A stretch of 32,000 nt of DNA from Ignicoccus pacificus DSM 13166 (GTDB lineage: Archaea; Thermoproteota; Thermoprotei_A; Sulfolobales; Ignicoccaceae), in assembly GCA_025340205.1 (NCBI GenBank), contig CP006868.1, positions 1,560,001-1,592,000 of the forward strand. Direction: 5' to 3'. A program made the position numbers and the translations under genes. How positions within the stretch are numbered: the first letter of the stretch is position 1; every line of letters begins with the position of its first letter. The notes below the pieces were generated by a model. The model saw only the letters and a list, made by a program, of their open reading frames with translations, had not been told where the DNA came from and ran no database searches. This document shows positions 1 through 32,000 of the stretch, one piece after another.

Positions 1-966
1 CTTTATTAGCAAAGCCACGAAGAAGGGGACGCCGACGAAGGACGTAACTATGCCTATTGGAATTATTGCCCCCGGTATGATGTTCTTACTCGCCACGTCG
101 GCCGCTAATAGGAGGGAGGCTCCGGTAGCCATAGATGTTACTAGCGCGAACCTCTGATCTTCCCCTACTAAGATCCTAGCCACGTGGGGGGCCACCAATC
201 CCACGAAGGCTATTATCCCGAAGAAGCAGACGGTTACGGCCGTCACTAAGGTTAGTATTACGAACGAGATTATCCTTAGCATTCCCGGATCCGTGACCTC
301 TTCCGCTACCTCCTCTCCCGCCCGTAGCGCAGAGAGCTTCCAAGAGAGGAGTAACGCTACTATGGAGGACGGGATTAATGTTAATGTCAACACGCTTAGC
401 TTGAACCAAGTTGCCTTGTACAAGCTCCCAAACGTCCAGAAGACCACCGCTTGGAGAGCTTCCTCCGTGGCTACGAACTCCGCGAAAGCGAGTAAGGAAT
501 GGAATAAGTAATTCATTGCAATTCCAGCCAATACCATAGCTTCTGGACTCAGACCCTTTACCTTACTCAACATGAAAACTGCCGAAGCTGTCAACGTCGC
601 GAACAAGAACGCGTTGCTAGCTACCCCGAAGACGCTCCAGTTGAAGACATAAGCCAGGGCAGCGCCGAAGGCTGCTCCAGCGGAGATTCCTAAGGTGTAA
701 GGACTTGCCAAAGGGTTGTTCAATATGGTTTGTGCTAAAGATCCAGCTAAGGCTAAGGAGGCCCCTGCTAGGATGGCAGCTAGGGCTACGGGAAGCCTTA
801 TGTCGTAGAGGATTAGCTTTCCCGTTTCTCCCCTAAGGGCCCAACAAGGGGTACCTCCGGTGCACAAATCCAAGGCAACTAAGGGGATTAAGGAGAGGAG
901 GGCAATTATGGTGAAAAACCTTCTCCTTCGAATTATCTTATTGTAGATCTCTCTAGCCCTCGGCAA
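1..966 (-). CDS. ABC transporter permease, FecCD/BtuC family (iron-siderophore/cobalamin type); C-terminal end runs off the window start
   Basis: Absent from the ORF track because it has no stop inside the window. My reverse-strand translation is open from 966 to 1: (TTG)PRAREIYNKIIRRRRFFTIIALLSL...ILAGASLALAGSLAQTILNNPLASPYTLGISAGAAFGAALA...PIGIVTSFVGVPFFVALLIK. This is the typical polytopic FecCD pattern. The only in-frame start after the upstream TGA (988-990) is TTG at 964-966, which overlaps the stop of the binding-protein gene by 14 nt. Confidence 0.85.
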   Translation of the reverse strand, partial: MPRAREIYNKIIRRRRFFTIIALLSLIPLVALDLCTGGTPCWALRGETGKLILYDIRLPVALAAILAGASLALAGSLAQTILNNPLASPYTLGISAGAAFGAALAYVFNWSVFGVASNAFLFATLTASAVFMLSKVKGLSPEAMVLAGIAMNYLFHSLLAFAEFVATEEALQAVVFWTFGSLYKATWFKLSVLTLTLIPSSIVALLLSWKLSALRAGEEVAEEVTDPGMLRIISFVILTLVTAVTVCFFGIIAFVGLVAPHVARILVGEDQRFALVTSMATGASLLLAADVASKNIIPGAIIPIGIVTSFVGVPFFVALLIK

Positions 967-2710
967 GACTGACCACCCAAACGCCCCTCAAGGGGTAGGG
1001 CATGAAGATCTCGTAGAATTTCTTGAGATCATTGATTGGATTCATGTTCTTAAACATCTCTGGATGAAGCCACTTGGCAAAGTACTCCAACGCTACGAAC
1101 TGGAAGATGTGACCGTGAGCTAGACCCAAGTGCATCATGTAAACCCTCTTGTCCCTTACCGCCTTCAGCTGATTCCAGCCAGGCCTCTGTATCAGCTTCT
1201 TCAGCATCTCGATTGCTGGCTTAGTGCTGTTCACGGTGTAGCCTATGACTACCTTTTGACCGAAGGGGAAGTTATTATTACACACGAAGACTATGACGTC
1301 GGGGTTCTGCTCTAACACGTACTCTGGGTTGATGTAGCCACTCGCTCCCTTGATTACCTTAGCTGCTATATTGTCACCCTTAGCTAAGTCAACCCAAATG
1401 CTAACGTGACCCTTGGCTCCGTAGACCTTCCAAGTGGACCAAGTCGTAAACACTATCACCTTAGGCTTCTGAGTTACGTTGTTCAACTTGTCTAGGATCG
1501 TAAAGAACCTACTCTCATAGAACTTGTAGAGCTCCTTAGCCCTCTTGAGGTGCCCGGTTAGTATTCCTATATCATACAAGCTCGTCTTTACTGCATCTAG
1601 GTGCTCCTTGACGTTAGGAGTCTTGGGGACGAAGTCTATTACCACCACCGGTATCTTAGCGGCCTTCAAGGTCTGCAGAGCACCGGATTCTACCATGTGA
1701 CGGAACATCCATGGAGTGGTTACCACGACGTCTGGCCTGGCCTCCAACAACGCTTCAAGATTGAAGCTCCATCCTGGCTGACCCACATCGGGTATCTCTT
1801 CAAGCCATGGATAGTGCTCGGTCCAAGCGACCCACCAGTCGGGCCTCCACTTCTTGTACCTCCAAGCGTTCAAGGCAACTATCTTGGTCAAGGCGTCCTC
1901 TCCACCTACGGCGACCCAATCCTCTAAACCATAGAGAACAGCAGCTCTCTTGACGGGGACTAGAACCCTGACCTCCCTTCCTAGCACGTCCTTTATGGTA
2001 ACCCAATGCCTCTTCATCGGCACCTTCTCGAAGAATTGACCGTTGAAGTGGCCTAAGTACTTGCTCAAGTACGATTTAGCATTAGCATTTGGGTTCAGCT
2101 TTATCTCCCTTGCGGGCCATAGGGCCTTAGCGAAGGCTTGGTAAACGAAGGGCTCCAACACGCTGTTCGGGGCGTACTTCCAAAGATAGTACGTCTCGAC
2201 AGTTATTGGAACCCTTTCGGATGATATAATTACTTCTGCTTCGCTCTTGGACGTCGGTATACCCCCTAACTTCTTAGCAATGATTCTCCAATCGGTGAGG
2301 TTCGACCACACCTTGGGAAAGCCGCTCAGATCATATAGCTTCAAGTTCCAATACTTCAATGCATCATTTAGCACCTCCTCGGCCCTGCTCTGCGTACCAA
2401 ACGCGTTCGCTAACTTTTCGACGCTCTCCTTGTATTTGCTTATTGTAGTAAAGTTAAGGTATATAACGTTTGGGAGGTCTATCTTACCCTTTAAGTTCTC
2501 CGGTGCAAGGATTATATCTGCCTTTACCTTTCCAATGTCATTTATTGTAATCGCCTTTATTCCATAAGGTGCGCATGTATGAGTTCCCACGAGCTGAACT
2601 CGGGAACCTCCGAGCACAGCAGCGCTAAGGGCTAGGTTACAGCCTATGGCCGCTACCTTCAAGGCAAAGGCAGCAAAAGTTAGAATTAAGAGGGCTAGTC
2701 CCCACCTCAT
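953..2710 (-). CDS. ABC transporter substrate-binding protein (TroA/FecB/BtuF-like periplasmic binding domain) with a long N-terminal extension
   Basis: 585-aa ORF. It has an N-terminal hydrophobic signal/anchor with a Cys (MRWGLALLILTFAAFALKVAAIGC). The C-terminal half shows class III binding-protein patterns (RPDVVVTTPW, KIPVVVIDF, NPDVIVFV, GWNQLKAVRDKRVY). An ATGA start/stop overlap with the upstream gene and the position directly before the FecCD permease also fit. Confidence 0.8.
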   Translation of the reverse strand: MRWGLALLILTFAAFALKVAAIGCNLALSAAVLGGSRVQLVGTHTCAPYGIKAITINDIGKVKADIILAPENLKGKIDLPNVIYLNFTTISKYKESVEKLANAFGTQSRAEEVLNDALKYWNLKLYDLSGFPKVWSNLTDWRIIAKKLGGIPTSKSEAEVIISSERVPITVETYYLWKYAPNSVLEPFVYQAFAKALWPAREIKLNPNANAKSYLSKYLGHFNGQFFEKVPMKRHWVTIKDVLGREVRVLVPVKRAAVLYGLEDWVAVGGEDALTKIVALNAWRYKKWRPDWWVAWTEHYPWLEEIPDVGQPGWSFNLEALLEARPDVVVTTPWMFRHMVESGALQTLKAAKIPVVVIDFVPKTPNVKEHLDAVKTSLYDIGILTGHLKRAKELYKFYESRFFTILDKLNNVTQKPKVIVFTTWSTWKVYGAKGHVSIWVDLAKGDNIAAKVIKGASGYINPEYVLEQNPDVIVFVCNNNFPFGQKVVIGYTVNSTKPAIEMLKKLIQRPGWNQLKAVRDKRVYMMHLGLAHGHIFQFVALEYFAKWLHPEMFKNMNPINDLKKFYEIFMPYPLRGVWVVSLAEG

Positions 2711-3357
2711 GCTCCCACCAAGGTCAGCGTGCTCACTTCCCTTACTCCTTCGTTCTCAATAACGGCCTTAACAACAACTATCTTGTTCCTCACCGGTACC
2801 CTCACTTGGGATCTCTTGCCTAGTTCCTCCTTACCATCCAAATAAGAGATAGTGATATCGGCCTCCGCCGGCTCCCCGTCTTCGAAGACCTTGACCTCGA
2901 CCTCTTGGCATAGTTTGGCATTGGGGACTGAGGGTATGAGCTCCAGTCCCTTTCCTAGAGGCTTTGGATCCGAGAAGAACATTATTGCTCTCCCTATTAT
3001 CCTGTAGCTTTTCTCTACATCGAAACCCAAGGCTCTTGCTTCGTCTGAGTCCATGGGCAACCATTTCCCGTCCTTAGTCTTCGTGAAAATCCCTTTGTCA
3101 TATTCGAGGAGAGCATAGGAAGAGGGGAAGGGCTCTAGGAACAGCGCTCCTCTAGCAGAGGAATCCTTGCTTATTCCTATTATACCTCTCTTTCCGTCGA
3201 CCTCTACATTCTTTATTATACAGAAATCTATCTTACCGTCGGTCTTTGGGTAGTGCCCCCATTTTACGTAAAGTCTTCCTTGTTCCACTTCAAACCAAGC
3301 CTCGTGATTCACGAGTTCTATCACTTTGTGCACCAATTTACGAAGAACAGTGCACAA
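2707..3357 (-). CDS. DUF4198-like protein (periplasmic Ni/Co-uptake component family, COG5266-like); no signal peptide visible
   Basis: 216-aa ORF with a TTG start. NHEAWFEV...YVKWGHYP resembles the H-x-x-W start and GH-x-x-P motif of DUF4198. The C-terminal EVEVKVFEDGEPAEADITI resembles its transthyretin-like beta domain. It is first in an operon with the binding protein and permease. Family assignment is by eye only. Confidence 0.5.
   Translation of the reverse strand: MCTVLRKLVHKVIELVNHEAWFEVEQGRLYVKWGHYPKTDGKIDFCIIKNVEVDGKRGIIGISKDSSARGALFLEPFPSSYALLEYDKGIFTKTKDGKWLPMDSDEARALGFDVEKSYRIIGRAIMFFSDPKPLGKGLELIPSVPNAKLCQEVEVKVFEDGEPAEADITISYLDGKEELGKRSQVRVPVRNKIVVVKAVIENEGVREVSTLTLVGA
3301..3315. 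promoter_or_regulatory. Perfect 7-1-7 palindrome CTCGTGA-T-TCACGAG (candidate operator, copy 1)
   Basis: Read directly. It shares the core TCGTGA-N-TCACGA with the copy at 3579-3593. It lies at the 5' end of the DUF4198-like ORF. Confidence 0.35.
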
Positions 3358-3578
3358 GTAAAGTGTAGAGCGTTTATTGACCTTGCATGTGCTACGCCGA
3401 AAGATACTTGAATGTCAAATATTTGAACCATGAACTCCTTGTTCGTCCACATATATCCGTTTCCTATAAATATTATGATTTTATCGTAGTTAAAACACTA
3501 AACTACAATCACCAATGTTTTTAACTACCATTAATTCTATTCTCATCATAGTGATACTCTATATGTTACCGTAAAAGG

Positions 3579-3593
3579 ATCGTGAATCACGAT
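3579..3593. promoter_or_regulatory. Perfect 7-1-7 palindrome ATCGTGA-A-TCACGAT (candidate operator, copy 2)
   Basis: Read directly in the 390-bp AT-rich divergent intergenic region between the uptake operon and taw1. Confidence 0.35.
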
Positions 3594-3747
3594 TCGCATC
3601 AAACGACACAAGAGATGCCATCTGCTTTAGACGGTCTTGCTACTACAAATGTCCCCTCTTTGGAGGGAGGAAGGTGTGCTTTTCTTGGGACAAGGAACCC
3701 ACCAAAGCTCATAAACCTTTTAAAAGGGGAGGAATTAGGTATCTCGA

Positions 3748-4785
3748 ATGTCTATTAAGCTAGACGCTATCTCAACCATATTTGAGAGGCTGAGGAAGGC
3801 CGGTTACCACATAGTGGGTTCTCATTCAGCAGTAAAGAAGTGTCATTGGACTCACGTAGCGCTAACGCAGAGGAGGTTCTGTTACAAGTGCAAGTTCTAC
3901 GGAATAGCTTCCCATAGATGTCTCCAGATGACGCCAGCGGTAATCTGGTGTTGGCTTAGGTGTTTGCACTGCTGGAGAGCTGAGCCAGGAGATCTAGAAG
4001 TACAGTGGGATGATACCAAGCTTCCGGTGGTGGATGACCCCGAGTTCATAGTCGAAAAAAGCATTGAGGAACAGAGAAAGATAATCAGCGGCTACAAGGG
4101 TCATCCCAAAGTTGATCCGAAGATGTGGGAGGAGGCGATGAATCCAAAGCACGCTGCAATAAGCTTGTCCGGAGAACCCACTCTCTACCCAAGGCTCAGC
4201 GAGCTCATCGAGGAGTACCACAAGAGGGGTATGACGACCTTCCTAGTTACCCACGGAGTCAGACCCGATGTGCTAGCCCAATTAGACCCGGAGCCTACTC
4301 AACTGTACTTGAGCTTAGAAGCTTGGGATGAGAAGAGCTTCAAGGAGTTCAACAGGCCCATACTGCCGGGCTTGTGGAAGGCTGTCATCCAGAGCCTGGA
4401 GCTCTTACCAAGCTTCTCCTCCCCCACGGTAATAAGGATTACCTTGGTAAAGGGATTCAATGACCACGAGAAGGCCTTGGAAGGCTTGGCTAAGTTGGTA
4501 CAGAAGGGATATCCTACCTACGTCGAGGTGAAGGCCTACATGAACGTCGGCTACTCGAGGTACAGGTTAACAAAGGAGAACATGCCAAAGCACTATGAAG
4601 TAAGAGCCTTCGCCGAGAAGCTAGCTGAGAAGATAGGGTACGAGGTGGTAGACGAACAAGTATCCAGTAGAGTGGTTCTATTGAGTAGGATAGACAAGCC
4701 CATAAGGGTCGGAGAGGGTTGCCCAGGAGGCAACGCTGGAGGGGAGCTACCGGAGGGAAGCGAGGCGGAGATGGCTAACCAATAA
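3748..4785 (+). CDS. taw1: tRNA 4-demethylwyosine synthase (radical SAM, TYW1/Taw1)
   Basis: 345 aa. KAGYHIVGSHSAVKKCHWT...RFCYKCKFYGIASHRCLQMTPAVIWCWLRCLHCWR matches the archaeal Taw1 N-terminus, including the auxiliary-cluster cysteines and the CX3CX2C radical SAM motif (CWLRCLHC). SGEPTLYP is the SAM-binding motif. Confidence 0.9.
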   Translation: MSIKLDAISTIFERLRKAGYHIVGSHSAVKKCHWTHVALTQRRFCYKCKFYGIASHRCLQMTPAVIWCWLRCLHCWRAEPGDLEVQWDDTKLPVVDDPEFIVEKSIEEQRKIISGYKGHPKVDPKMWEEAMNPKHAAISLSGEPTLYPRLSELIEEYHKRGMTTFLVTHGVRPDVLAQLDPEPTQLYLSLEAWDEKSFKEFNRPILPGLWKAVIQSLELLPSFSSPTVIRITLVKGFNDHEKALEGLAKLVQKGYPTYVEVKAYMNVGYSRYRLTKENMPKHYEVRAFAEKLAEKIGYEVVDEQVSSRVVLLSRIDKPIRVGEGCPGGNAGGELPEGSEAEMANQ

Positions 4786-5515
4786 GCTCTCTGAGCTTAC
4801 TCTTCACCTCATGCTCAAGTTTAGGGCAGTACAGCCCCAGCTTCTCCCTTGAGTATTCACATTCTTCCTTACAATTCAAAGCGATTGGCATCACGAAGCT
4901 ATTATGTATGAGCACAGCTACCTTGTGACTCTCCGTCGATATTGTAAAGGGAATCACGGATGAAAGCGTTCTCAGTGAGAACACTATAGCCTTTGCCAAT
5001 TCTTCCGCACTCACATTTAATTCCCTAGCGACTGTCCTAAGAGCTTCATCAAAATCAAGACCATTTACCAAGTATAATTCCATGACATCCTTGAATTTTT
5101 CCAATATTTTCAGAGCTCCTATCTTGGGATCGTTAATACAATAGCTTTCATGGGGACATATGAGTTGGGAGAGCACCTTTAGGAACGCAATTATCTCACC
5201 TTTGTTAGCTTCCACGCCCCAGCTCCTCTTAATGCAATCGAGAACTCTATCAAGGGATCCCTTACCTTCGTGAGATAGTATGAGACAACCATAGGCGGTT
5301 ATGTATAGGTGTGACTCCTTCCTCTTGACGAGACCCATCCTCTCGAGCTTTTTACACCTTCTATATACTGTGGATATATTCCAACCCGTCCTCTTGGCTA
5401 TCTTGTAAGCGCTCAACCCGCCCCTCTCTATTTCCTCAAGCATCTTGATCTCATCCATGGAAAGCTCGGGGAGGGTATCTCCCCACAACTTGAGTAACTT
5501 TTCGACACGCATCAT
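4775..5515 (-). CDS. Winged-helix transcriptional regulator with an unknown Cys-containing C-terminal domain
   Basis: 246 aa. The N-terminal LSAYKIAKRTGWNISTVYRRCKKLERMGLVKRKE is a typical HTH plus wing. The gene is divergent from the cytochrome operon. Confidence 0.6.
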   Translation of the reverse strand: MMRVEKLLKLWGDTLPELSMDEIKMLEEIERGGLSAYKIAKRTGWNISTVYRRCKKLERMGLVKRKESHLYITAYGCLILSHEGKGSLDRVLDCIKRSWGVEANKGEIIAFLKVLSQLICPHESYCINDPKIGALKILEKFKDVMELYLVNGLDFDEALRTVARELNVSAEELAKAIVFSLRTLSSVIPFTISTESHKVAVLIHNSFVMPIALNCKEECEYSREKLGLYCPKLEHEVKSKLRELIG

Positions 5516-5555
5516 TTCTCATATCATAAGCTTTCTTCCCGAGTATTATGCTAAC

Positions 5556-5595
5556 TGTTCTCATAAACTATGAAAAGGTGTTCTCAAAAACTATG
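5556..5595. promoter_or_regulatory. Two 17-nt direct repeats, TGTTCTCATAAACTATG and TGTTCTCAAAAACTATG, 23 nt apart (candidate operator)
   Basis: Read directly at 5556-5572 and 5579-5595, with one mismatch. A third partial copy, TTCTCATA, is at 5516-5523, abutting the regulator start codon. All lie in the divergent intergenic region 5516-5661. Confidence 0.45.
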
Positions 5596-5661
5596 TAATA
5601 GATATACAATTGGTAACGCTAACTAAGCTTTTCTTCAAGTTGTTCTTCGTTTATCTGGGTC

Positions 5662-6717
5662 ATGGTTATGGTGACCCGTAGGGAGTTCGTTAAAAGACTA
5701 GCTGGAGCGGCCCTCTTCGGGGCCTTGTTAGGTCCAAAGGCCGCAGAGGGCGCAGTGCAAGAGGAAGTGGCGAAGAAGGTAGTCAAGGCCCCGCCCCTTC
5801 CTTGGCCCTATGTAGAGCTTGATCCCGAGGAGACCAGGAAGCTCGGTCACCTAGGTTATTACGCGTTCGAGTGTTCTGGTGGAGCCTTCTGGGCGATAGC
5901 CGTTCAGCTAAGGGAGAAGGTAGGCTACCCGTGGACTTTGATACCCATACCTTCCAAGGAGGAGGTTCTAGACGCAGTAAACAAGGGACATCACTTGACC
6001 GGATTCTTCCAGTATGGATTCGGAGGAGTAGTCGGATGGGGTACGATCTGTGGGGCTCCCCAAGGAGGAATAATGATAATGAGCATGGTAGTTAAGAACA
6101 AGAAGGATTGGGAGGAGTTAGGGAGACTCCTCCTCAGATTCTACGAGACTACCCCATTCCCCTCCAAGAAGATAAACGAGTACGCTGTCAAGGGAGAGCT
6201 GTACCCCAAGAAGCTCAAGTACTCCGGTTGGCTACCCCAGAGCGTCAGTCATTCAGTGCTCTGCCACGTCTCCGTCAGCAAGTGGTGTATGGCCTCGGGC
6301 TTCGCCAGCGGCTCCAAGGAGAGATCCGAGAGGTGTGGAAGACTAACCGGCGATGTAGCAGCTGAAGCTGTCACCTTACTCAACGCTTACTTTAAGGGAG
6401 GACTGGAGAAGGCTAAGAGCCTCGCCAAGCTGAAGTTCTCCGCGACGACGGCGGCGTGCAGGGAGTGCCACTACAAGGGCAAGGACTTCGAGATGGGCCA
6501 GTTCACCAGAGGATTCATGCAGTGTGAGACGTGCCACAAAGATCTCAGAGCTCATGCCCACGAGTTCCTGACTAAGGGAGCTAGCGGAGCGGAGCTCATG
6601 ACCGTAGGCTTAGGAGCTGGAGGTCTAGGAGCCTTCGCCGGCTTCCTAGCCGGCTTGGCTAGCAATGGTCCTTCTGAGGGCGAGGGGTCCGAGGAGGAAG
6701 AGAAGGAAGAGAGGTGA
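5662..6717 (+). CDS. Tat-exported split-Soret-like dihaem cytochrome c (C_GCAxxG_C_C-type domain plus 2x CXXCH) with a C-terminal TM anchor
   Basis: 351 aa. Twin-arginine signal TRREFVKRLAGAALFGALLG. C_GCAxxG_C_C-like cysteines: FECSGGAFWA, GTICGAPQGG, LCHVSVSKWC. Two haem c motifs: CRECH (6457-6471) and CETCH (6523-6537). Hydrophobic anchor LMTVGLGAGGLGAFAGFLAGLA followed by an acidic tail. Confidence 0.75.
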   Translation: MVMVTRREFVKRLAGAALFGALLGPKAAEGAVQEEVAKKVVKAPPLPWPYVELDPEETRKLGHLGYYAFECSGGAFWAIAVQLREKVGYPWTLIPIPSKEEVLDAVNKGHHLTGFFQYGFGGVVGWGTICGAPQGGIMIMSMVVKNKKDWEELGRLLLRFYETTPFPSKKINEYAVKGELYPKKLKYSGWLPQSVSHSVLCHVSVSKWCMASGFASGSKERSERCGRLTGDVAAEAVTLLNAYFKGGLEKAKSLAKLKFSATTAACRECHYKGKDFEMGQFTRGFMQCETCHKDLRAHAHEFLTKGASGAELMTVGLGAGGLGAFAGFLAGLASNGPSEGEGSEEEEKEER

Positions 6718-6724
6718 TAACATA

Positions 6725-7699
6725 ATGGGGTACAGGGAAGCTGCCCTAATCGGTAGCTTTGTGTTCACGTTCGCCCTACTCTACGTGGGTTGGTGGTTGG
6801 TATACGAATATGCGATAAAGGTACTGGCAACTGTAGGTCCCCTAGAGCTATCATACATAACGTCACACTTCAACTTAGCCGACTTGGTATGGTGGAGGAA
6901 CTTCATAGCACTAGCGTTCGACATATTGATAATAATCATTGCAGCTGTTGGTACTATATGGATAATAGGAAGACTCATCGAGGAAGCTAAGGAAGCGGGG
7001 AAGTGGTGGGCGTACTATAGAAGTAGAAAGGCCAAGAAGGACATATGGCTTCCCAGGTGGACTTGGTGGCAGAGAGTCCAACACATCTGGATCCTAGTGA
7101 CCTTCACTATATGTGCCATAACGGGGTTCGCTGCCAGACTGGCTCCGCTGGAGACTAGGCACTACCTGATGACTCTACACGTGATCTCCGGACTAGCGAT
7201 GGGAGTGCTGGTAGTGATCCACTTCGTGCAGTATCTAACAGCGTTCGTCAAGGCGTTAGCTAAGGGAGAGAACGTAAGGGAGAAGTTCCCGATGCTGGAG
7301 TTCTATAGCCTCAAGTACTTCAAGAACGCGATAAAGGCCATGCTACACCCATTCATACCCAGCATAAAGCCAGAGCCCTTCGGTAAGTATGACCCAGAAC
7401 AGCAGTTCGAGTACTGGGGCGTCTACTGGGGTATGGCAGTGCTTGGAATACCGGGACTGATAATACTACTATGGGGTCCCCAAGCGTTCGGCGGAATATT
7501 CTGGGTGACCCACACCAAAGAAGCTGTGCTAGCGGTAACGTTCATACTGATGGTGCACTTGATACACGCCCACTTCAGACCGAGCGTGTTCCCGCTGGAT
7601 CCGACGTTCTTATGGGGTAAGATGCCCCTGAAGAGGGCCCTCGAGGAACACCCCAGATGGGCCCAAGAAATGGTCAGGAAGCTAAAGATAAGGAAATAA
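6725..7699 (+). CDS. Membrane di-haem cytochrome b subunit (FdnI / Ni-Fe hydrogenase b-type cytochrome family)
   Basis: Polytopic protein with WQRVQHIWILVTFTICAITGFA, HVISGLAMGVLVVIHF and VHLIHAHF His-bearing helices. I prefer ATG 6725 (MGYREAAL...) to the track start at 6665, because GAGGTGA (6711-6717) sits 7 nt upstream and the upstream gene stops at 6717. Confidence 0.75.
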   Translation: MGYREAALIGSFVFTFALLYVGWWLVYEYAIKVLATVGPLELSYITSHFNLADLVWWRNFIALAFDILIIIIAAVGTIWIIGRLIEEAKEAGKWWAYYRSRKAKKDIWLPRWTWWQRVQHIWILVTFTICAITGFAARLAPLETRHYLMTLHVISGLAMGVLVVIHFVQYLTAFVKALAKGENVREKFPMLEFYSLKYFKNAIKAMLHPFIPSIKPEPFGKYDPEQQFEYWGVYWGMAVLGIPGLIILLWGPQAFGGIFWVTHTKEAVLAVTFILMVHLIHAHFRPSVFPLDPTFLWGKMPLKRALEEHPRWAQEMVRKLKIRK

Positions 7700-7714
7700 C
7701 CCTTTTTCTTTTTC
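7700..7714 (+). terminator. Oligo-T tract (CCCTTTTTCTTTTTC) immediately after the cytochrome b stop
   Basis: Archaeal terminators are T-runs, and this one begins 1 nt after the TAA. Confidence 0.45.
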
Positions 7715-7733
7715 AAGAAGTCAATCTTTTATG

Positions 7734-7743
7734 GATATATATT
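7734..7743 (+). promoter_or_regulatory. TATA-like element (GATATATATT) upstream of the 7778 ORF
   Basis: AT-rich box about 35 nt upstream of ATG 7778. Confidence 0.35.
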
Positions 7744-7777
7744 GGAAAGTAGGTCCCAATTATGGGTCTGAGTAGAT

Positions 7778-8152
7778 ATGGTAGTGAAGTGCCCCTATGG
7801 CGAGAAGAAGGGCTTCGCCGTCTACTGCAAGATCTTGCGCAAGAAGGTTTCGCCTTTGAAGTACCCTTGTATGGGTAATTACGAGCACTGTCCTCATTAT
7901 AGAGAGGCACAAGAGCTCAGCGCCAGGACTGTGAAGCATGAGCCGGAAGCGGTGGAGGTGGTCATCGCAAGTAAGGTAGAGAAGAAAGAGGAGAAGTCCG
8001 CCCCTCCGCCTCCGACCTCGCCCACTTCCTTCAAGCCGCCGGAGCAAGCGAGTAACTGCTACGAGTGCGTGTACTACTCTTCTCTAACAGGATACTGCAT
8101 GAGGTTGAGAGTAAAGGTAGAGGATCCTTACTCTCCACCTTGTAAGAAATGA
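7778..8152 (+). CDS. Small Cys-rich protein with two related C-x-YC-x-PC modules separated by a Pro/Lys/Glu linker
   Basis: 124 aa. Module 1 is CPYGEKKGFAVYCKILRKKVSPLKYPC...CPH. Module 2 is CYECVYYSSLTGYCMRLRVKVEDPYSPPC. Own TATA-like box. No family recognised. Confidence 0.55.
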   Translation: MVVKCPYGEKKGFAVYCKILRKKVSPLKYPCMGNYEHCPHYREAQELSARTVKHEPEAVEVVIASKVEKKEEKSAPPPPTSPTSFKPPEQASNCYECVYYSSLTGYCMRLRVKVEDPYSPPCKK

Positions 8153-8164
8153 GGTTTAGAAAGA

Positions 8165-10333
8165 TTATATGGAGGCCCTCTTGACCTCCTCTGCCAATCT
8201 CTCGTACCTCAAGATGTCCTCTCTCTTCAGACTCGGCGGCACCGCCTTCAGAGCCTTCTCGAAGTGCTTCATGCTCACTGGGACCGGCTTGAGGTTCTCC
8301 CTTAGGGCAATTAAGGCAGCCTCTCTGCACACGGCCGCGATGTCGGCACCGGTGTAGCCTTGGGTCATCTCGGCCAGCTTCTCCAAATCGACGTCGTCTG
8401 CCAAGGGCATTCTCCTAGTGTGCACCCTGAAGATCTCTAACCTTGCCTTCTTGTCCGGAGGTGGTACGTAGATCAGTCTGTCGAACCTTCCGGGCCTCAG
8501 CAGAGCCGGGTCGAGCAAGTCGGGCCTGTTGGTGGCTGCTATTACGGTGACCCTCTGGAGGGGCTCTATTCCATCCATCTCGGTGAGTAGCTGGTTCACT
8601 ATCCTGTCGAGCACTCCGCTAACATCCCTTCCTCTTCTAGCGGCAATGCTGTCTATCTCATCGAAGAACACTATGGTTGGAGCCGCTTGCCTCGCCTTCC
8701 TGAATATCTCCCTTATCGCCTTCTCGCTCTCTCCCACCCACTTGCTGAGGACCTCAGGTCCTCTCACCGCGATGAAGTTCGCTTGGCTCTCGGTAGCAGC
8801 CGCCTTGGCTAAGAGCGTCTTACCGGTTCCGGGGGGACCGAAGAGGAGGATGCCCTTGGGAGGTTCGATACCCATCTCAGTGAAGAACTCTGGGTGCTTG
8901 AGCGGCCACACCACGGCCTCCTTCAGCTGCTGCTTGACCTCCTCTAGACCTCCTATGTCCTCCCAGTGGACCTCGGGGACCTCGATGTAGACCTCCCTCA
9001 TTAGAGTCGGCTGAACTACCTTCATTGCGTTCAAGAAGTCCTTGAAGCTAACCTTGAGTTTCTCGAGCTCGCTGGTGGGTATCTTCTCTACCTTAGTTAG
9101 GTCAATTCCCTTCTCCTTAAAGAATCTCCTCAGTGCATTCATCGCTGCCTCCTTCACCAAGGCAGCTAGGTCCGCTCCGGTGTAGCCGTGAGTCATCTCC
9201 GCTATCTTGTCTAGGTCCACGTCCTCCGCTAGAGGTACGTTCCTAGTGTGAACCTCCAGTATCGCCTTCCTCGCCCTCTTATCGGGCGGAGGTATCTCTA
9301 TCTCTCTGTCGAACCTTCCAGGTCTCCTTAGGGCCGGATCGATGGCGTCGGGCCTGTTGGTGGCTCCTATTACCACGACCCTTCCTCTCTCTTGCAGTCC
9401 GTCCATCAGCGTCAACAGCTGTGCCACTACCCTCTTCTCCACCTCGCCGGTTACCTCCTCCCTCTTGGGGGCTATGGCGTCTATCTCGTCGATGAATATG
9501 ATGCTCGGAGCGTTCTTCCTAGCCTCCTCGAAGATCTCCCTCAACCTCTGCTCGCTCTCTCCGTAGTACTTGCTCATGATCTCTGGTCCGTTTATGGCGA
9601 TGAAGTAAGCTCCTATCTCATTGGCTAGGGCCTTTGCCAACATGGTCTTACCGGTTCCAGGAGGGCCGTAGAGGAGCACTCCCTTGGGAGGCTCTATTCC
9701 TAGGTGCCTGAAGACCTCTGGATGCTTCATCGGTAGCTCGACTATCTCCCTTAGCCTCTCCTTGGCCTCCTCTAGGTCTCCTATGTCCTCCCAAGTTACC
9801 TTAGGAACGCCCTTTATTGCCTCCTCCTTCACCGGCTTCTTACTTATCTTCACCTCAGTGTTCTCAGTCACGTATACCTTGGTGCCGGGCTGAGTGCTGA
9901 CGACCAATAGCTCAATGCTGGTCCCGAAGAAGGGTATCAGCACCTTCTCTCCTCTAACCAAAGGCTTGCCCAAGAGCATCTTCTTTACGTACTGCTCGAA
10001 GTCCGGTCCGAACTCTATGGGCTCAGTGGGCGCTAGAGTTACCCTAGTAGCCTCCTCTACCTTAGCCTTCCTTACGGTCACGTAGTCGCCTATGCTCACT
10101 CCTATCTGTTGTCTGCTTAGTCCATCTATTCTAATGATGTTCTTACCCTCATCTTGAGGATGAGCTGGCCAAACTTGCAGAACGATACTTCCCTTGGGCC
10201 CCTCTACCTCCACGAAGTCTCCGGTCACGACGTCAAGCTCTTTCATGTTGTGTCTGCTGATCCTCGCTATCTTCCTTCCAACGTCCCTCTGGCGGGCCTC
10301 CGCTACCCTAAGCCTCAGCTCCTTCCCTTCCAT
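8165..10333 (-). CDS. cdc48: AAA+ ATPase Cdc48/VCP/p97 (two AAA domains plus N-domain)
   Basis: Two Walker A motifs (GPPGTGKT), two Walker B motifs ([16 protein letters not shown]) and SRH motifs ([40 protein letters not shown]). The N-domain reads RLRVAEA...IVLQVWPA. I prefer ATG 10333 (MEGKELRL), preceded by GGGAG, to the TTG at 10339. Confidence 0.95.
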
Positions 10334-10390
10334 ACACAATCTCCCGTGATATCACTTGAGCGAATTACTTAAGAATAGGGGTCTTCAGCA

Positions 10391-10400
10391 CTTATTATAA
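10391..10400 (-). promoter_or_regulatory. TATA-like element (TTATAATAAG on the minus strand) upstream of cdc48
   Basis: AT-rich box about 55 nt upstream of the ATG. This is compatible with a short leader carrying the GGGAG SD-like motif. Confidence 0.35.
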
Positions 10401-10405
10401 GAACT

Positions 10406-11770
10406 TTACTTCAAGGAGTCATAACATCTTCCGATTCTCGACCATTCATTGCTCACGAACTTCACTAACTCCTCTATTCCATTGAGGACCTTGTTTAATA
10501 TGGGCCTCCAGTTCCCTGGAGAACCCAAGTTCCTCCTAGAAGCTATTGGATCCTCTAGCCTCTCCTCACCCAAGACGCTTCTCTCTATCGCATCCATATC
10601 GTATCCGTGTTCTTTTACGGCCAAAGCTACTCTCTTATAGGCCTCCCTGAACGGGATACCTTTTTTCATACTCAAGTACTCTGCCACATCAGCAGCTCTC
10701 AAGGGATATGAGAAGGCCCTCTCAACTCCCTTACCTACCTCAACCTCTCTGACGAAGTCAGCTATGACTATTACAGTTCTCCTAAAGCGTCTGAAGGCCT
10801 CCCATAAGCTAGGCGAGAGCTGTTGTAGATCGAGGCAGTACCCGGAAGGTAGACCCTTAAGCGTCAGCATGAACTCTTGAAGAACAGAGTTTACCTTGGC
10901 TAGCTCAGCTCTAGCTATCTCCAAGGTAGCAGGATTTCTCTTATGAGGCATTATAGAAGAGGTGCCCGCATGCGAAGAAGGCACTTCAACTAACCCAACC
11001 ATAGGGTTAGAGAACAAGAACATATCCTCGAGGAACCTCCAGAGGACGAGGCTCAAGAGTTGGAGGACTTGAAGGCTCGCCACCATGAATTCTCTGCTAG
11101 TGGTAGCGTAGATCGTGTTCATAGCTAAGTCCTTGAAGCATAACTTTTCACATATCCTACTCCTGTTCACAGGTACAGTGCTTCCGGCTACTGCCGCACT
11201 TCCCATGGGACATTTATCTATGAATTCATAAGCACCAAAGATAATTGAGGTTATATCAATTATCTCCTCAGCGAAGTTAAGTAAGTAGTGACCGAAGGTC
11301 GTAGGTTGAGCAGGTTGGAAGTGAGTGAACGCGGGAAAGGGGACGTCGGTATAGGCCGCGGCCTTGGTCACCATTTCCTTTAGGAGTACTATCAAGGAAT
11401 CCATTAGGTCTAACATCTCTTCTCTTACCCTCATTCTGAGAGCCGTAGCTACTTGGTCGTTCCTGCTCTTACCGAGGTTAAGCCACTTACCCTCAGCTGT
11501 TCTCTTACTCACATGATACTCTATAGCCTCATGGATGTCCTCATAGGTACCCCTTACTTCGGTACAATCGAAGTCCTCCAACACCTCCAAGAGTTTCGAG
11601 ACTACCTTGGTACTCAAGTTCCCGGATTCCCCGAGCTCTATCACGTGGGCCTTCAAGACGTCGATAACATAATCGCATATGTAGAGGTCAAAGGACATAG
11701 ATGATATGTAACTCGAAATCCACTTCGGTTGGGAGCCCAAGGCGTAGCTCCGGTACTGCTCCACCCTCAC
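10406..11770 (-). CDS. argH: Argininosuccinate lyase (lyase-1/fumarase superfamily)
   Basis: 454 aa with a GTG start. GKSRNDQVATALRMRVRE matches the ASL SRNDQV motif. GTSSIMPHKRNPATLE matches the GSSxMPxKxN signature. No argG neighbour. Confidence 0.8.
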   Translation of the reverse strand: MRVEQYRSYALGSQPKWISSYISSMSFDLYICDYVIDVLKAHVIELGESGNLSTKVVSKLLEVLEDFDCTEVRGTYEDIHEAIEYHVSKRTAEGKWLNLGKSRNDQVATALRMRVREEMLDLMDSLIVLLKEMVTKAAAYTDVPFPAFTHFQPAQPTTFGHYLLNFAEEIIDITSIIFGAYEFIDKCPMGSAAVAGSTVPVNRSRICEKLCFKDLAMNTIYATTSREFMVASLQVLQLLSLVLWRFLEDMFLFSNPMVGLVEVPSSHAGTSSIMPHKRNPATLEIARAELAKVNSVLQEFMLTLKGLPSGYCLDLQQLSPSLWEAFRRFRRTVIVIADFVREVEVGKGVERAFSYPLRAADVAEYLSMKKGIPFREAYKRVALAVKEHGYDMDAIERSVLGEERLEDPIASRRNLGSPGNWRPILNKVLNGIEELVKFVSNEWSRIGRCYDSLK

Positions 11771-11827
11771 TTCCCCGACGAAGACGTTTTAGGTATTATT
11801 TAGGTGAGCTAACGGAGGAGGAAGCGC

Positions 11828-12109
11828 ATGAACAACCCTTGGATGAAAGCAGCAGAGGAGTACGTTTGGGGCGCCGACATATTGATGACTATGGGGAGGT
11901 ACGCCCAAGCGCTTCTACTGGCTGCCCATTCCTACGACCTATGTACTAAGGCAAGGAGAGGTGACTTCAGCAAAGAGCCGCTGAAGTACGCTCCCGAGGA
12001 GTGGATTCAGCTGCTCTTCCCCGAGGGGGATCAAACTCCAGAAGACTTGGTTACTGAGGACAAGGCTTTAGAAGCTCTTGAGAGGGCAAAGAGATGCCTA
12101 GGGCTGTGA
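11828..12109 (+). CDS. Hypothetical small helical protein (possibly HEPN-like; weak)
   Basis: 93 aa. TATA-like TTTTAGGTATTATTTA (11787-11802) and GGAGGAGG lie 6 nt before the ATG. AEEYVWGADILMTMGRYAQALLLAAHSYDLCTKA resembles a HEPN helix pair, but I see no R-x4-H motif. Confidence 0.5.
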   Translation: MNNPWMKAAEEYVWGADILMTMGRYAQALLLAAHSYDLCTKARRGDFSKEPLKYAPEEWIQLLFPEGDQTPEDLVTEDKALEALERAKRCLGL

Positions 12110-12162
12110 CGAGGAATCCGGGATCAGAGCTCTCGCGATGATGATTAGACTCGCAGCGGAGC

Positions 12163-13191
12163 GTGGTTCTATTGATAGGCTTAGTCGGAATAGCCTTGGA
12201 ATACTTCTTAGTCATATTCTTACCAACGGCTTTGATTCTCTCGTATCTGTACTTAGCCTCGCTTAGAGCTTACTTGGAGGGGGGCTCTAGAGGCTTCAAG
12301 TTAGCCGTCCTTCTGGGCGTGATACTCTCTTGGCTCGCAGCTATGCCCGGCCCTTTGGTTTTCATCGGAGCTTACTTGACTTCGTTGTTCCTCTTCTCCT
12401 TAGTGTGGTGGCCTAACTTCGAGCACTCGAAGACTTGGAGGGGGAAGCTCGAGGAATTCCTAGACTTTATTAAGAGACCAAAGGAGAGGTTCTTCGAAGG
12501 TTGTAGGACTTTCTCTGGATGTGTTCTCCGCTTTACCGCCTCGTGGCCCGCTCCCGCTACCATCGCCTCGACGCTTCAAGGTTTCTTAGCACCCCTAGTC
12601 TTGTTCGCAACGGGCTACGCTATCAACACCAATGTTGAAATACCTGAGTTCATAAAAGAGAAACCTTATTCTGAGAAGATAGCTTCCGCTATGAGGATAA
12701 TCATGACTTTGATAGCGTGGGCATACGCTGTAATGAATATACTGAAGAACCTGCTTCTCCCTCATTGGGTCCTAGTTCAAGAATATATAATAGCAGGTGA
12801 GACTTCGAAGCTCCCGTTAACGGCAAGGCTCTTAGCGATACTCTTTGGGAAGACGGCGGCCTACGTCTACGGCGCCCTCGTTGTAATACTAGCGGTTTAC
12901 ACGGCTTACAGGATATATCAACTACTCTCAAGGGTCGTTGGAGGTCCGCATACCTTCACCGCCCTAGCGCCGGTGATAGGCTACGCTCTAGCGGCGAACA
13001 AGCTAGGGGAACCCATGACCTCCATAGGCTATGCGCTCGGCATGACTATTGCCTTAAAGGGAATAGATCTCAGTGGCACCGGAAGGTTCCTTTTAAAACT
13101 GGAGAGGTTCGTTATTCGATTAGGTAGAGCTCTGTTAGAATATGATGTCCCGTTGGGACCATTGGCTAGGCTGTTGGGGGTGAAACGTTGA
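12163..13191 (+). CDS. Polytopic membrane protein, unknown function
   Basis: 342 aa with a GTG start and multiple hydrophobic helices. Its stop overlaps the next start. Confidence 0.6.
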   Translation: MVLLIGLVGIALEYFLVIFLPTALILSYLYLASLRAYLEGGSRGFKLAVLLGVILSWLAAMPGPLVFIGAYLTSLFLFSLVWWPNFEHSKTWRGKLEEFLDFIKRPKERFFEGCRTFSGCVLRFTASWPAPATIASTLQGFLAPLVLFATGYAINTNVEIPEFIKEKPYSEKIASAMRIIMTLIAWAYAVMNILKNLLLPHWVLVQEYIIAGETSKLPLTARLLAILFGKTAAYVYGALVVILAVYTAYRIYQLLSRVVGGPHTFTALAPVIGYALAANKLGEPMTSIGYALGMTIALKGIDLSGTGRFLLKLERFVIRLGRALLEYDVPLGPLARLLGVKR

Positions 13192-13781
13192 GCAGCGAGG
13201 AGCTCTCTAGAGCACTGGGAGTAGTTAGGGAGATCAGCATTTGCAGGGTAAAGAACTTAGCTAAGGCGATGAACTCGCTCTCCTCTGCAATTTCGGCTAT
13301 GCTCACGGCTCTAATTGCTTCCTTCTTCGCTTACTTGTTCATAAGAGAGCCTATCTTTGGTTCCCTTCTCCTAGTTTCCATCTTATTCTTACTGGAGCTC
13401 ATAGTTTATTGGACCGCAAAGAAGAGCTTTACATACACCTTTAGGATGGCTGAAATTGCAGGAGAGAAGATAAATGATATCTACCTAATGTTATTTCCGT
13501 TAGCGATGCTAGTACCTCTAGCTATCTCAAAGTTCATTTACGTTCCCCAACTCACCTTGGCCTCCCCCTTCTTCGCCATAGGCGTCCTGAAGATAATCTC
13601 TAATACTGAGACTCCGAGGAGGGTGGGAGGCGTCGCCCTCATAAGCCTGTCAATGATTTCCAGTGCGGCGCCTCTCTCGACCACCCCGACAGCACTCTCA
13701 ATAGGGCTTGCCCTTAGCAACGTGATAGAGAGTTTGATGTTCATAGAGGAGGCTGAAAAGTGTGGAGGAGAGAGGACCTAG
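13188..13781 (+). CDS. Polytopic membrane protein, unknown function
   Basis: 197 aa. The TTG start overlaps the upstream stop (TTGA). Four or five hydrophobic segments. Confidence 0.55.
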   Translation: MSSEELSRALGVVREISICRVKNLAKAMNSLSSAISAMLTALIASFFAYLFIREPIFGSLLLVSILFLLELIVYWTAKKSFTYTFRMAEIAGEKINDIYLMLFPLAMLVPLAISKFIYVPQLTLASPFFAIGVLKIISNTETPRRVGGVALISLSMISSAAPLSTTPTALSIGLALSNVIESLMFIEEAEKCGGERT

Positions 13782-13800
13782 CGACGCTCTGCGAAAGCTT

Positions 13801-14121
13801 ATGGCACTCAAAATGAATCCCACGCGCATGGCTATTCTGCTCTATCTCGCGGCAAAGGGAGAGGTTAAGTTCAAGACATTATGTAAGGACTTGAAGCTGA
13901 CTCCGGGAAACGCCTGGAGCCATTTAGAGAAGCTCCAACGAGAGGGTCTCATAGAAATGAAGAGGGAGTTGCCCATTACTGGTAGCAAGGTTTCTGTGAG
14001 ACTCACTAAGAAGGGGTACGAGAGGGCCGACGAGATATTGAAGGTTATTTCAGAGTTAAGCAACCTTAGGTATCTTCTCTCTGGCGCTCTTGAGGGTTCC
14101 GAAGGCTCTGAGGGGGATTAA
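13801..14121 (+). CDS. Winged-helix (ArsR-like) transcriptional regulator
   Basis: MNPTRMAILLYLAAKGEVKFKTLCKDLKLTPGNAWSHLEKLQREGLIEMKRE is a classic wHTH. I prefer ATG 13801 (MALKMNPTR) to the GTG at 13762. The 3' end overlaps the convergent Pop5 gene by 66 nt. Confidence 0.7.
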   Translation: MALKMNPTRMAILLYLAAKGEVKFKTLCKDLKLTPGNAWSHLEKLQREGLIEMKRELPITGSKVSVRLTKKGYERADEILKVISELSNLRYLLSGALEGSEGSEGD

Positions 14122-14451
14122 CCTTACCCTGGTACCACAAGCCTCCTTAAGGAGCATGGTCGATGAAGCTAGGATCTCTTTGCCTTCTAGGTCACACCTG
14201 ACGATGATGCTATTAGTGTTAAGATCAAAGTAAACCAGCTTAGGGTTAGCTATAGCGAGACCTATCCTTCCGTAGCCCTTCTCTATAGCTTCCTTCATCG
14301 CCTCTTGGAGGCAAGAGGGATCGAGCTTTTCCGGCTCCTCGGCTAACACTTGCATCAGAACGTACCTTCTCCTCTCCTTCTCCCTCTTTTTAGATAGATT
14401 GACCTTCTCGACCCTTACTACACATTCTCTTTTCCAGAGTATAGATACCAA
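14056..14451 (-). CDS. rnp2: RNase P protein component 2 (Pop5/Rpp14 homolog)
   Basis: RRYVLMQVLAEE...LQEAMKEAIEKGYGRIGLAIANPKLVYFDLNTNSIIVRCDLEGKE...RLIPLRAFGTLKSAREKI follows the archaeal Pop5 pattern (KRYIAF...IIRCD...GVSGTIK). The ORF stays open to 14535, but that adds a TM-like segment and overlaps the upstream ORF. I therefore place the start at the in-frame TTG 14451. The start remains uncertain. Confidence 0.75.
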   Translation of the reverse strand: MVSILWKRECVVRVEKVNLSKKREKERRRYVLMQVLAEEPEKLDPSCLQEAMKEAIEKGYGRIGLAIANPKLVYFDLNTNSIIVRCDLEGKEILASSTMLLKEACGTRVRLIPLRAFGTLKSAREKIPKVA

Positions 14452-14468
14452 TGAGAGGATTAGGGCGA

Positions 14469-14795
14469 CTATGGCAATAGTTGTTCCTCCGAACATTCCA
14501 CTTCCCTCGGTAACGTTAGCCCGAGCTTCTTCCACGCTTCTAAGAGAAGCTCCTTCGCTTCCTTCTCATCGATCTCACGATTGATACAGAGCTTGACGAA
14601 TATATCCTCCTTGCCTTCTACCTCGATCCCGATGATGGATCCTCCTTCTTCCTTTCTTTCGGTCACCTTTACCTCTTCGGACTCAAGGATCGTTTCCCCA
14701 CCCTTACCCTTTGAATAAACATCTATTAGGACTAGATTACAATCTTCACCTTCAATAAAGAGTACTCTATGTTGACCACAGATAAAGCTCTTCAA
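14469..14795 (-). CDS. Hypothetical protein
   Basis: 108 aa. The TTG start lies 4 nt after the stop of the upstream Zn-ribbon gene. Same operon as Pop5. No family recognised. Confidence 0.45.
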   Translation of the reverse strand: MKSFICGQHRVLFIEGEDCNLVLIDVYSKGKGGETILESEEVKVTERKEEGGSIIGIEVEGKEDIFVKLCINREIDEKEAKELLLEAWKKLGLTLPREVECSEEQLLP

Positions 14796-14799
14796 GGTA

Positions 14800-15033
14800 T
14801 CACTCGGAGAACTTTATGACTGGAACTAGCTGGGATCTGCAGTAAGGGCACCTTCCCCCTAGCTCCTTGTACTCTTCAGCACAGAAGTAGACGTTCAGCT
14901 TAGGGGTACACTTCGGACACTTGTATACCGGCTCTTTACTCACGTCAGCGTACCTGGCGTGGATGGCGCACCTAACGGTAACCCATCCCTTATGTCCTTG
15001 AGCGTTTACTCCATACACTCCTCCATACGACAT
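14800..15033 (-). CDS. Small zinc-ribbon protein
   Basis: 77 aa with CPKC...CPYC pairs. ATG start with an upstream AT-rich box. First gene of the minus-strand operon. Confidence 0.55.
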   Translation of the reverse strand: MSYGGVYGVNAQGHKGWVTVRCAIHARYADVSKEPVYKCPKCTPKLNVYFCAEEYKELGGRCPYCRSQLVPVIKFSE

Positions 15034-15117
15034 ATCTCGCTCCCCACGAGGGGGACATTGTGAGGATTAAATACCTCAACTTTTATCCATACCTCCATTG
15101 ATGGGCTGGTAACGGGA

Positions 15118-16395
15118 TTGCTGACCTTAGTCGTCCGAAGCAAGAGGGACGCGGATGCGCTAAAGAACATGTTGAAGAACTATCGAGGATCTTGGGACGC
15201 CGAAGTCCTTACCTTGAAGGGCGCTAGGGGGGAAAGGATCCTAGACGAACTACCTTCAATGGTATCATCTGATAGGATATACTTGGTCTTGCTAGGAAGG
15301 GAGGAGAAGGATATTGTAAGGGATTTGAGCAAGAAGACGCCGCCCAATGTCATAGTTCACATGGTACCCAAGAAGAGACTGAGAAACGCCAGATTAAGGG
15401 AGATGAGTTGGGAGTTGGAGGTCGCTAAAAGTCAACCTAGGCTCTGGTTCTCGTGGGAGGGGCCTCAAGCTTTTCTTAAAAAGAGATACATTAGAGGTGA
15501 GCCGGCCTCCGACTTGTTCTTGGGTTGGGGGCTTTGGTGGAAGACTCTAGGGATAGGTGATCCTTCACCAAAGGCATTTCTTGTGAAGAAGGGCGAAGGC
15601 GGATACCATGAGGTATATTCTAGAGGAAGAGTAGCCGCTATGTTCGAACTGGAAGACGATAGAGGTCCCGACACTACCTTGCTAGGGAAAGTAGAGGGCT
15701 TTGATTTGAAGAGGTTTGCAGAGTTAAGCAAAGACCTCGTGGAGAGCTTCGTAAAGGCTTCGGCTTCCTTGTTCGAAGGGTGTGAGCGCGTTGCCGTACC
15801 TTGGAGTGGGGGTAAGGATAGCACCGCTGCCTTGCTGATAGCTAAGAGGTTTTGTGATGACGTGAAGGCGATATATGTCGACACAGGAGTAGACATGGGT
15901 CTAAACATATACTATGTCAAGGAGTTAGCGGAAAGGCTTGACGTAGAACTTCATGTAGTCAAGGCCCCAGTCAAAGAGGAAATAGAAAGGAGGGGGTTGC
16001 CCCCAAAGGAGGACAGATGGTGTACAGGGCTCAAGATTAAGGCACTTGAGAACAAACTCAAGGAGTTAAAGGTAGACAGAGTGGTGGTTGGAGATAGGGA
16101 CGCTGAGTCTGTGTCTAGGTCTAAGAGGTGGGAGGTCAGGGAATGGGAAGGCGTTGGAAAAGTGATAGCTCCCCTGAAGCTGTGGAGTGCCGCCATGGTA
16201 CAGTCCTTCTTGATCTCCGAAGGCGTTCCGATAAACCCTCTCTATCCCTTAGGGTTCTACAGATTAGGATGCTACATTTGTCCTTTTTTGAGAAAGTACG
16301 AGAAGAGGTTGCTTAGGGAGGTAAGGGCCGCGAGGATGGGGGCAGACCTTAATCTGCTGAGGAGGTTTTTGGAGGGGGTTGACTTTGAGCTGTAG
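15118..16395 (+). CDS. PP-loop ATP pyrophosphatase of the PAPS-reductase family with an unknown N-terminal domain of about 210 aa
   Basis: 425 aa with a TTG start. VAVPWSGGKDSTAALL is the PP-loop. DRWCTGLKIKALE, VVGDRDAES, APLKLWS, INPLYPLGFYRLGCYICP follow the PAPS reductase/CysH-DndC-like pattern. I did not recognise residues 1-210. Confidence 0.8.
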   Translation: MLTLVVRSKRDADALKNMLKNYRGSWDAEVLTLKGARGERILDELPSMVSSDRIYLVLLGREEKDIVRDLSKKTPPNVIVHMVPKKRLRNARLREMSWELEVAKSQPRLWFSWEGPQAFLKKRYIRGEPASDLFLGWGLWWKTLGIGDPSPKAFLVKKGEGGYHEVYSRGRVAAMFELEDDRGPDTTLLGKVEGFDLKRFAELSKDLVESFVKASASLFEGCERVAVPWSGGKDSTAALLIAKRFCDDVKAIYVDTGVDMGLNIYYVKELAERLDVELHVVKAPVKEEIERRGLPPKEDRWCTGLKIKALENKLKELKVDRVVVGDRDAESVSRSKRWEVREWEGVGKVIAPLKLWSAAMVQSFLISEGVPINPLYPLGFYRLGCYICPFLRKYEKRLLREVRAARMGADLNLLRRFLEGVDFEL

Positions 16396-17104
16396 ACAGA
16401 AGCGAGCGTTCTTAGACTCCCTTGCTAAGGCACTTACCGAAATCTCGAAGAAGGACGCTAATCCTGCTACCATAACCCTCGTCGAGTCACTAAGCTCCTT
16501 AGCCGATAACTTCAGACCGAGGATAGCTTGTTCTCCCCTAAGTCCCAAGCTCTGGGACACATTGAACAACTATCTTAGCGAGTTACTCTCGTCGGATCTT
16601 CCAAAGGCTAAGAGAATGGTTGAGAACTTGAGGGATTCCGTGCTTTCGTTGCAAATGGCAGAGCTCTCGTGGCAGCAGCGAACAATAACCATACTTGGTG
16701 CCTTAGCTGCTCTGACCTTCCTCGTAACGGGTCCTTCCCTTCCCTTCTACGGACTCCTAGGTTCATCAATGATAGCGATAGCTAGGCCCATAGAGGGGGG
16801 CATTCTATCCGTATTCTGGGCCCTTTTCCTGAGCGTCACTCAACCCATATTGGGTGCCTTAGTAGCCTTCGCTGCTATGATGACAACGTTTTCCTTTGTT
16901 CCACCTTCTCTAAACTTGGAGGTGCCCAAAGTGGAGGTGGAGGCCCCCAGCGAGGAAGAGGTGTTGAAACTCTTCGAAGAAGTCTATGGAAGAAAGGGAA
17001 GGGATCTCTTCTATTTTGAACTCAAGCAGCTGATGATATATGGGATGACTAAGGAGGAGGCGTTGAGCGAACTCTGGAAGAGGCTGGTCGGGGAAACGAC
17101 TTAA
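16379..17104 (+). CDS. Membrane protein (about 3 TM) with soluble N- and C-terminal regions
   Basis: 241 aa. The TTG start overlaps the upstream gene by 17 nt. Hydrophobic core ITILGALAALTFLV...ILSVFWALFLSV...LGALVAFAAMMTTFSF. Confidence 0.55.
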   Translation: MTLSCRQKRAFLDSLAKALTEISKKDANPATITLVESLSSLADNFRPRIACSPLSPKLWDTLNNYLSELLSSDLPKAKRMVENLRDSVLSLQMAELSWQQRTITILGALAALTFLVTGPSLPFYGLLGSSMIAIARPIEGGILSVFWALFLSVTQPILGALVAFAAMMTTFSFVPPSLNLEVPKVEVEAPSEEEVLKLFEEVYGRKGRDLFYFELKQLMIYGMTKEEALSELWKRLVGETT

Positions 17105-17136
17105 CTCTCGCCTCTACACGCTGAGGGGGTGAGAGC

Positions 17137-17592
17137 GTGTCAGCGCCAGGAGGAAAGAGCAAGGAGTTGAAGATTGTAGCAAGGCAAGTAGTAACGCTAG
17201 ATGACATAAAGAAGAGCAAAAGGATGATCACCGTACTGCACATAGTGAAGCACCTTGGTGAGATCTCCGAGAAGGGTCTAACGCACTTGCTCTACGAAAT
17301 GAAGGAAAAGGGAGTCGACCTAGGCTACCAGTTTGTTAAGATAGGAAAGGTAATAGGTAGCAACGAGGTTCACCAAGACATCCTAGATTTACTCTATGTG
17401 GGTCTCATGGAGAGGGTGCCGGGCAAGAACAAGCTACGCTTGACCTCTGACGGCGAGGAGTTCTTGGAGAAGTACGGTGGAATAGTTTCCGAGGATGAAC
17501 TAAAGAGGATACTGGAAGTGGTCGATGAATTGAAGAGTACCATCAGTACGATCGAGGCAGAGGCTGAGATGAAAGGTAGAGTAAGGTGGTAG
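17137..17592 (+). CDS. Winged-helix-like protein with a coiled-coil C-terminal tail
   Basis: 151 aa. GTG start preceded by GAGGGGGTGA. ITVLHIVKHLGEISEKGLTHLLYEMKEKG...GLMERVPGKNKLRLTSDGEEFL looks like HTH plus wing. Confidence 0.5.
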   Translation: MSAPGGKSKELKIVARQVVTLDDIKKSKRMITVLHIVKHLGEISEKGLTHLLYEMKEKGVDLGYQFVKIGKVIGSNEVHQDILDLLYVGLMERVPGKNKLRLTSDGEEFLEKYGGIVSEDELKRILEVVDELKSTISTIEAEAEMKGRVRW

Positions 17593-17599
17593 GTTTCAC

Positions 17600-18346
17600 A
17601 TGCCACTACCCTCCAAGAAGCCTGAAAAGATTTCATTAACTATCTTGTTAAAGCCCGAGCTCTCGGAACATCACATCAGTGCAGAGTATGGTCAGACGCC
17701 CTCAGATCTAAGAACTACTTTAGCTAACAAGCTCGGAGTCTCTCCAAACAGGATAAGGTTGTTCGTCAAGAGGCCCGATGGTTCGGAGTACGACATAACT
17801 CACACTTCCGAGAGCGTCGGATCCCTAGTACAGAAATATGGTTCAATTTGGTATGCAACCATAGAGGAGCCCTACGGCTCCTCCCTTCTTTTAGAGGCAA
17901 TAAGTACCTTTAGGGAACATTACCTTAGCTCCGAATACTTAAAGAAACACTTCCATCCATTGGCTGAAGATCCCGGTCTTGGAATTCATGCAAGGCTCTT
18001 ATGCAAAAAGCCTCAGTACTGCGCTAACAACAGACCCTACGACGTGTTCATCCTCCCGAGCGTGGGATATCCTAACACTGAGCCTCTAATATTCGTAAGT
18101 CCTAAGGTATGGCATAAGTGCTGTTTCTACACGCTCAATGAAGAGTACTTCAGAACTAAGGCTTTGGAATTCCCAGAACTAGCTCCTTCCTTGGAAAAAG
18201 TAGCTGAAATGGTTAGCATGTCCGTTAACGCATGTGTTATGCATCTAGAGTCTTGGGATTATATCAGGCAAAGCGAGAACCCTCTGGAGGTAGTGGCCCT
18301 TGCGCTATGCACGGACGTTGGACTCTGCCACAGTACCGGTGCATAG
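17600..18346 (+). CDS. Fusion of an N-terminal beta-grasp (ubiquitin-like) domain and a C-terminal E2/UBC-like domain
   Basis: 248 aa. Residues ~10-92 (ISLTILLKPELSEHHISAEYGQTPSDLRTTLANKLGVSPNRIRLFVKRPDGSEYDI...GSIWYATIEE) follow the ubiquitin beta-beta-alpha-beta pattern. Residues ~95-248 follow the UBC pattern: an N-terminal helix, a beta-meander, then YDVFILPSVGYPNTEPLIFVSPKVWHKCC. Compare E2 [30 protein letters not shown]...C. Assignment is by eye only. Confidence 0.55.
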   Translation: MPLPSKKPEKISLTILLKPELSEHHISAEYGQTPSDLRTTLANKLGVSPNRIRLFVKRPDGSEYDITHTSESVGSLVQKYGSIWYATIEEPYGSSLLLEAISTFREHYLSSEYLKKHFHPLAEDPGLGIHARLLCKKPQYCANNRPYDVFILPSVGYPNTEPLIFVSPKVWHKCCFYTLNEEYFRTKALEFPELAPSLEKVAEMVSMSVNACVMHLESWDYIRQSENPLEVVALALCTDVGLCHSTGA

Positions 18347-18686
18347 AGCACTGATCAACGCTGAGATCTTCGTTGACGTTCTCAGAAAAGGGGTGCAGAA
18401 CAAGTGCTACAAGATCTCAAAGGATGCGTCCGAAGACGTAATAAGCTTCATAGGGAAGATGGATGACGAATTGCTCCTCCTAGAAAGAGCGAGAGATGTT
18501 AGTGCTTTAGAGAAAGGACCCACTAGCGTAAAGACTGCTGACTTGAAGCCCGAGGACTTGGTCCTCGTGCACTACCACTGCGGAATCTCCCCCGAGCCGT
18601 CAGCTATAGACATAGATACGATGAGTTTGGCTCTAAGGGTTCAACTGCTAGCAACCATACCCGGAAGGCCCGCGTGTTCGGAATAG
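18300..18686 (+). CDS. JAMM/MPN+ (JAB) metallopeptidase, minimal prokaryotic type
   Basis: 128 aa. Exact JAMM motif H-Y-H-CGISPEP-S-AI-D (HxHx7SxxD) at 18570-18611, with an upstream Glu in SEDVISFIGK (E-x-x-x-x-F/L-x-G pattern). TTG 18300 is preceded by GGAGGT with 8-nt spacing. GTG 18339 is an alternative start. Confidence 0.75.
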   Translation: MRYARTLDSATVPVHRALINAEIFVDVLRKGVQNKCYKISKDASEDVISFIGKMDDELLLLERARDVSALEKGPTSVKTADLKPEDLVLVHYHCGISPEPSAIDIDTMSLALRVQLLATIPGRPACSE

Positions 18687-19096
18687 CCTCTCCTACCCAG
18701 AGCGGGAGATCCTTCTGTATCGACTTAGCCCTTTACGAACCCGTTCCTATGATGAGCATAGGCTATGAGGACATAAAGGTGAACGTGAAGGATTATTCGT
18801 TTATCAGAATAAAGAAGAAGGCTTTCATAAGCTACGAGATAGATGAAGGCGAACTGGCGATATATGGCGAACCTTGCTCTACGCCCGAAGAAGGATGTAT
18901 ACCTTACAGAGTGGGCTCCACGTCCAAGATAACATTGGAGGACTTCATATTCATTGGTTCCTACCACCTCAACACTAAACTCTCGGAATTTCCTTATGTA
19001 AAGATAACGGGTGACAAGGTTAGAGGTTATGCTATCAAGGTCTTTAACCTCGACGTGAAGAAGGCCGTGATAAGGGGCGTACCTTGGAGAGTGTAG
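18674..19096 (+). CDS. Hypothetical beta-rich protein embedded between the JAB and E1 genes
   Basis: 140 aa. The GTG start overlaps the JAB stop by 13 nt, and the stop overlaps the E1 start. No family recognised. Confidence 0.5.
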   Translation: MFGIASPTQSGRSFCIDLALYEPVPMMSIGYEDIKVNVKDYSFIRIKKKAFISYEIDEGELAIYGEPCSTPEEGCIPYRVGSTSKITLEDFIFIGSYHLNTKLSEFPYVKITGDKVRGYAIKVFNLDVKKAVIRGVPWRV

Positions 19097-19872
19097 CAAG
19101 GGGGTTTCAAGAGAGAACGAGCAAGTACATGAGTGACATGGGATACGATGTAAGCGATAAGAGCGTTCTAATAGGAGGAGTTGGCACTCTAGGCTCAAGG
19201 ATTCTCAGGAACCTTTCACGCTTCAATTTCAAGAAGATCTACGTGATAGACTTTGATGTGGTGGGTCCAGAGAACGTAGGTTATCAATGCTACCACAGCG
19301 AAGAAGTCGGTCTGAAGAAGGTTGAGTGCATAAGCAAGAGGTTTCAAAAGTTCCACCCATGGACGAACATAGAAGGTCTGTACCTAGAAGTTCCTACTCC
19401 TTCGGGACTCTGGAGCGAGGAGAGTTTCGAGAAGATTCGTTCCTTAGTAAAGAGCGTTGATATAGTGGTTACATCCTTCGACGTCCTCCCTCCTCGAGCG
19501 ACTCTCCTAGTGTTGGCTGTGAAATATAATAAATTCTTTATCGATACTGGACTTGGACCTACAAGAGGATATGTAAAGGTACTCCAAGAAGGTTATTGTC
19601 CTATATGTGGAAAGATCTGGGATGAGAGAGTAGCTTACTACACGAATCCCAACTTAGCAGAGCTGGTCGCCTCGCTAGCGTCCCAAGCGGTAATTCACCT
19701 ACTTAACGGCGTAGATTGGCCCAGCGAAGTCAGCATATACTTAGAAAATCCATGGAGACCTCTCATGGTTAGTAAGGTTAAGAACGATGGATGCAGGTTG
19801 TGTTCAGAAGAGGTTAAGGAGCTAGAGACTTCTGAAGAATTTTTGAGGTATATAATAAAAAACGCCTATTGA
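19084..19872 (+). CDS. ThiF/MoeB/E1-like adenylating enzyme (ubiquitin-activating-enzyme-like)
   Basis: 262 aa. VLIGGVGTLGSRILRNLSRFNFKKIYVIDFDVVGPENVGYQ aligns by eye with the ThiF/MoeB Rossmann segment (GxGxxG at 19174-19197, D-x-D, N-x-x-x-Q). Also GLKKVE, TSFDVLPPRATL and two Cys pairs, CPIC and CRLC (zinc site as in MoeB/ThiF). ATG 19129 is an alternative start. Confidence 0.8.
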   Translation: MESVARGFQERTSKYMSDMGYDVSDKSVLIGGVGTLGSRILRNLSRFNFKKIYVIDFDVVGPENVGYQCYHSEEVGLKKVECISKRFQKFHPWTNIEGLYLEVPTPSGLWSEESFEKIRSLVKSVDIVVTSFDVLPPRATLLVLAVKYNKFFIDTGLGPTRGYVKVLQEGYCPICGKIWDERVAYYTNPNLAELVASLASQAVIHLLNGVDWPSEVSIYLENPWRPLMVSKVKNDGCRLCSEEVKELETSEEFLRYIIKNAY

Positions 19873-19874
19873 TC

Positions 19875-21179
19875 TTACTTAGGCACTATCTTCTCGTATA
19901 GCTTCAGTCCAGTGCTGGGGCTCCAGAAGCCCACGTCCACGAAGGTAGGCTTGCCGTTGACTATCTTGACGGTCCATATGCTATAGCTGGTGGTTAGGGG
20001 CTCCTGATAGATGGCGTTCATGCTCTTCTGTCCGCTGAAGCCCTTGTAGATGTAGCTCATTTCAATTATAGCATGCTCCATTAGGTTGGGGTTGAAGCTA
20101 GCAGCCCTCAGAGCTCCTAGGGTCACTAGCCAGACGGCGTCGTATAGGGTGTCGCTGAACTCAACGGGAGCCTTTCCGTACACGCTCTCATAGTACTTGA
20201 TGAAGTTACCGGCGGTGTAGGGGGCGGTTCCTAGGACGTGCTTGATGGCTAGTATCTTGGCGACCACGGGATCAGCTAGCAGAGCAGGTCCCTTGACGGC
20301 CTCAGTGAAGAACCATGGATACTTCTGTAGTCCTAGAGTTAGAGCTTGTCTTAGTATGACCTTGATCTCGTCGAAGGCTAGCCAGACTATGGCTTGTGGG
20401 TTGTAGTTGTAGATGCTCCTTAGCTCAGCTAGGTAGCTCCTGGCGTTGGGATCGTAGGGTATCAGGTAGGCCTTACCTCCTAGGTTCTCGAAGGCTTGCT
20501 TAAAGGCTAGGGCGAATCCTCTTCCATAGTCGTCATTCCTGTAGAAGAATACCACCTTCTTGTAGCCGAAGCTGTGAACGACGCTGGCTAGGGCCTTTCC
20601 TTGGAATAGGTCGCTGCTGACGCTGAAGAAGACGTAGCTGTAACCCATCTTCTTGATAGCGGCCTCGTTGTTGAACCTCACTAGAGGAGAGGTGCTGGAG
20701 TGGCTCATTAGTATGACCTTCAGCTCGGTGTTGATAACGTCTTGCAGAGTACCGACAGCAGCACTGGTAGCGGGTCCGACTATCATGTGGACGTGGTCTA
20801 TGTTGACTAGCTTCCTAGCCTTCTCTAGAGCTATCTGAGGCATGGTCTGAGTGTCCTCGACTATTAGGGTGACGTGGAAGGGTAGACCTAGCTCCTTGAA
20901 GCACGTATTTATGTCCCTAACAGCTAGCTTGGCTGCGTACTGCTCGTCGGCGAAGGAAGCCAGAGCGCCGCTCAGAGGAATCAGAGCACCTATCTTGATG
21001 TTGGTAGTTCCTAGACCCTCCTTTACCTTCTCTAGACCTCCAGCTCTGTTGATAGCTATCTTGAGGTACTCACACTTAGGACCGCCGTACTTCTCTTGAG
21101 GAGCCGCATGGACCAAGACGGTGCCGAACACTAGGGCGGTTAGCAGGAGGGCGAAGATAACCTTCTTCACCACATTCAC
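19875..21179 (-). CDS. ABC transporter substrate-binding protein, LivJ/branched-chain amino acid type (paralog A)
   Basis: 434 aa. N-terminal signal/anchor. IKIGALIPLSGALASFADEQYAAKLAVRDIN...MIVGPATSAAV is the typical Peripla_BP_6 pattern. No adjacent permease or ATPase genes. Confidence 0.85.
   Translation of the reverse strand: MNVVKKVIFALLLTALVFGTVLVHAAPQEKYGGPKCEYLKIAINRAGGLEKVKEGLGTTNIKIGALIPLSGALASFADEQYAAKLAVRDINTCFKELGLPFHVTLIVEDTQTMPQIALEKARKLVNIDHVHMIVGPATSAAVGTLQDVINTELKVILMSHSSTSPLVRFNNEAAIKKMGYSYVFFSVSSDLFQGKALASVVHSFGYKKVVFFYRNDDYGRGFALAFKQAFENLGGKAYLIPYDPNARSYLAELRSIYNYNPQAIVWLAFDEIKVILRQALTLGLQKYPWFFTEAVKGPALLADPVVAKILAIKHVLGTAPYTAGNFIKYYESVYGKAPVEFSDTLYDAVWLVTLGALRAASFNPNLMEHAIIEMSYIYKGFSGQKSMNAIYQEPLTTSYSIWTVKIVNGKPTFVDVGFWSPSTGLKLYEKIVPK
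20313..20363. repeat. 51-bp tract identical to 21692-21742 (inside paralog A)
   Basis: CCATGGATACTTCTGTAGTCCTAGAGTTAGAGCTTGTCTTAGTATGACCTT is present in both paralogs. On the minus strand it encodes KVILRQALTLGLQKYPW. Confidence 0.9.
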
Positions 21180-21256
21180 CGAATGTGGTACGAGTGACCC
21201 ACTTTATAAAAGTTAGTTTTTAAGTTGGGGCATTACTTGATTAGGTAAAAATTAGG

Positions 21257-22558
21257 TTACCTTGGATGTATTGGCATGTATAGCTCGATTCCAGTATCAG
21301 GATCCCAGAAGCCGACCTTGACTACGGTAGGCTTGCCGTTGACTATCTTTATAGTCCAGTAGTGATAGCTAGTCTTCATCGGCTCTTGGGTCAGCGGGTT
21401 GAACTTCTTTGGTCCGGTGTAGCCCTTGAAGTAAGCTCCTACCTCGAGCAGCGCTTGCCTAATGGCATCGGCTTGATACTTTCCGGCCTTTAGAACGCTG
21501 AGGGCGGATAGCCATAGAGTGTCATAGATGTAGTCAGCATAGAGCATTGGAGGTATTCCGAACTTCTTCTCGTAGAGCTTAGCGAAGGCCTCGCTTCCTC
21601 CGGGTCCGGTTCCAATACCCTGCTTGAGGGCCACTATCTTGGCTAGGTAGGGGTCATTGAGGAGCACTCCTCTACAAGTCTCACTGAACAGCCATGGATA
21701 CTTCTGTAGTCCTAGAGTTAGAGCTTGTCTTAGTATGACCTTCAGCTCGTCGAAGGATATGAAGAGTATGGCGTCGGGCTTGCTAGCCGCGACCACTCTC
21801 AGCTCGGCGTCGAAGGTCCTGGCGTTAGGGTCATATGGGACTAGGACGACCTTGCCTCCATGCTTGGCGAAGTAGTACTTGAAGGCGGTAGCTAGACCTA
21901 CTCCGTAGTCGTCTTGCCTATACATTATGGTTACCTTCTTGTAACCAAGCTTGGCAGCTAGGTCAGCTAGGGCGTTTCCTTGAAGGAAGTCGTTAGTGAT
22001 AGCCCAGAATATGTAGGACTTTCCGGTCTTAGCGATATACTCCTTGTAGTTCTCAACTCTTAGATTGGGTGCAGTACTGGTAGCAGACATCACCACGACG
22101 TGAAGCTCCTCGTTGACGGGGTACATCAAGGAGCCCATGGGCCTGCTGGTGATCCTTCCAGCGATTATCTGAACTCCTTGGAGAGCTAGCTTTCTAACGA
22201 CCTCGACGGCGGTCTGAGGATCGGTCCTAGTGTCCTCGGGCAGGAACTTGAACCTCCAAGGCAGTCCAAGCTTTTCCATACAACCGTTGATCTCATCGGA
22301 GGCCAGCTTTATGGCGTTGTAGTTGGAGACGGCGAAGGATCCTAGAGCTCCGCTCAGGGGGGCGGGAGCTCCTATTAGGATAGTTTTAGGAAGGTGTATG
22401 TTGTTGACGCCGCCGGCCCACTCTACTACCTTCATAATACTCTCACAGTTAGGTCCCAGCTGGTAAGGCTGGGTTAGCAGGGAGAGCTCTTGCTTGCTCA
22501 AGCCAGCAGCGAAGAGCATCACTCCGAGAGCTAGAAATACTACCAGCGCCTTCTTCAC
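21257..22558 (-). CDS. ABC transporter substrate-binding protein, LivJ/branched-chain amino acid type (paralog B)
   Basis: 433 aa. Same architecture as paralog A (ILIGAPAPLSGALGSFAVSNYNAIKLASDEIN...). Tandem, same strand. Confidence 0.85.
   Translation of the reverse strand: MKKALVVFLALGVMLFAAGLSKQELSLLTQPYQLGPNCESIMKVVEWAGGVNNIHLPKTILIGAPAPLSGALGSFAVSNYNAIKLASDEINGCMEKLGLPWRFKFLPEDTRTDPQTAVEVVRKLALQGVQIIAGRITSRPMGSLMYPVNEELHVVVMSATSTAPNLRVENYKEYIAKTGKSYIFWAITNDFLQGNALADLAAKLGYKKVTIMYRQDDYGVGLATAFKYYFAKHGGKVVLVPYDPNARTFDAELRVVAASKPDAILFISFDELKVILRQALTLGLQKYPWLFSETCRGVLLNDPYLAKIVALKQGIGTGPGGSEAFAKLYEKKFGIPPMLYADYIYDTLWLSALSVLKAGKYQADAIRQALLEVGAYFKGYTGPKKFNPLTQEPMKTSYHYWTIKIVNGKPTVVKVGFWDPDTGIELYMPIHPR
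21692..21742. repeat. 51-bp tract identical to 20313-20363 (inside paralog B)
   Basis: See the feature at 20313-20363. The flanking 14 nt differ at only 2 positions. Confidence 0.9.
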
Positions 22559-22693
22559 GTCAGACTCACCTCAACAGCCTTTGCCCACCTAATCAAATAT
22601 ATATCTTCATGAAAGATACCAGTACACGTTCCATCACTTCATTATACCTAACTTCCCGTATATACTTCTCAATAAAGAAGACTATACACCAAA

Positions 22694-22703
22694 CTTATTA
22701 AGG
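22694..22703 (+). promoter_or_regulatory. TATA-like element (CTTATTAAGG) upstream of tRNA-Phe
   Basis: It ends 27 nt before the tRNA 5' end. Confidence 0.4.
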
Positions 22704-22729
22704 CACTGATGAGACGTAGCGATGGAAGG

Positions 22730-22801
22730 GCCGCCGTAGCTCAGCGGGAGAGCGCCCGGCTGAAGACCGGGTTGTCCGGGGTTCGAATCCCCGCGGCGGC
22801 A
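22730..22801 (+). tRNA. tRNA-Phe (anticodon GAA)
   Basis: GCCGCCG acceptor pairs with CGGCGGC, followed by discriminator A. D arm GCTC/GAGC. Anticodon stem CCCGG/CCGGG with loop CTGAAGA. T arm CGGGG-TTCGAAT-CCCCG. No encoded CCA and no intron. Confidence 0.9.
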
Positions 22802-22921
22802 CTATCCTCCGACTCAGCAATTCACTTCCTCACTCAAAAGCTCCTCTCTTCATGACAAATCCGAACAAACCAAGTCCTTTTAACCTCACTCACAGACCCC
22901 TACTCCACGGTGAGGGAAGCT

Positions 22922-23245
22922 ATGGAGTACATCTACGCTAGTTTGCTACTCCACTCTGCCAACAAGGAGATAACCGAGGAGAACTTGAAGAAGGTGCTCG
23001 AGGCCGCTGGAATCCAAGTCGACGACGTGAGGCTAAAGGCTCTGGTGGCGGCCCTCAAGGAGGTCAACATAGACGAGGCTATCAAGAGCGCCGCCTTCCC
23101 CGTAGCAGCGCCCGCTGCCGCTCCGGCTGCTGCCCCGGCTGCTGGAGCCGAGGAGAAGAAGGAAGAGGAAGAGGAGGAAGAGGAGAAGAAGGAGGCTGTC
23201 AGCGAGGAGGAGCTATCCGCTGGTCTCGGCGCCCTCTTCGGCTAA
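22922..23245 (+). CDS. rpl12: Ribosomal stalk protein P1 (archaeal L12/aP1)
   Basis: [54 protein letters not shown], an Ala/Pro hinge, a Glu/Lys-rich tail, and the terminal GLGALFG. ATG 22922 is preferred to GTG 22910. Confidence 0.92.
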
Positions 23246-24283
23246 CGACTCAACACTCCGTTTTATTAGATATTCCAACAACTCTTTGAGGCCCTTTCCG
23301 GTCTTTACCGATATCTCGAAGACAGGGAGACCTAGTTCCTCGGCTTTTTCCTTAGCAAGCTTAACTTTACCCTCCTCGGCTACGTCCATCTTATTCAAGG
23401 CTATCACTATCTTATCCTTCGGAACGACCTTCAGCACGTTGTCCAACACCTCAGTTTGATCTTCTATTCCGTAGCTCTCGGGACTTACGTCGTAGAGGAA
23501 GAGGAGGACGGAGGGAAGGTACCTGATAGCAGCTGCCGCTTTCCTCTCTATTTCGTTAAGCTTATCCCAAGGTCTATCCAATATTCCCGGAGTGTCGACC
23601 ACTTGAACCTTGAAGTCACCAATATCTATGTGGCCTACGTGAACTTCCCTCGTCGTGAAGGGATATGAAGCCACTTCCACGTCAGCCGTCGAGACCTTCT
23701 TGACGAAGCTCGATTTGCCTGAGGAGGGCATTCCGGCGACCACTATCCTAGGCTGGGTAAAGTCTATGGAGGGCAACGACGCTACTGCATACTTGAAATC
23801 CCTAATCGTTTGAAGGGCTCCTCTTGACCTCCTAACCATGCTTAGCGCTCTACCCACGGCTTCCCTTCTTATCCTAGCAGCGTCTTCCAAGCTCACCGCC
23901 GCTCTCAGTAAGGCTCTGTAGTCTTCCCACATCTCCCTCATTTTCTCTCTAAGTCTAATGAGTCCTAACACGGATGCCCAGTACTTCTGGTAGGGCACGG
24001 TCAAGGAAGCCAACTCCAGATAGAACGGATGGAGTCTCTCAGGCTTCGGCATCTCATCCAAGAACTTGAGCTTATCCAATATTATCTGGTAGACTAAGTT
24101 TAGCCTCTCTAGCTCTAAGTTCAGCTTATCTCTAGGTCTGTTACCTTTGGGCTTCAGCTTGGGATATCTTTTCAACACCTTGTTAACTATCTCGTCGGCC
24201 GTGGGTACGTGAACGTGACGGAAGTAGTTCGGTGGGTCCTTTATCACGCCTCCTTTCATGGCTTTAACCCCCTGACCCTTCAT
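23213..24283 (-). CDS. Nog1-like GTP-binding protein (OBG-HflX superfamily)
   Basis: 356 aa. G1 is [11 protein letters not shown]2 is YPFTT, G3 is DTPG, G4 is NKMD. The N-terminal helical NOG1-type domain is present. The 3' end overlaps the convergent P1 gene by 33 nt. Confidence 0.85.
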
Positions 24284-24317
24284 AACGCTCGGTTTTACGT
24301 TAGGTGCGGGGATATGA

Positions 24318-25064
24318 TTGGGAAAGGTTTACCTAGTCGGCGCTGGCCCTGGAGATTCGTGGTTAACACCTTCCTGTGTCCCTGGCATACTCAAGGTAGC
24401 AGATGTGGTACTCTATGACAAGCTCATCGATGAGTCGTTACTGAAAAACGCTAGCGAGGCCGAGTTAATTTACGTCGGTAAGGCTCCTAATAAACATGCA
24501 ATGAGACAAGAGGAGATAAACAAGTTACTAGTTGAGCTTGCAAAGAAACATAACATAGTGGTAAGGTTGAAGGGTGGAGATCCATTCGTGTTAGGACGAG
24601 GAGATGAAGAGTGTGATTATCTGTTGGAGCACGGAATAGAATGTAGGGTCATCCCAGCCCCCACCTCTGCTACAGCCGTACCGGCCTGTGCTGGAATACC
24701 CGTGACCAGGAGGAACTTGGCTAACACGTTTGCCGTTGCTACCGGCAGAGCTGCTGAAGGAAGTAAAGTCCCAAAGTACGGTGAAATGTTGAACGTCGTA
24801 GACACACTAGTTGTTCTCATGGGAGTTGGGAAGGTAAAGGAGATAACCGAAGACATACTTACAAAGCACGGAGACGTACCCGCAGCTGCTATTCAAGAGG
24901 GTTGCACAAAAAGGCAGAAGGTCGTCTTATCCATGGCATCAAACCTAGCAGAAGTTATGGAGAGGAACGGCTTAGAGCCTCCAGCGATACTGGTCTTCGG
25001 TAAGGTGGTCAAATGGGCGTGGAAGAGGGGACTGGTAAGGGACGTTGTGGAGGCAAGGTTCTGA
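24318..25064 (+). CDS. cobA: Uroporphyrinogen-III C-methyltransferase (SUMT)
   Basis: 248 aa with a TTG start. GKVYLVGAGPGD...ADVVLYDKLI, VVRLKGGDPFVLGRG, VIPAPTSA and VLMG are tetrapyrrole methylase motifs. Confidence 0.85.
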   Translation: MGKVYLVGAGPGDSWLTPSCVPGILKVADVVLYDKLIDESLLKNASEAELIYVGKAPNKHAMRQEEINKLLVELAKKHNIVVRLKGGDPFVLGRGDEECDYLLEHGIECRVIPAPTSATAVPACAGIPVTRRNLANTFAVATGRAAEGSKVPKYGEMLNVVDTLVVLMGVGKVKEITEDILTKHGDVPAAAIQEGCTKRQKVVLSMASNLAEVMERNGLEPPAILVFGKVVKWAWKRGLVRDVVEARF

Positions 25065-25753
25065 CCCTTAGACCTTCATCTCCTCCGGATCTCTCTCCTT
25101 TCGAAGTACTTAACGTTCCAGCCCTATCCTTGATCCCGGTAGCTAAAGCCGAGGAGATCGAAAAAGCACTTAAAGAAGCTGATGTCGTCGTATTTACCTC
25201 GAGAACGGGCGTAAAGATAATCGCTAAATGTTGCCCGGAGATTTTCGAAAAAATAAAGGAATTGGAGGTATACGCCATAGGCCCCTCTACGGCTGAGGAG
25301 CTTAAGAAATACGGAATCGATTCCAAGGTACCTAATGTCTTCACATCAGAAGGTTTGGCTTCATTACTATCAGATAAAAAGAAGATAGTGGCAATAAGGT
25401 CAGACAAGGCTTCGAAGACGTTAAGGGAGGCATTAGGGGATAAACTAATCGAAGTAATTGCCTATAGAACGGTTAGAAATTACATACCCGAAGCAATTCA
25501 ACTTATAGAAAAAGGCGAGGTTGAAGCCGTCGTTATCTCGAGTGCCGAGATAGCTAGGGCTCTTATCGAATCTGCAAAGAAGATGGGATACGATCCCAAA
25601 GATCTACTCAAAAAGACGAAGGTTGTAGTAATAGGGCCTGAGGCAGCTAAACCCTTAATGGAAGAGAACATAGAATACTACATGGCGTCAGAGGCTTCCT
25701 TCGAAGGCGTAAGGCGTAAGCTCCTCGAATTACTCTGTATAGGGTCTGAATAA
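25013..25753 (+). CDS. hemD: Uroporphyrinogen-III synthase
   Basis: 246 aa. KVLTLRPS...ADVVVFTSRTGVK...VYAIGPSTAEELKKYGI...IVAIRSDKASKTLREAL...VIAYRTV matches the HemD two-domain pattern. It overlaps cobA by 52 nt, and no later start codon is available. Confidence 0.78.
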   Translation: MGVEEGTGKGRCGGKVLTLRPSSPPDLSPFEVLNVPALSLIPVAKAEEIEKALKEADVVVFTSRTGVKIIAKCCPEIFEKIKELEVYAIGPSTAEELKKYGIDSKVPNVFTSEGLASLLSDKKKIVAIRSDKASKTLREALGDKLIEVIAYRTVRNYIPEAIQLIEKGEVEAVVISSAEIARALIESAKKMGYDPKDLLKKTKVVVIGPEAAKPLMEENIEYYMASEASFEGVRRKLLELLCIGSE

Positions 25754-25774
25754 TCTACGGAGGAATATTTTCTT

Positions 25775-25948
25775 ATGGGGGTTGAGATGAAGGTCATAGC
25801 ATACGAGGGCCTCCCCTTCGAGTGCGAAGGGGTGGAGGACGCCGAGGCTGTGGCTGCCCTATTAGGTGAGGTCGGAGAGATGTTAAGGAAGCTCGGATTA
25901 AGGAAAGTCGTTGTAGGAGAAGACGGTGTAGTGATTGGAGAGGGTTAA
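25775..25948 (+). CDS. Possible small protein (57 aa), unknown function
   Basis: Below the ORF-track cutoff. My translation is MGVEMKVIAYEGLPFECEGVEDAEAVAALLGEVGEMLRKLGLRKVVVGEDGVVIGEG*. GGAGG lies 11 nt upstream, and the stop overlaps the next ORF start by 14 nt. Confidence 0.3.
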   Translation: MGVEMKVIAYEGLPFECEGVEDAEAVAALLGEVGEMLRKLGLRKVVVGEDGVVIGEG

Positions 25949-26738
25949 GAGACTCATAGTGGGGAACGCCCTCTCCAGCGATTGCTTCGAGGGGAAGGTC
26001 CTCGATCCCGTAGGAGCGCCACCATACCCGCTAAGGACCGTGGAGGTAGGTGGAAGGGAGGTTCCAGCGATCCCGATGGTCGTGGAGGATTGCCCTGAAG
26101 GTGCAGAGTGCTTAGATCTGGAGCGACTCGTGGTACTGAAGGATGGAGATGAAATAGAGAAGGCATGTAGGAGTCTTAGGTGTCAGAGACCTTGGCCTTT
26201 ACGGTGGTTGTCATTCAAAAGACCTAAACTCGTGTTGAAAATTAAGAGAAAAAGGAGGAATCCTATAATCAATGCTTCAATAAAAAAGATTGATTTCGAT
26301 GAGAACAAGGTTATCTTAAGAGGAGGGAGAACAATAGAGTATGAGGATCTGGTTTGGACGGCACCCTATGATTATCTAAGAAGGCTACTGGGAATGGAAG
26401 GACCAAAGGCGTTGGAGGCTACAGTAATAATCGCAAAAGCGAAGGCAGAATTCGACATGGCATTTCATTTCGGAAAGGCCAACCCTGCGCTAGCCATAGT
26501 GAATTCCAAGGACCTCGGCTTGCTCTGGATATTGGCGCCAGGTACACACGATTCGCTCTCAACAATCAAACATTTGGTTAGAAAAGGATACATAGAAGGT
26601 ATTGAATCTTTCGTGAGCCATGTAGTTAAGTACTATGCACTTGAGGAAATAGAGATTAAAAATGTCAACTTTAAGCTGAAGGGAAGGACTGCTGAGTGGA
26701 AGGAGATGGGATTGAATGAGGTGATTTCTTGCGCTTAG
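25935..26738 (+). CDS. Hypothetical protein; resembles an FAD-dependent amine/protoporphyrinogen-oxidase-like fold with a degenerate dinucleotide motif
   Basis: 267 aa with a TTG start. RLIVGNALSS sits where a GxGxxG motif would be. KKIDFDENKVILRGGRTIEYEDLVWTAPYDYLRRLL resembles the substrate-domain pattern of that superfamily. The resemblance is weak and judged by eye only. Confidence 0.5.
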   Translation: MERVKRLIVGNALSSDCFEGKVLDPVGAPPYPLRTVEVGGREVPAIPMVVEDCPEGAECLDLERLVVLKDGDEIEKACRSLRCQRPWPLRWLSFKRPKLVLKIKRKRRNPIINASIKKIDFDENKVILRGGRTIEYEDLVWTAPYDYLRRLLGMEGPKALEATVIIAKAKAEFDMAFHFGKANPALAIVNSKDLGLLWILAPGTHDSLSTIKHLVRKGYIEGIESFVSHVVKYYALEEIEIKNVNFKLKGRTAEWKEMGLNEVISCA

Positions 26739-27856
26739 TGCAAAGTATAATTCTAAAAAAGAAGATATTAAAGGAACTAGAGAGTAATATTGACTTAAGG
26801 AAGGTAAAGAATGATTATCACGCGAAGAGGGAGCCTAGGGACTGTGGTCTCACCATACACCCTGGTATAGGCTGTGACTTAGGATGCGTCTATTGCTACA
26901 TTAAGGACATGGGATTTCCAACGGACAAGGTAGAACCCTATCCGTTAAGCGGAGAGGAATTAATGGCGGCTTTAACGCTTAACAAGAACGTAGGCGTAGG
27001 TCCTTCGGGTACCTACTTCGCCGTGGGATCTGTTACAGAGCCCTTTCATCCGCTCCTCCTAGACAAAACCTTGGAGTACTTGAACGCGTTGAAAAGATTG
27101 GGAAATTACACACAAATCTCTTATAAGATGATAGTACCGGATGGCAAGTTGCCCCTCTTAGCCTCTTCCTCTGAGGACAGGTTAAGCGTTCTCATTTCTA
27201 TATCATCTCTCAAGAAGTGGAAAGAATTTGAACCAAGACTCCCCTCCCCGGAGCTCAGACTCCATATGGCTGAGAAGCTACAGAAGCTAGGGAAGAGGGT
27301 GAGTTTGTTCTTGAGACCCATACTTCCCGGTATAACTGATGTCGAGATTGATAACATCTTAGAAACGGCACTTAGTTATAACGTTAAGGAGTTAACGGTT
27401 GGTGGCTTAAGGGTAACGAGGCGAATAATGGATGAATTGATCAAAAGGGGCGTTAAGTTAGAGGGAAGGTTAAGGAGAAGGTCCAAAGGTAGAGAGCAAG
27501 TATATGTTTACACGAGAGATATAAAAAATAAGATAATTAAAAAGGCAGAAAGCTTGGGTATGACAGTATATTTCACAGCTTGTGATACAAATGCCAGACA
27601 TCACGGAGAAGTGTGTTGGGATTCATGTAAGTATGATAGAAATCTTTGTGAAAGGCTACCTCCTATAGATCAGAGAGATTTGCAAGAGGGAATAGAAATG
27701 CTGGGAGGTAAGCTAGTTTCGTGGAGGATAAGGAAGGAACCAATACTCGAGCTAGAAATCATAGGTGCCAAAAGGAATATGGGATGGTTAATCCAAATGG
27801 CTTATCGCCGCCAAGTAATTGTTCGTACGGGAGGAAGGGTTTGGAAGTACCTGTAG
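26729..27856 (+). CDS. Radical SAM protein (CX3CX2C; SPL/COG1533-like rather than clearly AhbC/D)
   Basis: 375 aa. TIHPGIGCDLGCVYCY contains the CX3CX2C cluster motif. TTG 26729 is preceded by GAGGTGA with 5-nt spacing. It overlaps the upstream stop. Confidence 0.8.
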   Translation: MRLVQSIILKKKILKELESNIDLRKVKNDYHAKREPRDCGLTIHPGIGCDLGCVYCYIKDMGFPTDKVEPYPLSGEELMAALTLNKNVGVGPSGTYFAVGSVTEPFHPLLLDKTLEYLNALKRLGNYTQISYKMIVPDGKLPLLASSSEDRLSVLISISSLKKWKEFEPRLPSPELRLHMAEKLQKLGKRVSLFLRPILPGITDVEIDNILETALSYNVKELTVGGLRVTRRIMDELIKRGVKLEGRLRRRSKGREQVYVYTRDIKNKIIKKAESLGMTVYFTACDTNARHHGEVCWDSCKYDRNLCERLPPIDQRDLQEGIEMLGGKLVSWRIRKEPILELEIIGAKRNMGWLIQMAYRRQVIVRTGGRVWKYL

Positions 27857-28242
27857 AGTACAGAGATCTCGCCTCCAGAATGGGAAGAGCAATAAGGGCT
27901 CTAGGCTTCTTCATATTTGAAAAAGAAGAATACCAAAGGGTCTCAAAAATATTGAAAGCAGCAAAACTGGGGGAGACCTTAAGGATTATACCCTTGGGCT
28001 CCGTCGAGATACACTTAGCTAATGAAAGTCTCGTAACGGAGTATTATGCGGTCATCTTGAATAACAACGAATGCTTGAGGAGTTGCAATGACTCGGAGTG
28101 TATGGAGAAATGTGTCGAAGAGAAGAAGAACAACGTCTCCGAGGCTATCTTGGAAGGCTTGGGAAATGTGAGAGAGGACGAGAGGGAGGATGGACTAAGC
28201 AAGGTCTTCAAGAAGTTGACTGGTGCGGGGGGTGGGATTTGA
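27841..28242 (+). CDS. Hypothetical protein; its 3' end overlaps tRNA-Leu on the opposite strand
   Basis: TTG 27841 is preceded by GGGAGG with 6-nt spacing. ATG 27880 is an alternative start. The last ~7 codons (..TGAGGGI*) are encoded by the complement of the tRNA 3' end. No family recognised. Confidence 0.4.
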   Translation: MEVPVEYRDLASRMGRAIRALGFFIFEKEEYQRVSKILKAAKLGETLRIIPLGSVEIHLANESLVTEYYAVILNNNECLRSCNDSECMEKCVEEKKNNVSEAILEGLGNVREDEREDGLSKVFKKLTGAGGGI

Positions 28243-28307
28243 ACCCACGCAGGCCTACGCCAGCGGGTCTTAAGCCCGCCCCCTTTTCCGGGCTCGGGCA
28301 CCCCCGC
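28221..28307 (-). tRNA. tRNA-Leu (anticodon UAA), long variable arm, genomically encoded CCA
   Basis: The reverse complement reads GCGGGGGTGCCCGAGCCCGGAAAAGGGGGCGGGCTTAAGACCCGCTGGCGTAGGCCTGCGTGGGTTCAAATCCCACCCCCCGCACCA. Acceptor GCGGGGG/CCCCCGC, anticodon loop CTTAAGA, T arm GTGGG-TTCAAAT-CCCAC, 87 nt including CCA. Confidence 0.9.
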
Positions 28308-28332
28308 ACTCCATGAGTGGAGCGTGAGATGC

Positions 28333-28344
28333 CTTTTATTAGTA
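28333..28344. promoter_or_regulatory. Single AT-rich TATA-like element (CTTTTATTAGTA) shared by divergent tRNA-Leu and secY
   Basis: It lies about 26-37 nt from the tRNA 5' end (28307) and about 29-40 nt from the secY ATG (28373). It is the only AT-rich box in this 65-bp spacer. Confidence 0.4.
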
Positions 28345-28372
28345 CTTGCGCTCCGACGCCACTGGGGCATTA

Positions 28373-29788
28373 ATGGTGCAAGAGGATCTAGGCAAGAAGC
28401 TTCTAGGGATATTGGCCCAGATAGGAGCTTGGGTGCCCTCCACCCCAAGACCGGCGAAGAAGCCCAATCTGTACAAGCGACTAATGTGGACCATAGCGGT
28501 CCTAGTAATTTACTTGGTGATGAGTAACATTCCCCTTCCCGGGGTAAACGTAAACACCTCACCACAACTCTTGCTAATGAACATAGTCTTCGCAGCTAAC
28601 ACAGGTACCTTAACGCAGTTAGGAATAGGCCCTATAGTCACTGCGGGCCTAGTCCTTCAGCTGCTCATGGGTGCCAAACTAATAGACTTGGATATGGCTG
28701 ACCCAGAAGACCAGAAGCTCTTCACCCTAGCCCAGAAGGGCTTCGCCGTACTCTTAGGAGTGCTCGAGGCTATAGGAATAGTCCTATCCGGGAGTCTCTG
28801 GACCCATGTAGTTAATGGAATTGCGGTCGTCAGCCCTCCTCCGGCAGCGATAATGGTAATAGATGCGCTACTCCTTGCCAGCTCGACAGTACTAATCATC
28901 ATAATGGACGAAATGGTACAGAAGGGATGGGGTCTAGGGAGCGGAATAAGCTTGTTCATTACTGCTAGCGTGGTCTCCGGAATAGCTTGGGAAGTGGGAG
29001 GATGGTTCGCTCAAAACGGTCACGTAATATGGGCCGGTCTGATTCCCGCCGGATTAATGGTGGGCTTCGACAAGGTAATCATAGGCAACCCCCTCGGTGC
29101 ACCTAAAGTTCCGGGTACCAATATAGGTGCCATGCCAGACCTCATAGGCTTCATAGCAACAATCATAATGATAGTAGTTATTGCATATCTGAGCTCAGTC
29201 AAGGTACAAGTGCCGGTAGCCATGCACAGAATGAGAGGCCTAAGGACTAAGATCCCTCTGAACCTTCTCTACGTGACGAACATCCCAGTCCTCTTGGCAG
29301 CCATCATATTCGCGAACATACAAGCGATGGCTCAAGCAGCCCCCAATAGTCCCTTAGCGACCCTAGCTTATTACCTAACTCCTCCCAGGGGCCTACTCTT
29401 GTTCTTACATGAACCGCTTAGAATGTTGACTTATTCGATAGCGCTAATCATACTATCAATACTCTTCGGCATACTGTGGGTAGAACTGGCGGGACTGGAT
29501 CCAAAGACGCAAGCGAAGCAGTTAATAGAATCTGACATGCAGATACCCGGAGCGAGGAACGATCCAAGGCACTTAGAGAAGGTACTAGCGAAGTACATCT
29601 ATCCTCTAACCATACTATCGAGCATCATAGTAGCGCTGCTAGTCATAGTTGCTGACATCTTTGGAGCATACGGAACGGGTACTGGACTACTGCTGGCTGT
29701 AATGATACTGGTACAGTACTACACCATGCTGACGTTCGAGAGGGCCATAGAGGCCTATCCGCTACTCAGAAAGGTGCTCGGAGAGTAA
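28373..29788 (+). CDS. secY: Preprotein translocase subunit SecY
   Basis: Ten-TM pattern. KRLMWTIAVLVIYLVMSNIPLPGV, GTLTQLGIGPIVTAGLVLQLL, and GLGSGISLFI. ATG 28373 is preferred to TTG 28346 given the TATA box position. Confidence 0.95.
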   Translation: MVQEDLGKKLLGILAQIGAWVPSTPRPAKKPNLYKRLMWTIAVLVIYLVMSNIPLPGVNVNTSPQLLLMNIVFAANTGTLTQLGIGPIVTAGLVLQLLMGAKLIDLDMADPEDQKLFTLAQKGFAVLLGVLEAIGIVLSGSLWTHVVNGIAVVSPPPAAIMVIDALLLASSTVLIIIMDEMVQKGWGLGSGISLFITASVVSGIAWEVGGWFAQNGHVIWAGLIPAGLMVGFDKVIIGNPLGAPKVPGTNIGAMPDLIGFIATIIMIVVIAYLSSVKVQVPVAMHRMRGLRTKIPLNLLYVTNIPVLLAAIIFANIQAMAQAAPNSPLATLAYYLTPPRGLLLFLHEPLRMLTYSIALIILSILFGILWVELAGLDPKTQAKQLIESDMQIPGARNDPRHLEKVLAKYIYPLTILSSIIVALLVIVADIFGAYGTGTGLLLAVMILVQYYTMLTFERAIEAYPLLRKVLGE

Positions 29789-29814
29789 CGTCATTTTTCC
29801 TTCATTGAGATAAC

Positions 29815-29823
29815 TATTTATTA
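29815..29823 (+). promoter_or_regulatory. TATA-like element (TATTTATTA) upstream of adk
   Basis: It ends 33 nt before ATG 29856 and follows the T-run after the secY stop. Confidence 0.4.
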
Positions 29824-29855
29824 GAACCCTTTCCTCAACTCCACGGTGGATCCTC

Positions 29856-30455
29856 ATGATAAGGACCGTGATCGCCACCGGCGTTCCTGGTGTTGGTAAG
29901 ACAACCGTTACTTCCAGAGCGGTTGAAATCCTAAAAGAGAAGGGATATAAAGTTAAGGTAGCTAACTTCGGTGATTACATGTTCAAGGTAGCAAAGGAGA
30001 AGGGCTGGGTAGAACATAGAGACGAGATGAGAAAGCTTAACCTTAGCCAGCAGAAGGAGCTCCAAGCGTTAGCAGCTAAAGCCATAGTCGAGGACGCCAA
30101 GAAGGAGCTAGGTGACGATGGAGTCCTTATCATTGATACTCACGCTGCGATAAACACTCCGACGGGCGTGTGGCCCGGGCTCCCTAAGCACGTTATAGAG
30201 AACCTAAATCCTGCAATAATCTTCGTAATAGAGGCCTCTCCTGAGGAGATAATAGCCAGACAGCAGAAGGACATCGGAAGGGTTAGGAGCGATTACTCCG
30301 ATCCGGAGTTCCTAAGGCGCTTCATGGAATTTGCCAGAAACAGCGCCATAGCCTCCGCCGTCCTCGTGGGAGCTGCCGTTAACGTGATCTTAAATAAGGA
30401 GGGAGCTGTTGAGGAGGCCGCTAACAAGTTCGTAAGTGCCATAGAGAAGATCTAA
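29856..30455 (+). CDS. adkA: Adenylate kinase, archaeal type
   Basis: 199 aa. P-loop ATGVPGVGKTTV. HRDEMRKL, IIDTHA and the length fit archaeal AdkA. Conserved position after secY. Confidence 0.92.
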   Translation: MIRTVIATGVPGVGKTTVTSRAVEILKEKGYKVKVANFGDYMFKVAKEKGWVEHRDEMRKLNLSQQKELQALAAKAIVEDAKKELGDDGVLIIDTHAAINTPTGVWPGLPKHVIENLNPAIIFVIEASPEEIIARQQKDIGRVRSDYSDPEFLRRFMEFARNSAIASAVLVGAAVNVILNKEGAVEEAANKFVSAIEKI

Positions 30456-30489
30456 AACCAACCCGCGCTGAGGCCACGGGGATGCGACT

Positions 30490-30759
30490 ATGGTAAGGCC
30501 AGCGTACAGATCCAGAAGCAGGAGGAGGGTCTACAAGAGGACCCCTGGAGGAAAGACTGTAGTACACTATGAGAAGAGGAAGCCCTCCCAGCCCGTATGT
30601 GCCATATGCGGAAGGCCGTTAGGAGGGGTTCCCAGAGGGAGGCCCGTCGAGTTAAGAAAAATGGCCAAGACCGAGAAGAGACCCGAAAGGCCTTATGGAG
30701 GATACATCTGCGCTAGTTGCCTTAGAACTCTATACAAGTACGCTGTCTCCAAACTCTGA
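30490..30759 (+). CDS. rpl34e: Ribosomal protein L34e
   Basis: 89 aa. [45 protein letters not shown] matches the L34e pattern. Confidence 0.92.
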
Positions 30760-30769
30760 TTTTTATTTT
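30760..30769 (+). terminator. Oligo-T tract (TTTTTATTTT) directly after the L34e stop
   Basis: The T-run starts 1 nt after the TGA. Confidence 0.45.
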
Positions 30770-30954
30770 CGGCGTCAATAGCTTCCATTCCAATCTCCTA
30801 GCGTCTCCTCTAACACCTTCCCCAATATATCCTCCCAGCCAAGATATATCCTAACTTATACTCACTTAACTGACTCGAAATTTTAACATTGTATACCCTA
30901 CGTTTAAAGTTGACTAAACGAGGTTAAATATCAACAACGGTACTTAGCAAAAAC

Positions 30955-30962
30955 TATTTATC
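30955..30962 (+). promoter_or_regulatory. TATA-like element (TATTTATC) upstream of the V4R gene
   Basis: It lies 31 nt before ATG 30993, which argues against the track start at 30972. Confidence 0.4.
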
Positions 30963-30992
30963 TAAGCCTCGATGTGTGATTCGGTGAGACGT

Positions 30993-31478
30993 ATGGAGTC
31001 TTACAACATCTCCGTTAAGGAAAACGGGAAGCTGGTAATAGAAGGGTTGAAGAGCGACTTCCTACTAATACCAGCCACTACGATAGAGAAGATTGGTGAG
31101 AGTCTCTACAAGATCGTTGGTCCCGCCGCCAACGTCCATCTTAGAGAAATAGGAAGGGGTATAGGAAAGGCCTTGATAGAGATTGTAAAGCATGAGAGAA
31201 CCGGTGAGGATTACCAAGCTGACGTGGACGCTATAGCACATTACTTGGAGAAGGCCGGATTTGGGAGAATTAAGGTAACTAAACATGACGATCATTTCGA
31301 CATATTAATAGAGAATCCGCCGTCCTTGAGATACAAGGCCGAGGGCGTACAGAAGTGCGCCTTTGAAGCGGGACTGATAAGGGGCGTCATGGAAGAATTA
31401 ACCTCTAAGAGATGGAGAGCTGAGGTGGATAACAGCGTAAACGACCACTGCTGTCTAATCCACTTGAGGCAAGCATGA
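30993..31478 (+). CDS. V4R (4-vinyl reductase) domain protein
   Basis: LLIPATTIEKIGESLYKIVGPAANVHLREIGRGIGKAL...KCAFEAGLIRGVMEEL fits the V4R small-molecule-binding domain pattern (COG1719-like). Confidence 0.65.
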   Translation: MESYNISVKENGKLVIEGLKSDFLLIPATTIEKIGESLYKIVGPAANVHLREIGRGIGKALIEIVKHERTGEDYQADVDAIAHYLEKAGFGRIKVTKHDDHFDILIENPPSLRYKAEGVQKCAFEAGLIRGVMEELTSKRWRAEVDNSVNDHCCLIHLRQA

Positions 31479-31520
31479 GCTTTATTTAACGGAGCCTGGA
31501 GGGCGCTAAGGGATTAAATA

Positions 31521-31808
31521 ATGAGCGAGGAGACCGGAATAAGATTAGTAGTGAAGATTGGAGAGGGAGAAAACGCTAAGGAGGTAGAACTAACCGAGGA
31601 GGTCCTCAGAGTAGTGAGGAAGTACCTTCATACTGAGTACAGCTTGGAGAAGCTGGCCGAGGACTTGGGACTAGACGGATGGGAGGAGGCCTATGAGTTC
31701 GTGAAGAAGATGCCGGCGTGGCTAGTCTGGACCCCGCCTACTCTACTAAGGTATAAGATGAGGATGTTAGAGGAGAAGATCAAGTCTGGTCAGTTAGTAA
31801 TAGAGTAA
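31521..31808 (+). CDS. Hypothetical protein
   Basis: 95 aa. An AT-rich box (CTTTATTTAAC) lies about 30 nt upstream. No family recognised. Confidence 0.5.
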   Translation: MSEETGIRLVVKIGEGENAKEVELTEEVLRVVRKYLHTEYSLEKLAEDLGLDGWEEAYEFVKKMPAWLVWTPPTLLRYKMRMLEEKIKSGQLVIE

Positions 31809-31820
31809 TACGGCTCTTGA

Positions 31821-31843
31821 TTTTTCTTAATGTTTTTGATTTA
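31821..31843. terminator. Two T5 runs (TTTTTCTTAATGTTTTTGATTT) after the 31521 ORF
   Basis: T-rich tract 13 nt after the stop. It sits in an AT-rich spacer that may also terminate a convergent gene entering from the right edge. Confidence 0.35.
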
Positions 31844-32000
31844 CACACGATACTACTCTAACGTTTCCTTTCATAAGATAATAACCAAACGTGATTACTT
31901 ATGCTTCTAAATTGATGAGCATCCAAGGATGAATACAAAAACACGCGTTAAAACCAGCTTCAACCCTTCACCACACCTATGGGTCTCATCTTAGCGACGA

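Follow-up and report, generated by a model that had tools for sequence, protein, structure and literature searches.

A predicted Ubl protein-conjugation cassette with a Ubl-E2-like fusion and an E1 lacking a crossover-loop Cys in Ignicoccus

Does a run of overlapping genes in Ignicoccus pacificus DSM 13166 encode a ubiquitin-like (Ubl) conjugation system, and if so, which known system does it resemble? The window is the whole 32,000-nucleotide stretch analyzed here; coordinates are window positions, and all cassette genes lie on the plus strand. An initial annotation had described four co-directional open reading frames as a conjugation module. All four were found, at 17600-18346 (ORF1), 18300-18686 (ORF2), 18674-19096 (ORF3) and 19084-19872 (ORF4), with overlaps of 47 nt (ORF1/ORF2), 13 nt (ORF2/ORF3) and 13 nt (ORF3/ORF4), and their reported motifs are present. 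However, ORF2 and ORF3 belong to a single gene, and the gene list left out a fifth gene at 17137-17592, which is a cassette member and the most conserved of all.

15118-16395, plus strand: PAPS-reductase/PP-loop-like protein (PF01507, 5.5e-30; NF006351, 1.4e-128)
16379-17104, plus strand: fast-evolving membrane protein
17137-17592, plus strand: small conserved protein of 151 aa, first cassette gene, 7 nt upstream of ORF1
17600-18346, plus strand: ORF1, predicted Ubl-E2-like fusion precursor of 248 aa (IPA_09200, 100% match)
17627-17878, plus strand: predicted beta-grasp Ubl domain, approximately residues 10-93, C-terminal end IEEPYG (AF2 model and Foldseek)
17879-18343, plus strand: predicted diverged UBC/UEV-like (E2-like) domain, residues 94-248 (AF2 and Foldseek)
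18300-19096, plus strand: JAMM/JAB-like peptidase with a C-terminal domain of about 140 aa, split here into ORF2 and ORF3
18432-18434, plus strand: upstream catalytic Glu45, at least 90% conserved in 19 homologues
18570-18611, plus strand: JAMM motif H91-x-H93-x7-S101-x2-D104, invariant in 19 homologues
18669-18673, plus strand: frameshift site, a C-run CCC (18669-18671) followed by GC; orthologues have CCN-CGN/AGN (Pro-Arg)
19084-19872, plus strand: E1-like adenylating enzyme (ORF4) of 262 aa with a single ThiF domain (Pfam ThiF, 2.8e-24)
19177-19194, plus strand: E1 GxGxxG
19597-19608 and 19792-19803, plus strand: E1 CxxC pairs
19636-19638, plus strand: E1 invariant Tyr185

At every orthologous locus, the ORF1 homologue and ThiF are separated by one gene, with a product of 252-274 aa (265 aa in L011 and L012), and ORF2 and ORF3 together align end to end with this single gene. 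The JAMM-like family has 19 homologues, all intact (210-277 aa), and tblastn with the JAMM-like protein gave single uninterrupted HSPs in six loci. The window sequence AGG CCC -GC GTG TTC, in which one C is missing, corresponds to CCN (C/A)GN (G/A)TN T(T/A)Y in orthologues, and in P0019, the closest relative, the frame runs on through the site as ATIPGRPRVFGIASP. ORF2 and ORF3 are therefore the halves of one gene split by a 1-nt deletion: ORF3 encodes the C-terminal part of the JAMM-like protein, and the "extra unknown gene" of the initial annotation is a frameshift artefact. The frameshift either is a genuine lesion or reflects a sequencing error in the homopolymer. If it is real, the JAB peptidase would be truncated in I. 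pacificus only, Ubl release would be impossible and the system would possibly be inactive in this strain; the deposited genome does annotate the halves separately (IPA_09205 has 115 aa), and one base is clearly missing from the window sequence. We consider such decay rather unlikely, since loss of one base from a homopolymer is a typical assembly error, the two halves are otherwise free of stops and show 48-66% identity to Ignicoccus-type orthologues (38% at L011), and the remaining cassette genes, like the homologues in all 19 cases, are intact.

The conserved core consists of four genes, encoding the 151-aa protein, the Ubl-E2-like fusion, the JAMM/JAB-like protein and the E1. The same gene set was found at seven Ignicoccus-type loci, covering all three cultured Ignicoccus species and related MAGs; cassette identities track those of the flanking genes, and orthologous loci keep the E2-like gene without exception. 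The cassette occupies a genus-conserved chromosomal locus. At two distant loci, the Ubl-E2-like gene adjoins ThiF and Prok-JAB (L006) or Prok-JAB (L007). The gene for the 151-aa protein is present in 7/7 Ignicoccus-type loci, even where the flanks differ, and its product shows the highest conservation within the cassette, with 69-77% identity at these loci and 56-58% at L011. Its family matches are weak (DUF4364, 4e-4 in one of five members; DUF2250, 0.087), and it is possibly a winged-helix protein. The genes for the PAPS-reductase-like and membrane proteins (15118-17104) are variably linked and lie outside the conserved core: they are present in five of the seven loci and are not beside the cassette in I. 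islandicus (L003) or L011, and in I. pacificus they are probably co-transcribed with it. The upstream PAPS-reductase-like gene of these five loci is compatible with sulfur chemistry. As far as the archaeal literature could be searched, no description of the cassette was found.

ORF1, ORF2 and ORF3 are recognized by none of the curated profile libraries (Pfam, PADLOC, NCBIfam), and this lack of recognition of ORF1 and the JAB-like protein counts against conjugation. The Ubl, E2 and JAMM assignments are based on predicted structure, invariant motifs and synteny. The ORF1 family comprises 12 members, plus those of loci L008-L011 and the distant homologues P0034 and P0037. The AF2 model of ORF1 (pLDDT 86) has two domains joined by a linker at residues 91-93 that is modelled with low confidence and read as flexible. 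The N-terminal domain is predicted to be a beta-grasp Ubl with the topology b-b-a-b-b-a-b; Foldseek against the PDB returned Ufm1, SUMO1 and Ubl domains (E about 1e-4, probability 1.0, TM(target) 0.72-0.77), the BFVD matches are also Ubls, and sequence matches to ubiquitin entries in Pfam and the PDB are present but sub-threshold. All 17 sequences have Gly93 (codon 17876-17878), and directly after it they carry variable insertions; JAB is predicted to cleave here, which would make Gly93 the C-terminus of the Ubl.

The C-terminal domain is modelled as strongly diverged and UBC/UEV-like, with a best Foldseek E of only 0.05. Its isolated AF2 model (pLDDT 92.9, pTM 0.89) has the topology a-a-b4-a-a-b-a, without the two C-terminal helices found in canonical E2s. 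UBC E2s make up 49 of the top 50 PDB matches (E 0.05-0.6, TM 0.3-0.49), and rank 1 is the non-catalytic UEV-like domain of VPS37A, with a non-significant E of 0.049. An hhalign match to UBE2D2 over the YPxxxP...H segment (E 0.11) is weak but in register, and a weak UQ_con match in P0034 (E 0.12) falls in the same register. The structural models therefore agree with the beta-grasp and E2-like fusion first read from the DNA, while the E2 half is statistically weak (Foldseek E at least 0.05). Cys174 (codon 18119-18121, HKCC motif) is the only universally conserved Cys (17/17), and it is kept in homologues of just 24-27% identity; N210 is found in 17/17, H172 in 16/17 (Phe in L011) and C212 in 15/17. 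Cys174 is the candidate nucleophile of the E2-like domain, and its earlier proposal as the acceptor is reasonable. Alternatively, this domain could be a non-catalytic UEV/RWD-like binding module, with the E1 alone conjugating after JAB processing in the SAMP/Urm1 style; archaeal SAMP/Urm1 systems run without an E2 (PMC2948915), the top match is VPS37A with all E2 matches non-significant, Cys174 lines up with the Asn of HPN, off the canonical E2 Cys position in sequence, and 6e E2-like domains were long held to be inactive. We regard this as improbable, since Cys174 is invariant and accompanied by the conserved polar residues N210 (invariant) and H172 (nearly so), the E1 scores only 25 bits against the NCBIfam model of the SAMP E1 UbaA (cut-off 450), and the predicted inactivity of 6e/Bub E2-like domains was overturned experimentally (PMC11601596).

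The JAMM assignment is carried by motif and synteny. ORF2 carries HYHCGISPEPSAID, which fits HxHx7SxxD (H91, H93, S101, D104), with Glu45 upstream. The Ignicoccus JAMM-like proteins themselves match Prok-JAB with an E of 0.26 at best, and sequence comparison links them to this family via the syntenic genes of two distant loci. The L007 gene matches Prok-JAB (Pfam) at 3.2e-7 (30.6 bits against a threshold of 25) and carries HSHPHGLSSYSGID together with PKIYGIA/FFQP segments in common with the JAMM-like protein, while the L006 gene aligns to both halves of it (hhalign E 4.5e-4). The invariant motif and this chain uphold the peptidase proposed initially.

The E1 contains the motifs GGVGTLG, DFD, SFD, CPIC and CRLC. 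A PDB profile search ranked ATG7 (4.6e-18) ahead of UBA1/UBA3, MoeB (1.8e-11) and ThiF (1e-9), and all NCBIfam matches are far under the equivalog cut-offs (ThiF/MoeB, 67 vs 159 bits). The E1-like ThiF enzyme thus shows no preferential grouping with MoeB/ThiF, and among solved structures it is closest to the protein-conjugating E1s ATG7, UBA1 and UBA3. No rhodanese domain was found in it. A crossover-loop Cys was looked for in eight E1 sequences and none was found, the loop Cys residues being those of the CxxC pairs only; ATG7 Cys507 aligns with position 184, next to Tyr185, and Tyr185 and both CxxC pairs are present in 8/8. Since the crossover-loop catalytic Cys is lacking, a simple E1~Cys to E2~Cys relay, as implied in the initial annotation, is unlikely.

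The E1 and its neighborhood also bear on a sulfur-carrier role, in which the JAB protein would free the Ubl, the E1 would adenylate it and the thiocarboxylate would give sulfur to the upstream PAPS-reductase/PP-loop-like enzyme for tRNA/cofactor thiolation or sulfur assimilation, with the E2-like domain as an accessory or sulfur-relay module. JAB processing of the sulfur carriers CysO (by Mec+) and QbsE (by QbsD) is a precedent, five of the seven loci have a co-directional PAPS_reduct/PP-loop gene two genes upstream, and the top NCBIfam names for the E1 are ThiF/MoeB. Operons of ThiS/MoaD, JAB, E1 and PAPS reductase are known, including one from a crenarchaeon (PMC1779556, Table 1 row 4e). Nevertheless, this role is doubtful: the PAPS-reductase gene is unlinked to the cassette in I. 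islandicus, L011 and L006, and the low ThiF/MoeB scores, the ATG7, UBA1 and UBA3 relatives and the lack of a rhodanese domain and crossover-loop Cys argue against it. In addition, the C-terminus of the Ubl is Tyr-Gly and not Gly-Gly, its fusion partner is a UBC-like domain that conserves a Cys, and its top fold matches are Ufm1/SUMO instead of ThiS/MoaD. E1s in E2-containing neighborhoods lack rhodanese domains and lie beside JAB genes (Iyer et al., PMC1779556), as they do here.

Taken together, these results favor, with a probability of about 60%, the reading that the four genes form a cassette, confined to the Ignicoccus clade, for E2-dependent conjugation of a Ubl to proteins, with a JAB protein and a Cys-less E1. 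Its mechanism can be proposed from the cassette anatomy and the biochemistry of bacterial Type I Bub. ORF1 would first be produced as a precursor, and the JAMM peptidase would cut it after Gly93 (IEEPYG, followed by S), giving a Ubl of 93 residues that ends in Gly and leaving the E2-like part as a free protein of 155 residues. The ThiF-type E1, probably a Zn-binding homodimer, would adenylate the Ubl C-terminus. Since the E1 has no crossover-loop Cys, we propose two possible routes for the activated Ubl: through an oxyester on invariant Tyr185, as BubCD does, or from the adenylate straight onto the E2-like domain. Cys174 would then hold the Ubl as a thioester for transfer to target lysines with no E3, and the JAB protein may also undo conjugation.

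The same chemistry could serve an antiviral or anti-mobile-element role like that of Bil, Bub or CBASS Cap2/Cap3, with the small upstream protein as a regulator; the initial annotation had raised defence as a possibility. The architecture is like that of Bub, whose operons associate with defence regulators; a PIN-domain gene pair lies directly downstream in L011, the distant L006 cassette adjoins a HerA/DUF87 ATPase and small ORFs, and PADLOC gave partial Cap2-type E1-E2 matches for the E1. These matches, however, are limited to residues 22-129 (the Rossmann part), no other cassette gene was matched and PADLOC called no defence system at the locus. Moreover, 2.9 million viral contigs held no relatives of the cassette, and an effector gene, a CD-NTase and DUF6527 are all absent from it. 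Its presence in three cultured species and MAGs, with identities that parallel those of the flanks and the same downstream neighbor in 6/7 Ignicoccus-type loci, is unlike patchy defence islands. The context thus does not support defence, which we consider unlikely, and conserved synteny and vertical inheritance lead us to prefer a housekeeping or regulatory role particular to this lineage to that of a mobile defence island.

The gene order had been likened to that of BilABCD, with the cis Ubl-E2 fusion as a departure. The closest known system is instead bacterial Type I Bub, formerly "6E.1"/DUF6527 (row 6e of Iyer, Burroughs & Aravind 2006, PMC1779556, Table 1; Ye, Gong, Chambers & Corbett 2024, PMC11601596), which is defined by such a fusion. 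Of the earlier interpretation, the fusion, the JAMM peptidase, the E1 and Cys174 are retained, whereas the extra gene, Bil as the reference system, the simple Cys relay and the defence role need revision or lack support. Type I Bub has a JAB that cuts the Ubl-E2 fusion behind a conserved Gly, a Cys-less E1 that works through an invariant Tyr of the crossover loop, and an E2 without C-terminal helices (PMC11601596). In both systems, a Ubl is fused N-terminally to an E2-like domain and the junction holds a conserved Gly; both also have a JAB/JAMM peptidase within the operon, a single-domain ThiF/UBA5-like E1 without a crossover-loop Cys and with an invariant Tyr near the C-terminal end of the loop, an E2-like domain without the C-terminal helix pair, and no E3. 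In contrast to Bub, the Ignicoccus cassette has JAB and E1 as separate genes, the JAB with its own C-terminal domain of about 140 aa; it lacks the DUF6527/BubE protease and filament-forming domains, has one beta-grasp domain rather than 1-3, keeps a Cys (HxC) where Bub has Ser-x-His, and includes the highly conserved 151-aa protein. No sequence similarity between its proteins and Bub-related Pfam families is detectable, and it occupies a genus-conserved chromosomal locus in an archaeal host.

Bil (BilABCD), a bacterial ISG15-like antiviral conjugation system, shares the components Ubl, E2, JAB and E1 and their gene order, but its Ubl is a separate protein and its E1 is large (IAD-AAD-CYS) with a mobile catalytic-Cys domain, compared with 262 aa, a single domain and no catalytic Cys in Ignicoccus. 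CBASS Cap2/Cap3 shares E1, E2 and JAB chemistry and the partial PADLOC "E1-E2" match to the Rossmann region; Cap2, however, combines E2 and E1 in one protein and conjugates the C-terminus of the CD-NTase, and the Ignicoccus cassette has neither this Ubl-less architecture nor a CD-NTase or effector. The SAMP/Urm1 systems of Haloferax and Sulfolobus (UbaA/ELSA E1 and JAMM) likewise combine an archaeal host, a small beta-grasp modifier, a ThiF-type E1 and a JAMM protease, but they lack an E2, and their modifiers end in Gly-Gly and also act as sulfur carriers. The minimal architecture of the eukaryotic UFM1/UBA5/UFC1 and ATG7/ATG3/ATG10 cascades is similar, with no evidence of orthology: Ufm1 provides the best structural matches of the Ubl, the E1 is of the minimal homodimer type closest to ATG7, and the E2s are non-canonical, whereas UBA5 and ATG7 have the crossover-loop catalytic Cys that the Ignicoccus E1 lacks. 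Maturation of Ufm1 also exposes a single C-terminal Gly by cleavage. Caldiarchaeum subterraneum and Asgard archaea have eukaryote-like Ub operons (PMC3082918, PMC5654768), which share with the cassette Ubl, E2-like, E1-like and JAMM genes with partial overlaps; their Ub, UBC, UBA-type E1, RING E3 and Rpn11 are readily recognizable and eukaryote-type, whereas Ignicoccus has a fused Ubl-E2, a Cys-less E1, no RING and no UQ_con match at threshold. The Ignicoccus cassette thus resembles a pared-down ubiquitin-tagging machine of Bub-like build that is invisible to standard sequence profiles.

The four co-directional, overlapping or abutting ORFs reported by the initial annotation lie exactly where it had placed them, and the product of ORF1 matches IPA_09200 of Ignicoccus pacificus DSM 13166 at 100% identity. 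Together with a small gene 7 nt upstream, they make up the following cassette, in which the functions named are predicted:

17137-17592 (+), small protein of 151 aa
17600-18346 (+), ORF1, Ubl-E2-like fusion of 248 aa
18300-18686 (+), ORF2, first part of the JAMM/JAB-like gene
18674-19096 (+), ORF3, second part of the JAMM/JAB-like gene
19084-19872 (+), ORF4, ThiF-type E1 of 262 aa

The GC content across the cassette (0.46-0.48) is near the window average, and two minus-strand ORFs (17394-17636 and 18725-19198) were rejected since the stretches they occupy are conserved coding sequence of the plus strand. ORF1, ORF2 and ORF3 had no significant match in Pfam, PADLOC or NCBIfam, so that among the four ORFs curated profiles recognise ORF4 alone. 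The I. hospitalis orthologues are annotated merely as hypothetical, 'Ubiquitin-like domain-containing' or 'ThiF family'; Igni_0137 is named explicitly in the annotation output, and the numbers Igni_0135, 0136 and 0138 follow from the consecutive accessions ABU81319-22. No account of the locus or of Igni_0135-0138 turned up in the literature on Ignicoccus and ubiquitin/JAMM, within a coverage that leaves out much subscription literature, so that novelty is not proven. The observation is real, apart from one artefact (a split gene), and its initial interpretation is right in the main, with changes to the analogue, to the novelty of the fusion and to the strength of the E2 assignment. The cassette is a sequence-orphan archaeal variant of an already known kind of system.

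The artefact concerns ORF3, which had been counted as an extra unknown gene. In I. hospitalis, I. islandicus and hydrothermal-vent metagenomes, a single gene of 252-274 aa is found between the ORF1 homologue and ThiF, and ORF2 plus ORF3 align with this single orthologous gene from end to end. At the DNA level the orthologues all read Pro-Arg-Val/Ile-Phe/Tyr (CCN CGN/AGN GTN/ATN TTY/TAY), where the window reads AGG CCC -GC GTG TTC, one C short in the run at 18669-18671. The repaired JAB-like sequence gave one uninterrupted HSP in each of six other loci (tblastn), and the family recovered by profile search has 19 members of 210-277 aa, all of them intact. Since ORF2 and ORF3 are one gene in the orthologues, with one base missing here, the supposed extra gene is the C-terminal domain (~140 aa) of the JAMM-like protein. 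Either an assembly error in the homopolymer or a lesion peculiar to this strain accounts for the split. Programmed frameshifting was rejected because the homologues are all in frame. That the JAB gene is truly decaying in the I. pacificus strain, which would concern the status of the gene and not the mechanism, is rather doubtful. At the other end of this gene, the 47 nt at 18300-18346 are dual-coding: the C-terminal tail of ORF1, whose ALCTDVGLC does not vary in 12 sequences, and the N-terminus of the JAB-like protein, whose M-x-YARTLDSATV is kept in most of the 19, are read in different frames and are each conserved as protein. At two distant loci, L006 and L007, the Ubl-E2-like and JAB-like genes lie ~112 nt apart without overlap.

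The JAMM-like protein carries the complete E...HxHx7Sx2D motif, with H91-x-H93-x7-S101-x2-D104 invariant and Glu45 at least 90% conserved in 19 homologues. In member-wise Pfam scans, the Ignicoccus proteins reached Prok-JAB (PF14464) only below threshold (best E 0.26), and the family profile had no JAMM match among PDB sequences, against which the canonical JAB of L007 gave a weak peptidase match. This L007 gene, which follows the Ubl-E2-like gene, is above the Pfam threshold for Prok-JAB (E 3.2e-7, 30.6 bits against a cut-off of 25); it contains EIGG and HSHPHGLSSYSGID, and its PKIYGIA...FFQP corresponds to PRVFGIA...LYEP of Ignicoccus. At L006, the gene after the Ubl-E2-like gene aligns with the Ignicoccus JAMM-like profile over both halves (hhalign E 4.5e-4; HKHGGFTDPSYID), and a second, canonical Prok-JAB lies downstream of the ThiF gene. 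Synteny in these two distant loci would link the JAMM-like protein to JAB.

The ORF1 family is tiny: an index of 5.8 billion sequences contains 12 of its proteins. Among 1.84 billion representatives, an exhaustive HMMER search returned one 50%-identity cluster and two real distant homologues, the other matches being long repetitive proteins, and three more MAG loci with ORF1 homologues were found among 185,579 species genomes; no relatives were found in viral contigs, and none in a metagenome scan with the distant homologue P0037 as the query. In the AlphaFold2 model of ORF1 (pLDDT 86), residues 91-93 are a low-confidence linker between two domains. The first, at residues 10-88, is a beta-grasp of b-b-a-b-b-(a)-b topology, and a Foldseek search against PDB ranked Ufm1, SUMO1 and further Ubl domains highest (E ~1e-4, prob 1.0, TM(target) 0.72-0.77), with Ubl matches also in BFVD. 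The orthologues are labelled 'Ubiquitin-like domain-containing' in UniRef, and member-wise Pfam scans gave ubiquitin matches below threshold. At the domain boundary, within the low-pLDDT linker, Gly93 is a candidate for the exposable C-terminal Gly of the Ubl; homologues carry insertions directly after Gly93-Ser94, as would be expected of a linker. Conservation was counted over 17 ORF1-family sequences, two of which are homologues just 24-27% identical.

Conserved residues of ORF1 (occurrence among 17 family sequences)
Gly93, domain junction IEEPYG/S: 17/17
Cys174, E2-like domain: 17/17
Asn210, E2-like domain: 17/17
His172, E2-like domain: 16/17, Phe in L011 (divergent Ignicoccus-type MAG locus)
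Cys175, E2-like domain: 16/17
His215, E2-like domain: 16/17
Cys212, E2-like domain: 15/17

Since Ubl matches filled the full-length Foldseek lists against PDB and BFVD, residues 94-248 were modelled alone. The isolated model (pLDDT 92.9, pTM 0.89) has the order helix-helix-four strands-two helices-strand-helix, which fits a UBC fold. Of the top 50 Foldseek matches of this model in PDB, 49 were UBC-fold E2 enzymes, in keeping with the E2-like domain proposed for ORF1 by the initial annotation, but the support is weak in statistical terms: the best E was 0.049, with nothing at E <= 0.001 and a best TM of 0.48-0.49 (UbcH7), and the sequence signals lie at E 0.11-0.12. The family profile had no E2 match among PDB sequences. 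The sole hhalign match of the domain to UBE2D2 (VGYPNTEPLIFVSPKVWHK, E 0.11) and a sub-threshold match of the distant homologue P0034 to UQ_con (E 0.12) in the equivalent region are both weak and are in the same register. A strongly diverged UBC/UEV-like fold is thus likely but not proven for the C-terminal domain of ORF1. Cys212 was considered as the catalytic Cys, as it fits the canonical E2 C-x-x-x-L-x-x-W pattern, yet it is missing in both P0034 and P0037, which makes Cys174, present in all 17 sequences, the better candidate nucleophile; its proposal as an acceptor is favoured by this conservation. In the sequence alignment, Cys174 aligns to the Asn of the canonical HPN motif and not to the canonical E2 Cys. 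The match at rank 1 of the Foldseek search was the UEV-like domain of VPS37A, and the reading of this part of ORF1 as a non-catalytic UEV-like domain within an E2-independent system is very unlikely.

Membership of ORF4 in the ThiF superfamily is clear (PF00899, E 2.8e-24, 86 bits against a cut-off of 28.1), and GxGxxG, the Asp motifs and both CxxC pairs are kept in all eight E1 sequences. From the first CxxC to the PNLAE helix, all eight are without any other Cys, in which they depart from a canonical thioester-forming E1. The one invariant residue of the crossover loop is Tyr185 (8/8); the catalytic Cys507 of ATG7 aligns to the adjoining residue 184, which is Ala, Thr or Arg. When the E1 profile was compared with PDB sequences, ATG7 was closest (4.6e-18, near full length), followed by UBA1 and UBA3 and then by MoeB (1.8e-11), ThiF and UBA5. 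The description of ORF4 as an E1-like enzyme has therefore held up, as ATG7, UBA1 and UBA3 rank above MoeB and ThiF and a firm grouping with the latter two was not found. The NCBIfam scores were all far under their cut-offs (ThiF 67/159 bits, MoeB 33/266, the SAMP E1 UbaA 25/450), and PADLOC matches to Cap2-type 'E1-E2' were confined to the Rossmann region (residues ~22-129). Neither a rhodanese domain nor a crossover-loop Cys, as looked for in sulfur-carrier activators of the MoeB/ThiF/UbaA kind, is present in the E1. Some 3 kb downstream of the cassette, both I. islandicus (L003, 11482-12045) and a vent metagenome (L004, 11507-12076) have a second, short ThiF-family gene (187-189 aa) beside rpoB and a DUF505 protein, so that those genomes encode at least two E1-like enzymes.

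The 151-aa gene upstream of ORF1 is present in all seven Ignicoccus-type loci, including L011 and L012 with their entirely different flanks. Its product is the most conserved of the cassette, with 58-77% identity to the window protein, compared with 50-68% for the Ubl-E2, 50-65% for the E1 and 38-66% for the JAB-like protein. Searches of PDB and Pfam gave no significant family for it, only chance-level matches such as estrogen receptor and weak wHTH DUFs, and hhalign found no relation to the upstream proteins of L006. The genes around the cassette in the window are:

15118-16395, PAPS-reductase/PP-loop-like protein of 425 aa (PF01507 5.5e-30; NF006351 'hypothetical protein' 1.4e-128), with an N-terminal ~200 aa without family and weak PADLOC matches to BrxP (4.6e-17) and SspD (1.3e-9)
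16379-17104, predicted membrane protein of 241 aa between the preceding gene, which it overlaps by 17 nt, and the cassette
19875-21179 (-) and 21257-22558 (-), two tandem paralogues of ~433 aa, convergent on the E1 gene
22730-22802 (+), tRNA-Phe(GAA), and 28221-28307 (-), tRNA-Leu(TAA), called by ARAGORN and confirmed by Rfam
22910-23245, ORF of 111 aa with a PAAA-repeat hinge and a poly-Glu/Lys tail ending GLGALFG

No other Rfam family reached the gathering threshold in the window, and the 111-aa ORF, read from its translation alone, looks like an archaeal acidic ribosomal stalk protein (P1/L12 type). The membrane protein evolves very fast, with 28-34% identity against 57-89% in its neighbours; its gene and the PAPS-reductase-like gene lie upstream in five of the seven loci and are missing in I. 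islandicus and L011. Operons of ThiS/MoaD, JAB, E1 and PAPS reductase exist, one of them in a crenarchaeon (PMC1779556), and a sulfur-carrier pathway coupled to the PAPS-reductase-like enzyme would follow this pattern; it is quite unlikely here, as the linkage to the cassette is not conserved and the features of the E1 and the Ubl speak against it.

Downstream, synteny extends to the binding-protein gene in six of the seven loci. I. hospitalis has a matching tandem pair annotated as periplasmic-binding-protein type (Peripla_BP_6/ANF_receptor), and the first paralogue is 80-89% identical to its orthologues in five of six comparison loci, with no match in L011, where an 85-aa ORF and a PIN-domain protein (8584-9239), a toxin-antitoxin-like pair, lie directly downstream of the E1. 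The identities of the cassette genes run parallel to those of the flanking genes, which, together with the synteny, argues for vertical inheritance of the cassette. The distant locus L006 (1-9894 of a Logan SRR12235901 contig) has, in order, Ubl-E2-like, a degenerate JAB-like gene of 229 aa, ThiF, the second Prok-JAB (8.9e-11), two small ORFs and a 734-aa HerA/DUF87 ATPase, with an M48 peptidase upstream; this context looks more like a mobile or defence-type setting than the Ignicoccus locus does. A defence role of the Ignicoccus cassette, which would use the same conjugation chemistry, is unlikely.

From the folds, motifs, conservation and synteny shown above, a conjugation mechanism is inferred as the most likely reading of the cassette (probability about 0.6). 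The JAB would cut the ORF1 precursor after Gly93, and the E1 would adenylate the released Ubl. The Ubl could then pass to Cys174 of the E2-like domain, either via Tyr185 or straight from the adenylate, and would be conjugated to lysines without an E3; the JAB may also reverse the conjugation.

By published description, the closest analogue of the cassette among known systems is the bacterial Type I Bub operon, which was formerly called '6E.1' and is listed in row 6e by Iyer et al. 2006 (PMC1779556). Bub operons have been described as bacterial. BubAB is a Ubl-E2 fusion that is cut behind a conserved Gly by the JAB domain of BubCD; there is no crossover-loop Cys in the E1 domain, which makes use of an invariant Tyr; the E2 works with Ser-x-His and is without the C-terminal helix pair; and a DUF6527 serine protease is encoded in all of the operons (Ye et al. 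2024, PMC11601596). The cis Ubl-E2 fusion, which the initial annotation had named as a difference from BilABCD, is therefore not novel. The cassette resembles Type I Bub in its predicted fused precursor with a junction Gly, in the JAB encoded within the operon, in the Cys-less E1 with an invariant crossover-loop Tyr, which by analogy may serve in catalysis, and in the truncated UBC fold seen in the model. In contrast, JAB and E1 are fused in BubCD but are separate, overlapping genes at all Ignicoccus loci; no match to DUF6527/PF20137 (BubE) was found in the cassette proteins or in the called genes within 6-7 kb at five loci; and where the Bub E2 has Ser-x-His plus Asp, the Ignicoccus proteins have no invariant Ser-x-His (Ser218 varies and is absent in the distant homologues) and conserve Cys174 instead. 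The JAB C-terminal domain and the small 151-aa protein are additional to the Bub set. Since three defining Bub features (JAB-E1 fusion, DUF6527 and Ser-x-His) are missing, we liken the cassette to Type I Bub and do not class it as a member.

In archaea, E2-dependent Ubl conjugation is on record so far for the eukaryote-like operons of Caldiarchaeum and of the Asgard lineages, and cultivated Thermoproteota are thought to use E2-independent tagging of the Urm1/SAMP type. A bolder and less probable reading is that the cassette may be a vertically inherited, genus-core, E2-dependent tagging system of the Ignicoccus clade and the first in a cultivated crenarchaeon (Thermoproteota), in which a Cys-less E1 would pass the Ubl as a Tyr185 oxyester to a non-canonically placed Cys of a minimal UBC fold. 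The Ubl-E2 precursor would be of a self-cleaving style, the JAB would have a novel C-terminal domain, and a novel small protein would be a partner. The cassette could then represent a separate archaeal line of the Bub-type architecture at the service of host physiology and not of defence, possibly of membrane/endomembrane biology or the association with Nanoarchaeum. If the cassette is active, the Bub-type design of a fused precursor plus a Cys-less E1 reaches from bacteria to archaea and is not confined to mobile defence islands, and Igni_0135-0138 offer a thermostable minimal four-protein system from a culturable host for dissecting Ubl transfer without an E1 cysteine. As the case shows, such systems can escape Pfam, PADLOC and NCBIfam, and structure prediction plus synteny is then the only way to recover them.

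The initial annotation had taken Bil as the model for the gene order. BilABCD has a stand-alone Ubl and an IAD-AAD-CYS E1, whereas in Ignicoccus Ubl and E2-like domain form one protein and the E1 is a 262-aa enzyme with a single adenylation domain; with its fused precursor, Cys-less Tyr E1 and truncated UBC fold, Type I Bub is closer. CBASS Cap2/Cap3 has an E2-E1 fusion beside a CD-NTase and an effector, whereas the Ignicoccus E1 is separate and no CD-NTase was found in the flanks. Bil, Cap2/Cap3, SAMP/Urm1 and the eukaryote-like operons of Caldiarchaeum/Asgard all stand farther from the cassette than Type I Bub does.

Follow-up and report, generated by a model that had tools for sequence, protein, structure and literature searches.

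A ubiquitin-like domain fused to an E2-like domain in Ignicoccus looks like an archaeal counterpart of the bacterial Bub systems

In a 32,000-nucleotide stretch of the Ignicoccus pacificus DSM 13166 genome (contig CP006868.1, positions 1,560,001 to 1,592,000; hereafter the window), one gene appears to join a ubiquitin-like (Ubl) domain to the N-terminus of an E2-like domain, so that the glycine at the domain boundary, G93, is an internal residue of the primary translation product. The locus raises the question of whether the Ubl domain is a modifier that is cut from its own E2 or a permanent part of the protein, and the initial annotation had left both readings standing. The fusion looks like an apparently undescribed archaeal counterpart of bacterial "Bub" systems, and our literature searches found no description of the Ignicoccus system. 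We consider it probable that the modifier is synthesized as a fusion to its own E2-like enzyme, released by a JAB peptidase, activated by an E1 and conjugated.

Translation from the ATG at 17600 yields a protein of 248 amino acids. Because the ORF starts there, position 17627, at which the feature had originally been begun, is codon 10. The NCBI model of the gene (IPA_09200, 233 aa) begins 15 codons too far downstream, which cuts strand beta-1 short. The gene and its parts are as follows.

17600..18346, + strand: Ubl-E2 precursor gene, a 248-aa ORF with 100% identity to I. pacificus IPA_09200
17627..17866, + strand: Ubl beta-grasp domain, aa 10-89 (AF2 secondary structure, Foldseek)
17870..17881, + strand: junction P91-Y92-G93/S94, the predicted processing site (pLDDT, conservation)
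17879..18343, + strand: diverged UBC (E2)-like domain, aa 94-248 (domain-only AF2, Foldseek)
18113..18121, + strand: H172-K173-C174, a candidate catalytic His-x-Cys (invariance of H172 and C174)

Scans with Pfam, PADLOC and NCBIfam models gave no match for the fusion protein, for the two halves of the neighboring JAB gene or, apart from a weak DUF2250 hit, for the 151-aa protein encoded upstream; the E1 alone was recognized. For the fusion, PDB sequence searches, performed with the single sequence and with profiles, returned non-significant noise only, including a peptide transporter. UniRef titles the orthologs from I. hospitalis and I. islandicus 'Ubiquitin-like domain-containing protein'. 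The family recovered by homolog searches has about 15 members, every one of them a Ubl-E2 fusion, and these searches found neither free-standing Ubl or E2 versions nor viral copies. Its members come from Ignicoccus species, which can be cultivated, and from MAGs of Asgard archaea (Wukongarchaeum and Hodarchaeota, 25-27% identity), and the family is unrecognised by family databases.

The AF2 model of the full-length fusion (mean pLDDT 86, pTM 0.62) comprises a beta-grasp at aa 10-88, a low-confidence P91-Y92-G93 linker and a separate UBC-like domain at aa 94-240. Both domains fold separately in the model, which agrees with the two-domain layout first proposed for this gene. Within the N-terminal domain, strands at 10-17 and 22-29, a helix at 34-45, strands at 52-57 and 63-65, a helix at 73-80 and a strand at 83-88 are arranged as b-b-a-b-b-a-b over residues 10-88 (AF2), the topology of a beta-grasp. 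Foldseek against the PDB returned UFM1, SUMO1 and the Ubl domain of TBCE (E ~1e-4, probability 1.00, target-normalised TM 0.72-0.77), with UFM1 and SUMO as the best fold matches. The earlier description of residues 10-92 as a beta-grasp is confirmed by these results.

The junction was analyzed for exposure and conservation. The codon for G93 is ggc at 17876-17878, where the initial annotation had placed it, as the ORF translation verifies. Linker residues 91-93 have pLDDT <50 in the AF2 model, and this low confidence between two separately folding domains supports the prediction that the YG junction is an apparently exposed linker. The motif IEEPYGS is invariant in 12/12 Ignicoccus-type proteins, whose overall identity is 58-76%, and a variable-length indel comes straight after it. 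G93 itself stays invariant in ~15 homologs, even with relatives at 24-27% identity, and its invariance, like that of H172 and C174, spans two archaeal phyla, Asgard members included; the residue before it is Y or F and the residue after it is S, T or G. Judged from these alignments, the conservation of G93 exceeds chance. The expectation that homologs would share a junction Gly was thus borne out in every member, always within a fusion; a free-standing Ubl ending at the same Gly, which had also been suggested as something to look for, was not found among the homologs.

The peptidase that would act at this junction is predicted to be encoded by the JAB-X gene, which lies next to the fusion gene.

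18300..18671, + strand: JAB/JAMM domain, the N-terminal half of the JAB-X gene (motif, transitive profile homology)
18432-18434 (E45), 18570-18578 (H91-x-H93) and 18600-18611 (S101-x2-D104), + strand: JAB motif residues (alignment)
18669..18671, + strand: frameshift, a CCC run one base short relative to orthologs (tblastn)
18672..19096, + strand: X domain, the beta-rich C-terminal half of JAB-X (family conservation)

A JAMM protein at 18300-18686 had been recognized from the start as the neighbor of the fusion. The adjacency holds, but that ORF is not the whole protein; it corresponds to the N-terminal half of a ~265-aa gene, which a frameshift splits into ORFs 18300-18686 and 18674-19096 in the I. 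pacificus assembly. When the proteins of I. hospitalis and I. islandicus are used as tblastn queries, the match leaves frame 3 and continues in frame 2 at 18665-18671, and one C inserted in the DNA brings back PGRPRVFGI. The other JAB-X family members retrieved are single polypeptides of 229-277 aa, I. pacificus alone being split. Programmed frameshifting was ruled out because every ortholog stays in frame.

JAB-X contains the JAMM motif E-x(n)-H-x-H-x7-S-x2-D, with x6 instead of x7 in the type found at two metagenomic loci (L004 and L006). In alignments of 5 and 19 sequences, E45, H91, H93, S101 and D104 are shared by every sequence that reaches the column in question; the E45 column of the larger alignment leaves out one protein (P0034) whose called start is truncated. 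Direct tests of JAB-X were negative, both against Pfam/Prok-JAB profiles and by hhalign, in which its alignment was compared with the Prok-JAB proteins encoded at L004 and L006. The sole route to a JAB identity runs through an Asgard protein in which JAB, X and E1 are joined. Alignment of JAB-X with the Hodarchaeota JAB-X-E1 by hhalign (probability 95.3%, E 2e-8) superposes E, HxH and SxxD, and the Hodarchaeota protein in turn matches Pfam Prok-JAB at 4e-7 (30.3 bits, cut-off 25). Because this fusion protein forms a bridge to Prok-JAB, the Ignicoccus protein is assigned as a putative JAB, on transitive profile homology together with the complete E/HxH/SxxD motif. The X domain is kept in all family members, lies between JAB and E1 in the Asgard fusion, and gave no Pfam match and no significant PDB match (phage sheath-initiator gp64/XkdS, E 0.16).

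In Ignicoccus, at L004 and L006, at a Hodarchaeota locus (L011) and at L017, a metagenome locus near-identical to L011 whose fusion protein equals the Wukongarchaeum one, the fusion gene always has a JAB-motif protein and a ThiF-type E1 encoded next to it. In Asgard (L011, L017) JAB and E1 form a single JAB-X-E1 polypeptide; Ignicoccus encodes them in two genes. At none of these loci does the cassette contain another Ubl gene.

This organization resembles that of Type I Bub (6E.1 / DUF6527), an operon type first noted as row 6e by Iyer et al. 2006 (PMC1779556) and consisting of BubAB (Ubl-E2), BubCD (JAB-E1) and BubE (bioRxiv 10.1101/2024.11.21.623953). In both, one polypeptide carries the Ubl N-terminal to the E2 with a conserved Gly where they meet; both also encode a cognate JAB peptidase and a minimal homodimer-type E1, and neither encodes an E3. 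The Asgard relatives share with BubCD the joining of JAB and E1 in one polypeptide, with the X domain inserted, whereas Ignicoccus encodes JAB-X and E1 by separate genes. The archaeal family also differs from Type I Bub in its hosts, in its single beta-grasp as opposed to up to three, in the extra conserved X domain after JAB, and in lacking a DUF6527/BubE gene; DUF6527 had no Pfam match in the 7 neighboring window ORFs or the 5 L011 ORFs scanned. Similarity to Bub at the sequence level was undetected with Pfam, PADLOC or NCBIfam models. In Bub, the JAB domain of BubCD cuts BubAB immediately C-terminal to its conserved Gly (bioRxiv 10.1101/2024.11.21.623953). Because of this precedent, a cut after Gly by the cognate JAB, JAMM-mediated release appears to be the best supported of the two original readings. 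The precursor would then consist of a modifier (aa 1-93, 10.4 kDa) and an E2-like enzyme (aa 94-248, 17.6 kDa), and the JAB/JAMM protein, acting as in Bub, would cut after G93 (EEPYG/S), exposing the Gly carboxylate and freeing the E2. Fusion would set modifier and E2 at 1:1 and hold the modifier inert until processing.

The universality of the fusion across the family, with no split versions, would also suit a protein that is never cleaved. The beta-grasp would in that case be a permanent in-cis adaptor or regulatory Ubl that might dock the E2-like domain on the E1 or the JAB-X protein, and the E1 would activate another beta-grasp protein elsewhere (ThiS/MoaD/SAMP-type). Many multidomain proteins keep an uncleaved Ubl domain, Foldseek also pairs this domain with the Ubl domains of USP11, TBCE and PI3K, and a second ThiF gene lies close by in I. 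islandicus. However, such an adaptor needs no invariant aromatic-Gly at the exact domain end beside a variable disordered linker. Moreover, the JAB and E1 genes are always adjacent, the cassette encodes no other candidate Ubl substrate, and the architecturally equivalent BubAB gets cleaved. We therefore consider a permanently retained Ubl to be unlikely.

Following release, the modifier would be activated by the E1, whose family membership suggests that it adenylates G93.

19084..19872, + strand: ThiF-type E1, 262 aa (Pfam ThiF 2.8e-24)

Residues 32-37 of the E1 form GxGxxG, and its two CxxC pairs are C172/C175 and C237/C240. G32, G34, G37, R39, D56 and D133 are invariant in the alignment, consistent with a ThiF Rossmann fold. 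PADLOC E1-E2 (Cap2) models match the Rossmann part at 1e-11, and among PDB sequences the Ignicoccus E1 comes closest to the adenylation domain of ATG7 (3.4e-8). A specifically ATG7-like E1 was ruled out, as the Asgard homolog is closer to Uba1, UBA6, NAE, UBA5 and MoeB; because its E1 matches Uba1 best, the ATG7 link is non-specific. The Ignicoccus E1 lacks a crossover-loop Cys, there being no Cys between C175 and C237, and the conserved Cys residues of the Ignicoccus, L004 and L006 E1s are confined to the two CxxC pairs. Y185 (19636-19638) is invariant in these same E1s. It sits one residue C-terminal of the Asgard E1 Cys column, and the residues aligned with A184 are the crossover-loop Cys in the Asgard homolog and C507 in ATG7. 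The absence of a crossover-loop Cys and the presence of an invariant Tyr are shared with BubCD (cf. Y370), from which the Asgard E1 differs in that it does carry the Cys. Because the Ignicoccus E1 is without this Cys, the Ubl may pass to the E2 directly from the adenylate or via the invariant Tyr185.

An E1 of the minimal ThiF/MoeB type that has CxxC zinc pairs but lacks a catalytic Cys is also what would be expected if the released Ubl were mainly a sulfur carrier, thiocarboxylated at G93 in the manner of ThiS, MoaD, Urm1, TtuB or CysO. The E2-like Cys domain would then be a persulfide or sulfur-relay partner, and the JAB would merely trim the precursor, as in QbsD/QbsE and Mec+/CysO. Many JAB+E1+ThiS/MoaD sulfur operons are known (listed by Iyer et al., PMC1779556), and both I. 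pacificus (15118-16395) and I. hospitalis have a same-strand PAPS-reductase/PP-loop gene upstream. That gene, however, is missing from I. islandicus and from the L004/L006 and Asgard cassettes, and no rhodanese or cysteine-desulfurase gene is linked to the cassette. The Ubl is closest in fold to UFM1/SUMO and not to ThiS/MoaD, and its partner domain has a UBC-like fold. A role mainly in sulfur transfer thus appears quite unlikely.

The next step would be movement of the Ubl to C174 of the E2-like domain. Because Foldseek with the full-length model gave Ubl-domain matches only, a domain-only model was required to reveal the E2 fold. Modeled alone (AF2, pLDDT 94.5, pTM 0.90), the domain displays a helix, a beta-meander and then helices, as in the UBC fold. 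Its best 50 Foldseek matches in the PDB are all E2 or UEV folds, every score being weak (best E 0.03, TM <=0.45; overall TM range 0.27-0.47), and 5 of its best 6 matches in BFVD, again with weak scores, are giant-virus E2s, the sixth being unnamed. There was no sequence or profile match of the domain in Pfam, PADLOC, NCBIfam or the PDB. Using hhalign, the domain profile aligned non-significantly (probability <2%) with UBE2D2 and UFC1; the best local alignment, likewise non-significant, places YPxxxP on the YPFKPP of UBE2D2 and H172 on the His of HPN. We take aa 94-240 to be E2-like on this fold-level evidence, in which the scores are weak.

The initial annotation had described the putative catalytic region as unusual, with a Cys doublet (C174-C175) directly following His172. 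The doublet exists, in the local sequence VWH172-K-C174-C175 (H172 to C175, 18113-18124), but it does not follow directly, as K173 lies between. H172 and C174 are invariant in 15/15 sequences, while C175 is not, being Val in Asgard proteins, and the middle residue of His-x-Cys is K, Q, Y or L, never Pro. The spacing is indeed non-canonical, as the domain lacks an HPN motif with a Cys 7-8 downstream: position +2 is not Asn, and the stretch 7-10 residues downstream contains no Cys. It is not without precedent, since ATG3 and ATG10 have an HPC motif (PMC10851258), and H172 may aid catalysis as the His does there. BubB, by comparison, has Ser-x-His in place of the invariant His-x-Cys of the archaeal domain. 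In the model, H172-x-C174 would fall at the start of the E2 active-site loop, past the YPxxxP strand. The choice of C174 as the catalytic residue is a positional assignment, not proven, because C135 is invariant too in the E2-domain alignment (nearly invariant in the full-length alignment).

That the C-terminal domain is an inactive UEV/RWD-like scaffold or a non-E2, with Cys and His residues that bind metal or form disulfides and would stabilize a hyperthermophile protein, fits the first-ranked Foldseek match (the UEV-like domain of VPS37A, all scores weak), the many Cys/His residues of the Ignicoccus proteins (C135, C141, C174, C175, C212, H215, C237 and C243) and the original labeling of the Bub E2 as 'inactive E2/RWD-like' (Iyer et al., PMC1779556), but is improbable given that distant homologs leave H172, C174 and C135 alone as invariant (they lack C237 and C243, and C141, C175 and H215 are nearly invariant), that the His-x-Cys is positioned exactly where an E2 active-site loop begins, and that the Bub 'inactive E2' later proved active (bioRxiv 10.1101/2024.11.21.623953). 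Under the preferred reading of a JAB-released modifier, the Ubl would be conjugated to targets without a dedicated E3, and the JAB enzyme would probably also reverse the conjugation.

Four other systems were compared with the Ignicoccus cassette. UFM1 is the best structural match of the Ubl, and its E1, UBA5, is minimal and homodimeric. UFM1 is made as a precursor and trimmed after a single Gly, and UFC1 is not known to have an HPN motif. UFM1 maturation, unlike that proposed for this JAB-linked family, is carried out by Cys proteases. The archaeal proteins further differ from UFM1/UBA5/UFC1 in lacking significant sequence or profile similarity and in the position of the E2 Cys.

With ATG3/ATG10 and ATG7, the family shares a Cys two residues past a conserved His and a small homodimeric-type E1, and with the CBASS Cap2 E2-E1 fusion it shares the E1 Rossmann part matched by the PADLOC Cap2 models. 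In contrast, the x of His-x-Cys is Pro in ATG3/ATG10, none of ATG3, ATG10 and Cap2 is among the best Foldseek matches of the E2 domain, and the fused Ubl modifier stands here in place of Atg8, Atg12 or a CD-NTase. Type I/II Bil (BilA Ubl, BilB E2, BilC JAB, BilD E1) has the same order of Ubl, E2, JAB and E1 and a Cys-based E2. BilC pre-processes BilA after Gly97, and exposure of the Ubl Gly by JAB, shown for Bil, would have its equivalent here. However, the Ubl and E2 are separate genes in Bil, and BilD is a large eukaryote-like E1 built of inactive and active adenylation domains plus a Cys domain; the cassette had no match to PADLOC Bil models. Lastly, the operon of Caldiarchaeum subterraneum and Asgard (PMC3082918, PMC5654768) likewise combines an archaeal Ubl with E1, E2 and a JAMM peptidase, but as separate genes with a RING E3 that are readily matched by eukaryotic Pfam models, whereas the Ignicoccus family is fused, has no E3 and is unrecognized by Pfam.

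Complete archaeal Ubl conjugation was previously known in two forms, SAMP/Urm1-type without an E2 and eukaryote-like Ub/E1/E2/RING operons (Caldiarchaeum, Asgard). The present family is a third archaeal type, a compact module whose modifier is made fused to its own E2. If the proposed mechanism is true, the Bub logic of a precursor Ubl-E2 cut by its own JAB reaches archaea. The family would combine a Cys-based E2 with E1s that carry Tyr or Cys at neighboring positions, so that the way oxyester chemistry arose could be tested, and would supply thermostable proteins for structural work.

A further proposal, tentative and rather doubtful, is that this is an ancient archaeal system common to Asgard and Thermoproteota and linked to Bub, with a mixed cascade in which a Ubl~Tyr185 oxyester gives rise to a Cys174 thioester. 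The oxyester on the Ignicoccus E1 would parallel BubCD Y370, and the Asgard branch would retain Cys at the adjacent E1 position. Were this so, the family would capture a Cys-to-Tyr switch toward all-oxyester Bub chemistry, in a self-processing, E3-less minimal ubiquitination machine of a cultivable hyperthermophile.

One additional gene accompanies the cassette in Ignicoccus.

17137..17592, + strand: upstream conserved gene, 151 aa (orthologs at the same place)

It ends 8 nt ahead of the fusion gene, with a Shine-Dalgarno-like GGTGG inside its last codons. I. hospitalis and I. islandicus have orthologs (147-148 aa, 73% identity) immediately before their fusion genes, and the gene is absent at the Asgard loci. 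The loci are chromosomal and syntenic in appearance, unlike defense islands. The 151-aa protein has no significant PDB match (DNA translocase coupling protein, E 0.011) and a sole, weak family match to DUF2250 (E 0.087); it may be winged-helix-like with a C-terminal helix.

The 248-aa ORF that joins a ubiquitin-like (Ubl) domain to an E2-like domain lies in a cassette of tightly packed or overlapping genes, whose order is common to I. pacificus, I. hospitalis and I. islandicus: a gene of about 150 aa, the fusion, JAB-X (a JAB/JAMM domain followed by an X domain) and a ThiF-type E1.

Cassette genes in the window
17137-17592, forward strand: upstream gene, about 150 aa (151 aa in I. pacificus)
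17600-18346, forward strand: Ubl-E2 fusion
18300-18686 and 18674-19096, forward strand: JAB-X, about 250-275 aa, two ORFs in I. pacificus
19084-19872, forward strand: ThiF-type E1, 262 aa (Pfam 2.8e-24)

The fusion matches IPA_09200 with 100% identity, although the annotation gives that protein only 233 aa. The NCBI start lies 15 codons 3' of the conserved ATG (window 17600-17645) and cuts into strand beta-1 of the Ubl. Because the intervening residues belong to that strand and are kept in orthologs, the database model is too short. The start given in the initial annotation, 17627, corresponds to codon 10. The ATG at 17600 is the true one, and ahead of it a Shine-Dalgarno-like GGTGG lies within the last codons of the upstream gene. 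The residue numbering of that annotation was correct, with the G93 codon (ggc) at 17876-17878 and H172-K173-C174-C175 at 18113-18124.

An AlphaFold2 model of the full-length fusion, with 12 homologs as input, had a mean pLDDT of 86. Residues 10-88 form a b-b-a-b-b-a-b beta-grasp and residues 94-240 a second domain, while P-Y-G at 91-93 falls below pLDDT 50 between them, consistent with a linker. A Foldseek search of the PDB with the whole model returned UFM1, SUMO1 and other Ubl domains (E about 1e-4, probability 1.00, target-normalised TM 0.72-0.77), in agreement with the proposed beta-grasp. The motif IEEPYGS is invariant in 12 Ignicoccus/Desulfurococcales proteins (58-76% identical) and is directly followed by an indel of 0-5 residues, a combination that, judged from the alignment, is a domain-boundary signature.

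The family is small: about 15 clusters emerged when 5.8 billion proteins and 1.8 billion representatives were searched and genomes and metagenomes scanned. Three distant types at 24-27% identity are all likewise Ubl-E2 fusions. The metagenomic P0017 and P0020 have the junctions SFGT and SFGG, and the third type, a 205-aa protein with the junction EQPYGS, comes from Asgard archaea, in MAGs that carry the labels Candidatus Wukongarchaeum yapensis and Hodarchaeota. G93 is invariant in the full-length alignment of 14 sequences, distant relatives included. No free-standing Ubl or E2 versions were found in the protein, genome and metagenome searches, nor were viral copies, and no description of the archaeal family was found in the literature searched.

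The JAMM protein initially annotated (18300-18686, 128 aa) does carry the motif, but is only the N-terminal half of JAB-X; the second ORF (18674-19096, 140 aa), separately annotated in GenBank as IPA_09210, is the other half. Alignment with orthologs by tblastn placed a frame change at 18665-18671, and PGRPRVFGI reappears once a C is added to the CCC run at 18669-18671. As all the other JAB-X proteins retrieved are uninterrupted single chains, the split comes from faulty assembly or from a recent lesion confined to this genome; misreading of the homopolymer during sequencing, or a mutation of very recent date, is the probable cause. E45, H91-x-H93 and S101-x2-D104 lie in the N-terminal half and do not vary in any family member whose sequence covers the column. 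The Ignicoccus JAB half had no direct match to Pfam JAB models or to two Prok-JAB proteins, and its link to the JAB family is provided by the Asgard loci. There, the gene after the fusion encodes a single three-part protein of 601-659 aa, comprising a canonical JAB domain (Pfam Prok-JAB 4e-7, above cut-off), a middle domain and a ThiF domain (1.9e-39). Alignment of JAB-X with this protein (hhalign probability 95.3%, E 2e-8, 210 columns) brings E45, HxH and SxxD into register with E..HSH..SGTD, and covers the X domain as well. Thus, the core module is Ubl-E2, JAB-X and E1. The X-domain profile (18672-19096) had non-significant similarity to the phage tail sheath-initiator gp64 and XkdS (E 0.16-0.19), which is probably noise.

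Related loci
L011 (Hodarchaeota), 4800-5417 and 5339-7318: Asgard two-gene version
L017 (metagenome locus near-identical to an Asgard one), 5661-6278 and 6374-8179: Asgard two-gene version
L010, 4613-5230: Asgard two-gene version
L004, 5562-5993, and L006, 2396-2830 (metagenomic): second, canonical Prok-JAB protein of 143-144 aa, after E1

The module occupies two genes in Asgard archaea, three in Ignicoccus and three plus the extra Prok-JAB gene in loci of the L004/L006 type. The latter are the most divergent metagenomic relatives, and their own JAB-X homolog has HxH-x6-S spacing. The 151-aa upstream protein is 73% identical in the other two Ignicoccus species, where its gene also lies immediately 5' of the fusion; it has only a weak DUF2250 match (E 0.087) and no homolog in the Asgard loci.

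Release of the Ubl by the adjacent JAMM peptidase, the reading initially preferred, was supported by every computational test proposed for it. We consider such a precursor mechanism the best-supported model and fairly probable, mainly because experiments on bacterial Bub operons showed that BubAB, a fusion of equivalent architecture, is cut by the BubCD JAB domain immediately after its conserved Gly (bioRxiv 10.1101/2024.11.21.623953) and BilC of the bacterial ISG15-like operons pre-processes BilA after Gly97. The JAB domain would cut after G93 to yield a Ubl ending in Tyr-Gly and an E2 (computed masses 10.4 and 17.6 kDa). The E1 would adenylate G93, and the Ubl would be loaded on C174, assisted by H172, and, with no E3 involved, passed to targets. 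Deconjugation would probably also fall to the JAB enzyme. That the Ubl instead remains permanently fused as an adaptor, the other reading originally offered for this junction, is unlikely.

The only conserved cysteines of the Ignicoccus, L004 and L006 E1s are those of two CxxC pairs, which in MoeB/ThiF-type enzymes usually form a structural zinc site. C69 and C82 vary, and the crossover region of these E1s has no Cys. Y185 (codon 19636-19638), within A-Y-Y-T-N-P-N, is invariant. In the Hodarchaeota E1, a Cys (K-C-T-V-A-S) aligns with A184, one residue before Y185, and HMMER places ATG7 C507 in the same column, in a second aligned stretch that is not significant. Ye et al. reported that Y370, the only invariant crossover-loop residue of BubCD, forms a Ubl~Tyr oxyester, and Y185 appears to recall this catalytic Tyr. 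Alternation of Cys and Tyr at adjacent E1 positions is relevant to how oxyester-based ubiquitination arose.

On the same strand, 5' of the cassette (15118-16395), lies a gene for a 425-aa protein whose C-terminal part is a PAPS-reductase/PP-loop domain (Pfam 5.5e-30). This gene is kept in I. hospitalis and not at the I. islandicus locus; a link to sulfur or nucleotide chemistry is possible but falls outside the core module. Its presence upstream in two of three Ignicoccus species, together with the MoeB-like E1, would suit a sulfur-carrier role for the Ubl; however, the gene is absent from other cassettes, and we regard this role as improbable.

The E2-like domain, modelled alone from 15 sequences (pLDDT 94.5, pTM 0.90), has a long N-terminal helix, a beta-meander and further helices. 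All of its best 50 PDB matches by Foldseek are E2 or UEV proteins, including the VPS37A UEV-like domain, CDC34, Ubc9, UBE2K, UbcH5 and Rad6, as are five of the best six in an independent viral structure library, named giant-virus E2s. Because these structural scores are weak (E 0.03-0.3, TM 0.27-0.47) and Pfam, PADLOC, NCBIfam and PDB sequence or profile searches gave no match, residues 94-240 are predicted to be a strongly diverged domain whose likeness to UBC lies in its fold, and are not assigned to any known E2 family. In a non-significant hhalign comparison with UBE2D2, the best local alignment places the invariant PS-x-GYP-x3-P on YPFKPP, H172 on the HPN His and C174 at the HPN Asn. Invariant residues include G93, P153, S154, Y157, P158, P162, P168, H172, C174 and N227 (full-length alignment, n=14), to which the alignment of all 15 E2 domains adds C135. 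Within the Cys doublet initially highlighted, C174 is invariant but C175 is Val in Asgard proteins, so that only a His-x-Cys is left as the invariant element. Its spacing, initially called unusual, does differ from canonical HPN but has a precedent in the invariant HPC motif of ATG3 and ATG10, whose His is needed for activity (PMC10851258); the middle residue in the Ubl-E2 fusions, however, is never Pro. That the domain is an inactive or non-E2 scaffold is decidedly improbable.

C237 and C243, at the C-terminus, are confined to Ignicoccus. The 3' end of the fusion (ALCTDVGLC) overlaps the 5' end of JAB-X (M-R-Y-A-R-T-L-D-S-A-T-V) by 47 nt (18300-18346). Because the two stretches are both conserved across Ignicoccus, part of the invariance at the E2 C-terminus may stem from the need to preserve two reading frames.

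By mode of working, the closest known system is Type I Bub. Among the defining features tested, two are shared, namely fusion of Ubl to E2 through a junction Gly and an E1 whose crossover loop has Tyr and lacks Cys, whereas three are not: Ignicoccus has no DUF6527 gene with the fusion, a Cys in place of the Bub E2 Ser, and unfused JAB and E1. In 2006, bacterial polyUbl had already been described in fusion with an "inactive E2-like" domain (PMC1779556, row 6e). The system is an archaeal, Bub-like module, probably a Cys-based precursor system, missed by family databases, found in cultivable hyperthermophiles and in Asgard archaea.

Two paralogous genes for periplasmic-binding proteins (434 and 433 aa; 19875-22558, reverse strand) stand in tandem, convergent to the cassette; their counterparts at orthologous loci are assigned to Peripla_BP_6. 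I. hospitalis keeps the pair and I. islandicus has one such gene adjoining E1, so the site is partly syntenic chromosome with no obvious island. Asgard flanks look housekeeping (KaiC/RadA-like, UPF0147, zinc ribbon, radical SAM). A DUF87/HerA-like ATPase, also encoded at L004, hints at a mobile element there.
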